Below the pieces are notes generated by a model. It worked only from the letters and a program-made list of their open reading frames with translations, did not search any database and was not told the origin of the DNA. Positions 1 to 64,000 of a DNA stretch of 64,000 nucleotides are shown here, piece after piece. Location of the stretch: positions 156,116,001-156,180,000 of the forward strand of contig NC_042997.1 in NCBI RefSeq assembly GCF_006345805.1, written 5' to 3'. The position numbers and the translations under genes are program-made. Source of the stretch: Octopus sinensis. Lineage: Eukaryota. Every line of letters begins with the position of its first letter. Position 1 is the stretch's first letter.

Positions 1-439
1 TCTTGAAAGAGAACCGAAATCCTGGGTTCACAGAAGCTTACTTAAAGCTGTGAGAAAATTTTTTCACATTTAGGTGTGAAAAGTAAATGTTTCTTTTTTG
101 CCTGTCAACATCTATGAAAACTGACACCAAATTACATTTGGTTACAAAACATGTCAGTTGGTGTTTTGATAATGTTTAGGGCTACATTGCAGCAAGCTCT
201 GCTCAACATTACTAAATATGGCAATGTTAATCGAAAGTGAATTTAATTTCAAACCTAAATGTTTTAAGTCCAAATCTTAGGTAGCTATCTGCTACATGTT
301 GATAGGTACTTGTCTTGTACTGAGACCTTTTATTTGTTGATAAGCAGTAATTCTTTTCCTTTATTGTGTTTAACTTTCATTTAGACCCTTTCTCATTTCT
401 GTCTATACCACAATTAATAATCGTTAACATTAAAAAGCA

Positions 440-2094
440 CCATTGACAAAGTATTTGGCTAAGAATAAACCATTGTGCTTGGTGTTTGTTGACTTGGAGA
501 AAGCTGTTGACAGAGCACCCTGCTGTGTGATATGATGGGCTCTAAGGAAACTAAGGGTAGCTGAGTACCTTGTGAAAGCTGTCCAGGCCATGTACAGAGT
601 TGAGAGTTAACCACGAGAATAATGATGAATTTAATGTGCAAGTTCATTAGGATTTGGTTCTCAGGCTTCTATTCATCATCAGCCTCCAAACCATAACAGA
701 GGAATTTAAGACTGACTGCCCATGGGAACTTCTATATACTGATGATCTTGTTCTCATAGCAGATTCTGTAACAGAACTATAAAACAAATTCCAGGTGTGG
801 AAGCAAAACCTAGGGTCAAAGGGTCTTAAGATTAACTTAGCAAAGACTAATATTTTAGTAAGCAAAAAATTGGACAGGACCCTGCTTCCATTAGGTAAAT
901 GGCCCCACTCAATACATAAGAAAGGTGTAAGTGAGAATTCCACATGGTGTACCCAGTGGAAGCTATGGAAACACGAAAAATACAGTGGCATGATAGGAAG
1001 GTTATCAGAGAAAGTAGTGTTTGTATGTGGAAGATGCACAGGAACCATAAAAACTACAGATAGGTAGGAAATTGATTTTCTCAAATACCCTGGCAGCTCT
1101 TTAGAGGTAGTGGATAATTTCTGTTACCTAGGGGATCTAATTAGCAGTGGAGGAGAATGTACAGAAAGTGTAATTGCTAGAATAAGACCGAAATGGAGAC
1201 AATTCAGAGAGCTTTTACTTCTGATGGCAACTAAAGTCTCTCTCTCTCTCTCTCTCTAAGTGAAAGGAAGATTGTATGATGCATGTGTACAAACAGTAAT
1301 ACTACACGGTAGTGAGACATGGGCCCTGAATGCAGATAACATGCAAAAACTAGAGAGGAATGAAGCTGGTATGCTTTGGTAGATGTGCACATGTGTGATA
1401 GAGTGCTAGCATGTTGAGAGAAAAGTTAGACATAAAAGGAATTAGATTCAATGTGTAAGAGAGCAGACTGTGCTGCTTTGGTCATGTGATGCATATGGAT
1501 GTAGACAGTTGTGTACAGAAGTGCTGATCACTTAAAGTGGATGGAACTCATAGAAGAGGGAGACCCATGAAGATATCATCATCATCATCATCATCGTTTA
1601 ACGTCCGCTTTCCATGCTAGCATGGGTTGGATGATTTGACTGAGGTCTGGTGAACCAGATGGCTGCACTAGGCTCCAATCTGATCTGGCAGAGTTTCTAC
1701 AGTTGGATGCCCTTCCTAATACCAACAACTCCAAGAGTGTAGTGGGTGCTTTTATGTGCCACCGGCATGAGGGCGAAGACATAGGATAAATTACTGAAGA
1801 CACTGAGCCTTATGAAGGAAATGACAAAGGACCAAAATATCTGACACATTACTGTATTCAAAAAGACTCACCCACCACGGCAGAATTGATACTGGTACTG
1901 GTGCCATGTAAAAAGTACTAATGCTGATGTCATGTAAAAAGCACCCAGTATACTCCATGAAGTGGTTGATATTAGGAAGGGCATCTAGCCATAGAAATCA
2001 TGTCAGAACAAACAATGGAGCTTGGTGCAGCCTCCAGCCTTATCAGCCCTTGTCAAGCCATCCAACCCATGCCAGCATAGAAAACAGATGCTAA

Positions 2095-2126
<32 letters not shown>
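440..2126 (+). mobile_element. Degenerate RTE-clade LINE (RT to 3' end, with (GAT)n tail)
   Basis: Translations LVFVDLEKAVDR..WALRKL, PWELLYTDDLVL, GLKINLAKT, FCYLGD, GSETW and GRP..KT match RTE ORF2 motifs. Many stops and frameshifts. 3' tail ends in (GAT)n at ~2095-2126. Confidence 0.88.
1576..1775 (-). mobile_element. RTE-tailed SINE/short retroposon nested in the RTE remnant
   Basis: (CAT)n followed by gtttaacgtccgctttccatgctagcatgggttgg, the reverse complement of the tail seen at 1885-2126, 16403-16686 and 57440-57860. It interrupts the RTE 3' coding region (gaagat / gaagac flanks). Confidence 0.85.
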
Positions 2127-2127
<1 letters not shown>

Positions 2128-2365
2128 GTTGTGATCACTCCAACTAGCAAAGGAACACTCTGCCAAAAACTATATATAAAAACCAGAAAAACAAAAGTAA
2201 ACCACAGTCTCATGTCTACTAGTATACCAAAACTTTGAAGTCACTGTCAACCTTTTCTTTGTCAAAATCAATATACATCCTATTAAAAAGTATTGAATAA
2301 TCCTTCAATTTGATGTTAAATTGTTTTTATATATAACTTCACAAAAAACCCCCCCAAATATTAAT

Positions 2366-2366
<1 letters not shown>

Positions 2367-2460
<94 letters not shown>
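2367..2460. repeat. (TCTA)n microsatellite
   Basis: Perfect tetranucleotide array. Confidence 0.97.
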
Positions 2461-2499
2461 ACTATATGCATGTATGTATGTATGTATGTATATATGTAT

Positions 2500-3449
2500 A
2501 TGATGGCCGCCCACTCGTGACCAAGGAAGACCATTGCTGACCTTCAGGAACATTGTGCGCTCTAGGACTAACTTATATTTTGCATTTGCGGCTCCATTGG
2601 TGGCTAATGAGCCCTGCTCTTGACAAGCACACACAACTGCAAACATTGCAGACCAAGCTTTCCCCATTCACTATACGAGCCGTGCGCTTTCGCACAGCTC
2701 GCCTAAGTTCTTCATGCTGGATACGTGCTCTCTCAAAAGAGTCGATCCCCTCCTTAACCTGCTTCCTCCATCTGTGGCGATGACAGGCATTGTTCTCCCA
2801 GTCAGTGTCCTGCATATCAAAGGCCTTTAACGAGGACTTAACACAGTCCTTAAATTGCAGCCTTGGTTTCTGCCAGAGTCTCCTTCCATTCACAAGTTCT
2901 CCATAGAGCATCTGCAAGGAATCCTTCTATCCTCCATTCTAATAAGGTGTTCAGTCCAATGCAACCGGTGCTTGTGTACCATCGCCTCAATACTCAAGAT
3001 ATCAGCTGTCCTCAGGATCTGTGTGTCTGGAATTTTTGAGGTCCAGCCAACATTGAGAATGTGTCTGAGAAAACGTTCAAGGACCCTTACCTGACGTTTA
3101 TACAGAGTCCATGTCTCACATGAGTAGAGAAGCACTGTCAGTACACAAGCATGGTACACAGCAACTTTTGTTCTCCTTGAGATGCCATGTTGGGACCAGA
3201 CACGAGACTGAAGAGACCGGAAGGAATTTGTTGCTCTCTGCAACCTGAAAGATATTTCCTCATCCAGGGAGCAAGAACGGCTGAGTGTGCTGCCCAGGTA
3301 GACAAACTTGTCTACTACCTTCAGAATTGTTCCTTCAACCAAGATAGCTGTTCTATATATGGATTTCCTGGTGCAGGCTGGAACATTACAACAGTCTTGT
3401 CCAGGCTAATGCTGAGTCCAAATGCCCTGCAAGAAGCAGAAATGCAATT
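2500..3449 (-). mobile_element. 5'-truncated RTE/BovB-like LINE (ORF2 C-terminus and 3' UTR)
   Basis: ORFs 2890-3342 and 2573-2917: VDKFVYLGS, RRTKVAVYHACVLTVLLYSCETW, LYGEL..G.R...KPRLQFKDCVK, and terminal C..C....SRAGLISH. Confidence 0.9.
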
Positions 3450-3500
3450 CATTAGCCTGGACAAGACTGTTGCAATGTTCCAGCCTGCACCAGGAAATCC
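3361..3500. repeat. 51-bp fold-back inverted repeat at the LINE 5' junction
   Basis: 3361-3411 (ggatttcctggtgcaggctgg...ggctaatg) is the reverse complement of 3450-3500 with 1 mismatch; 38-nt loop. Confidence 0.95.
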
Positions 3501-5199
3501 TGCTCATATATGTATATATATGTATATCTACACACACAAACACACACACACACTCACACACATACAAATATATATACACACACAAACACACATACATATA
3601 TAGACATACACACACTTGCACATACATACACATACATATACACACACTATCACATAAATTGTATGTATTGTGTGCATATATGAGTGTTCTGTTTACTTTC
3701 ATCAAACCATTTTAGTTTGAATAATATAAAATTTATTTTCCTTGTCTATTTGTCTCTTTTACAAGTTATAATATTCCAAATAAAATTTATGAGACAAGAA
3801 TATCATATCAATCAAATTTACGTTAGTAAATGAGTCAAATGACTTCATTATACTTTTAGAATCATGGTTTCTGTCTAGTGTTTGTCATGTTCAGCTTAAA
3901 TAGCTTTCTCCTTAGTGTTTCAGTCGTGAATTCTGGATAATGACTCAAAATCAATATTACGCAAATAATAGACATTGAATAATGTTTGTAAAGTAATTTT
4001 AAATTCAAGGAATGCTTTTTTAAAAAATTTCATCTCACATATTAAAAAAATATATAGTAAACTACTTTTACTTAAACATGTGTGTTTGAGATCATTACTA
4101 CAAAGGTTCTGAAAATGTTGTTGCTTTTTTAGACTCATATTTTTTTTCCTACTCCATTGTCACTCTATGCTATGCTGTCTCTTGGAGGCATGAATGGTTA
4201 TCCATTCAAGACCTCTTGAATGGATATTTTATTTCTTTTAACATATGGAAATTGTTGTAATGTATAGAAATTGTTGTTTATCATGCTATTCTTATTAGGG
4301 AAGATAAATTTAGATCCAACAGCACAACATAGTTTCCGAAAAGGTTATAGATTCCTTTCATGCAACTGTAATGTATATGGTTCATCCATAATGATTTTGG
4401 TCATACCTGAACATTTTAGCAAATGCTATAGATTAGAAGGTAAGTTCTCTCCAAGATTTGGTTTTTGCAGTTGTTAAGCCTCAGATCAATACCCTCTGAG
4501 CAGCCTTATAATCAAAAAGTGTTACAGCTGTAACCATTACAGTGTTTTCTTCTTTCGGAGGTAGAATAATCAGGTTACATCATCCAATATATCCTGTACT
4601 TTGAAGACGATAAGGTGTGAGTTGAGAGGGAAAGATTTGCTGCTATTTCTAGTATGTAGTATAAACCACATGGAGGTTTCCCTTATTGGTTTCTCCAAGT
4701 TCTGATTTTGTTTCTTCATCTTTTTCTTATGCCTTTGATAAAGGAGTAAACATTATATAATTTTCTTCCTCCACATCCTTTACAATATTTGTTTCCCTGG
4801 AAGATATCTAAATTTAAAGTCCAATACATAATTTAAACAACTTGAACTAGATTAGTGAATGGTAAGTTTAGTGTTGTTCTTTCAAGTGAGTTGGCTTATT
4901 TTATCTGATTAGATCTATATGATCTCAGTCAAATTGTATTACATAATTTGGCCAATGACACATCACGCAACTCAAGACAACTGACTGAAATTTAATTTGC
5001 CCAGCCATTTCTGGCTTTCTGTTTTATGAATATTATTATTATAGAATAGCTTCCAGAGCTACATTAATCTGACTTTCTCTTTATATGTTATAAGTCTAAG
5101 TTTATTGCGCAAGTTGTTCTGTCATATAAAATAAAATCTTTAGAATATTCTAAAGCTCTTTGTATGTTTTATACATTTGAGAGACAAAACCTGTTAATA

Positions 5200-5830
5200 A
5201 TGTTGACTCGTTCAAAATTTAAAAAAAGCAAAAAAAGCCTTTTGTTGTGCTGGAAAGCATATCATCAGCATAATATTGATTGTGTCCATTTTCAACTTGC
5301 TTGGTTATCTTTGGTGAGACAGCTTCACTTGGTAACGGATTCCAATCAGTGATAATCCTGTGTGTAAAGAAAGAATCCTGTTGCATTACTTGTGTGAATG
5401 GCTTCTTGTTGATGGCTGATAGAATTCTAAGATTTCCTGATTTTCACATTGATTTTGTTCTCCCATCTGTAAAGCATTGGAGGCAAATTAAATATGACCT
5501 CACATAACAGTCTCTTTTATGTTTTAATTGATTTGAGGATTTATTTATTTATCTTTTTTTTTGTAGATTTTCCATCAGAATTCTTGATGAAATATGGTCT
5601 CAAAATAATATTATTATATTCAAGGTGTGGTCTCACCACAGTTTTAAATAGAATTAGAAGGGCACTTTTTTGTCAGTCCTTGTAAATATTCTTTTTATCA
5701 TTTTAATTAAAAATAACTCTATCAGCTTTCTTAATAAACTTTAGCTGTGCAGTGTTTGTCGAAATTCAAATCCTTATCAAAATCATATCAATTTGATTAA
5801 TATGATATTCTTTTCTGATAAATTTTATCT
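5200..5830 (-). mobile_element. Old CR1-clade LINE fragment
   Basis: Minus-strand translations LILFKTVVRPHLEY and FTHRIITDWNPLPSEAV match CR1 ORF2 C-terminal motifs. Confidence 0.7.
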
Positions 5831-5879
5831 TTGACATAACTTGTAAAAGAGACAATTGTACAAAGAAAATATAATTTAT

Positions 5880-6307
5880 GACAATTGTGTAAAGAAGTGT
5901 TGATCTCTAATTGTGGAGGGAATCTGTTGAAGAGGTGGACCCAGGAAGACGTGGGATGAGGTGGTGAAATATGATCCTTGGCTTTTCAGTCTCATGAAGG
6001 TGATGACAAGAGACTGAAATTTCTGGCAATTTGCTGTGCTTGAGAAGACATGTCAAGCTATGTAAAATCATGGTCATGGCTTGTGCTAGTGATGCATGAA
6101 AGGCATCCATGCCGGTGATGTGTCAAAGACACCCATTACACTCTGTAAAGTGATTGACGTTAGGAAGGGCATTCAGCCACAGAAACCAGGCCAAAATAGA
6201 CAACTGGAGCCTAGTGCAGTTCTATGGCTTATCAGCTCTGGTCAAACCATCTAACCCATGTCAGCATTGAAAATGGATGTTAAATGATGAAGATGATGAT
6301 GATGATG
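5880..6307 (+). mobile_element. RTE LINE 3' end with (GAT)n tail
   Basis: RGGPRKTWDEVVK...AVLEKT followed by the common RTE-type tail and (GAT)n. Confidence 0.8.
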
Positions 6308-6311
6308 TATA

Positions 6312-6460
6312 AGCATGGTTGTATGGTTAAGAAGTTCACTTTGCAACCATGTTGTTTCAAGTACAGTCCTACTGTACAACATCTCAGGCATCATCTCTTA
6401 TAGCTCTGGGCTGATTAATGCCTTGTGAACAAATTTAGTAGATGGAAACTGTGTGGAAGC

Positions 6461-6505
<45 letters not shown>

Positions 6506-6770
6506 TATATATATATTTATATACACACATATATATATGCATACTTGTAAGTGTGTGTGTGTCTTTATGTTTGTGTTTTTACCCTCATCATTGCTTGACA
6601 ACTGGTGTTAGTTTGTTTATGCTCCATAACTTAGTGGTTCAGCAAGAGAGATGGATAGAATAAATACCAGACTTAAATAAATAAATACTGGGGTGAAACT
6701 GTTTGGCTAAACCTGCCAAGACAGTGCCCCAGCATGGTCACAGTCCATCGGTCAGTAGAAAAGTTATGGG
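6312..6770 (+). mobile_element. tRNA-derived SINE with internal microsatellite and CR1-like tail
   Basis: A/B-box-like head (gcatggttgtatggttaagaag...gtacagtcc), internal (TA)/(TG) array, tail gtgccccagcatggtcacagtc. Same family as 27241-27643 and 41942-42345. Confidence 0.75.
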
Positions 6771-6914
6771 AAAAGAAAAATTGAAGTGTTTTTTTCTAAA
6801 GATAATCAATTCTTCCTTCCATGTTACAAAATTTTTCTTCCCTCATTAGTTATGGTGACTGCTTCTTTTGCTAGAAACAGCACTTAAATCTTTTTTTGAT
6901 TTACTCTCAATGAA

Positions 6915-7115
6915 GGCAACAGCTGGCAGAATGGTTAGCATGCCAGACAAAATACTTAGTGGCATTTTGTCCATCTTTTTGCTCTGCAGGGGTTGACTTT
7001 GCCTCTCATCCTTTCATGGTTGATAAAATAAAGTACCTGTTAAATACTGGGGTCGATGTAATCGACTTATCCCACCCCCCAAATTGCTGGCCTTGTGCCA
7101 AAATTTGAAATCAAT
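6915..7115 (+). mobile_element. SINE family with gagctggcagaatcgttag head
   Basis: Head plus ttgactttgcctctcatcctttc...gataaaataaagtacc core. Other copies at ~12260, 38616, 46360, 48945(-), 49395(-), 56867(-) and 57883. Confidence 0.8.
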
Positions 7116-7699
7116 TTATACTCTATGAAAAAGGAAGGAGATAAACTAATATTTTATCTTTTAAGTAATTCAATTTGAAGGGTTCAGGTGAACAAATTGA
7201 CCCAAAGACTTACCTTTAAGTCTGGCCCTTATTCTGGTGGATTCTTTTGAAAACTGCTAGGTTATGGGGATGCAAACAAACCAACAAACGTCAGTGAGGA
7301 CAAACAGTAACACATACATATATATATACATGACAAATGCATTAGTTGGTAACCTGGGGGTGGGGTTTCTCCAAGTAAAACTGAACCTGAAATCATATAA
7401 GTGCTAAGCAAATGTCTTAACAACACAGCCATGCCTGCACCTAGCCAACTAGATGATTATAGACTGCCATCAGACCTAACCTGGGGTTAAACAAAAGCTT
7501 AATACTTGGTATTTCTCTCAATTCAAGCAGTTGTAAAGCTGTATCTTTTATCTTTTACTTGAAGAATTTTTTGTTAAATGAATTGCCTTCATTACTTAAT
7601 TTCTGTTAAGCCTGGTAATTATTCTATCAGTCTCTTTGCTGAACTGCTAAGTTACAGAAATGTAAAAACACCAACACTGATTGTCAATTGGTGGTAGGG

Positions 7700-7731
<32 letters not shown>

Positions 7732-7867
7732 GAGGGCATTATACATACATGTCAGGAAGCATTGTATATACATGCCAAACGCTAAGAGGGACAATCAGTC
7801 ATTTCTACCAAAAATATTACTAATCCCACCGAATGCAATTTTTCAAAGTAAGACATTTAAAAATATA

Positions 7868-7913
7868 GACCTGTATCACAGTGATTTCATACTTACGTAA
7901 TCATCAGCAGGCC
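7868..7913 (-). ncRNA. Type I hammerhead ribozyme, copy 1
   Basis: Minus strand: ggcctg CTGATGA t-tac(gtaa)gta-t GAAA tcac(t)gtga TA caggtc. Stem I 6 bp, canonical core, stem II with GNRA loop, palindromic stem III, AUA cleavage triplet. Confidence 0.85.
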
Positions 7914-8341
7914 TGAATGTATTATAAATAAACAACGACCCTGCCCGCTTAGCCGATCAGCTAACTGATCACATCAACGAAGCACATGGGTGAGTTTATA
8001 TATATTACATCCGGGTAAATGGTAAACTTTTACGAATTGCATTTCGGGAGAGGAAAATTTTTTCGGAATAAAAATTTAGCAATAAGGACAACTACTTAAT
8101 AAGGAAAACTTAACAAGAAATTGTCAGGTAGATAGCGTAAAAACCTCATAAGAGAAAAAATTTCGAAAATAATTATTTCTTATTGAACATATTAATTTAT
8201 ATATAGAGGGCATTATACATACATGTCAGGAGGCATTGTATATACATGCCAAACGCTAAGAGGGACAATCAGTCATTTCTACCAAAAATATTACTAATCC
8301 CACCGAATGCAATTTTTCAAAGTAAGACATTTAAAAATATA

Positions 8342-8387
8342 GACCTGTATCACAGTGATTTCATACTTACGTAATCATCAGCAGGCC
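8342..8387 (-). ncRNA. Type I hammerhead ribozyme, copy 2
   Basis: Identical to 7868-7913, 474 bp away. Confidence 0.85.
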
Positions 8388-8676
8388 TGAATGTATTATA
8401 AATAAACAACGACCGCCTCGCTTAAGCCGATCAGCTAACTGATCAACATCAACGAAGCACATGGGTGAGTTTATATATATTACATCCGGGTAAATGGTAA
8501 ACTTTTACGAATTGCATTTCGGGAGAGGAAAAGTTTTTTCGGAATAAAAATTTAGCAATTAAGGACAACTACTTAATAAGGAAAACTTAACAAGAAATGT
8601 CAGGTAGATATATATATATATATATATATATACATACATACATACACCACACACACACACACCACACACACACACA

Positions 8677-8724
<48 letters not shown>

Positions 8725-8754
8725 TTTATTTTTTTAAATTTTTATTTTTTAAAA

Positions 8755-9800
8755 TTTTTATCTAGTTTCAGCTCACAAGCTATGGCCATGCTGGGGCACC
8801 GCCATTTGGTGTTGCTACATGATTTTACTTCACGAATGCTTTTTAGCAATTGCCATTTGGTGCATGAGAGAGTTCGATGCAGCTGCCCTCATCTGCACCT
8901 CCTGCCGTGAAGTTGATTCATCTGGGACACCTGACAAGAAGAGATCCAGTTTTATATTAAAGACATCTGCATCCACCCCATGCAGGTCTCTTAGGTTCTT
9001 CGGGAGGATATTGAAGAGCTGTAGGCCTCGGAAGCCCAGGCTATCACAGTATCTTGTCCTACATCTTGATGGCAAATTTGGAGTCCTTGGCACTATGCAG
9101 TGGTGCCCAGTTCTGACATTTATGTAACTCTCGATGCCAAAGTTTGGGACAAGTCCTTCTAGGATCTTCCAGATGTATATTATGGCATATCTTTCTCGCC
9201 TACGCTCTAAGGAATAGAGTCTCAATCTCTTGAGTCTTTCCCAATAGCTTATATGCTGCACAGAGGCTATCTTCTTCGTGTAGCTTCGTTGGATCGCCTC
9301 AAGTTCTGTGATTAACTTGACACTGGATGGTGACCATAGCTGAGAGCAATAGTCAAAGTGGCTTAGGACAAGTGTCCTCCAGAGGACCATCATGTTTTCC
9401 TGGTCTCTTGTTCTAAAGGTTCTAAGAATCCATCCGGTCAGCCGCCTACATTTCATTGCCAATTTAGCAACATGCACATGAAAGGTTGCATCATCACTCA
9501 TGTAGATACCCAGGTCTCGCACTGACTGTGCCTCTGGGATTGCAATCCCTCCAGGTCCAGTGTATTTATTGGGTATTGCATTTAGTTTTGCATGCTGATA
9601 GCATAAAACTTGAAACTTTTCAGCATTGAACTGCATGCTATTCTTTTCAGCCCACTTGTATATTTTGTCCAGCTCAATTGCAGGTGCATAGAGTCTTCAG
9701 GGTTCTGTATTGCATGTGAAACTTTTGTATCTTCTGCATAACTTGTGATCGTGGCTCTCTGCGTGGCTGAGGGCATGTCTGAGAGGGCCATTATGAACAG
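8755..9800 (-). mobile_element. 5'-truncated CR1-clade LINE (RT C-terminus and 3' UTR), relatively young
   Basis: SYAEDTKV (YADD), then a 268-aa ORF at 8830-9636 with VRDLGI, SHFDYCSQLWSP, LEAIQR, SYWERLKRLRLYSLERRR. 3' UTR ggcggtgccccagcatggcc followed by an A-rich tail. Confidence 0.93.
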
Positions 9801-9973
9801 TATATATATATATATATTATATATATATATATATTACGGAGATGTACTCGCATAGCAAGTAATTTGATCTGAGATCGTGTGCTGAAACGAAAACAATTGC
9901 AGCGTGGAAGGTGTTTATAAGCCATTTAAGAACACACAAAAGCCGTTCGATTCACTTCAACATTTAAGTTTAA

Positions 9974-10023
9974 TTTGTCAAAATATTTTCGTCGCTAAAA
10001 TCCGCGACCTGTTTACTGACAAA
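9974..10023 (-). ncRNA. Hammerhead copy in the left palindrome arm (G5A, probably inactive)
   Basis: Reverse complement of 10058-10107 except the core reads GTAAACA. Confidence 0.6.
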
Positions 10024-10057
10024 GTCCGTGCTGCAAAGTCCGAGATGCAGCACGGAC

Positions 10058-10107
10058 TTTGTCAGTGAACAGGTCGCGGATTTTAGCGACGAAAATATTT
10101 TGACAAA
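10058..10107 (+). ncRNA. Minimal type I hammerhead, G3-C8 covariant core
   Basis: tttgtca GTGAACA g gtcgc(ggatttta)gcgac GAAA atat T T tgacaaa. 7-bp stem I, 5-bp stem II, palindromic loop III; the core C3-G8 pair is swapped to G3-C8. Confidence 0.75.
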
Positions 10108-10184
10108 TTAAACTTAAATGTTGAAGTGAATCGAACGGCTTTTGTGTGTTTCTTAAATGGCTTATAAACACCTTCCACGCTGCA

Positions 10185-10225
<41 letters not shown>

Positions 10226-10312
10226 GTTTGTGGGAATATTATTCCAAACTTACAGGGAAAAATTCAATTTAGAAATACTAAATCAAATTTCACAAAATAT
10301 AATATATATATA

Positions 10313-10546
10313 AGAAAAATCCACCTTTTATCAATTCAAAAGGAAAAATTAAATTACACCATCTAGGAAATTACATATAATAGAAATATTAAATATAAGA
10401 TAAAAAATTTATCTTATTTATTATTTTGCACATTACTTAATCATCGGTATATTTTTTATCTTATATTTAATATTTGTATTATATTTAATTTTCTAGATGG
10501 TGTAATTTAACTTTTCATTTTGAATTGATAAAAGGTGTTTTTTTCT
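10313..10546. repeat. AT-rich fold-back inverted repeat between TA arrays
   Basis: 10313-10408 is approximately the reverse complement of 10451-10546 (ccaccttttatcaattcaaaa...caccatctag / ctagatggtg...ttttgaattgataaaaggtg). Confidence 0.88.
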
Positions 10547-10589
10547 AATTTATATATATATATATATATATATATGCATACAAATATAT

Positions 10590-10738
10590 GAAAGGCTTCT
10601 TTCAGTTTCTGTCAATCAAATCCACTTACAAGGCTTTGGTTGGCCTGAGGTTATAGCAGAACACACTTGCAGTGGGACTGAACCAAGAACCATGTGGTTG
10701 GGAAGCAAGCTTCTTACCACACAACCACACCTGTACCT
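10590..10738 (-). mobile_element. tRNA-derived SINE head fragment
   Basis: gggactgaacc (B-box, reverse) and cttcttaccacacaaccac; same family as 27480-27643. Confidence 0.75.
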
Positions 10739-12079
10739 GTGTCATTATATAAGTTTCATGATTTGAAGATATCTTCATTTATTTAAAAGTCACTTACAAG
10801 ACCACTCCTATTACTGCATTCAAAATGAAATACATTTTCAAAGCGAACAATTTGTTATATTATAAAATGATTATTTTAAAGCCTATGATATAAAATAACT
10901 GTATGCAATTAATCGTGTTTTCTAAATTGAGACAAGAGATTATTTAAGGAAAGTGCGTGACAGAAATATTTCAGGCGTGAAAACAAAGAGATGATTTTGT
11001 TAGTAATTATGAAATGATGGATGTAAAAATTGAGTTCCAAGATCATTGTTATAGAATCATTTAATTGATAAGATAGCTAAAACAATATCTCTGATGTGCA
11101 AACAACTGTCATAAGCTATAAGAATAATAATTTAAATGCTGAGAAAAAGTAAATAACATATTTCTTGACTGAGTGAGCAAGAAATCATTAATGGCATAAA
11201 AGTTGTAATTTTTTTTTTTTTACATTTCCAACTTTTATTATCTTAAAAGTTTTTATTTTCATATTAGATCAAAGCTTTAGAAGAGTGTTTCTTTTTTGTA
11301 TTTTAGTTTAGTTTGTTATGTACTATTTGAACCCAATTTTGGGGAGTGACTTCACACTCACTAATTTTCATTTGATTATTAAATTCATCACCAGACCAGT
11401 CATCATTATCACCACCACCACCACCACCACCACCAAGAATTTTTATCTCTAGTGTTTACTACATTAGTTGAAAGAGAGAATATAACAGTGTAGTAAATTT
11501 CTATTTTCTAGTCTTCATTGGCTTTCAGTTTCTGTTACTTCTTCGTCTAATTCATACAACCTATTCTCATTACACATTCAAACCAATGTAGTCAACTTCC
11601 TTCTATATGACAGTATATATACATAATACACACACATTTTCTTGGCTCACCTGTACTTACTCACATTCTTAGATTCTCTTTAGAAAAATCTCAGCTCATT
11701 TTACTCAGATTTCTAGTTATCTTCTAACTTTGCTGTTCCTGTTTCTCTATAAAAATGCATCATGGTTTTGACACATCCACAGAGATAAAAACAAAACAAA
11801 AAAAAAACAAAACAAAAAACAAAAACAAACAAACATTTCTTTTCAGCAAGCACAGCACTTTGTTAAACACAGCATCATTTTTGACAGTAGCCAACAAATG
11901 CAAACATCGCAATTATTTCACAAATTCAGAGCATTGGGGCCTGCATAACCAAGTTCAGGAACATCTCTAGTAGCTGTCACACAGCTGAAATAATCCCTCA
12001 AGCAACATTCATGGGACAATGTATGTTAATGGACATCTGTTTGTGCTAATATTTACCAATATTATTATTTTAAACCTCA

Positions 12080-12112
12080 CTATTATTATTATTATTATTA
12101 ATATCATCATCA

Positions 12113-12192
<80 letters not shown>
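12080..12192. repeat. (TAT/TAA)n microsatellite
   Basis: Trinucleotide array; further arrays at 12733-12907, 14752-14817 and 15270-15340. Confidence 0.95.
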
Positions 12193-12193
<1 letters not shown>

Positions 12194-12826
12194 CTGTATG
12201 TGTTTCACTGTATATTCTTATCATTTTATGTACATTTTTTATCATTACAACTTGGACAAAGCAGCAAGCTGGCAGAACCATTAATACATTGGACAAAATA
12301 CTTACAGGGATTTCTTCTGGCTCTTTACCTTCTGAGTTCAGTTCCTCTTGCAGTCAACTTTAACTTTCATCCTTTTTTTGGAGTTGATCAAATAAATTAT
12401 AGTCAAGTATTGGAATCAATGAAATCAATTTGCCATTCACCCCCAAAACTATGAGCCTTGAGCCAAAATTTGAAACAATTGTTATCATTATATTTACTCC
12501 TGTTAGTATCATGGACAAAATACTTGTGGCATTTCATCCACGTTTACATTATGGGTTCAGATTCTGCTGATGTTGACTTTACCCTTCATCCTTTTAAAGT
12601 CAATGAAATAAGTACCTGTTGAGCACTGAAGTCAATGAAATTGACTAGACACTTCCCCTAAAAAATTGCAAACCTTATACCTGGAAAAGAAAGGAAGTAT
12701 ATTTATTGTATATGTATAACTGTATATTATCATTGTTGTTGTTGTTGTTATTTATTATTATTATTATTGTTATTTTTATTATTATTGTTGTTATTGTTAT
12801 TGCTATTATTATTATTATTGTTGTTA

Positions 12827-12860
<34 letters not shown>

Positions 12861-12907
12861 CATTATTATTATTATTATAATTAGTAGTAGTAGTAGTAGT
12901 AGTAGTA

Positions 12908-13459
12908 GGTGAGAGAGCAGTGCATGCCATCAAAGTGACACTGGGGTAAAATATATGAAGCCCAGTATACCCATCATGGCTACCTGTCTGATAAGGGTAC
13001 ACCAGGCACATGCATCACAACCATATGTGCGCGACATGGTGATCTTATATCAAGATAAACAGCGCATGACCTTGCAGGTGGGGCCCAGTTAGAATTTTCT
13101 TCTGGTCGAGTAACCCATCTTGCTCAAAAGGTCCCTGAATAAGGGTTGCTTAAGGCTGTTGAACGAAACACCCATGTTTCCAGAGGTGAGTTATTCAAAC
13201 CCCAAAGAATTCCTCTCAACACATGGCTATGATGCTCTCCCATTACTTCTGCTTGTGATCAGAGATGCACATATCGTCAGCCACTAAGGGACATGCTCAA
13301 CTGGTTAAGGTCAAACAACTGACAGGCAAATCTTTGGTATTGAGCAGAATATTTGCTGTAGCCCATCTTTTATACCAAGACAAAACATTGTACATGATAA
13401 CACTTCCAATCAGTTAAGATCAGAAGCCATGAGAGCCACTGCCTGGTACTGCATCAGGT
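12908..13459 (-). mobile_element. ~550-bp non-coding interspersed element in a (TAA)/(TAG)n array
   Basis: Sharp rise in GC and complexity, bounded on both sides by trinucleotide arrays; no ORF; adjacent to Dong-like LINE pieces. Strand is uncertain. Confidence 0.55.
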
Positions 13460-13489
13460 ATTATTATTATTATTTTTATTATTATTATG

Positions 13490-14700
13490 GGCTGTTGCTG
13501 TAGTATGCTATAGTGAGTTGGCTGAAGGTTTTGGGTTACCTTGTCATGTCTGCGCTTGTACTCTTTCTGTGCAAGACTTTCACAAGCACTAACAATGAGA
13601 GTCACGCTTTTCTTTCAACCCTCTTCCCACACATTCTGAAGAAGTTTGTTGCACTTGTGTGGTATGTATCCCCTTTCACTGAGTTGGTATTCAATACCTG
13701 ATCCTGGGCTGCGATGATTAGGCTTTCAGTATTCTTTTTTAGGTCACCCTTGCTGAGCCACTTCCATGATGCTTCCTGGTCTTTTAAGTTGTTAGTTTCA
13801 CAGTGGAACTGACCATGTGATTCCTTGTGGAGTAGGGTTACTTCTATCTTGTTGGCGGTTTGTGATCAGAATTCATGAGCACACTCAAGCCCATTTTTGT
13901 TAAATTCTTCTGCATTAGCAGCATACTATAGTAGGTTTTGTTTGCTGTTTACCAAATATTCCACCATGTTTCTTCTTTTACTGTTGATGCACTCCCATGC
14001 ACTAATCATCCCACATCCACCTTTCCCCTCTTCATGTAGAGCCTGTATACATTCACCTTAGGGTGGATGGCACCATGTATTGCCATTGTCTTTCAGGTAA
14101 TGTGATTGAGTTGGTTAATTTCTGCTTATGTCCATTTCAGGATGGGTGCACTATAGCATACTACAGCAACAGCCCATATGTTGATGGCAGTCACATGGTA
14201 CCTTGAGTTGAGTCTTGATTTCAAGAGAAGCTTGAGGCACTTCAAATATTCAGTAATGACCTTGTCTTTCATTTCTCTGTACAAGGTATTGTCTAGCTCT
14301 AGGATTCCAAGGTACTTGTACCCATCATCATTCAGGTCTTCCATCCTCTCTCCGTTGGGCAATTCTATGCCCCTACAATCTGCTCTTTTCCCTGTTTTCA
14401 AAGTGAGCACTGCACACTTTGAGATACCAAATTCCATCCCTATATCCTTGCTGCACATCTGCATAGTCTCAACCAGCCTTTCCATTTCAGGCTCTGTTTT
14501 TGTGAACAGTTTTAAATCATCCATGAAGTGAAGGTGGTTGAGACAATGTCCATTCTTTCTCAGCTCATTGTGCATGTTGATTTTGAGTAGGGCTACAGAA
14601 AGTAGGATCAAAGCTATAACAAATAACATACCCTGGAAAATACCTCTTTTGATTGTTATCTCAGCTAAATGCTGCCTAGTTGGAAAACACATTTTTCTGT
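13490..14700 (-). mobile_element. R4/Dong-clade LINE fragment (RT to zinc knuckle)
   Basis: ITIKRGIFQG, LNHLHFMDDLKLF, DIGMEFGISKC, YKYLGILE, AINIWAVAVVCYS; C-terminal IVSACESLAQKEYKRRHDKV. Confidence 0.9.
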
Positions 14701-14749
14701 AACAACAAGCCTCCTAGTGATGGAGTTTGGACCTCACAAAATGAATCTG

Positions 14750-14818
<69 letters not shown>

Positions 14819-14819
14819 T

Positions 14820-15267
14820 TCTTTTTCTTCTTTCTTCAAATTTTCGTCCATTTCTCGCTGGGTGTTTTCCGTACACCTAGGGCAGAGAAGTTCATTGTAT
14901 GTATTCCCAGATTACACACGCAAATTCACAGGTAAAATATGTATTTAAAAAAATTAATAAACAAATAAATTCATGAATGGATGTTATTTTCACAGCGATA
15001 ATACTCTTCTCAGTACATGAGTCATTCCGGTTAACATGATTTTTTGCACTTCCTGTAGGGATAGTAAACCTGGTATCATTTTCAAATAGGTTTCAGTATC
15101 TTTTTTTATCATTCTTAGAGATCCTACAATCACGGGTACTGTAGTCGCCTTGAGATGCTACATTTTCTCAATTTCTATTAGCAAGTTTTTATATTTGCTG
15201 ATCTTGTCAAATTCTTTTGCCACTATATTTTGATCTCAAGGAATACTCATGTCAATTAATAAACACA

Positions 15268-15270
<3 letters not shown>
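14820..15270 (-). mobile_element. R4/Dong-clade LINE 3' end (restriction-like endonuclease and 3' UTR) in (TAA)n
   Basis: Minus-strand translation LLIDMSIP*DQNIVAKEFDKISKYKNLLIEIEKM*HLKATTVPVIVGSL..QEVQKIML; (TAA)n on both sides. Confidence 0.88.
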
Positions 15271-15324
<54 letters not shown>

Positions 15325-16402
15325 CATAATCATTATTATTTGATGTGTATTTCTTTTATTGCAACTTGAGCTGCAATCCACTTGTTCTTGTATATGATGA
15401 TAATAGATTAAACTGAACACTTAACATAAACATTTTATATCCTTGGATTTATACACTACACACGACATTCTCAGCACTATAGACTATACAATATACACAG
15501 CAATGATTTAGAAAGCAATGAGCTTTTGCTTTAGTTCATTTCTTTTCTTTATCCTAGGTTACTTTCTCAAGAGCACAAGTGCAATAAACCAATAAGAGAA
15601 CCATTATGTCATTGCTCAACTTGTTAAAGATCACAGCCAAATTTGAATAACTTGAATAACTTTGATAATAGTTCTGTTTGATCAGACACAACACAGAGCA
15701 AAACAGCAACAACAACATTTTGTGGACTTGTTCATTAAATTCAACAAGTACATTAAAAGACCATATCCATCAAATGTTCTATATCTTAAGCAACAACTTG
15801 TGTCAATCAATTTTCAAAATTCTTTATGAATTATACTTTACTGAATGCATTGTCATTCCTTTTTAGCCTCCCAGCACTTGATTCTCCTCTTTTTATATTG
15901 TTTCTAGTCTTCATATGTCATCAAATCTCAGAAAAAATGACTCATCTTATTTTCTACACCATCAGACCTCTGAATATGGCATATCAAATGTTATTACTCG
16001 ATATTAAACTGATATATCTATTTGAAAATATCATTATATCAAGTACCTATAGCCCCAATATTTTAGTTGAGTTACTAGATTGTTATAACTATTATAGTTC
16101 AAATAAACAATAGAGTCCAGGCTTCATATAAGTAAGACTTGAGAAGCCTTTAATGACATATGACTTAAGAATTTAAACCTCTCTCTCTGCTATCTTTATT
16201 ATCTTTCTGTCAGTTTTAATTCGTAATAATTACCTCTCTGAGATGCTTCACTATGTCTTTAAAGTTTAAAGTTAATATTAGTACCAACATACTAGCAGTT
16301 GGCAATATACTTCATCCTGAATAACACAAATGTTTAATTTGGTAACAATTACTGAATTAATCAATTAGATTATTACCTAAAGTTTCTGAAATATTGTTTA
16401 TA

Positions 16403-16686
16403 GTGCTGGTGTCACATGAAAAGTACATGTGCTGGTGCCCCATAAAAAGCACTGGTGCTCATGCCATGTAAAAAGCACTTGTGCTGGTGCCATATAAAAA
16501 GCACACAGCACACTCTGTAAAGTTGTTGGCAATAGAAAGGGCATTCAACTATAGAAACATTGCCAAACCAGATAATTGGAGCTTGGTACAGCTTTCTGGT
16601 TTGCTAGCTCCAATCAAACTATCCAACCCATACCAGCATGGAAAACAGATATTAAATGAAGATGAAGATGATGATGATGATGATGA
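16403..16686 (+). mobile_element. RTE-tailed SINE with internal ~23-bp tandem repeats
   Basis: Four copies of gtgctggtgccatataaaaagca-like units, then the shared tail and (GAT)n. Confidence 0.8.
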
Positions 16687-16889
16687 TATAGTACATCATT
16701 CTACAGCATTTTTTTTTACAAAACTGTTGACTGAGACTGGAAAGAAATGATTGGACATGGCGTTTTGGACACTGATGATTTGGTGCAACTGACTGGACAG
16801 TCAACCAGTTTTGGTGATAATACTTCTTGGCACTGGAGGCAAATGCACACACATATATATGCTTGCACAGAAATATATAAATACAGTGA

Positions 16890-16914
16890 TACACACACAC
16901 ACACACACACACAC

Positions 16915-16945
<31 letters not shown>

Positions 16946-17082
16946 TGTATGTATTATGTATGTATGTATGTATGTATGTATGTGTGTGTGTGTATGTATG
17001 TATGTATGTATGTATGTATGTATGTATGTATGTATGTATGTATGTATGTATATGTATGTATATATGTATATATATATACATA
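16890..17082. repeat. Compound (CA)n/(TATG)n microsatellite
   Basis: Direct reading. Confidence 0.95.
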
Positions 17083-17373
17083 TAATAAGTTTAAAGGGAT
17101 GTATTATCTGAGTGCTTCTGTGTTTTGCTTCACTACTGCATTAGTAGAGGTGAACCCTAGGTCAAGATTCTCACAACTTTTAATAATAGCACCCATACCT
17201 CCTAAAAAACACTTTATTCATTCAGTTTGCTGATTCCTTCAGTTTTGCTTTGAATTGGCAGCGATTAAGGACCCTGAGGAAATTGCCCCAACCATGACAC
17301 CAAGTTCAATATCCAACAGTGTGCAGGAAATAACTGTTAAATAAAATTATGGATGTAAAATATCTTTTATCTC

Positions 17374-17413
17374 CTTTCTGTTGAAGAGTGTAGGCTCGAA
17401 ACAAACATAAAAG
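17374..17413 (+). ncRNA. Degenerate minimal hammerhead (A6U core) in a small element ending at (TA)n (~17350-17502)
   Basis: cttt CTGTTGA a gag(tgtagg)ctc GAAA caaaca TA aaag; same family as 43688-43723. Confidence 0.5.
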
Positions 17414-17501
17414 ACTGTCTCACCTTCCCAAGCGTTAAACTGAAACACCTGTTTGTTGTTTATACACCTATCTTCATCTTTTATTTTTCTGTAAATGTCC
17501 A

Positions 17502-17532
<31 letters not shown>

Positions 17533-19240
17533 CTGAAAGGGAGAGAGAAAGAATAAGAAATGTCAAATCACTGACATCAAATTTTTTAATGCCAAAACGT
17601 TTTATATACAAACTGAACCTTAGATCACAGGAGTTGTCTTTATGTGATCAATTTAAAACAGGAATGAATATATATATGTGTACTTATACATATTATCTGG
17701 TGCAAGAAGACGTTTGAGCAAAAGAAGAAACTCAAAACTTCTGTTTTGTTGAAATTAGTCTTCATCAAACAGATCTATGATCAAAGGCTTTCCAGTATTG
17801 ACTACCCCTTCTTGTTTACAGGAATAGTCTACATAGAATTACATTATTCAGTTTTTCCTTCCTCTTTATATATACTGATAGGATGTGAGTTGAGGGAGAT
17901 TTAACTACAATTTGTAGCATGTTAACGATTGCCTGCTGGCTTCTCATTGGATTTTAAGGATCATTTCCTAAGTATGTGTTACAATGGTATCTGATTCCAA
18001 AATTAAACTATTACAAATCTATTGATTCATCTATCATTTTCCTTACTACCTCTAGTCTTTTCTTGTAATAGCCAGTCTTTTTTTAAATTGATTTTTGCAT
18101 TTAGTCCCACTCTGTTCCTGTATTTATAATCTGTCCTACATTTAGGAGATCTTTTTAAGTCTTATTCCAGAGGTTTTGGTTTTATAATTTATGATAATTA
18201 GGGACCACACTGATGGATACCAAGCCATGCATATAACTTATCTTTCCTCACTAACAAGGAGCTCAAAATATCGCAAAACTAGAATGAAGGAGAGAAGGCA
18301 GTTTCAGTACTAGTTTTAGAGTCCACACAATTTGAAGTTGAGTGGCTATGAGTAAAAATGTCTTGCTTGCATGTGAAACCAATAGTCACAGTGAAAGTAT
18401 TATTAATGATAATGGAAATAGCTAAAAAACAACAAAGGATGTAAACTTTGATAAAATTTAATTAGGAAGTATGTATACTGAAGTAACAATATTTTTCTTT
18501 ATGATAAAAGGCAGTAATTTAAAACAAATTATTGTGTGGTACACATAATCAACATATTAGTATCAAAAAAATATAAAGTACAGGTTGGTGGGGGGTTGTG
18601 CTATGGTTCTGGGTGACATTACATTTTTGCTATTGAAGAAGGCTTAAAGTGTCAATAATTGATTGATTACATATACATACACTGTACTTCATACTAGCCT
18701 CATGATAGTAATTCATATATCTCTTAAATCTATTTCAATTCATCTATATAGCAGCTTATCAAATTCTAATATAATGTACTTTATTTATATATTATTCATC
18801 AAAGTAACTACTTTTAAATCACAGGATGATTTTTTTATAGTTTGATCTTCAAAGTGCACATTGTGAACAGCTCTTAGGACTGCCTCTGATGTTCTCTAAA
18901 CAAGGGAGTATCAAAAATTCTAAAGCTTAACACTTTCAAGACAGCTAGGACACCTATGTCCCATGAGTTTAACCTAAAAACCTATAAGGAAATATATCTC
19001 TCAAAAAGTCATTATATTAATTCAAATTCAGCTTTCATATCTTGTAAAACTATGGCATCATCTTTTTGTAAGTGCTGACAACAAAGGTAGCCGGAAGCTA
19101 TTGTTCTAATTTTGTTCAAGGAGTGTCATGTTAACAATTGCTTTATTTAGTTCATTCAAATAGCTTCATCAGAACCCTGAGGCTCCAATGAAGAGTGTTA
19201 TTCAGGTACTCAACTATGAGTACACTGCATCATATATATA

Positions 19241-19416
19241 TGTGACCTCGTCTTCCCTTCTCTGGATCTTTCCTTCTCCTATGTTTCCGACGAAGAGCTC
19301 CGCTCGAAATGTTAAACCCTCCTTCTTTCCTTCTTTCCTGAGCGTCCAATAATACTATATTTGTTCCATGTCCTCGCGTTGTTGTGTTTTTTTGTGCCTA
19401 CTTGTTTGGATTAACT
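19241..19416 (+). mobile_element. Short (TA)n-flanked element with minimal hammerhead (U4C core) at 19283-19317
   Basis: gttt CCGACGA a gagc(tcc)gctc GAAA tg T T aaac; a second family copy lies at 25096-25300. Confidence 0.75.
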
Positions 19417-19491
19417 ATATATATATATATATATATAAAATATATATATATATATATTATCTGAAATATACAGTATTACAATATCTATTGT

Positions 19492-19583
19492 GGCTGATCT
19501 TACCTATCAGTTTCCTGCAAGAAATACAACGGAGTGTTAGGTAACAATCCAATTATATAACCTTATGCTCATCAGAGTTAGCC
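19492..19583 (-). ncRNA. Degenerate hammerhead with long stem II
   Basis: Minus strand: ggctaact CTGATGA gca...tgc ag GAAA ctgatagg TA agatcagcc. Core and stem I are recognisable; stems II and III are imperfect. Confidence 0.5.
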
Positions 19584-19939
19584 GATATGGAAGGGAATAT
19601 GGTGACTGCTCTCTGTTGTCAGAGGTAGACTAACACATCAAGTTTGTGGCTGCTGTAAAATAGGTGGCAAAACGATAAAAAGTCAGGGGATTAGATTAGG
19701 AGTTATGTTCCTTGGTTGGGTACACTGTAAGGCTGATAAGAGTTACCTTGAAGTGTTTGAGGAGAAAGTGTATGTTATTAAGTATGGTGCTCCTATGGGG
19801 ATGGGGGTGTGTGATATATGTAGTGGTGTCATATGCATAATTTTTTCCAGGAGTGTAGGCATACACACACATGTATAAAACAAAGTTATTTCATTCCACA
19901 CAGGTAGAAACAGATAGTTTATTTTTAAAGGCTTAACCA

Positions 19940-20063
19940 GTTTCACAGATTTTTTCTGATTTTCAAAAGTTAAGTGAGATAAAAAAAATGTGGAGCTATG
20001 TTGGCATAACCCCACATCATTCTATTTCACTTAATGTTTGAAAATCAGAAAAATCTGTGAAAC
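19940..20063. repeat. Fold-back hairpin (MITE-like)
   Basis: gtttcacagattttttctgattttcaaa..taagtgagata / tatttcactta..tttgaaaatcagaaaaatctgtgaaac, with inner atgtggagctatg / cataaccccacat. Confidence 0.85.
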
Positions 20064-20196
20064 CAGTTCAGTGTTTCTCAACTGTTTTTTTAGCTATAGA
20101 CCCCTTTGATTCCTATTTTACTTTATCCTAATAAATACTTGATGTTTAAAAAAAAAATCTCTCATATTTTTACAATGAAATATTATTAGGAATTGT

Positions 20197-20285
20197 CTGC
20201 TCTGGTTTACCAGTTCCAGTCAAACCATTTAACTCGTGCCAGCATGGAAAGCGAATGTTACATGATGATGATGATGATGACGATG
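20197..20285 (+). mobile_element. 5'-truncated RTE-tailed SINE with TSD
   Basis: TSD attaggaattgt (20185-20196) / attaagaattgt (20286-20297); (GAT)n tail. Confidence 0.85.
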
Positions 20286-20313
20286 ATTAAGAATTGTATA
20301 ATAAAAGCTGTTA

Positions 20314-21604
20314 CGAGGGGCGTTCAATAAATAATGCCCCTGGCCCACTTGCAGTTATTTGATCTTGCTGAAATTTTGCATGTGCAATTATTTATATCTC
20401 TATAGATTAAGTGGCAAATTACAGCTCTAAACTAATTGTGGTTTCTGATTTACAGGTGTTTGAACTGAGTCAAGTGTGAAATGGAGCCTGTTGAGTGTCG
20501 AGCAGTGATCCAGTTTTTGTATTTGAAAGGACGCACACCACGGGAGACTTTTGATGGAATGAAAGTAACTTATGGTGATGATGCCCTATCATATGACCTT
20601 GTAAAACGCTGGCATCGTGAATTCAAACATGGTCAGAGCTCTGTGGAAACAGCTCCCAGATCTGGTCGCCCCCTTCTGCCATTGATGAAGCATCTGTCCG
20701 TCAAGTTGAGGCTGCCATTTCAGAAGATCAACGCATAACTATTCGCCAAATAGCCCATGAGGTCAAGATTAGTACTGGGTCTGTGGGAACTATCATTCAT
20801 GACCATTTGCATATGCAAAAGGTGTCTGCTAGATGGATTCCCAAGCTGCTCACATCTTTCCAGAAGCAAGAACGCGTCGATTGCTCGAGGATGAATTTGG
20901 AGATGTGCCAAGAATATGAGTCAACATTTTTCAAAAGACTGATTACACAGGATGAAACCTGGGTCCATCACTATGATCCAGAGACCAAAGCCCAGTCAAT
21001 GCAGTGGACACACCGTGACTCACCTCCTCCAAAGAAGGCAAGGGTGCAGCCCGCTGCTGGCAAGGTCATGCTCACAGTCTTCTGGGACCAGGACGGAGTA
21101 GTGATGACAGATTTCCTGGCAAAGGGTGCAACAATTACAGGAGCCTATTATGCTTCACTTTTGAGGAAATTAAGAGAAGCTATCAAAATCAAGAGGCGGG
21201 GCAAGATCAACAAAGGCATCCTCCTCTTGCAGGACAACGCTCCGGTTCACAACTCGCATGTCGCCAGATCAGAAGCACAGGCTTGCGGCTATGAACTCCT
21301 CCCCCATCCCCCTACTCTCCTGATCTTGCACCCTCTGATTTTCACCTCTTCCCAGCCATGAAGTTGTTTTTGAAAGGAAAGCATTTCCCAGATGATGCAG
21401 CCTTGATTTCTGAAGTTACGTCGTGGTTGGAGGACCAAGCTGGGGTCTTCTACAAAAACGGTCTTCAGAGCTGCATCAAACAATGGGAGAAATGCGTAAC
21501 TCTGGGTGGTTCCTATGTAGAAAAATACTAATAACTGTGCCAAGTTTCGTTGCTCTACTGCTATGGGAAGTGGGTCAGGGGCATTACTTATTGAACGCCC
21601 CTCG
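20314..21604 (+). mobile_element. Full-length mariner DNA transposon (irritans-like), 1291 bp
   Basis: 37-bp TIRs cgaggggcgttcaataa(a/g)taatgcccctg(g/a)cccactt with 2 mismatches, TA target duplication, transposase inside. Confidence 0.97.
20481..21531 (+). pseudogene. Mariner DD34D transposase with two frameshifts (~20670, ~21310)
   Basis: HTH region MEPVECRAVIQFL, WIPKLL, ITQDETWVHHY, LLQDNAPVH, YSPDLAPSDFHLF, ending GSYVEKY*. Confidence 0.95.
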
Positions 21605-22045
21605 TAAAATATTGTGCACATTGTAGAAGTATAATCAATTTATAGCACATAAATTTTAACAGCAAAATCTAGTGGACCCGCAAGGGCCATGAGGACCCCA
21701 GTGGAGAACTACTGGATTAAGTCTTTAAAAATAAGCCATCTAAACTAACTACCAATGTATTTTCAACGTTGTGTCTTTGTCTGTCTGCCTGCCTGCCTGC
21801 ATGCATGCATGCATGAATATATGTATGTATGTATGTATGTATGTACGTATGTATGTATGTATGCTTTTTATGGTATTTCAATGCAATAGTAACTCTGGGA
21901 CAGCACTGCCCTAGCAAGTATGTCCCATCATATACTTTCATGATTACTGAAAATACAGATGAGTTTTATATAAAAGTAGCTTTTAGGTGCAAATCAAACC
22001 CATCCAACCATGAAAACAATAAGAAAAAATATAGTGTATTTTACA

Positions 22046-22230
22046 TTAAACATTTTAGCATTCAAACTGGATAGATCTGACTCCTCATACCTACCCTACA
22101 ATATCATTCTAAAAATTAACAATAACAGCATTGAAATCTCAAAGCTATGAGATAATGCACGATTAATTCAAAACAATGTGAATACATAGGCATTACATTT
22201 GACAGAGTAACCTGAATGCTAAAGCGTTAA
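22046..22230. mobile_element. TTAA-flanked piggyBac-type MITE
   Basis: ttaa..ttttagcattca ... tgaatgctaaagcg ttaa; same family as 25359-25587 and 44247-44648. Confidence 0.7.
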
Positions 22231-22234
22231 AAAT

Positions 22235-22690
22235 AATTTCATGAATGTAGATCTGAAAGGGAAATTTTGAAGAAGTTGTCTCATTGATTTATGTTAAGAT
22301 TTTCGACCATTTCTAGTGTCCTAGAGTAAGATCTGAGGTTGGGTTGGGTTGGCTGCCATTTCCAAAGATTTGAGTCACTGGACGTACTTCTTTGTTAGCT
22401 TGTATGTTTTCATGTCTTTGATATTTTGGTAGTGTAAATAACACATATTTTGGACATTTTTTAGTGAAAAATTTGAAAAATATAGAAAGAATTCTCATAA
22501 AAAGTAGATACAATTTCAAATATAAACTTGATAATTACAAATTCAAATCCTGTACATATAAATGAAGCAATTAGAAACCCTCCTTCTGATAGTTCATTAA
22601 ATTTTGTTCCAAATATCCTTCTCTGTGACCACCTTTCCCTCAGGTGAACCATGAAGTTTTTTTCTGCAGAGTCCACTGGTTTCAATGTTC
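22235..22690 (-). mobile_element. Possible old Penelope-like RT fragment
   Basis: Minus-strand FTLPK....EVRPV and LLQNFP..YI resemble PLE RT N-terminal motifs (YxLPKxHK..RPI, PSYI); heavily decayed. Confidence 0.3.
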
Positions 22691-23397
22691 ATATGCATAG
22701 GTAGGCAAGGCCTGATTAACCTATAAACAGGACTCTGACAGATGCTACTACTTCAGGTCAGAGTAGACCGGAGAACTAAAGGGACTAGAAGGTGGTTCCA
22801 CTCTCATCAAAAACTTGAAACTCCCAAATCAGGTCCCCACTATTATGTGGAATTTAAAGTTGTACTCAGAACAATGCATTGTAGAGTGCAGAGAGCAAGA
22901 TGAGGCAAATAAGACACCTTGGTCTTCCACTGCATCCATCTCCATCCCAAATCATCTGGATCTGGTCTTTCCAATAGACTGATGATGGTCTCAGATGAGA
23001 AAGTGAAGTCGATGGTGTTCAACACTACTTCACTTTAAACCATCTAGATGGTTGTCATCACTTTGATAAACAAACATGCACATCCTTCAACATCAACAAA
23101 TATGATAAATGGCAGTAGACAATCTAATGAGTACTTCGACAGATTGAGTTCAGTGATTGAATACAACAGTTTCAAAATTTTTGGACTATTTTCTTTGGTA
23201 CTGGATACACACTAGCTGTAATCTAAGCCCAATAATGCTGTTTTAAAGATAGGAAAAATGCTTTGTAATGAAATTTACAAGTAAATTCAAGAGTTGGACA
23301 GGTTTGCATGCTATGGGATGAGGAAGAGGACACTCACTTCTTATGAATGACTCACATAGGAAAGATATATTTGAACTGAGCTGTAAAATGTATTTCT

Positions 23398-23430
23398 TCT
23401 CTGAAGAAGTAGCTGTCCAGAAACATCAGA
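23398..23430 (+). ncRNA. Degenerate minimal hammerhead relic
   Basis: tct CTGAAGA agtagctgtcca GAAA ca TC aga. Core, GAAA, UC site and 3-bp stem I are present; stem II is decayed. Confidence 0.35.
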
Positions 23431-25013
23431 TTCCTCTTCTGCCAACACCATAAAATCTTATCTAAACTCATTGACTTCACTGTATAACTTTTACTAACAT
23501 AGACCCATTCATTTCCTTGGACTCTGTTTTTTTAAGGTAACAATGGCTGTTTCATAAGTGGAATAATTTACTAGTAACACGCATGCACACACACACACAC
23601 ACAGATTTATATAAAAGCGTTGAAATGGTGGTGTTTTCCCAAAAAGAACAAGGCAATCTAACTTACATCCTTCAAACCCAATTGATTAGTGGAACAATGG
23701 AGTTTGTAAACATTCCAAAGATGGTTAATTTGAATTTCTTATGATGAGCATATGCACACAATCATGTGTTTATATGACATACACACATATAAAGAATATT
23801 GGGTGCATGTGTACACAGATGTATGAGAGAGACATGTCAAGTATATCTACACATACACCAAGTCACTTATATATTCAAAACTTTCTGTAATTGTCTTTAC
23901 TCATACAAGAAAGCCTTAACTGTTTTTTAGTGATTAGATTGAATTCTGCAAAGAAAAACTGATATAAATCTCAAAGAAATACATATATACACGCATACAT
24001 ACTTATATATATATACATATATACATACACTCACAAGCATATGCACGAGACCTTGCAATGAATGATAAAGTAAAATTGACAATTTTCATACAAGTATCCA
24101 TATCACCATGCTATGAGTCAGCTGAAGGATGAGAAAGCTGTGATTGTGCTGAGAGAGGCTGAAGTGAGTTGTAGAGGTGTATTAGATACACAGATAGGAG
24201 TGTCATTGAGAGAATGAGAGAGAGAGAGAAGCAATAAGCAGTAAACCAGCAGAATGCTCATAAGACAAGCTCTCAGGTAAGCAGACAGTGAAATACATAG
24301 AGGACTGAATAAAAGCATGAGAAAGGATAAGATAATATGAATAATAAAATAAACAGGGAGAGAAAAGATGGAAAGAAAGATAAGGATCCACAATAAAAAA
24401 AGAGGCATCAGAGAGGGATCATGATAAAATTTCAGTGAGCAAATGAAAGAGATAGACGTTTGTTTATAATATCAGAATGCATGGAGGAGGTGAGGTGAAA
24501 AATGTGGGAAGTGAAGAAATAGATTTAAGAAACAGAAGCAAGGCTCAAAACAAAAAGGACAACAAGGGGATATATTAAAACATAAGAAATAGAGGATTAA
24601 GGTTAGAAGTAGAAAGGTAAAGATTTACTGAAAAGAGATAGAAATTAAACCTATAATTTTCGACAGCTACTATGCTAGGAATATATATTTTGGTAACAGA
24701 ATTATCTTCATCCTTTTCCACTCCCTCTGACACCAAATTTCAACCAAAGTTACTGTCATATCTAATATTTATAAAACAGCAATGACAAAGACTAATAACA
24801 CTTGCAGTAAGAATTTTATCATGATATCAAACAATATGGTTTTGAATCCTCTATCACATTCCTTTAATAATTTTCTCTGAAATGCAAACAAACAGAGCAA
24901 ACTATCCCTGTTTCATCACTTCATAATTTGTATACCTTTCTTTGTAAAAGTATTTGTTGAAGACAAATTTATTTTACCAAGAGTTAAAATTAGATGCATG
25001 ACATTTCAATTGT

Positions 25014-25095
<82 letters not shown>

Positions 25096-25300
25096 GTGAC
25101 CTCGTGTGTACCGTTGGCGATTTTTTTCCTCTGTCTTCCCTTCTCGGGATCTTTCCTTCTCCTATGTTTCCGACGAAGAGCTCCACTCTAAACGTTAAAC
25201 CCTCCTTCTTCCCTTCTTTCCTGAGCGTCCAATAATACTATATTTGTTCCACGTTCTCGCATTGTTGTGTTTTTTTTGTGTTTTCTTGTTTGGATTAACT
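25096..25300 (+). mobile_element. Second copy of the (TA)n-flanked U4C-hammerhead element (G12T, likely dead)
   Basis: gttt CCGACGA a gag(ctcca)ctc TAAA cg T T aaac at 25166-25200; highly similar to 19241-19416. Confidence 0.75.
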
Positions 25301-25358
25301 ATATATATATATATATATATATATACATACACATAAATTTTCTCTGGGACATAGAGCC

Positions 25359-25587
25359 TTATCCCTTTAGCATTCAGATTACTTTATCAAATGTAATGCT
25401 TATTTTTTATATTGTTTTGAATTAAACTAGCTTTATCATATAGCTTCAAGATTTTAATAATGTGATTTGTTTATTTTTAGAATGACATTATAGGGTAGGT
25501 ATAAGAATCCAAGTCTGACTGGTTTGATCATAAAACAAGTAGAATATTTGGGCTGAATATAGCTGGTTTAAATGCTAAAGGGGTGAA
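25359..25587. mobile_element. piggyBac-type MITE copy
   Basis: ccctttagcatt ... aatgctaaaggg ends. Confidence 0.7.
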
Positions 25588-27102
25588 GGGTGAATCAGAA
25601 AAATGGAAAATATCTCCCTCCTCATATAATTCAATCTTTAGATTATTATACAATGCTTTTGGGAATATATACCTTTTTAATTGGAAAAGTGTCAATGTTT
25701 TTCAATTGATTTTAACTATATTTAAGATACTGATATGTTCAGAGAAAATATCTGTGGCTTTATTATGCTAGTGTTGACCAACTAAAACCTCACAATGTAA
25801 TTCCTGTCGCAATGAGTTTTGATTGAAATTTTAATTTAAATATGTACAATTTCCTATGTTCTCAGGTGGGTTAGTAGTGAAAGGGTTAAACAATAAGTTG
25901 AAAAAATCTCATATTAATCAAATACAAAATATTTCTAAAATTAATACATTTTGCTATCTGTCAATATTTTTGTAGGGAATTTTTTAAGACATCATAGCAT
26001 AATTGAAGAAGGAATTAATGAAATATTTGTAAAATAAATTTTATCAATTTTATGAACTGTTCTTTTGCTAGTTTTTTTTAGAACTGTAGTTATTGCTTTT
26101 TTTCTTCTCTAAAGAAGATACCTGTTGGAATAAGATATGAAAATTAATGAGATATTTGAATAATAAAAAAAAAGGAACCTAAATTGTTTGACCAAATATT
26201 TAATGATTATATCTTGCAGGTGCAGGCATGGCTAGTGGTTACAAAGTTTGTTTTGCAATCACGAGCTCCTGGGGTTCATTTACCCCCATCTTGAAGTTGA
26301 CCTAAACCTTGTAAATGACACTGGGTCGGCAGAAATTTGAAAGCCTGTCAGATAGTACAGCCTTGTCACATTTTCTGTTACATGTTTTGTCACACAGATT
26401 CGGGCTGAAAATTTCATCAAGGCTGTGCATGTCTCAAGAACATTCAGTTACTTCCAGATCAATCGAACAAGTTGATTGAATACTGATTGAAACTGATGGA
26501 AGATCTGTTAAATCATTATATATTGCCAACTTTGTATAGTGTTGAGTGTGAAAAAAGTTATATTTTAACATTTCTTTGTTGTTCCACTCAAAATTGTGAT
26601 AGTTAGATTAAAGAATGTTAGAATATAGTTTAGAGAGCATATTCAAGTAATGTATGACTTAGACTTGTTTTATTTATTATTTTTGTTTATGTGTGTGTGT
26701 GTGTGTAAAGGTAATTGATTACATATAGTTGTACTTCATATCACATAAACAAGTGGGAGATTCTAGATAAACCCAAACTTCTTTACGGAACAATAAATTC
26801 ATTTACCTTTCAGAAATTTTGTCTTTTGTAAATTATTGTTAAAGTATCTAATATAGTGCTTCATTGTAAAGCTGTTCAACAATTTGAAGGTGATTGGCCA
26901 ATTCATTGGCTCTGTATTTTAATACAACAAAGATAAATTGTATTAAAGTAAAAATGAAAAAGGGCCCTTGCTCATAATATTAGAACTTACTTATTTGCAT
27001 GGCACAAAAGTTTCCATTTACAAATGTTACTAAATCAAGTATAGCACATAAATGTGAAACAAGGTGGAAAAGAGAGTACTCAAATACCAGAGGTAGAGTA
27101 AG

Positions 27103-27212
27103 ATGCTTTATTTAAAAGCAGCAGAAATATAACAAAAGCTGTTACTCAGAGTCTCACATGAAACTCTGAGTAGCAGCTTTTGTTATATTTCTGCTGCTTT
27201 TAGATAAAGCAT
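27103..27212. repeat. Fold-back hairpin centred on a half-hammerhead
   Basis: atgctttatttaaaagcagcagaaatataacaaaagctgttactcagagt..tca ca tga..actctgagtagcagcttttgttatatttctgctgcttttagataaagcat. The right arm reads GAAA ctc(t)gag TA, i.e. HHR stem III plus cleavage site. Confidence 0.9.
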
Positions 27213-27240
27213 ATATATATATACTCTCTCTCTTTTTACC

Positions 27241-27643
27241 CTTTTACTTGTTTCAGTCATTTGACTGTGGCCATGCTGGAGCACCGCCTTTAGCGGAGCA
27301 AATCAACCCCAAGACTTATTCTTTGCAAGCCTAGTACTTATTCTATCAGTCTCTTTTGCCGAACCACTAAGTTACAGGGATGTAAACACACCAGCATCGA
27401 TTGTCAAGCAATGTTGGGGGGACAAACACAGACACACAAACATATACACACACATATACACATATATATATACATATATACGACGGGCTTCTTTCAGTTT
27501 CCGTCTACCAAATTCACTCACAAGGCTTTGGTCGACCTGAGGCTATAGTAGAAGACACTTGCCTAAGGTGCCACGCAGTGGGTCTGAACCTGGGACCATG
27601 TAGTTCGTAAGCAAGCTACTTACCACACAGCCACTCCTATGCC
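27241..27643 (-). mobile_element. Full-length tRNA-derived SINE with CR1-like tail
   Basis: Minus-strand head ggagtggctgtgtggtaagtagc..ggttcagaccc, internal (TG/TA)n, tail ggcggtgctccagcatggccacagtc..gaaacaagtaaaag. Confidence 0.85.
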
Positions 27644-27677
27644 TATATATATATATATATATATATAGCCACTCCTA

Positions 27678-27747
<70 letters not shown>

Positions 27748-28079
27748 TAGATAGATAGATAGATAGATAGGTAGAATAGATAGATAGATGGGTAGGTATA
27801 TGTAATTTTGTATGTATCAGTGTGTATGTGTTTGTGCCTCATTATCTTGACATTGTGTAGTTGTTGCAAATGAGTGTCATTTATTTCCAATACTCTGCAA
27901 AAGTTTGTCTGGCCATGAAACAAGTGAAGTCTAGAAACAAGTGAAGGTTGGCGACAAGAAAGTCATCTAACATTAGAATATCTACGTCAATAAACTCCAC
28001 CTGACCCATGCAAGCATGAAAAAGTGGATTTTAAAAAATGGTGATGGTGGTGATGACGACGACGATGATGATGATAATA

Positions 28080-28140
<61 letters not shown>

Positions 28141-29820
28141 CGACGACGATGATTTCTCTTCTTCCTCATCGCATTAAAACGGCTCTGATTTCTTTAGTGC
28201 AGAAACACTAGTAAGTTTCATTTCCAGAGGGTAAACAAAATACTGATTTACAATAGTTTCCCACCAGCTAAGTTAAGGAAAGTGCATTTTCTTTCAGGCA
28301 CCAGTATGCAATTCAATTTTGTTCAGTTGTGTAAAAGCCACAAACTTAGCCTTGCTTGAAAATGATAGGATATTGCTTTATACATTGAAAGAAAAAGAAA
28401 TATCCATCTATCACTAGTTTAACTAAGCATGAGGTGTAGCTGTCTGTTCTAATCAGGAAGTCCAATATAAATATTGTATAGTGTGAGAATGAACAGAATA
28501 CTGGTGCAAGTTTGCAGTGATCTTGTTAACAATCTATTTACTATATAAAAGACGTCTACTATCAAACCATTCGCATAGATTTTCTTCTAATAAAGACCAT
28601 AAACTTTATTTTATTGAGCTGTAATTCCACCTGATTTTTTTTTCAATAGTAAATTTGAACAACTTTATCTTTTTCCATGATTGAATTACAAGCTCTTCCA
28701 AAACAGCAGTAAACTTTTAAATTCAGTTTTGTTTGGTCTGCATCCTTGGACTCAATAATAACTGATCAATCAGACATTAACAGAACCATAAAACTGATGA
28801 TTGCTTGAAATAGGAAAAAAAAAATTAAAATAATAATGATGTTCTTTTTTTTAACATTTCTAAAAAAAATTGCTTATATTTTAACTGCTGTCCTTATGCT
28901 GACAACTTTCTTAATTCCAGCTATCAATGAAAGCTCTATGTGTTCACTCAACCTGTTAATAATAGCAGCCAAATCTCTCTCAAATTACTCCATAATGACT
29001 TCAAAGAAGAAAAAAAGATACATTGGATAGTGTGTCCCGAGTGAACTGTGACTGAGTGAAAGGTAGGAGAGATATAATTAGAACACTTTTGATCCTTCTT
29101 TATCATCATGTCCATAGAGAAGCAATGAAATGATTAGGTCATGATGTGAATGCTCCTTTCTTGACCCCCTTCTCTCTCTTTCTCTTGGAAGAGAGGGGAA
29201 GGGAGGGAGAGCGAGAGAGAGAGTAGGGGGGAGGGAGAGAAGCACAAAATTGATGCTAGTGTTTGAGTGGTAACTGACCTCAGCAAGATTTCAATTCAGA
29301 ATGTAGAAAGCTAGAACAAATACCACAAGACATTCTATCCAACACAATAATGCTGCCAGTTTACCATTTAACCTTTAATCATAGATCTGCCTGATTAGGA
29401 CTGACTTGGGGTTAAGGAACAAAAACAACAACTTTTTCTATTTTGCACTAATGCTATGTACAAATGGCTTTTTCAAATGTACCACCTTTGTATTTAAATT
29501 CTGTAATTGACTTAGTCACAAAATACTTGTCACAAATTTACTATCATCATTAATTAATCTTGCATCAATTTGGCTTACATATTCTATTTTACTCTGTGAC
29601 ATGTTTCAGTCATTGGACTGTGGCCCTGCTGGGACACTGCCTTGATGAGTTTTAGTAGATTGAATTGACCATAGTTCTTAAATTGAATGTCTGATACATA
29701 TTTTAAAGATTTCTATATGTTGCACTGCTAAGTTACAAGACATAAACATATAAACACTACATATAAATATAAACAAACTAACATTTGTTTTTTATAAACG
29801 CCAAAATGTGCTTTGTACAA

Positions 29821-30120
29821 TACAAATAAGATGATATTTTTCTGAATGTAGAATTCCTGTTAGAACAGCAGAAATACCCTTACAAAGTGGAAAGATTTGT
29901 CAACAAACAGCCATGTGACATGAACCCACATTCTCCGAACTGAGTGCTTTACTATTAAGCTAAACTGCCTTCTGACAAATTCATCTGCAAATTTAGACAC
30001 TAAATAGCTAACTGATGGCTGTTTGTTGACAAATTTTTCTGCTTTGTAAGGGTAATTAACTTACTATTTCTGCTGTTCTAATAGCAATTCTATGTTTGAA
30101 AAAATATCATTGTATTTGTA
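29821..30120. repeat. Inverted repeat enclosing a tRNA-like head
   Basis: Arms 29821-29914 and 30015-30120; spacer reads on minus as ggcagtttagcttaatagtaaagcactc..tgggttca (A/B-box-like). Confidence 0.8.
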
Positions 30121-31104
30121 TCATATAAACACTTTTTTCGAGCAGTGTCAATGTAAAAGTACACACACACACAAACTCAAGTATATTTGATGTGTTTCTG
30201 TGCATTTTTTTTTGCAAACCAACTTCATCAATTTGATTCACAAGCCTAAGCATCTTTGAGGCTAAAAGAGACGATACCATGCAACAGTATCAAACCAAAT
30301 CCAAATGGTTGCAAAAGGAACTCCTTAATTGCACAGCTTTGCTCTGCCTTTATAATTTTTGCTAAGTACCTAACTGAAATTCTTTGGTATAATCATTAGT
30401 TATCATTCAGCAAACACAGCTACATTTTAAAAGAGGTCACAGAGAATTGTGTCTTCCTCTGTCATTCAAGCCACTGTAGTGAAAAAGTACATGTTACTGC
30501 TGCCATTTGTTTGACCTTGATGATTCCGTACCAATAATCTAGCAACATTTCTGCAGTCAATCTATCTTTCAGCTATTAATATACTATCATGGCTACTTCC
30601 TGTCCACTTCACTCAGGGAAAAATTTATATCTATCATCTTTGGCAGCCGCCGTTATAACAAATTTATCAGTGAGGAAGCCTCTGTATGGTCAGTCAAGTA
30701 AAAACTATCTCCCTCAAGACAAAAAAAAAAAAGAATAAAAAAATGATAACAAAAAAGCACTTAGCCATCTTTAAAAAATAGGAGACATATAAGATAATAC
30801 AATTGTGCATATCTCTGAAAATACAGGATAATCACATGTAGAAGGCCTGTGATCATACATTTGTTCATTCAAATCTGATCTTTGGTTAAATAACAGCAGC
30901 AGCAAATGCATCTGTCTCTTCAATTTCTCTCCCTTCTTTCCTTATACATGTCATTAGATTTCTATTCATACATACCCTGTTCTCTGTTCTTTGTCTCTTT
31001 AATGCTTGAACTAATCTGATTTCCTGATAGGAAAACTTTGATTTTGTAACAGTCAATGGAATTGATACCACCTTTTTAAGATGTGTGTGTATGTGAGTAT
31101 TACA

Positions 31105-31335
31105 TATCATCATCATCATCATTATTGTTTAACATCCGCTTTCCATGCTGGCATGGGTTGGACGATGTGACTGAGGACTGGTGAACCAGATAGCTGCACC
31201 AGGCTCCAATCTGATCTGGCAGAGTTTCTACAGCTGGATGCCCTTCCTAACGCCAACCACTCCGAAAGTGTAGTGGGTGCTTTTACATGCCACCAGCATG
31301 AGGGCCAGTCAAGCAGTACTGGCAATGGCCATGCT
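31105..31335 (-). mobile_element. RTE-tailed SINE
   Basis: (CAT)n plus tttaacatccgctttccatgctggcatgggttgg...; near-consensus copy. Confidence 0.85.
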
Positions 31336-31377
31336 CATACATACATACATACATACATACATACATACATACATACA

Positions 31378-31413
<36 letters not shown>

Positions 31414-31416
31414 TAT

Positions 31417-31617
31417 CTTAGAGCTTATGGCAACCACCGTGCAATAACTAAGGAAAAAAGCCCATGACAGAAAAAAGAAGGCTTTCCTATCCACATGGGA
31501 CTCGAACCCACATCCCTCCCATGTGGTTAGGAAAGCCTTCTTTTATCTGTTGTGGACTTACATGCCCCTTTATTAGACTTTATTAGTCATTGCATAGTGA
31601 TCGCCATAAGCTTTAAG
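31417..31617. repeat. Fold-back inverted repeat centred on a tRNA B-box
   Basis: Arms 31417-31500 and 31517-31617 (aaaagaaggctttcctatccacatggga / tcccatgtggttaggaaagccttctttt); loop ctcgaacccacatccc. Confidence 0.88.
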
Positions 31618-31944
31618 CTTATATAAATACCATTATTATTATTTATAAGATTGTAAAACATGGTGCCATATATTAAAACCATTTGCACTGAAATATATAT
31701 ATATATATATTGTTGATGTCATGAGAATTTTATAAACTTTTGAGAGAAGGTGAAATATTTCATTTTTGGAATAGTATATCTTGAAACACACACATAAAGC
31801 TATAAGCAATACCATGCAAGCATTCACATGCTATTCTTTTACAGCTGTGTGTAATGTACTTCAAAAACCATTATTCCAATACACACACATATTAATGTGT
31901 GTTTCACTCCACATGTATTACATGCACTACTAATAGTTTCACAT

Positions 31945-32267
31945 GAAGTCGCGTAACTTAGTGGTTAGGAACATTTGGCTCATGATCATAAGGTCGTGAG
32001 TTCAATTCTCGGTGGCACATTGTGTCCATGAGCAAGACACTTTATTTCACATTGCTCCAGTCCACTCTACTGGTAAAATTTAGTAGTACCTGTATTTCAA
32101 AGGGCTAGCCTTGTCACACTCTGTGTCATGCTGAATCTCCCTGAGAACTACGTTAAGGGTACACGTGTTTGTGGAGTGCTTAGCTACTTACATGTTAATT
32201 TCACGAGCAAGCTGTTCCATTGATCAGATCAGCTGGGACCCTTGTTGTGGCAACTGATGGAATGATC
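31945..32267 (+). mobile_element. Full-length tRNA-headed SINE (V-domain-like) inserted into the left-arm hammerhead, 15-bp TSD
   Basis: TSD ctaatagtttcacat at 31930-31944 and 32268-32282; A box tagtggttagg, B box gagttcaattc, then gtgtccatgagcaagacactt. Confidence 0.9.
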
Positions 32268-33599
32268 CTAATAGTTTCACATACACGACAAGTACATTCA
32301 TCAGGTGCTGATTATTCTATGAAACCAAGAAGTTTAAATAAAGGACCGAGCAAGAAGCAATGCTAAAGCAGACCATAGTTAATGGAAGATTCCACTACAG
32401 GTAAGCTACTAAATTGAACCGATGCAGAGTGTTAAGATGAATTTAAATTGAAAATAACCATAAAAAATAAAGTAAAAGGATAAAGTCATAAAGTATGAAA
32501 ATCAAATTAAATCATAAACGTGTCAATATATAAAAATATGAAAATATTTATAGACCTACAGATAATCTAAAGGCTATACAAATATATACAAATACATAAG
32601 CTATATATAATACATAAATTACACAAATACATAAAATACAAATATACATAAATTACATAAAATTATAAGTGGGAAAGCTCTAAGGTGTCTGTTATAAAGA
32701 TCTATAATTATAATATATAAAAATTATAAAAGGAATATGAAAGGATGGGAAAAATATAATGTAAATATAAATATGAGACATAAATTGACAAAATGAAAGA
32801 AGAAACTATATCTATATTTCTAGGCGTTATATAGAAAGTTAGAAAAAATGTAGAAAAAAAATGACCAATCAATCGGGAATTGGTGGAATCTTCCAATTTT
32901 TTAAGATATATTTGCTTGACTGAAAGAGTACAGATTTTATTTAGATCTGAGATTCTGAACGCGATTTTGAACTCAAGATCAGAGATTTTCAGTGGATGTA
33001 AACAAATGTTTAAATATATCTTAAAAAGTTAGAAGATTCCACTGATTCCTGATTGACTGGTCATTTTTTTTCTACATTTATAACGCCTAGGATTATAGAT
33101 ATAGTTTCTTCCTTCATTGTGTCAATTTATATCTCAAATTTATATTTACATTATATTTTTTCCATCCTTTCATATTCCTTTTGTAATTTTTATATATTAT
33201 AATTATAGACCTTTATAACAGACACCATGGAGTTTTCCCACTTATAATTTTATGCAATTTATGTATATTTATTTGTATTTGATGTATTTGTATAATTTAT
33301 GTATTATATATAGCTTATGTATTTGTATATATTTGTATAGCCTTTGGATTATCTGTAGAGCTATATATATTTTCATATTTTTATATATTGACATGTTGAT
33401 AATTTATTTTATTTTTATAATTTTTAAAGTTTATAACCTTATCATTTTACTTTTTTTCTGTTTAAATTCATCTTATCACTCTGCATTGGTTCAATTTAGT
33501 AGCTCACTTGTTGTGGAATCTTCCATTAAATATGGTCTGCTTTAGCATCACCTCTTGCCTGGTCCTCTATTTAAACTTCTTGGTTTCATAGAATAATCA

Positions 33600-33646
33600 G
33601 TGCCTGATGAATGTACTTGTCATGTAGGTGAAACTATTAGTAGCAC
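33600..33646 (+). ncRNA. Type I hammerhead ribozyme (right palindrome arm)
   Basis: gtgc CTGATGA atgtac(ttgtcat)gtaggt GAAA cta(t)tag TA gcac. Canonical core, GUA cleavage triplet, palindromic stem III. Confidence 0.8.
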
Positions 33647-33903
33647 ATGTAATACATGTGGAGTGAAAAACATACATTAGTATTGGACTCTCATTAAATG
33701 GAGTACTCTTCTTGTTGACCTATTTATGTAGCTCAATTTACAATATATATATATATTATTATCATTATAATTAAGTGTATCTAAGAGATACCATCATGCT
33801 AAATATAGCAGCTGAAACTTGACTCTAAAACCACATTAAGTGTTCATACAGCACCAGGAGAGAAGACAAAGAGACAAAATAAACTAGCCAAAAATATTAC
33901 TGG

Positions 33904-33967
33904 ATAATTTCAGATCCCGGATTTCTGACTCTTCATAAGAAATGCTTTGCCTTCATCAGTGGATTAT
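33904..33967 (-). ncRNA. Hammerhead motif of a further family
   Basis: Minus strand: ataatcca CTGATGA aggc...gtca GAAA tcc(g)gga TC tgaaattat. Stem II is degenerate. Confidence 0.55.
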
Positions 33968-34199
33968 ACGCAGATGGCACATAAATTCCCATGCTGGCCA
34001 CCTGATAAGATCGGTATTTTAAATAATGATCTTAACCTTATTCATATAAATTTATATATTTATTTCATCATTATATTCACTGCAGTGGTATTTTGACCAT
34101 ATCGCACGAGGAGTTTTAGGCGGGCAATTTAAACTAGTTGTGTGCATACATGCATATATATATGTATGTATATGTTTGTATATGTAAGTATTTGTATGT

Positions 34200-34254
<55 letters not shown>

Positions 34255-34493
34255 CTGAAGTAACGTGAAATAAAGTGTCTTGCTCAAGAACACAACTCAT
34301 AGCCCAGTTCAGGAACTGAACTTACTACCTCATGATTGTGAGCCTGATGCTCTAACCACTGAGCCATGCACCTTCACAGAAGCAGGAAAACCTATGGGAG
34401 TTTTTCTGCCACACTTTTTATTCTATTCTATGTCTTCACACATCAGACAACAAAGCTTCTGCTAAACAGTTTGTTTATGGAGAACATAGTGTT

Positions 34494-34688
34494 ACTGCAA
34501 GACTAAGTGGTGTAATGTGAAGACATATGGACAAAAACACACATGCACACCTTCATATATATATATATATATGTGTATACGAATATATACACACATATAT
34601 ATGCATATGTGTATACTTCTATATATGTGCACATGTGCCTCTTTTTTTAGTTCTTATGTCTTCATACTGACACCACTTGGGCTGCAGT
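34494..34688. repeat. Diverged inverted repeat looped by a (TA)-rich microsatellite
   Basis: actgca..aagtggtgtaatgtgaagacata / tatgtcttcatactgacaccactt..tgcagt. Confidence 0.7.
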
Positions 34689-35589
34689 GAAGTTGCTTAT
34701 TTCACCCATAAACAAAAAAAAATATTGTAGCTTTGAGGTTCAACGTGTGAATGCAGAATAAAGTACCAGGGTGTAAACAACAACAAAGTTAACTTCAAAT
34801 TTTAAGTTTTTATTTTCATTTTGTTTTGAATTTAAGTTATGATACATTCCATTATACTTCAATGATTCTTCATTTAATGTACCTTTCACTAATTTTAATT
34901 TACAAATCAATGTTAAGTAGAAATCTTTAAATGAGCCACTATGAGCTAAACATTAGATGAGAACATCTTAATCAGAGTAGCATGGTGTATTAAGCATTAT
35001 GCTAATGTTTTCTTTTGAAGTAAGAAAAAAAATTTACATTTAAATAAAAGTTTTATTATTATTTTTACATTTGTCTATTTAATGAAATATACCATCCATA
35101 TCATTTATTGAAATCAATAAAACTTGCCAATCCTATAAATATTAATTTCTAACATTGGCACAAGACCACAAATATTTTTCAGAAGGTGTAGTTTGTATAA
35201 ATCACCCCAACATTTAATGGTACTTACTTTTATCAACTCTCAGAAGGATCATCATCATCATTTTAACATTCACTTTTACATGTTTGCATGGGTTGGACAG
35301 AGTTCACTGAGACAGCTTTTCTGTTGCTGGATGCCTTTCTTGTTTCAGATTTTCACCTCTTTCCAAGCACAGTACTAATTCTTATTGGTCAGACATATTT
35401 TCACAGAATACTGGAAATGAATGACATTTATTTACAACAGTCACAAGATGTAAAAATGTAAAAATAGAACACAAACATATACACACTTACACATACATGG
35501 AACTGAAAATCTGTAAAACTTTCCAGAAGTTTATCATTTAAGTATATATGAGCATGTCTAGACATGCAGCTATATGCATGAAAATACAT

Positions 35590-38588
35590 GCATAAAAAAA
35601 AGGAAATAGCAAATGACATAGCTGAGATTAGTAAAGGAAGTCAAACTTCCTTGCATAATTTTAGCAAACAAAGTACAATATCTAACAGAATTCCTTTAGT
35701 AATTAAATGGCACCGAAAGTTACCAGCATGTTGCAGAAAATTATCCTCATTTCAAACAAATATTTCCTCAGCAGCCTATTGAAGCCTTTAGATGGAATAT
35801 AAATATAAGAGATCTATTAACCTCTACTTCTGATTCCAAGAAAACTAACATTGGAGTTTCTGCACACTGTATATTGAAAAACAGCTGCAAGAGGGGTAAA
35901 TCCTGTTCATTGTGCAACAAGTTGATTCCTCGAGGAATCATAACAGAAATGCTATGATTAAACAAAATATTCACTTGGTACAGATATGACGTCAGGCACC
36001 ATAATAGTAGTTTGACAGAACTTGCCAAACATTTTGCATCAAACAGTTGCAATTTTGAAAAAGACTTGAAGGTGCATATTCTCAGAAAATATTCTGAATC
36101 TGATACTCAAAATGCATGAGGAGAAATATGTTTGTGAGTTATTCACATCATGCCCTAGAGGAATGAATAAAATGACAGGAGAATTTCATCATATTTACAC
36201 AAAACTGTTTGATTAAATATTCTTCTTTTTCTTTTCTTTTCTCTTTTTTCTTTCTTTTTCTTTTCTTTTCTCTTTTTTTTTCTTTTTCTTTTTGCCAGTT
36301 GTAAACTTGAAAATTGAAGATTGATGATGTCATTTCATCAATGTGGAAATGCTGGTTGCTCTTGTTCATATTTTGAATTTTAATTTCAATAATTTTGAAT
36401 TTCTATGAATCACTTTTCATTTTGAACTCGACAAAGACAGGCTAGTTTATGAAATATCATTCAACCAATAAAATATCTATCGCAATCATATCATGCTCTT
36501 TGTTTTGTCTATTTACCTTTGTGAAGAGTTATGTCAATCCTTTTAAAGTATCAAAATCAAGCAGATTGAGATGACTGATTTTGTGTTACAATGAATAAGA
36601 ATTGGAACATCTAGAAATTCTGGAAATTACCTAAACAGTTGGGTGTCTAAGGAAAATCATAATGTGAATTACAGCCTTTTGCATTTTATTCTGTATTACA
36701 GTTGGCTTGTCAGCCCTGTTAGTTTTGCCAGACCCAAGTGTTGGGCTCAGTCCTGAGCTAATGGATTTTGTACCATTCGAATACGAATCAGAAAATGAGA
36801 ATTCAATATTTCTATCTGTTAAAAAAAATCACTTTCATGCTAAAATCAAAAGCCATTTATCATTTCTAGAAACATGGGAACTACAAAAAATTATACCGGA
36901 AGGTCTTACATCAAACATACCAATGTGTACATCACAGTCTGACAATTCATTGCTTCAAAAGCTTAAATTAATTGGTGAGAGCAATTCATTTCACATAACT
37001 GAAGCTATTATTGAACACTATCATTCAAAATTAGTATTGCTTGGTGCAGACATTAAGGAGATTTTGAGTGTCCTTGAACAGGAATGTTCTTCTAAAAATC
37101 GTTTCTGCTATTTGCATAATTGATGAACTTTGAAAAAGAGGAAATTTCTTCCCTGAAGACAAAAAAGGAAAAGAAGCTGAAAAAGCTGATTTCCCATTCC
37201 TCTGAGCCAGTGAGTGAGAGAACATTTTGGCTGAGAACATTTGCTTTGAAATATGAGAAGTCTTTTTTATTTTCAGAACATATGTTATTTGATAAACTTA
37301 TTGACGCCAGATTAAAAATCATAGCAGAAAATTTACCTGAAATTCCAATACAACCAACCATTTTTTCTCAAATGGAATTTCTAACATACAGTCCACATGG
37401 CTCACTGTTCAGTCATCACATCAGGAACAATCATTTTGTTTTGTTGACAAATTTTTTGGAGATGTTTTTATTTACGACTGTTTGAACTTACCAGTACCAC
37501 AGGAATAGCACAAATAACAATGCTTTACTCACAACAAACAAACATAATTCCTACAGTTCAACAAATTCATATTACTAATCCTCAAGTTGGCACATATGAT
37601 TGTGGTCTTTTTGCCCTGGCATATACATTTGAAGTGGTCATTGGAAATGCTCCATAAAATTTTATATTTGATCAGTCAAAAATGCAAGCACATTTAAGAT
37701 TTTGCTTTGAAAACAATAATTTTGTTCCTTTCCTGAAAATAAAGGTTTTTTTCAAATGCCTACAAAAACCACAGAAGTCACTCACTTTCTGTCACCCACC
37801 CAGGAATGGATTACTCCTAGAAAGACAACTAAAAATTATGACTTCTCACATGAACATTCAGAACGATTTTTATCATGCAATAGATTCCATGTTTTAAGTG
37901 AAGATTTTGAGCAAAGCCCAAAAGGCAGTCAGAAATCTAACGAAAGTAAGCATTATAATTCATATGGAAGATGGGACACGTAGAGATTCATTTTGTGTAT
38001 GCAGCAGAATGCACAAAACACAACAGAACAATTAAACAAAAGATTTATTGGGCACAGGTATGACGTCAGGCACAATAATAGTAGTTTGACAGAACTTGCT
38101 GAATATTTTGCATCAAATGGTTGCAATTTTGAAAAAGACTTGAAAATGCATATTTTCAGAAAATATTCTGAATCTGCTACACTTTCAGTATTCAAAATGC
38201 ATGAGGAGAAATATGCCCTGGAGGAATGAATAAAATGACAGGAGAATTTCATCATATTTACACAAAACTTTTTCTTTTCTTTTTTTCTCTTTTTTCATTT
38301 CTTTTTTCACCTTTTTCTTTATTTTTCTTTTTGCCAGTTGAAAACTTGAAAATTGAAGACTGATGATGTCATTCCATCAACATGGGAATGCTGGTTGCCC
38401 TCATTCAGATTTTGGATTTGAATTTCAATAATTTTGAATTTCTGTGTGTATCACTTTTCATTTTGAATTCGATAAAGACAGGCTGGCTGTCAAAATATCA
38501 TTCAACCAATAAGATATCTATTGCAATTGCACTGTGCTCTTCGTATTGTCTATTTTCCTTTGTGAAGAGTTATGTCAATCCTTTTAAA
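35590..38588 (+). mobile_element. Partial-tandem, internally deleted Penelope-like retroelement with a Ulp1-like domain
   Basis: Upstream 3' piece: RIPLVIKWH, AFRWNINIRDLL, CKRGKSCSLC, and GIY-YIG tail ELFTSCPRGMNK. Direct repeats 35957-36547 and 38031-38588. PLE N-terminal motif HLSFLETWELQKIIPEGL..KKEKKLKKL. Second GIY-YIG VYAAECTKH..TTEQLNKRFIGH. RT core is absent. Confidence 0.85.
37215..37740 (+). pseudogene. Ulp1/SENP-like (C48) cysteine protease domain, frameshifted, within the PLE ORF
   Basis: LFDKLID..IQPT..HHIRNNHFVLL (His, 37432), GDVFIYDCL (Asp, 37476), PQVGTYDCGLFALAY (Gln 37583, Cys 37601), FDQSKMQAHLRFC. Confidence 0.75.
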
Positions 38589-38821
38589 ATATTATCATTA
38601 TCATTATTATTATTAAGGTGACAGGCTGGCAGAATCATTAGAGGAAGAGAAAAATTGCTTTGTGGTGTTCCTTCTGAGTTCAAATTTGGTCAAGATTACG
38701 TTTACATTTCATCCTGTTGGAGTCAATAAAATAGGTACTCACCAAGTATTGGGGTTGATATAATTGACTAGCCATCTCCTACCAAAACTACTGGCTTTGT
38801 GTCAAAATTAGAAAAAAAAAA

Positions 38822-38854
<33 letters not shown>

Positions 38855-39479
38855 CATCATTATTATTGAATCTTGTGTGAAAGCATTCTTTCTTTGTTTC
38901 TCATACCTATGACTTTATTTAAGGCATTACAAAATGAAATTTTCGTTTGAGTCCTTTCTAAAAATGATTTTAATTATTTGAAGAAATCCTGCCTCTTATT
39001 CCCAGGAGTAAGTGAATATGTGAAATAGACAACATAAATGATTTGTTATTACAGACTATATTTTAGTTACACATGCTGACCACATTTTCACATTCAAAAT
39101 ACCTAGACACAAAATATTAGAGTAACAAATGAGGGAAAATGACAGCATAAAGTTAAAGTACACAGTTAAATGAAAAACAAAGAAAAAAAGAAAAACTAAG
39201 CATTTCAATGAAAAATTAGCAAAACAGTCTAACAAATAACTTTGAAGAGAGTAACAACAACAGCAACAACAGCAACAACGATATTTGCATGTGGTCATTA
39301 TTTTAAATTGCTCATGTAGTGGCTATGTTACAGTTGATATTTTATTTCATTTTGAAACAAACAGAATTTTTAGATTTAACACAGTTCCAAGGAAAAAGAA
39401 AGCAGTTGGGAGAATTTTGTAAAACCAGACAGTATTTCTTGCCTGCAGGATCTGATCCAAGAGTGAGCAAAGAAAAATT

Positions 39480-40390
39480 ACATACTTGTGTTTTGGAAAG
39501 ATTGGCACCAGATTAGAATTACCATTAAAACAACAATTACAACAAACACTTCAGGTCATTTGGGGAGAAATTATCTCAACCATGAAAGGAAAATGTTATG
39601 GTACTGTCTGGTGCACTTTTAACAGTGAAGATCAGCCAAAACACAGGCTAAAATTATTAGATACACCTCTGTCCATACACTTGTGTCATATTATGTAGAG
39701 TAAAGAAATATAAGGGTGACTATAAGAAGCATTAGAGACTATGTGGATATGTGTCTGGTTGTCACTTTAGTATCGCAGTATTGACAAGTGGTTAAAGCAG
39801 GGCTGACAGGAGGCAACATGTAGTCAAGGGGCATCAAAATGGATTTACAACTCCTAATGATCCCTGAAGAACACAAAGCCTTACTGGAACTATGCCCAAT
39901 TAAGTGCTGAGACAAATGGCATGAGATTGGTGGTAAAGGGAAAGGTATCTTAGTTGATACATACTTTGCAACTAGTTTGAGGTTTTTGATCTAAAGAACT
40001 AGTAAGACTAGAAGGGAAAGCTAATGGTGACCAACCAAGGCTGCAACATAAGCAACAAATATCAGATTCCAGAGCATCATTAATCATAGCTCCCAGAATG
40101 GCAGAGATAATCACTTTATGCTTAACCCTTAAAGCAAAGGAACAAATACCCCATCTGCTAACAGTGGTGACCAGGAGTCATCACTGTGTAACAAGGAAAA
40201 GATAATGGTGGCAGGGAAAACTCTCCAAACTGTTAAGGAAAATACAAAAAGAAAAAAATCTTCCAAAAGGAAAGTTAGTGCAAAGCAACTAAAACAAAGG
40301 AAGAAATAACTTCTGCTATACAGCAATGGTGCCTCTTCCCATAAGAATAGTAATGAGGATAAAAGGAAAGATAAAGAACTGAGATTCACT
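39480..40390 (+). mobile_element. Possible highly decayed LINE ORF1 (L1/Tx1-like)
   Basis: IRVTIRSIRDYVDMCLVVTLVSQY*QVV is RRM-like, followed by a Lys-rich segment; multiple stops. Confidence 0.25.
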
Positions 40391-41941
40391 GTCCTTCAAA
40401 AATCAGACCCACAAAATAATGCTTGTGACATCAGGAACATTCCAATGAAATAAAAATAACAGAAACACTGTTAGGTTTAGAATATATAAAAAAAAGACAG
40501 ATTGTTAGTAAAATAGTGAAAACAAAACAAAGACATGCAATGTGCTAAAACAATCCTACTATGAAGATGTAGGTGTTTATTTACTCTGACTGAAAAAATG
40601 TTAATAAGTACCTTTAGATGCATTAGACAACAATAAAAGCATTGGTAAGTGAGTAAGGATATGGAATGCTTCAGCACAACTGAGCTAACAGCATTTTTCA
40701 TGCTTACTTCCTTCAATTAAATTTTATTTTAATTATTGCATGGCTTGTAATACCTTTTATTTTTTCTGTGCAAATATTTGTGCCTTTTATATACACATGC
40801 ACATACAAACAGCCACACCTATGTACATATTTCTTTTAATTACATCCATTTTTTTTTCAAGCTTGCACAAGATAAATGAATATTTTATTGTAGCAGTTCT
40901 TTACAATCAGATGCATTTCTTGCCAATAACCTTTACCTGTTTTTCAAGTAAAAGATCTCTTATTCCACATGGCTTTTAAAGGCACAAAGCAAGCAGAAGA
41001 TTTGTTGACAGAAGAGCTGATAACAATGACAACACCTGTATATTGCAATTTTTTATTCAAGCGTAAAGGAGGAATGATCACAAATGAGCCAACATTATGA
41101 ACAACAGAAGAATATTCATTTCAGCACTTTATTTTCTAGGAGCAGTTACCTGGTTACACTTGAAAAAGAAGGGTCAGAACATGTAAAGAAACTAAGAAAT
41201 AGTTTGTAGATATTCTAAAAAGTGATGCAATGAAATATAATCAATTTTTGGAAGAGAGGAGTTAGAGAAAAATATAGTGAAGTCCAGTAAATGGTATCAT
41301 AATAAAATGTTTGAATGCATTGCGTTTGTAGATGCTAAGCCTAAAGAATAGAAAAACATAAGCAGGTCCATCAGATCACTTTTCTGACAGATACATCTGT
41401 AAAAAGAATTGTGATGTGTGCCCCAAACCCACATATCAAGTGTTGTTGCCTATGTATTCTATACAATCTCAAATGGGAAGCTGTCAAATGAGAAGTAAAG
41501 ATAGAGGTGAGAGAGAAAAAATGTAAAAGAACGTCTTCATTGAAGAGGCAAACAACATAAAGGCTGCAGGCAGAAGAACAGAGTCTAAAGAAAAGTTTCT
41601 AATACGAGTCCTTTTATGAAGCAAAATACTCTCAGAAATTTCTTTAAGAAACTGACATTCACCAAAAAGTAAGCAGTAAGCCACCCCTCCAATTTAAATG
41701 TGCATTCAACATTCTTCTGCATTTTGACAGTGAAGAAAATATAGTGACTACAGGTGCTTTCTTATCAATTATGAATTTTGAGTTTTTAACTGGTCTTCGT
41801 CATCATCATCATTATCATCATCATCATCATCATTATCATTTTACAGTTCACTTTTCCATACTTGCATGGGTCAGACGGAATTTATTGAGAAAGCTTTTGT
41901 ATGTTAATGCCAGATGTTTATGCTGGTATGTTTATATTAAT

Positions 41942-42099
41942 GGCATGGCTGTGTGGTTTAGAAGCTTGTTTCCCAACCATGTGGTCTTAGGTTCAGTCCC
42001 ACTGCATTGCTTCTGGGCCAAGTGTCTTTTAAAATAGCTCCAGATCAACCAAAGCCTGGTGAGTGGATTTGGTAGACAGAAACTACAAGAAGTTCATCA

Positions 42100-42151
<52 letters not shown>

Positions 42152-42345
42152 TATGTGTGTGACCTCCATCACTACTTGACAACTGGTGTTGGTTCATTTA
42201 TATCCTAGTAGCTTAGTAGTTTGGCAAAAGTGACTGACAGAATAAGTACCAAGCTTAAAAAGTAAGTACTGGAGGTGATTTCTTTGACTAAACCCTTTAA
42301 GGCCCAGCATGGTTGCAGTCCAATGACTAGAACAAGTAAAAGATA
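41942..42345 (+). mobile_element. tRNA-derived SINE with internal (TG)n and CR1-like tail
   Basis: ggcatggctgtgtggtttagaagc..ggttcagtccc; tail cccagcatggttgcagtccaatgac..aacaagtaaaag. Confidence 0.82.
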
Positions 42346-43488
42346 ACAGATTTCAAACATAAAATCATTTTATTCAATGCTGATGATTATAGTTGGGTCA
42401 AAACAGGCCCAAAGAAAATGTTTAGTGTAAATAACCAGCTAGAAGAAACATGGAAGCAAAATACAAACAGCAAAAAAAAAAAAAAAAAAAAACATGTTCT
42501 AATATAATTACATCTGGAAAGAATATACAAAAGTATTTATCAAAACCATTATGTTTTTTTAGGTGTATAACATATATATCTCTTTATGTGCAAGTGACAG
42601 CAAATATACGTGAGAAAGTGTCCATTTGCAGCCTTGAGCAAAGAAGGTAACTTGAGTGATGAGAGAACTTGGTTTTTTTTTTATGTGTAAATGTGTTTAT
42701 ATGTTCTATACAGTCCCGTGTGACAACCTGTCAAATGAATAAGAAGGATAAAGGAGGTGAGAAAGAGAAAGAAAAAGACAGTTAAAAAATATCTTCATTG
42801 CAGAGCCAAGTAGCATAAAGTTTGCAGGCATAAGATAGACTCTAAAGAAAAATACTCAATATGGTTCCTTTTATAATTCAAAATAGGCTCTGAGACTTCT
42901 TCATGAAATTGATAAACTTACCAAAAGGTAAGCAGTTACACAAGCCTAAAAGCATTACTAAAATAATCATGTTACTTGTTTATAAAAATTGCCTGCTACA
43001 TTTGTACAGATGGCGTTATGTGGTCAGCAAGGGTGATATTATAATTTGAGCAAATAAATCAAGTATAAAATTAGACTGCAAAAGACGATTGACTTGATAA
43101 TATGTATGTGTACTTGTCAGTGGGTGAGTGAGTACTGAGAGCAAGAAACAGACTAAGAGGCGGAGTAACTAAAATAGAAATTGAAAGAGTTAAAATATGG
43201 GTAGTAGACAGAGCAATGCCTGTGTTTGGAAGTTCAGCAGGATTAGCGCCTGTTACACATTTAATATTTAGTATTTCCCATGAGTGCAATAATGCTGGAA
43301 TGAGACAACTGGGTACAGCTTTTTGGATGCTGGCATGGATGACTGGACATAGAACCTGTTTTGGCAACAGTACTTTTTGGCACTGGAGGCACACACATGC
43401 ACACACACACACACACACACATACACACAGAACTATACAGATAGATAGATAGACAGACTTTCAGACAGACAGACAGATAGATAGGTAG

Positions 43489-43568
<80 letters not shown>

Positions 43569-43594
43569 CTCTCTATATATATATATGTATATAT

Positions 43595-43770
43595 AGGGAG
43601 ATTTTACGAAAAAAAAACAAAAGACGAAGACAGGTGATGTACAAAACAAACAGATGTATTAGTATAATGCTCAGGAATAGAAAAGGTCTTTTACGTTTCG
43701 AGCCTACACTCTTCTACAGAAAGGGACACAGAAAAAATAAGGAGAAAAAAAAATTTGTGTTGTGGCTAAC
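43595..43770 (-). mobile_element. Short element with A6U minimal hammerhead (43688-43723) between (TA)n and (GATA)n
   Basis: Minus strand: cttt CTGTAGA a gag(tgtagg)ctc GAAA cg T A aaag; palindromic acgt stem III; homologous to ~17350-17502. Confidence 0.7.
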
Positions 43771-43856
<86 letters not shown>

Positions 43857-44246
43857 GAAAGTGAGATAGAAATAGAGATAGAGGTGGCAAGAAAAAGGGA
43901 CGGACAGAGAGAAAGAGATACATAATGTATTAATTGAACACAACTGACATAAAAACTTTTCCCTCTCTTCATACATATAAAGAGAAATATACTCACACAC
44001 ATAAACAGGAAGAGAGAAAGACATAAAGAGGGGTGGGGCAACAAGAGAAACAGTAGCATGTCTGATGTCAAATAAGTCAGCATCAAAGAGGTGGCATCAA
44101 AACAGCTATGTTAAAACATTTCATATCCAAGTAAAGCTGGAACCCTTTTCTACACTAACTGTATTTACGATAACATCATAGTTACATCCTTCCATCATTT
44201 TTCAAATTCAGCTCAATCATTACTCCATACCCCATCTCTATATTAA

Positions 44247-44648
44247 CCTTTAGCACTTAACCCTTTCGTTACCAACCCGACTGAAACTGGCTCTGGCTCT
44301 GAATACAAATGTCTTGTTTTCATAAGTTTTGAATTAAAATCATTAGCTGAATGATAACTAAGTTATTTTACTAAATTCTTTGTTATATTTAAAGTAATTG
44401 AAAGAAACACAGAACATCTCAAAATAAATACAGTAACGAAAGGGTTAAACCAGCCATATCTAGCCTAAAATATTCTACGTATTTTATGTTCAAACAAGCT
44501 AGATCTGGCCTCTCACACCTACCAGACAGTGTCATTACAAAATGTAAACAATCATGTCATCAAAGCTATAAGATAATGCATGACTAGTTCAAAACAATGT
44601 GAATAAATAGGCATTATATTTTGACACAATAATCTGAATGCTAAAGAG
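44247..44648. mobile_element. piggyBac-type MITE (outer)
   Basis: TTAA cctttagca ... tgctaaagag TTAA; body matches 22046-22230. Confidence 0.75.
44261..44444. mobile_element. piggyBac-type MITE (inner, nested)
   Basis: Perfect 12-bp TIR ccctttcgttac / gtaacgaaaggg with TTAA duplicated at 44257-44260 and 44445-44448. Confidence 0.9.
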
Positions 44649-45825
44649 TTAATTATCTCAAAACCAACTCCCTAATTATCAGTTATATCAAAGAACATCA
44701 AATGCAAACTACACCCATCACAATCAATAATATAAACATACCAAACACACAGAAGACAAACATAATAGTTTTACCTACAACATTTCCACCATATTCTCAA
44801 TATATATATGGAAGATAATAAAGAAAACAAAGAGATGCATGGATACATTAAGAGCACTTAGAACATAGACACATTAAGAGTACTCCATATATTTAGTCAA
44901 TACAGTGAAACAATAACACTAATGTACAAACAATGTATGAGATATGGTATGGATTATGTCTATCCTACCTTCTCTCCACCTAACATCTCCATAAGAGACA
45001 TAATAATAAAATACAAAGGAAACACAAGCCGATGAGGGAGCCTTTATGTGATTGTCCAGTATACTAGAAACAACAACTAAATCTCTGTCAAAAATTAAAT
45101 TTATCCCATCAGGGTTCATCCTAAGATACTCATTTGATAATGTAGTCCTAGATGTACAAAAAGATAAGAGGGCCATTATAGGAATGTCTCTGATCAAAGT
45201 TGTGTTGGATCAGAGCTAACATGGGCTAAATAACAACAGTGGTGTTGGCAGTGGTGACAAGGGTAATGCTGAAAACAACAAGAAATAAGAAGTACATAAA
45301 ACAAGACACTTTCCATAATTCCAATGTGTACACAGACTACCTATACTACAAATCGAAATACTAAAAATTAGAAATTGAAATTCACCAGACCATGGAGGGG
45401 AGATCAGTTACTGCTAAGGAAACTCTTGACTCAGCCATTACTATGACGACAATAACAACAATATTGTTGTTGTTGTCATCGTTGCTATCATTTACAGCAG
45501 GGGGTTTTGGAAACTGTAGCTTGGAAACTGTTGATCATTTGACCTAATAGAAATAACAGTCAAATCTTCCTCAAAACACTCCTTACACTCTTATATAAAG
45601 ACAAGTGGTATCTAGATGACAGTCTAAATCAGATATTTAAAAAAAATGTTACTTGACAATCTGATTCAAATGTTTTAACACAGAGATAAATATTTAGATC
45701 TAGGTCAGCTCTGAATGAGAAGACATGATCAAAGCATTCCAATTGAGATCATCCCATCTGTTTTTAAGGCAAAAATTTATCCTAGACAACATCGTCCTAT
45801 GTCTTTTTTTTTATAAAATAGTTTA

Positions 45826-46220
45826 TGGTACCATATAAAAACCACATGTGCAAGTGCCACCTAAAAAGCTCTCATGCTGGTGTCATGTAATGGGCACCTC
45901 TGCCGGCACCATGTATAAAGCACCCGTTCTGGTGCCACATAAAAAGCACCAGTGCGGGACTGGTAAAACGCACCCTTGCCAAGCAATGTGAAAAGCACCT
46001 GTAATGGTGCCACGGACAGAAGCACCTGTGTCAGCACTACACACTGTAACTGGTTGGCACAAGGAAGAGAATCCAGCTGTAGAAACCAGGTCGAATCAGA
46101 CTGGAACCTGGTGCAGCTCTTGAGCTTGCCAGCTCTGGCCAAACCATCCAATTCTTGCCAGTATGGATAACTGACATTAAATGATGATGATGATAATGAT
46201 GATGATGATGATGATGATAA
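45826..46220 (+). mobile_element. RTE-tailed SINE with expanded internal tandem array
   Basis: About 9 degenerate gtgccacataaaaagcacc units, then the shared tail and (GAT)n. Confidence 0.78.
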
Positions 46221-47413
46221 TATAATGGTCTGAATAAGAAATTTTTCATGAATATTTCTTTGAGCTGCACTCAAACTGTCACCATCCTTATTTTTATGTT
46301 TACTTTTTTCATATTTGCATGGGTTGGATTAAACTTATTAAGGCAGTGTTCTGTGGCAGGATTAAGTTGGCAAGCAGGTAGAATCATTAGCACATCAGAC
46401 AAAATACTTAGAAGCATTCCTTCTGTTATTATTTTTTTTGTTCTAAGTTCAAATTCCACCAAGGTGGACTTTACCTTTCATCTTTTAAGAATCAATAAAA
46501 TAAGTACTAGTTAAGTACTGGGGTCAATGCAATCAACTTTCTCCCTCCACTTGAAAATGCTGGCCTTGTGACAAAACTTGAAACCATTCTATGGTTAGAT
46601 GTCCTTCTTGTTGGATTATCATCTGATATTTTTAAGAATTTCAGATACATACTGTTATCTTCAGAATATCCAATATTGAGATACATTAGATAAAGTAATC
46701 GTACACATTCCTAAAAAATGACAGAATAATCATGGCTAGAATGCCTTTAATCATAGATCTGCTTGACCAGGACAGACCTAGAGCTAAACAGCAATAACTG
46801 ACTCTATAAAGAGCCTCAGCATCAGTATTTCTTAATCTCAGGGTCACAATCCAAATTTTGCTTGCAAAGTCTTTCAGTGGGTTGCAAAGTAATTTCTGAA
46901 AGTTTTGACATTTGATCAGCCTCTTCCTCTTCCTCCTGTCCCTCTTATTTGTTATTATTTTCTCTTTCTCAATGTCCATCTTTCATACTGGTATAAACTG
47001 GTTGGTTTGATAGGGTCTGATGGGTGTCATGCTCCAGAGTCTGTTTTGACATAGTTTCTATGGCTGGATGCCCTTCTTAATGCCAACCACTTAAGAGAAT
47101 TTACTGGGTGCTTTTTTTAAATGATATTAGTGCTAGTGAGGTTGCCATGAAGTGTGCAAGACTAAGATAAACTTTGAATGAGTGGAGTTACCACAGAGAG
47201 AGAAGTGGCTGTTATGCTAAGGGACGAGAGTTTAAAGTATGACAGAAGGGGCTGGAGCAGGTTTGTTGTTGTAGAGGAGCCTTATGGCTATGCAGAGTAT
47301 AGAAGAGGGTATGGGAGTAACCAGGATGGAGATGGAGAGTTAAAATAGTGATGTGATAAAATAGTGGTGATTGAAAGTGAAAAATATTTTGAGCCATGTT
47401 ACTGCTACATATG

Positions 47414-47414
<1 letters not shown>

Positions 47415-47444
<30 letters not shown>

Positions 47445-47558
47445 CTTCTTCTTCTTCTTCTTCTTCTTCTTCTTCTTTTTTCCTTCTTCTTCTTCTTCTT
47501 CTTCTTCTTCTTCTTCTTCTTCTTCTTCTTCTTCTTCTTCTTCTTCTTCTTCTTCTTC
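47415..47558. repeat. (TTC)n microsatellite
   Basis: Direct reading. Confidence 0.97.
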
Positions 47559-47806
47559 TACATCATCATCACCATCGTTGTCATCATTTTAATGTCCACT
47601 TTTCCACGATTGCATAGGTAGGATGGAATCTGATGTGGATATTCTACAGCCAGATGCCCTTCCTGTCACCAACCCTCACCTGTTTCCAGATAAGGTAATG
47701 TTTCCTCATGACCAGACATGTCACAGAAGACTGGAAACAAAGAACACCACTTACATGACGGTGACGCTCATTTACAGCAATCTCGTGATGTCAAGGAGAC
47801 AATAAA

Positions 47807-47837
<31 letters not shown>

Positions 47838-49949
47838 ATGGGCTTCTTTCAGTTTCCGCCAATCAAATCTACTTGACTTGAGGCTATATTAAACACTTGC
47901 CCAAGGTGCTACACAGTGGGACTGAACCTGAAACCATGTGACTGGAAAGCAAACTTCTTATGACACATCCATGTCCATGCCTGAGTAATCATGATATTTG
48001 GTAAACACTAGAACTCTGTCTACTTCTTTGATTCCAAAATAATGAACAGGAAATTACAGTTAAAAATTCATCAAAATATGAGCAGCTAGAATAATAACAC
48101 AAAAGTTAACTTGGTATTTGTTGGTGTCTTTATTTCTTCTTTTTAATGTTTAACCTATAACATATATTGTTAATGTTTATTTTTTATATGCATAACTGAT
48201 TGATTTCTTTAAATATATATATTTAAAAGAAAAATACTCTGAAATGATGATAAATAAACTTTTATTTGCAAAGAAGTGAAGTGTACAAATTTATTTCTCT
48301 TATGCAGGCATCAGTGGCGTCTGCAACTCCTAATAAAATATATATGACTAACATTATCTGGTATTTTTTAATAAGGATTTGGCATCGTTGTTGTTGTCGC
48401 TGTCGTTGTCAGCGTTATCATCATCACCATCACCACCACCACCATCATCATCATCATCATTTAACATCCACTTTTCCATGCTTGCATGGGTCAGGCAGAA
48501 TTTGTTGAGATAGATTTTCTATGGTTGGGTGCTCTTTCTATCACCATCCCTCAGCTGCTTTGGAGCAAGGTAATATTTCCCCAAGGCCAAACATGTTCCA
48601 CAGAAAACTGGAAACAAAGTATCATGCAGTGGAATTGAACCCGAGATCACATGGTTGGGAAGCAAGTTTCATAACCACAGAACCACACCTGCACATTTGA
48701 GCAATTGGTTTATTTATGTAAAATTAATATGACAACATTGTTGTGTAGCTTCTTTACTAATCTCAAAGTTGAAAGCATATGTGTGACAAATGGAACTGCC
48801 AAGGCTTGTCTCATTTAAAATATTTTTACAGGTATATTATTAGGTTATACTAAGCCTTATTTTAGCAAAATTTTCTTTAATATATAACAGCTAATTGTTA
48901 TAGCCCATAATGTCAAAATCTGAATATAAAGATAAATTTTTAATACTGATTTCAAATTTTGGCACAAGGACAGCAATTTTGAGGCAGGAGTAAATCGATT
49001 ACATTGACCCCAGTGCCCAACTGGTGCTTATTTTATTGACCCCAAAAGAATGGAAAACAAAGTCATCCACGGCAGAACTTGAACTCAGATTGTAAAAGAC
49101 AGATGAAATGCTACTAAGTATTTCACCTGGTATACTAACAATTCTGCCAGGTTGCTGGCTTACAAATTTTTAATATTCTGTTTTGTATAACTGAACAATA
49201 AATGGGCAAACCACAGTGTGTATGTTGTGAAGTGTTAAGATTCAGTGAAGAACAACATACTTAATAAGCATTTGGGAATGAAACAAGTATTTTGTCAGAA
49301 GAAGGGAATTTGAAAGAAGAGTACAAGGTAGTAAATGCCAACAACTGGGTAGTTCAAAGAATGATACTATATCCAAGTAGCTAAAGCTACAAATAATTTC
49401 CAATTTTTGGCACAAGGCCAGCAGTTTTAGGGAAGGGGGCACATTGACCTCAGTGATCAATTAGTACTTATTTTATCAACTTCAAAAGGATGAAAGGCAA
49501 AGTTGACCTCAGAACACAAAGACAGACAAAATGTCACTAAGCACTTTGTCTGTTGTGCTAACGATTCTACCAGCTTGCCACCTTGATAAAGCTAAAATAA
49601 TAGCATGTAAATATTAAGTTTTAAAAAATCTATGCATGAAAAAAGTCGAAGCTGCCTGTTGGATTTGAACCCACAATTTCTACAAACATGACAGACTTTC
49701 TACCATTGGATCAAAACAATCCATCAAATTTCTCTATTGATTTTAATAGCTTTGTTCTTTCCAGTGAGAAGTGTATGTTGTTTACATCTCAAGAGTTTAG
49801 AAACTTTAAGAGGCATGAAATAGTTAGGTTTTAACTGTGGAACTTGAAGTATATAAAGCTTTAAATGATATTGTGTCAATATTGAGTTGGAAAAATCCTT
49901 TGGATGTCAAAAGTTGAATGTTGCTTGCATGACAAAACAAAACAAAGCA

Positions 49950-51250
49950 AAACTTTATTACTGCATACTATGTTTCATTGAGCATAGCAAAATCAAAGAA
50001 ACCCCATACAATTGGAAAGGGCTTTGTAAAACTAACAACCATTGATATGGTCTGCATTACATGTGAAGATAATGTTGCTAACATTAAGTTGCAGGATATT
50101 CCATCATCAGATGATATGGTCTATAGACATATTGATGTTATTTTGAAAGCTCTTAAACAACAATTGATTTCTGAAATATAAGCAAGGGTAGTTTTAGTAT
50201 TCAGTTGTATAAACTGACATACATGTGAGTAAACATATCCAATGTGAGGTATCCAATGGTTGGTTTATGTGTAACTTTCTAGTGAAAACGGTATGGAAGA
50301 TGAGTTTTTATTCTGCAAACTATATTCTACTTCAACAACTGAAAGTGCTATTTTTTTAACGAGTCAGTTCCATTATTAGTAGAAAGGAATAAAGAATATA
50401 TGCATCAATGATGTGCCAAGAATGCTTGGAGCCAGTGAGTTTTGTGGTATAATAAGGGAAATTAAATTTCATGTTCAAATTGTTCAACGTTTTTATATTG
50501 AGAGAAAATTTTGCTTCAGAAAGTATATAATTGAAATTGGGTTTCAAAACGAATGATACCATTTAAATTGTAAATTTTATAAGTAGAAAAAATCTTTTGA
50601 TGAATTTAATTTTTGTTTGTCAACTGGATCTGAATAAGAATATTTGCTATGTAACTCAGAAATGGTTGGTTATCTTGTGAAAAAGTTCTGCAGAGAGTTA
50701 TGTCACTATAAAATAAAGGTGATCAACCCTTAAATTAAAAATTTCCAGATACCTAGGGGAAACTTCTGTTAGTTTATATTTCCCATAATTTTTCTAAATG
50801 GAATGATTTAAATATTCCTCTACAAGGAATTACTGGTTTCATGGAGAAAATGTGCTTAAAGAAAAGCTCAAGGAAAATGATGGAAAAACTACATCTTTTC
50901 TAGCATTCAATCTATTGGTAGATGATTACAATAATAAGACAGAATATTTTCATGAATCATCTAGCAAAAATAATAACAGAATTCAATTACTACATTTCTA
51001 TGAAAATATCAAATCAGTGTCTTTTGTTGAATGTCATAAAGGAAAACCAATTGTTGGAAATGAAACAGCGAAAGAGCCTCTTACATTTGCTCTAATATAT
51101 CTATGCAAATTGGGGGTTTGAATTTGAATAGATGCATAAACCTAGCTAAGAAACAAACTGCAACTGAAAGATGACTTAAGAATCAGCTTATTATAAATGA
51201 AACTTAGACTGGAAGAGTTTCCTAAATTTCTCCAAAGTAAAATTTCTCAT
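49950..51250 (+). mobile_element. Decayed hAT Buster/Charlie transposase remnant
   Basis: IAKSKKPHTIGKGFVK..DMV..KLQDIPSSDDMVYRHID..LKQQLISEI matches the Buster/ZBED5-type motif; further fragments (EDEFLFCK) downstream. Confidence 0.8.
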
Positions 51251-52792
51251 AAAATTGCATAAATGCACATACTATATCATGTAAGAATATGAAGAATGAA
51301 ACATTACTGTAAACTGAGGGAATGGTGAGCATATAGAGAGTTAACATATTGGAGCATGATATTTAAGTTATGAATCCAACTATTTTCTGATTAATAACCT
51401 AAATCTTTATATAATATTTTAAAATTCCATAGTGTCTTTTTGCAATATTGAATGTTACTAAATTGCCACAAGCCAAGCTATTAAATGGTGAATGCTAGGC
51501 CATGCTCCGTTTATGCATAGAAAACTTAAAATAATTTTCATGAGGCTTATCAATATCTATTTTCATAAAATAAATGGCTTTGGAATATAAATTTTGTAAG
51601 TCTCTATAACAGTAAATTTAATAGACTAGTCTCAGTTGCAGATTCAGTTTTCAAGCAATAAAATTTAATTTTCAATATTTGGTAGAGTTACAGAGAAAAT
51701 CAGGCAAAATCATCCACCATTTTGCTATAAAATGGGAAAATAGCAAATCACTAAATACAGAAAAAGCAGCATCACTTCCTTAATTAAATACTAAATTACT
51801 TCTCACTATAATTACTCATCTATTAAATACATTAAAAAACAAGCTATAGTGAATAGGATGGATAGAAGTTATTATTGTTCTTGTTTTATTTTAGGATATT
51901 TTTTTTTCAATTTTTGGCTTACCATGTTTGAAATTATAACCTGTGGGGTTGCTATGCAAAGAGATTAAATACCATTACTTGTCATAGTTATCTGACCTGA
52001 CAGAAATAGCAGCCAAATTTTCTTTAAGTCCTACCTACCATCTTAAATAAGCTTGAATTAAAAAAAGATCAGACAATCATGGCTGGATTGCTTTTGATTA
52101 TTGGACAATTAGCAACGGGTCTATCATAAGTCTGATCAATCAAGAATGACTGAGGTTAAAGAACCATAGAAACAGCAACAACAATAACAACACAAAAGAG
52201 CCTCAATGTAGTTATTCACCCTACTAGAAATGGTAGTCAAATCTCACTTAAATTTTGCTCTACTACTGTAAAATAAAAGGGCATGTTGAATAATGTGATC
52301 TTAGATACAAAGTATCTGAAAAACGAAAAAAGATGTAATGTTCATGGCTGGAATGTGCTTTGAACATAAGTCTGCTTGATCAGAGCTGGTACAGGGCTGA
52401 ACAACTCCTGCTAAGAGTCTCAATGTAGTCACTTGATCTGGTAAAAACTATAGCCAAATCTCCTTCAAATAACATCTTACCATCTTAAAAAAACAGAGTA
52501 TATGTGAAAAACAAACAGAAAAGTCATAACTGTAACACTTTTGGTCAAGGATCTGCTGGATCAGAGTTGACCTGTAACTAAACAGCAAAAACAGCAACTG
52601 TGACCATCACCACCATCACCATTGTCAACATCACCAACAGTGTTTCTAGCAAACAAAATTTACAATATTTTATTCCTTGTCGCCATCACATGCTACAGTG
52701 TTTGGGTGAAAGTTATTTGTGGAGCTGATGGTGGTTTTGATGAGGGGAGGAGGAATAGATAACTGCATTGGTTCTTGTTTGTTATTTCTTTA

Positions 52793-53415
52793 TCATCATC
52801 ATCATCATCATCATTTAGCGTCCACTTTCCATGCTAGCATAGGTTGGACGGTTCAACTGGGGTCTGTGAAGCCAGAAGGCTGCATCAGGCCCAGTCTGAT
52901 CTGGCAGTGTTTCTACGGCTGGATGCCCTTCCTAACGCCAAATCGAAATCAAAATCAAATTTGATGACTGGCATCCGTGCTAGTCAACCACTAAGAGTAC
53001 CATACGAGCATGATCATTGCCAGAGCAAAAAGCTGGCCTCTGTGCCAATGGCATGTAAAAAGCACCATTTGAGCATGATGGTCATCTGCATTGCCTTACT
53101 GGCACTTGTGCTGGTGGCACATGAAAAAACATTTGAGCGAGGTCATTGCCAGTGCCGGTGGGACATAAAACGCACCATTTAAGCATGGCTATTTCCAGTA
53201 CCACCTGACTGGTCCTCATGCTGGTGGCATGTAAAAGTGTCCACTAAACTCTCAGAATGGTTGGTGTTAGGAAGAGCATCCAGCTGTAGAAACTCTGCCA
53301 GATCAGACTGGAGTCTGGTGCAGCCATCTGGTGTGCCAGACCTCAGTCAAATCATCCAACCCATGCTAGCATGGAAAGTGGACATTAAATGATGGTGATG
53401 AGGAGGAGGAGGATG
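52793..53415. mobile_element. Two RTE-tailed SINEs joined back-to-back (- then +)
   Basis: (CAT)n-tail copy 52793-52940 on minus; plus-strand copy ending in (GAT/GAG)n at ~53415; the tails are mutual reverse complements. Confidence 0.8.
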
Positions 53416-55539
53416 ATATTCTTCATGATTTTGGTTGTCGATTGAATTTGATGCTGACCATCTTCTTCAGTTGTGGATCATTTGATGACTGCACATCCCA
53501 ATCCATTATTTTTCAATTGTAGCTCCTTCTTAAAGAGCAATAGTAACACAAGGCACAGCTGCACTGGTGTGAGTGGAGAACTGCAACTGCTGTACATACC
53601 ATGTGCCCTTATGAATAAAGAAATTACAGAAGAAGTGGTATTTCATCATCACAGATGTGTGTGATATACCACAGTACTAAAGTCCATCCTTGAGATCAAA
53701 CATCCCTAAGATCAAATACAAGCTCACCTGAGTTACTTTTCTGTAGCTCTATTGTTGATATTCATAGATATACAGCTACACAGATAGACAGAGACACACA
53801 CCAATACACAAACAAACTCACATAAACATACATACAAAGGTCAGTCCTTTGTTTAGAGTTTGACCTACATAGTTGACTATAGTCTATATAACAGAGAGCA
53901 ACTCCTATCTCTCATATACATACAGACATTCACAAATAAACATACATTTGAACATCATCCTCATTTTATGTTTGCTTTTCCATGCTTGTATAAGTTGGAT
54001 AGGTTTTCTAAAGCATAGTCTCATCACCTGTCCCAGTTTTTTTCCATCTCCTTTGTGAGGTTCAGCCTCCTTAGATCAATTTTCCCCACTTCCTTCCAGT
54101 CTTCATTCCTTTCCACATCTTACTTTCAAATGCCTAGCCGAGCATTTTGCTACTGTGTAACATAGTATTTTGAACATAAGCATCATACAATCTTCTCTTT
54201 AAAACATGTTTGCCTGCTGGAATGGTGACTTGTTTGAAATGAAGAAGAGTTGCACACCATCAACTTCACCCTCTTGTCCATGACCATCTCCAGTCCAGTG
54301 GCAAGACTAGGTGAAAACAACTGAGGATCTAGGCAGATGTAGTGGATAATCAAGATGTCTTACTTGCTTCATCTTGCTCTCTTCACTCCACAATGTGTTA
54401 CTGCAGTTGCCTTCCTCTCTGTTGAACCATGAAGGTTTCTTCCCTGGAATTCAGTCTTCACATGTATAAGTAGGCAAGCCCTAATATACTAATTAACCCT
54501 CAGCTGGGACCCTGACAAGTGCTATTACTCCAAGTCAGAGCACACCTGGGAAAAATAGTGACTAAGAGATGGTTCCACCACTTAACCACTATTGCAGCCT
54601 GCTTTTTTCTTGGAGAGAGAATCATATTGCTGTCAGCATAGGATATACCGCCCTTAACTCCTACCATTCATCCTAACCCTAACCCTAACTCAAGCTACAG
54701 CATTTTCAGAGCATTCACCTCCACTGCTAATTAGGTCACTTAGGTAACGAAAACTATCAACTATCTCCAGGGAGCCTTCTGAACATTTGAAAGAATTTCT
54801 TTCCTGGTTGTTCTTACTGCTAACTAGTTATGTGAACCTGCTACATATGAATTCCTCTGTCATCCTGCCTGTGATTCCATCTCTTGTTTATCTTTAGTTT
54901 ACATTGATAGCAAAGAGTAAAATTTATATGCTTTTTCTGCGTATCAAGCAAGGCCACTTTCCAAATAGCAGCAGTGTTCTGTTACTTTGTTGCTAAACAT
55001 TTGTCTCAGCTAGGTTTACTTTTAAACTTCTTGATTCTTAGTCCTGCTCTCATTTTTGGAACTTTCCCTTTAGTTTGTAGTGGCTGAAGTGACGTACCAC
55101 ATCAGGTTGATATGATGTAGCACAACCAAATGTAGTGTGTAGATATAACATTTGAAGGTTCTCGCATTGGAGGAACCAGTGAGAACCAAGAAGGAAGAAA
55201 TATTATTTACATATATTTATTCATTTGCCTGACAGGTAAGTTAGAGAGACAGTAGTAATTGTAGTGATAGTGATGAAAAGCTTGGCTCACTGGTTAGTAG
55301 TTGATAGTGTAGAAGTTGTTGTCTGTCAGTAGAGAGTGAAAGAGTAAGGAAAGCACAGTGCTGACTAGAAAGGAAGAAAGGATAAAGGTGGCATCATCTT
55401 TCTTGTGGCCAAAAGCTTCTCTTTGTATGTTGAGTGAAAGGTGAAAGGAAGTGTTGCTCATTGCAACACAATGATAGTGATGCAAAAGAGAAAGAGATAG
55501 TAGTTGCTCTCTGTTATATAGACTATAGTCAATAATGTA

Positions 55540-56770
55540 GGTCAAACCCTAAGCAAAGGGCTGACCTTTACTTGATCAGCACAGATCCTTGGAGGTCAAG
55601 TGTTTCCCTATCAATCATCTGGTGTGAAGAGGATCTCCCTGCTTGTTTTGGCAAGCAACAAGTGGGTAGATTTGGTTTCAAATCTCAGGCAGGGCCAAGT
55701 GAGGTCCCTGCAAGTTCTTTGTCCAATTCAACTATGAAAGCTAATTCATCAGTATACAAGAGTTCCAACAATAGTTGGTCTTGAATTTTTCTGTTATAGA
55801 ATAGGAAACTATAATAAACAAGACAGTGCAGAAAACTGAATTCTGATGTACACCTATCTACACACTAAATTCTTCCTTGATCTCATTGCTAGTATAAATT
55901 CTGTACATGAATTCCATGGCTTTCAAAAGTTATTGATCCACATTGAGTTTTTTTATCAACCAACAGACTACAGGGCGTGGGACCTTGTTGAATTCTTTCT
56001 CCAGGTCAGTCTATAAAAGGAATAGTAACTTGGTCTTGGTCAAGAACCTCTTTTGTAGTTGCTTCACTAAGAAGAGGTCATCAGTGGCTCCTTGACCTAG
56101 CACAAACCTTAACTGCATTTCATCTAAGGTAATTTTTTTTCTTAGTAGTTGTGCTTCATTTCTGTAACTTTTTACATCTTGGCCCATGAATTTGACACCT
56201 CTGTAGTTGCTCCTATTGAGAACATTTTTGTTCTTTATAGCAGTTGACAATGATACAATTACATCAGCTACTAGGGATAAGGACATCTCCTTTTATTACC
56301 TGACTGGCAATGCAAGTAAATATCATGTGTTCTACTTCAAGAATAGCAGCATGTCACCAACCATTCTATTCCTCATGGCATAATTGGTTTTGGTTTCCTG
56401 CCTTCATATCCTTAATAGCCCTATTCAGCTGTATAGCGGTCAACTTGGAGTTAATCCCTTTATTTTCCATTTGGTTCTTCTAATTCATCAACCTCTTATA
56501 AGAGTATTTCTATAACTCCTTGTTATAACAGTGTCAGCGAAGGCAAGTGTACTGCTGTCATTAGATACACATATCTCATCAACAGCATCCTTATTCATAC
56601 TGACACTTGATTTGCAATCCAGGACACCTCATGCCTCTGATCCTGTCCTCATAATGTAGAAAATTAGTAAATCTCTTGCTTTCAGCTTTTTCCCTCGCTA
56701 AGCGTTACTTGACACCAAGCTTCTCTTCGAGTCACCTGTTCATTTAACTTCTCTTCCTTCTATTCTCCAG
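55540..56770 (-). mobile_element. Degenerate RTE LINE RT fragment
   Basis: NRSNYRGVK, LDEMQLRFVLGQGATD, DLEKEF, ELLYTDEL. Confidence 0.8.
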
Positions 56771-56807
56771 AGGTATGTCTCTCAGATGCTCCCAGTTGAG
56801 TTTTATG

Positions 56808-56841
<34 letters not shown>

Positions 56842-56866
56842 ATAATATATATATATATATATATAT

Positions 56867-57403
56867 ATTTCTTTACTGTCTACAAGGGGCTAAACATAGA
56901 GGGGACAAACAAGGAGAGACAAAGGGATTAAGTTGATTACATCGACCCCAGTGTGAAACTGGTACTTTATTTATTGACACCAAAAGGATGAAAGGCAAAG
57001 TCGATCTCAGCGGAATTTGAACTCTGATTGTAATGGCAGAGGAAATACCTATTTCTTTACTATCCACAAGGGGCTAAACACAGAGAAGACAAACAAGGAC
57101 TGACAAACAGATGAAAGGCAATGTCGACCTCGGCAGAATTTGAACTTAGAACATATCGACAGACGAAATACCTATTTCTTTATTACCCACAAGGGGCTAA
57201 ACAGAGAGGGGACAAACAAGGACAGACATAGGTATTAAGTCAATTACATCGACCCCAGTGCATAACTGGTACTTAATTAATCGACCCCGAAAGGATGAAA
57301 GGAAAAGTCGACCTTGGCAGAATTTAAACTCAGAACGTAATGACAGATGAAATACCGCTAAGCATTTCGCCCGGCATGCTAACAATTCTGCCAGCTCGCC
57401 ACC
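56867..57403 (-). mobile_element. SINE with tandemly triplicated 3' part
   Basis: Three successive tatttctttac..acaaggggctaaaca..gaaaggcaaagtcg..gaatttgaact units. Confidence 0.85.
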
Positions 57404-57439
57404 TTTTCAATAATATATATATATATATCTACGTCAACA

Positions 57440-57789
57440 CCAACATCAAAATGAAAATCAAATGGAAACTGTAGTTAAGATACCCGTGCTGGTGACATGT
57501 AAAAAGCACCATCCGAACGCGGCTGATGCCAGCGCCACCTGACTGGCATCCGTGTTGGTGACATGTAAAAAGCACCAACCGATCATGGCCATTTGCCAGC
57601 CTCCTCTGGCCCCTGTGCTGGTGACACATAAAAAAGCACCCACTACACTCATGGAGTGGTTGTGTTAAGAAGGGCACCCAGCTGTAGAAACACTGCCAGA
57701 TCAGACTGGAACCTGGTGCAACCTCCTGGCTTCCCAGACCCCGGTCGAACCGTCCAACCCATGCTAGCATGGAAAACAGACGTTAAACG

Positions 57790-57857
<68 letters not shown>

Positions 57858-57860
57858 AAT
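57440..57860 (+). mobile_element. RTE-tailed SINE
   Basis: Three gtgctggtgacatgtaaaaagcacc units, shared tail, long (GAT)n. Confidence 0.85.
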
Positions 57861-57882
57861 GGTATATATATATATATATATA

Positions 57883-58110
57883 GGTGAGCTGGCAGAATCG
57901 TTAGTACGCCGGGCGAAATTGCTTAGCAGTATTTCGTCTGCTGCTATGTTCTGAGTTCAAATTCCACTGAGGTCGAATTTGCCTTTCATCCTTTCAGAGT
58001 CGATTAGATAAGTACCAGTTATGCACTGGGGGTCGATGCAATCGACTTAATCTGTTTGTCTGTCCTTGTTTGCCCCTCTGTGTTTAGCCCTTTGTGGGCA
58101 ATAAAGAAAC
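57883..58110 (+). mobile_element. SINE (gagctggcagaatcgttag family), near full-length
   Basis: Head, gagttcaaattcc B-box, gcctttcatcctttc core; flanked by (TA)n. Confidence 0.85.
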
Positions 58111-59045
58111 AATATATATATATATATATATAATAAGGTTATTGTCTATATGTTGTGAGTGTGTGTGTGTATGTTTATATGCATATTTCATTTAACCCTT
58201 TAGCATTCAGATTACTATAGGTAATGGATCAATAGAATCGGTAGAACATTGGGCAAAATGCCAGTCTTCGAAGTTGTGGTGCTCCAGCATGGCTGCAGTC
58301 AAGTAACTGACACAAGTAAAAGAATAAACGAATAAAAGAATAAGTACTGGGGTTAATTTGTTTGACTAGAACACTTCAAGGTAGTGCCCCAGCATGACCA
58401 GAATCCAACAACTAAAAGAGGATAAAAGATTACCTTTAAATCATAAAGCGTACTACACTGTCATACATTTAGATAATAGCTACGATATTGGCAAGGGATA
58501 CCAGAGACTTGATAAAATAAATTTTCCTCAGTAACAAAAGCTTAAAAATAAGAAAATCTTATTAAAAGTAATAGAATCTTATCAAATTTTAAAGAGTTTT
58601 AATTTCTGTTATCTAAATGAATTTAAGCGAAAAAGATAAGCTTGATTGGTGTTCGTTATGATTTTTGTAAATCTAGATTTTATCTGAGATATTTTAACTC
58701 TATTCTTACATTACTGCATTTAAGTTTTATATTTCTTATTGACTTGTCATATACACACATATACACACATATAAACTCAAACACACACACACACACACAC
58801 TCACTCACACTCACACACACGTATTATATTTTCGAATATAACATTCTTGTTAACCCGCAGACCCTTTGGGGTAAGTAAAGCAAATCATTAAAAACAGCAC
58901 CTGGCAGAGTTGGGTGGAGTTAAGAGAAGGGTTTTGAGTTCAGTCCCAGGCTGACCAAAGTCTTGTGAATAAATTTGGTAGATGGAAACTGATATATGTA
59001 CGTGTGTGTGTGTGTGCGTGTGTGTGTATGCGTGTGTGTGTGTGT

Positions 59046-59110
<65 letters not shown>

Positions 59111-59629
59111 CATGTTTGTCTCCTAATTACCACAGCTTGACAGCCGGTGTTAGTTTGTTTACAGTCCAGCAGTTTAGCAGATTGGCAAAAGAAACTGATA
59201 AAATAAGTACCAGACTGCAAAAATAAGTAGTGGGATCAACTTGACTGACTAAACCATTAAAGATGGGATCCCATCATAGCTGCAGTCTAGTGACAGAAAC
59301 CAGGGATGAAGTAAAAACCTGTAAGTGTGTATATGTATATGTTTATGTGTGTGTGTGTGTTTATCCCCCACCATCACTAGACAACTAGTGTTGGTGTGTT
59401 GGTGTGTATATGCCTTTGTAACTTAGCAGTTTAGTTAAAAAGACTGATAAAATAATGACTAGTAAAAAAGTAAAAAAATACTGGTGTTGATTTGTTTGAC
59501 TAAAATTCTTTAAGGCAGTGCCCCAGCATGGCTGCAGTCTAATGACTGAAGCAAATAAAAGATGAAAGGTGTGTGCGTGTGTGTGTGTGATTGTGTGTGT
59601 GTGTGTGCATGCATGTGTGCATGCCATTT

Positions 59630-60140
59630 TTCATCACCATCATTTTTATGTTCGCTTTTCCATACTCGAATGAACTGGATGAGTTTTTCCTAATGACATT
59701 TCACCATTTGTTATAGCCCTTTGTCATCTTCTTTGTGAGGTCCGGCCTCTTGAGATTAGCTTTTATCACTTCTTCCAATGCCTTCCTTTTCCCACATAAT
59801 CCTTCCAGTTGACAACTCTTTACTCGACTTGTCATTCTCTACACACATCACATATCCTTACCAGTACTGTCATTCTTTCTTTCATACTCCATATAATTGT
59901 CTTATAACCGGTCTCTCTCTCAGCTCATTTCAGTACGGTCATTTATGCATCCTAGCATGCCATGCTTACTTTATTTCTTTCCAGCTTTCACACACATCCT
60001 TCACATTCATTGCCCATATTTTTGCTACCGTGCAACCTCACACTGTGTGCACAAGCATTATACAATCTGTCCATCACTTGTTGGACAGAGAATTCCCTCA
60101 TTGCCAGCAGAAGTAATAACAGAGCTTTTTCGACCTCATT
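59630..60140 (-). mobile_element. Old RTE 3' fragment
   Basis: Reverse complement of the RTE C-terminal and tail sequence (LCWYGHV / RKxWxEV-like remnants). Confidence 0.55.
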
Positions 60141-60344
60141 CTTACTCTCTGTGCACATATGTGCATGCATGTGTATGTGTGTGTGTGTGCATGTGTGTGT
60201 GTGTGCATGTGTGTGTGCATGCATCTTTCACCAATGTTCACTGATAAAAGATGTCAATATCAGTGAGAAGACATTAACTGGAGTTTTTAAATTAAACAAC
60301 TTATATTCATTCCACAATATGTGTGTGCATGAGAGTGTGTGTGT

Positions 60345-60417
<73 letters not shown>

Positions 60418-60771
60418 CGCATGTGGGTGTATTTATATGTGTATATGACGGACTATCCTGTCGAAGACCATGTATGTATGAGTGTTCAGTGAGAAGACAG
60501 AAAAAAGAAAAAAAGAAATATATACAAATATAACAAAGATGTGGGAGTATGGTTGAGAATTCCACTTCCCAACTACATGGTTTTAGGTTCAGTCCCACTG
60601 TGTGGCAACTTGAGCAAGTGTTTTTAACTGTAGCCACAGGCCAACCAAAGCCTTGTGAGTGGATTTGGTAGGTGGAAACTGAAAGGTGCACACATGCACA
60701 CACACATATCTGTGTGTGTGTGTGTGTGTGCAGACATGACACACACACATGCACACACATGCACACACAAG

Positions 60772-60802
<31 letters not shown>

Positions 60803-60986
60803 ACACACACACATGTATTTATGTTCTGGTGTGGTTGTGTGGTATGAAGGTTGTTTCCCAACTACTTGGCTCTAGGTTCAGTCCCACTGTGTGGCAACTT
60901 GAGCAAGTGTTTTTAACTGTAGCCACAGGCCAACCAAAGCCTTGTGAGTGGATTTGGTAGGTGGAAACTGAAAGGTGCTAGTTGTA

Positions 60987-61092
<106 letters not shown>

Positions 61093-61095
61093 CCC

Positions 61096-61140
<45 letters not shown>

Positions 61141-61141
<1 letters not shown>

Positions 61142-61316
61142 TTTTTTCTCCCCCCCCTTTTTTAACCCCTCCCTTTTTTTTGTCCTTTTTCTTTCCTTTT
61201 ACGATCCCTTTTGATCGAAAACCACCACTCTCTTTTTTTTTTTACCCCCAAAAGAAAAGCTCTACCTTGTAATTTGTTCTATCTGTGTGCAGCCCTGTGT
61301 GGCTAATAAAGAAACA

Positions 61317-61319
<3 letters not shown>
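61141..61319 (+). mobile_element. Tx1 3' UTR-only copy in (TCTA)n (left arm of the inverted duplication)
   Basis: aaaagctctaccttgtaatttgttctatctgtgtgcagccctgtgtggctaataaagaaacat is the reverse complement of 61844-61905. Confidence 0.85.
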
Positions 61320-61398
<79 letters not shown>

Positions 61399-61435
61399 CC
61401 CATCTATCTATCTATCAACCTACCTATCTACCTAC

Positions 61436-61475
<40 letters not shown>

Positions 61476-61812
61476 TTATCCATCTATCTATCTTTCTCTC
61501 TCAGTGTGTGTGTGTGAGTGTCTTTGTGTCTGTGTTTGTCCCCCCCCACCACCACCACTTGAAACTGGTGTTGGCATTTTGACATTCTCATAACCTAGCA
61601 GTTCAGCAAAAGAGAATGATAGAATAAGCACCAGGCTTAACAAAAAAAAAAAATACTTATTCTATCATTCTCTTTTGCTGAACTGCTAGGTTATGAGAAT
61701 GTCAAAATGCCAACACCAGTTTCAAGTGGTGGTGGGGGACAAACACAGACACAAAGACACAAAGACACTCACACACACACACACTGAGAGAGAGAGATAG
61801 ATAGATAGATAA

Positions 61813-61843
<31 letters not shown>

Positions 61844-62984
61844 TGTTTCTTTATTAGCCACACAGGGCTGCACACAGATAGAACAAATTACAAGGTAGAG
61901 CTTTTCTTTTGAAGGTATTAAAAAAAAAAAAAAAAAAAAAAAAAGGAAGGGGGAGGTTCGATCAAAAGGGATCGTAAAAGGAGAGAAAGAGGACAAAAAT
62001 AAGGGGGGTTAAAAAAAAAAAAAAAAGGGGGGGAGAGGAAAAAAAAATGATCAATAGGGATCGTTATCACAGAAATGTCAATATGAAGTGTAAAGGGGAG
62101 GACAGGTGAGGTTTACCCGTGGAAAGAAAAGCCTGCGGAAAAGACCACGGTAACCTCGGTCAATGAAGTCACATTTTATATTTCTTTTTTTTTTTTTTTT
62201 TTTTTGCAAATAAGCAACTCTCTGTTTTCGATTTCTGGGTTCATAGGACTATGCTCAAGGTGGCTTCGTCATTCATACGTGCCATTCTTGCTACATTCAC
62301 CCATCTTTTTTTAAAACATTCGCTAGACAAAACTTGCCTCTCTACTCTCACTTTCCTTTTCAAGTGGTACTTGAAGAAGTTGATGAGAGATTGACCAGAG
62401 AGGAAAGTGTTTGTCTCCAATCCTTTCAGACGCGTCCACCAGATACATTCTTTCGCCATAGCCACAAGGATGATGAAAATAGCTCTTCCTTCCCGTTTGA
62501 AGGAAGGAGGCGTGACAATATTGACGATAGACTCAGCTGATAAACCGACTCGTCCCACACGTGACAGCAGTTCTTCGACATAAGCCCACAGGTCGGAAAT
62601 TGTTGGACACTGAACGAGTGCGTGCAGAACGGTTTCGTCGCTCTGACCGCATCTCGGGCAGGTCGGCCCCGTGTTTCTCGAGCCGTGTCTGTAGAGCTTA
62701 TCCCGAACGGGTAGCGCTTCTCGGTAGCACTGCCAGGCCAGGATCTCTGGAAGTTGTCCATGGGCCCTGGCCCGAAAGTCGTCCCGAACAGGCGGTCAGG
62801 TACTCCTCGTCGACGTCCAGGTTCGCCCCGAGCTCGTCGTCGTACCTCCCCTCCACTAAACCCCTATAGAATGCTTTGGTTGTGTTGAAGTCACTTAAGG
62901 TCGACCCAGGACGGCAGAGTTGCTTGAGAGCAACGCGACACTCGCGGTGCCATTCGCCCTTCCTCGGCCTCTTTTTGATCCACG

Positions 62985-62986
<2 letters not shown>
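61844..62986 (-). mobile_element. 5'-truncated L1/Tx1-clade LINE inserted in (GATA)n
   Basis: GC/CpG-rich ORF2 C-terminus with CCHC knuckle CPRCGQSDETVLHALVQCP, stop at 62241, and 3' UTR ending aataaagaaacat directly into (TCTA)n; (GATA)n on both sides. Confidence 0.88.
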
Positions 62987-63019
<33 letters not shown>

Positions 63020-63064
63020 GTAGATAGGTAGGTAGATAGATAGATAGATAGATAGATAGATGGG

Positions 63065-63142
<78 letters not shown>

Positions 63143-63311
63143 TACAACTAGCACCTTTCAGTTTCCACCTACCAAATCCACTCACAAGGCTTTGGTTGGC
63201 CTGTGGCTACAGTTAAAAACACTTGCTCAAGTTGCCACACAGTGGGACTGAACCTAGAGCCAAGTAGTTGGGAAACAACCTTCATACCACACAACCACAC
63301 CAGAACATAAA

Positions 63312-63351
<40 letters not shown>

Positions 63352-64000
63352 TGTGTGTGCTTGTGTGTGCATGTGTGCGCATGTGTGTGTGTCATGTCTG
63401 CACACACACACACACACACACAGATATGTGTGTGTGCATGTGTGCATGTGTGCTTGTGTGTGTTGAGTATTAACTCTCAGTGGCATGACAAAGTGTAAAA
63501 TTCTTAACTAACACATTGAGAATAACTAATATATAAATAAGGAGAGTGAGAATGGGGGAAAGAGAGAGAGAGAGAGAAAGAGAAAGAGAGTGAGAGTGAG
63601 AGAACGAACATGATTTCATTTTATATTTCTTATTGACATGCATTTAATATTTTCTCTCAAACGCAAAACAGTCTGGAAAATTCTCAGTTAACACAAAAAG
63701 GAAGATGATGTAATATTATATAAGTTCTCTGCTATTAAACTGAGAGAAAGTGTGTGGATAACAAAAAAGATTGAAATGAAAAGAGAAATAGATTGTGTGT
63801 TTGAAGGAATAAGAGGATTTGTCTTCTGATAGGATATAGTTTACTCTTGTAGCTGGTAATATTGAAAGTGTAACTGACTTAATACATTTCAGAAATAGCA
63901 CGAATAGGTAAATTACATGGAAGCATGGATACCTTAAGAAAATATATTACTAACTACAGGTGAAGTGTTACATAGAGTGAATTAATAATAAAACTTGGCA

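What the first reader, a model, noticed from the sequence alone, without database searches (positions are those of the whole stretch)
35590..38588. Penelope-like retroelement carrying a Ulp1/SUMO-protease domain
The ORF remnant runs PLE N-terminal motif (HLSFLETW..IIPEGL, KKEKKLKKL), then a C48-like protease with His, Asp and Gln/Cys catalytic motifs, a linker, and a GIY-YIG endonuclease. It lies inside a typical PLE partial tandem (3' ORF end plus pLTR repeated upstream). Ulp1-like domains are established cargo of Mutator, Zisupton and Helitron DNA transposons; I am not aware of them as a standard PLE domain. Inference: a PLE lineage with a deSUMOylase that could counter SUMO-dependent piRNA/heterochromatin silencing or process its own polyprotein.
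Basis: partly seen in the sequence, partly recalled or inferred. Interest (0 to 1): 0.82.

Follow-up and report, generated by a model that had tools for sequence, protein, structure and literature searches.

The report
Penelope-like retroelements carrying a cysteine protease
This is a broken, reverse-transcriptase-less copy of a lineage of Penelope-like jumping genes whose intact relatives carry a conserved SUMO-protease-like domain in the same protein, a combination I did not find described, which likely helps the element remove host ubiquitin-like tags or cut its own protein.

Summary
Window 35590-38592 is a decayed Penelope-like element (PLE) in partial tandem. Its main copy is collinear with intact 1,200-1,550 aa ORFs found elsewhere: leader, 2A-like NPGP motif, helical domain, clan CE protease, linker, PLE RT, thumb, GIY-YIG. 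About 2 kb (RT and thumb) is missing from this copy. The protease is not a nested insertion. It groups with the proteases of these PLEs, apart from MULE/KDZ ones; His, Asp, Gln and Cys are kept in 55 of 55 full domains; its divergence tracks the RT; and 26 protease-bearing RTs split from 20 protease-less Neptune-like RTs at 100/99 support. A model of the closest named relative (Octopus) has the SENP/NEDP1 fold, but SUMO specificity is not shown. New here: a 2A-like leader, a lineage-specific Gly-Gly just before the endonuclease (53 of 72 against 0 of 33), and the same protease in a Hydra PLE and before an APE-type endonuclease. Ulp1-like proteases are known in NeSL/Utopia, Crypton and Polinton elements; ten paper searches found none in a PLE. 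Verdict: new variant of a known kind.

The parts
35590..36551 (+). 5'-truncated upstream copy (pseudo-LTR of the partial tandem): RT thumb, CxxC linker, C-terminal half of the endonuclease, stop, 3' UTR
   Evidence: blastn repeat; profile positions 990-1105 and 1167-1252, weak extension to 35546; tblastn P0117 35631-36210
35868..35915 (+). Cys-rich C..C..CxxC linker remnant, Neptune-type; most like P0019/P0179/P0182
   Evidence: translation; compared
36571..36730 (+). ORF start, decayed MxDLxxYRxRIG leader and hydrophobic segment
   Evidence: ATG at 36571 reads MTDFVLQ*IRIG; family leader
36731..36760 (+). Decayed 2A/StopGo-like motif (reads DPSVGLSPEL; family DPS[IV]ExNPGP)
36761..37200 (+). 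Long helical N-terminal domain, shared with protease-less Neptune-like ORFs
   Evidence: tblastn; helical profile hits P0225, P0230, P0237, P0250, P0251, P0260, P0262; long helices in the model of P0013
37210..37747 (+). Clan CE (Ulp1/C48-like) cysteine protease remnant; His 37432, Asp 37476, Gln 37583, Cys 37601; two frameshifts and one stop
37750..37956 (+). Post-protease linker with the family's W-x-x-P and NRFxxL motifs; the junction of the ~2 kb RT deletion lies at about 37900-37965
37964..38273 (+). GIY-YIG endonuclease remnant; the family's pre-EN Gly-Gly position reads Asp-Gly at 37970-37975
   Evidence: (P0152 46% over residues 1157-1220)
38274..38586 (+). 3' UTR / terminal pseudo-LTR with a degenerate hammerhead-like core (also at 36314 in the upstream copy)
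   Evidence: folding not better than shuffles; no Rfam hammerhead hit
38587..38617 (+). (ATT/ATC)n microsatellite abutting the 3' end, the probable target
   Evidence: sequence; no target-site duplication of 8 nt or more found

Best explanation
This is a dead, internally deleted copy of a lineage of Neptune-like Penelope elements whose single protein holds a conserved clan CE cysteine protease between the N-terminal helical domain and the reverse transcriptase; in intact members the protease is likely active and most likely removes SUMO or another ubiquitin-like tag from host or element proteins to aid expression or insertion. Shown: the architecture, the partial tandem, the loss of RT in this copy, the fold of a close relative, conservation of the catalytic residues, co-inheritance with RT. 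Inferred: one gain of the protease in the ancestor of the lineage, from the stock also used by MULE/KDZ DNA transposons; translation from the leader ATG, where the 2A-like motif would shed or attenuate a short hydrophobic leader; target-primed insertion at microsatellites from a tandem template; decay and RT deletion after insertion, since the upstream copy retains thumb sequence that the main copy lacks.
For: Ten long hits of the protease piece are ORFs of 1,012-1,461 aa; Pfam gave RVT_1 and/or GIY-YIG on 9 of the 10. The same arrangement stands in DNA in L001, L002, L004. H/D/Q/C in 55 of 55 unique full domains; 30 of 30 full domains among P0152-P0262, ids that came mostly from the RT-region search, pass a triad pattern. 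Mean pairwise identity 44.5% protease against 46.8% RT, Mantel rho 0.77, 0 of 1000 permutations as high, n=37; dN 0.084 / dS 1.33 for L001 against L003. RT tree: 26 with protease against 20 without, 100/99. The window's domain falls in a 98-support set of 61 rows holding 45 PLE-family rows and no MULE/KDZ row. Profile hits SENP1 at E 4e-6 with the four catalytic residues aligned. Model pLDDT 88; Foldseek top SENP5, E 2.9e-6; VIA-align Z 13.7, rmsd 2.9, 146 aligned, SENP3. The module is also kept at the C-terminus of a Hydra-type ORF (L005) and before an APE endonuclease (L006), which suits a target in trans.
Against: No substrate evidence. NEDP1 (Z 13.3) ties with the SENPs, and viral and bacterial CE proteases follow at Z 9-12. 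The first tunnel Trp is kept in 4 of 55; His is followed by Trp in 17, Phe in 33, Tyr in 5. Pfam Peptidase_C48 scores of family members stay under the 20.7-bit cut-off (e.g. P0055 20.1, P0032 18.9). The clade-specific Gly-Gly before the endonuclease points instead to self-cleavage. The RT trees are unrooted, and no named Neptune reference is in them. dN/dS rests on two pairs with near-saturated dS.
Confidence: 0.5

Rival explanations
1. [quoted passage not shown]
For: Gly-Gly stands 9-10 residues before the GIY tyrosine in 53 of 72 protease-clade endonucleases and 0 of 33 protease-less ones; it is kept in 30 of 36 that lost the CxxC finger; Ile is two residues before it in 25 of 53. IxGG fits the adenain consensus (recalled, not from a call). 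The site lies at the domain boundary. Adenain, pS273R and I7L are among the fold matches.
Against: One lineage, one origin: the Fisher P is not meaningful. 19 of 72 lack the Gly-Gly, at least 8 of them with an intact triad (L001, P0011, P0154, P0169, P0175, P0187, P0196, P0214). L005 and L007 carry the protease with no such site. In finger-bearing members a cut there would part the last Cys from the finger. The glycines may be only a turn.
Confidence: 0.3
2. The domain binds ubiquitin-like proteins or cuts another host protein (for instance to protect the element's protein from degradation, as proposed for the Josephin domain of Dualen), with no link to SUMO silencing.
For: Altered tunnel residues; ties among CE families; the Dualen proposal is cited in PMC8557442.
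Against: Best sequence and Foldseek hits are all SENP/Ulp1.
Confidence: 0.17
3. The protease segment is a nested DNA-transposon fragment or a chance fusion in this one copy.
For: Related proteases occur in MULE+PHD and KDZ transposons; the window copy has no RT.
Against: Collinear with intact ORFs on both sides of the domain; groups with PLE proteases; co-varies with RT.
Confidence: 0.02

Closest known systems
Neptune clade of Penelope-like elements (as described in Craig et al. 2021, PMC8557442)
   Same: Single ORF, RT then C-terminal GIY-YIG, DKG motif, thumb and RT3 motifs like Neptune1_Ap and DreriNep1 in Figs S1/S7 (read by eye), CxxC linker in half the members, partial tandem.
   Different: Protease between helical domain and RT; 2A-like leader; Gly-Gly before EN; CxxC finger lost in 36 of 72; second Cys of CCHH often His; ORF 1,200-1,550 aa against about 860-1,030 in protease-less neighbours.
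NeSL and Utopia-1_TSP non-LTR retrotransposons (PMC4640811)
   Same: [quoted passage not shown]
   Different: R2-like RT with restriction-like endonuclease, nematode-limited; not PLEs. Sequences not compared here.
Chlamys-1_cBra PLE with Josephin-like motif (PMC8557442)
   Same: A PLE with a putative cysteine-protease accessory domain.
   Different: Different protease family, weak homology, C-terminal, N-terminal-EN clade, alga.
SENP/Ulp1 and NEDP1 proteases (MEROPS C48, clan CE)
   Same: Fold and His-Asp-Cys/Gln.
   Different: 12-20% identity, shorter domain, tunnel tryptophans mostly replaced, specificity untested.
Ulp1-like domains of MULE, KDZ/Zisupton-like, Crypton and Polinton elements
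   Same: Nearest outside relatives of the protease are MULE+PHD and CxC4/KDZ ORFs; C48 in Crypton (PMC3212892) and Polinton (PMC10175614).
   Different: DNA transposons; their proteases lie outside the PLE group.
2A-like StopGo sequences of APE-type non-LTR retrotransposons (10.64898/2026.06.17.732966; PMC12846837)
   Same: N-terminal hydrophobic stretch ending in [IV]ExNPGP.
   Different: Here in PLEs; most have Ser at the first octamer position, which is not among the validated variants.

Membership tests
EN+ Penelope-like element | PLE-type RT and GIY-YIG in one ORF (intact relatives) | tested here: met
   Pfam RVT_1/GIY-YIG, DKG motif
EN+ Penelope-like element | RT in the window copy itself | tested here: not met
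   Profile positions 466-1145 absent: the copy is a deletion derivative, not an autonomous member
EN+ Penelope-like element | Partial tandem / pseudo-LTR | tested here: met
EN+ Penelope-like element | Hammerhead ribozyme in the pLTR | tested here: inconclusive
   No Rfam hit; variant cores in window, L001, L002; only L002 folds better than shuffles, z -2.05
Neptune clade | CX2-5CxxC linker before EN | tested here: inconclusive
   Present in the upstream copy and 36 of 72 members, lost in 36
Neptune clade | CCHH motif in EN | tested here: inconclusive
   First Cys and both His present in alignment; second Cys often His
Neptune clade | RT groups with named Neptune references in a rooted tree | not testable with these tools
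   Reference sequences not held; neighbours identified only by motif likeness, e.g. P0229 to Neptune1_Nv
Peptidase C48 / clan CE | CE fold | tested here: met
   Model of P0002, Z 13.7
Peptidase C48 / clan CE | His-Asp-Cys triad and oxyanion Gln | tested here: met
   55 of 55; codons present in window
Peptidase C48 / clan CE | Pfam PF02902 gathering score | tested here: not met
   Window pieces none; relatives up to 20.1 bits against 20.7
SUMO-specific protease (SENP/Ulp1) | Two tunnel tryptophans | tested here: not met
   First Trp 4 of 55, second 17 of 55
SUMO-specific protease (SENP/Ulp1) | Cleaves SUMO conjugates | not testable with these tools
   Needs an assay
2A/StopGo | (D/G/C/N)(V/I)ExNPGP octamer | tested here: inconclusive
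   10 of 40 match exactly, 33 of 40 have a 2A-like motif, near-duplicates not removed; decayed in window; octamer from PMC12846837
2A/StopGo | Ribosomal skipping | not testable with these tools
   Needs a reporter assay

The most novel reading that the evidence does not exclude
A widespread PLE lineage that expresses its one ORF as a virus-like polyprotein: a StopGo signal sheds the leader, and an adenain-like CE protease cuts at IxGG to free the GIY-YIG endonuclease, perhaps also stripping SUMO from silencing factors; the module has since spread to Hydra PLEs and APE-type LINEs. It would be the first proteolytic maturation in a telomerase-related retroelement.
Probability: 0.25. Interest if true: 0.8.

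Novelty: new variant of a known kind. Interest (0 to 1): 0.58.

Why it matters
PLEs are the sister group of telomerase RT and are treated as minimal RT+endonuclease elements. A large lineage that has held a catalytic CE protease about as tightly as its RT gives a compact system to ask why so many unrelated transposons carry Ulp1-like domains, a question with no tested answer that I found. Intact ORFs with and without the protease, and with and without the Gly-Gly site, supply natural controls. The window copy itself is dead and matters only as a pointer.

Tried and rejected
No whole genome is held for this window, so copy number and intact octopus copies were not surveyed. Word-index search with the 86-aa piece against longer proteins: 18 candidates, none passed. 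Pfam on 8 window pieces: no relevant hit. phmmer of P0009 against PDB sequences: 0 hits. P0004 (bacterial surface protein) was a false hit and was left out of the alignments. P0001 matches to 37954, but the junction is only placed to 37900-37965, so P0001 does not settle it. Complex prediction of protease with the pre-EN/EN segment of P0009: no answer, score 0.00. Target-site duplication: none of 8 nt or more. Rfam: only microsatellite-driven miRNA matches below gathering scores, none in six loci. The first RT tree timed out and was redone; L007 is a long branch and was left out; one search used a hand-picked 46 of the 122 rows. Atlas searches gave Peptidase_C48 clusters at 0.93-0.94 but no cluster of this family. 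Rejected: Hydra, Naiad, Poseidon or Nematis membership for the main family (C-terminal EN, DKG, Neptune-type thumb; by eye).

Full report
Observation. The window is AT-rich, microsatellite-rich animal-type DNA; the closest named relative of the protease piece is an Octopus protein (UniRef A0A0L8FR10, P0002; 73% over the piece), so the host is probably an octopus (inference). 35957-36551 repeats at 38031-38592, 476 of 546 ungapped columns identical.

Relatives. No piece hits Pfam, but a full HMMER search with the 86-aa Gln/Cys piece gave 963 proteins at E<=1e-3, of which the best 150 were listed. Ten long ones share one layout: MxDLxxYRxRIG leader, hydrophobic stretch, DPS[IV]ExNPGP, helical domain, protease, low-complexity linker, PLE RT, thumb, GIY-YIG (two lack the N-terminus, two the C-terminus). 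Searches from P0009 added 4 proteins by the N-terminal region and the best 120 of 812 by the RT region. A metagenome scan gave 79 loci; L001 holds a whole 1,261-aa ORF, and its 3' terminal segment recurs before the start, as a tandem or an assembly overlap would give. Almost all intact records are unnamed metagenome contigs of 3-5 kb, so the hosts are unknown.

Anatomy of this copy. A profile of 29 complete ORFs covers the main copy from position 35 to 465 and again from 1146 to 1252; positions 466-1145 are missing. The upstream copy covers 990-1105 and 1167-1252. So the template had a thumb and Zn linker, and the RT loss in the main copy is likely secondary. The ORF starts at 36571, about 20 nt after the upstream repeat ends; the 2A-like motif has decayed to DPSVGLSPEL. 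The 3' end abuts an (ATT/ATC)n run.

The protease is integral. In a tree of 154 protease domains the window's domain, read with X at its breaks, sits with P0002 inside a 98-support set of 61 rows (45 PLE family, 1 APE, 14 unlabelled), away from MULE and KDZ rows. His, Asp, Gln and Cys are kept in 55 of 55 unique full domains; part of this set was found by the protease itself, but 30 of 30 among ids that came mostly from the RT search also pass. Protease and RT identities are alike (44.5% and 46.8%) and correlate (rho 0.77, n=37); dN/dS is about 0.06 for L001/L003 and 0.12 for L005/L007. In the 122-row FastTree, 37 protease-less rows lie behind a 99-support branch and all 53 protease rows lie outside it; rows without protease on the protease side are mostly 5'-truncated, and for two of them longer cluster members carry it (P0264, P0294). 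IQ-TREE on 46 chosen rows gives 26 against 20 at 100/99. Seven protease-less ORFs keep the helical domain and run on to RT, so the protease looks inserted behind an ancestral domain. The tree is unrooted: one gain is the simplest reading, not a proven one.

What kind of protease. The profile hits SENP1 at E 4e-6 with catalytic residues in register. The AlphaFold model of P0002 (pLDDT 88) matches SENP5, SENP1 and Ulp1 by Foldseek, and SENP3 (Z 13.7), NEDP1 (13.3) and SENP5 (13.3) by VIA-align; 29 chains score Z>=8, then a drop to 5.0. A model of P0013 gave the same. Clan CE is therefore firm; SUMO specificity is not. The tunnel tryptophans are mostly replaced (4 of 55 and 17 of 55), though P0200, P0214, P0216 and P0224 keep both.

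Two further features. 33 of 40 ORFs with helical domain and protease have a 2A-like motif, and 10 match the expanded octamer of PMC12846837; most others have Ser first, which that paper did not validate; one subclade has a different motif there. A Gly-Gly 9-10 residues before the GIY tyrosine is in 53 of 72 protease-clade ENs and 0 of 33 others, and outlasts the Zn finger (30 of 36). CE proteases cut after Gly-Gly (own knowledge), so this is a candidate self-cleavage site; against it, it arose once and at least 8 intact-triad members lack it.

Spread of the module. Proteases of the same group sit C-terminal to the EN of a Hydra-type ORF (L005; RT motifs match Hydra in Figs S1/S7), in a divergent PLE (L007) and before an APE endonuclease (L006; Pfam E 4e-4). 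Each is a single contig.

Mechanism. I put removal of SUMO or another ubiquitin-like tag at 0.5, self-processing at 0.3, another target at 0.17. That the domain is a real, selected part of the lineage I put at about 0.95.

Literature. PMC8557442: abstract, sections 3, 4 (part 1 of 4), 11, 12, 20, term passages, two term searches and one name search of the supplement, and parts 54 and 58 of 59; no Ulp1, SUMO or C48 in the supplement text, and only a Josephin-like motif in Chara Chlamys. Passages only: PMC4640811, PMC10175614, PMC3212892, 10.64898/2026.06.17.732966 (no mention of Penelope; supplements closed). PMC12846837: passages and section 9 (44, 48). Abstract and outline only: 10.64898/2026.07.22.740005 (19). 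Ten searches found no PLE with a Ulp1-like domain; most listed papers were seen as listings only. Repbase, Dfam and subscription journals were not searchable, so a database annotation may exist. That Zisupton and Helitron carry Ulp1 domains is recalled, not checked.

Verdict. Real; a new variant of a known kind. Ulp1-like cargo is common in transposons, which caps the surprise, but a large PLE lineage with a conserved protease, a 2A-like leader and a candidate cut site is new in what I could search, and directly testable. Interest 0.58.

Noticed in passing
window 32268-33640: Inverted pair of ~680-nt arms, 90% alike, with a canonical hammerhead core (CTGATGA at 33604, GAAAC at 33630): probably the inverted pLTRs of an unrelated PLE or retrozyme.
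   Followed up: partly
L005 365-2992: Hydra-type PLE ORF with the same protease fused after the endonuclease; close to the protease of L007, which has a different RT: domain shuffling between PLE clades.
   Followed up: partly
L006 124-2286: Protease of the PLE group upstream of an APE endonuclease, i.e. a LINE-type ORF with a CE protease.
   Followed up: partly
L008, L009, L012, L030, L037, L041: MULE-associated (or neighbouring) Ulp1-like domains with Cys at the catalytic Asp position (6 of the 15 outside rows).
   Followed up: no
P0055, P0155, P0188, P0200, P0232, L001: One subclade has a DxRSxKNRQR-type motif where the others have the 2A-like motif, after the same hydrophobic stretch.
   Followed up: no
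window 37884-37900 and relatives: NRFxxL-type motif after the protease in 27 of 29 complete ORFs by a loose pattern, in an otherwise variable linker.
   Followed up: no
L014-L034 and L051: A 14-row, near-identical multicopy Ulp1-like ORF family with a 224-aa upstream ORF that has no Pfam hit.
   Followed up: no
window 60697-63432: 448-nt inverted arms, 92% complementary, 1.8 kb apart.
   Followed up: no
window 2016, 6205, 16577, 20183, 46102, 53310, 57708: Seven copies of a 111-nt repeat ending in (GAT)n, probably a SINE 3' end.
   Followed up: no
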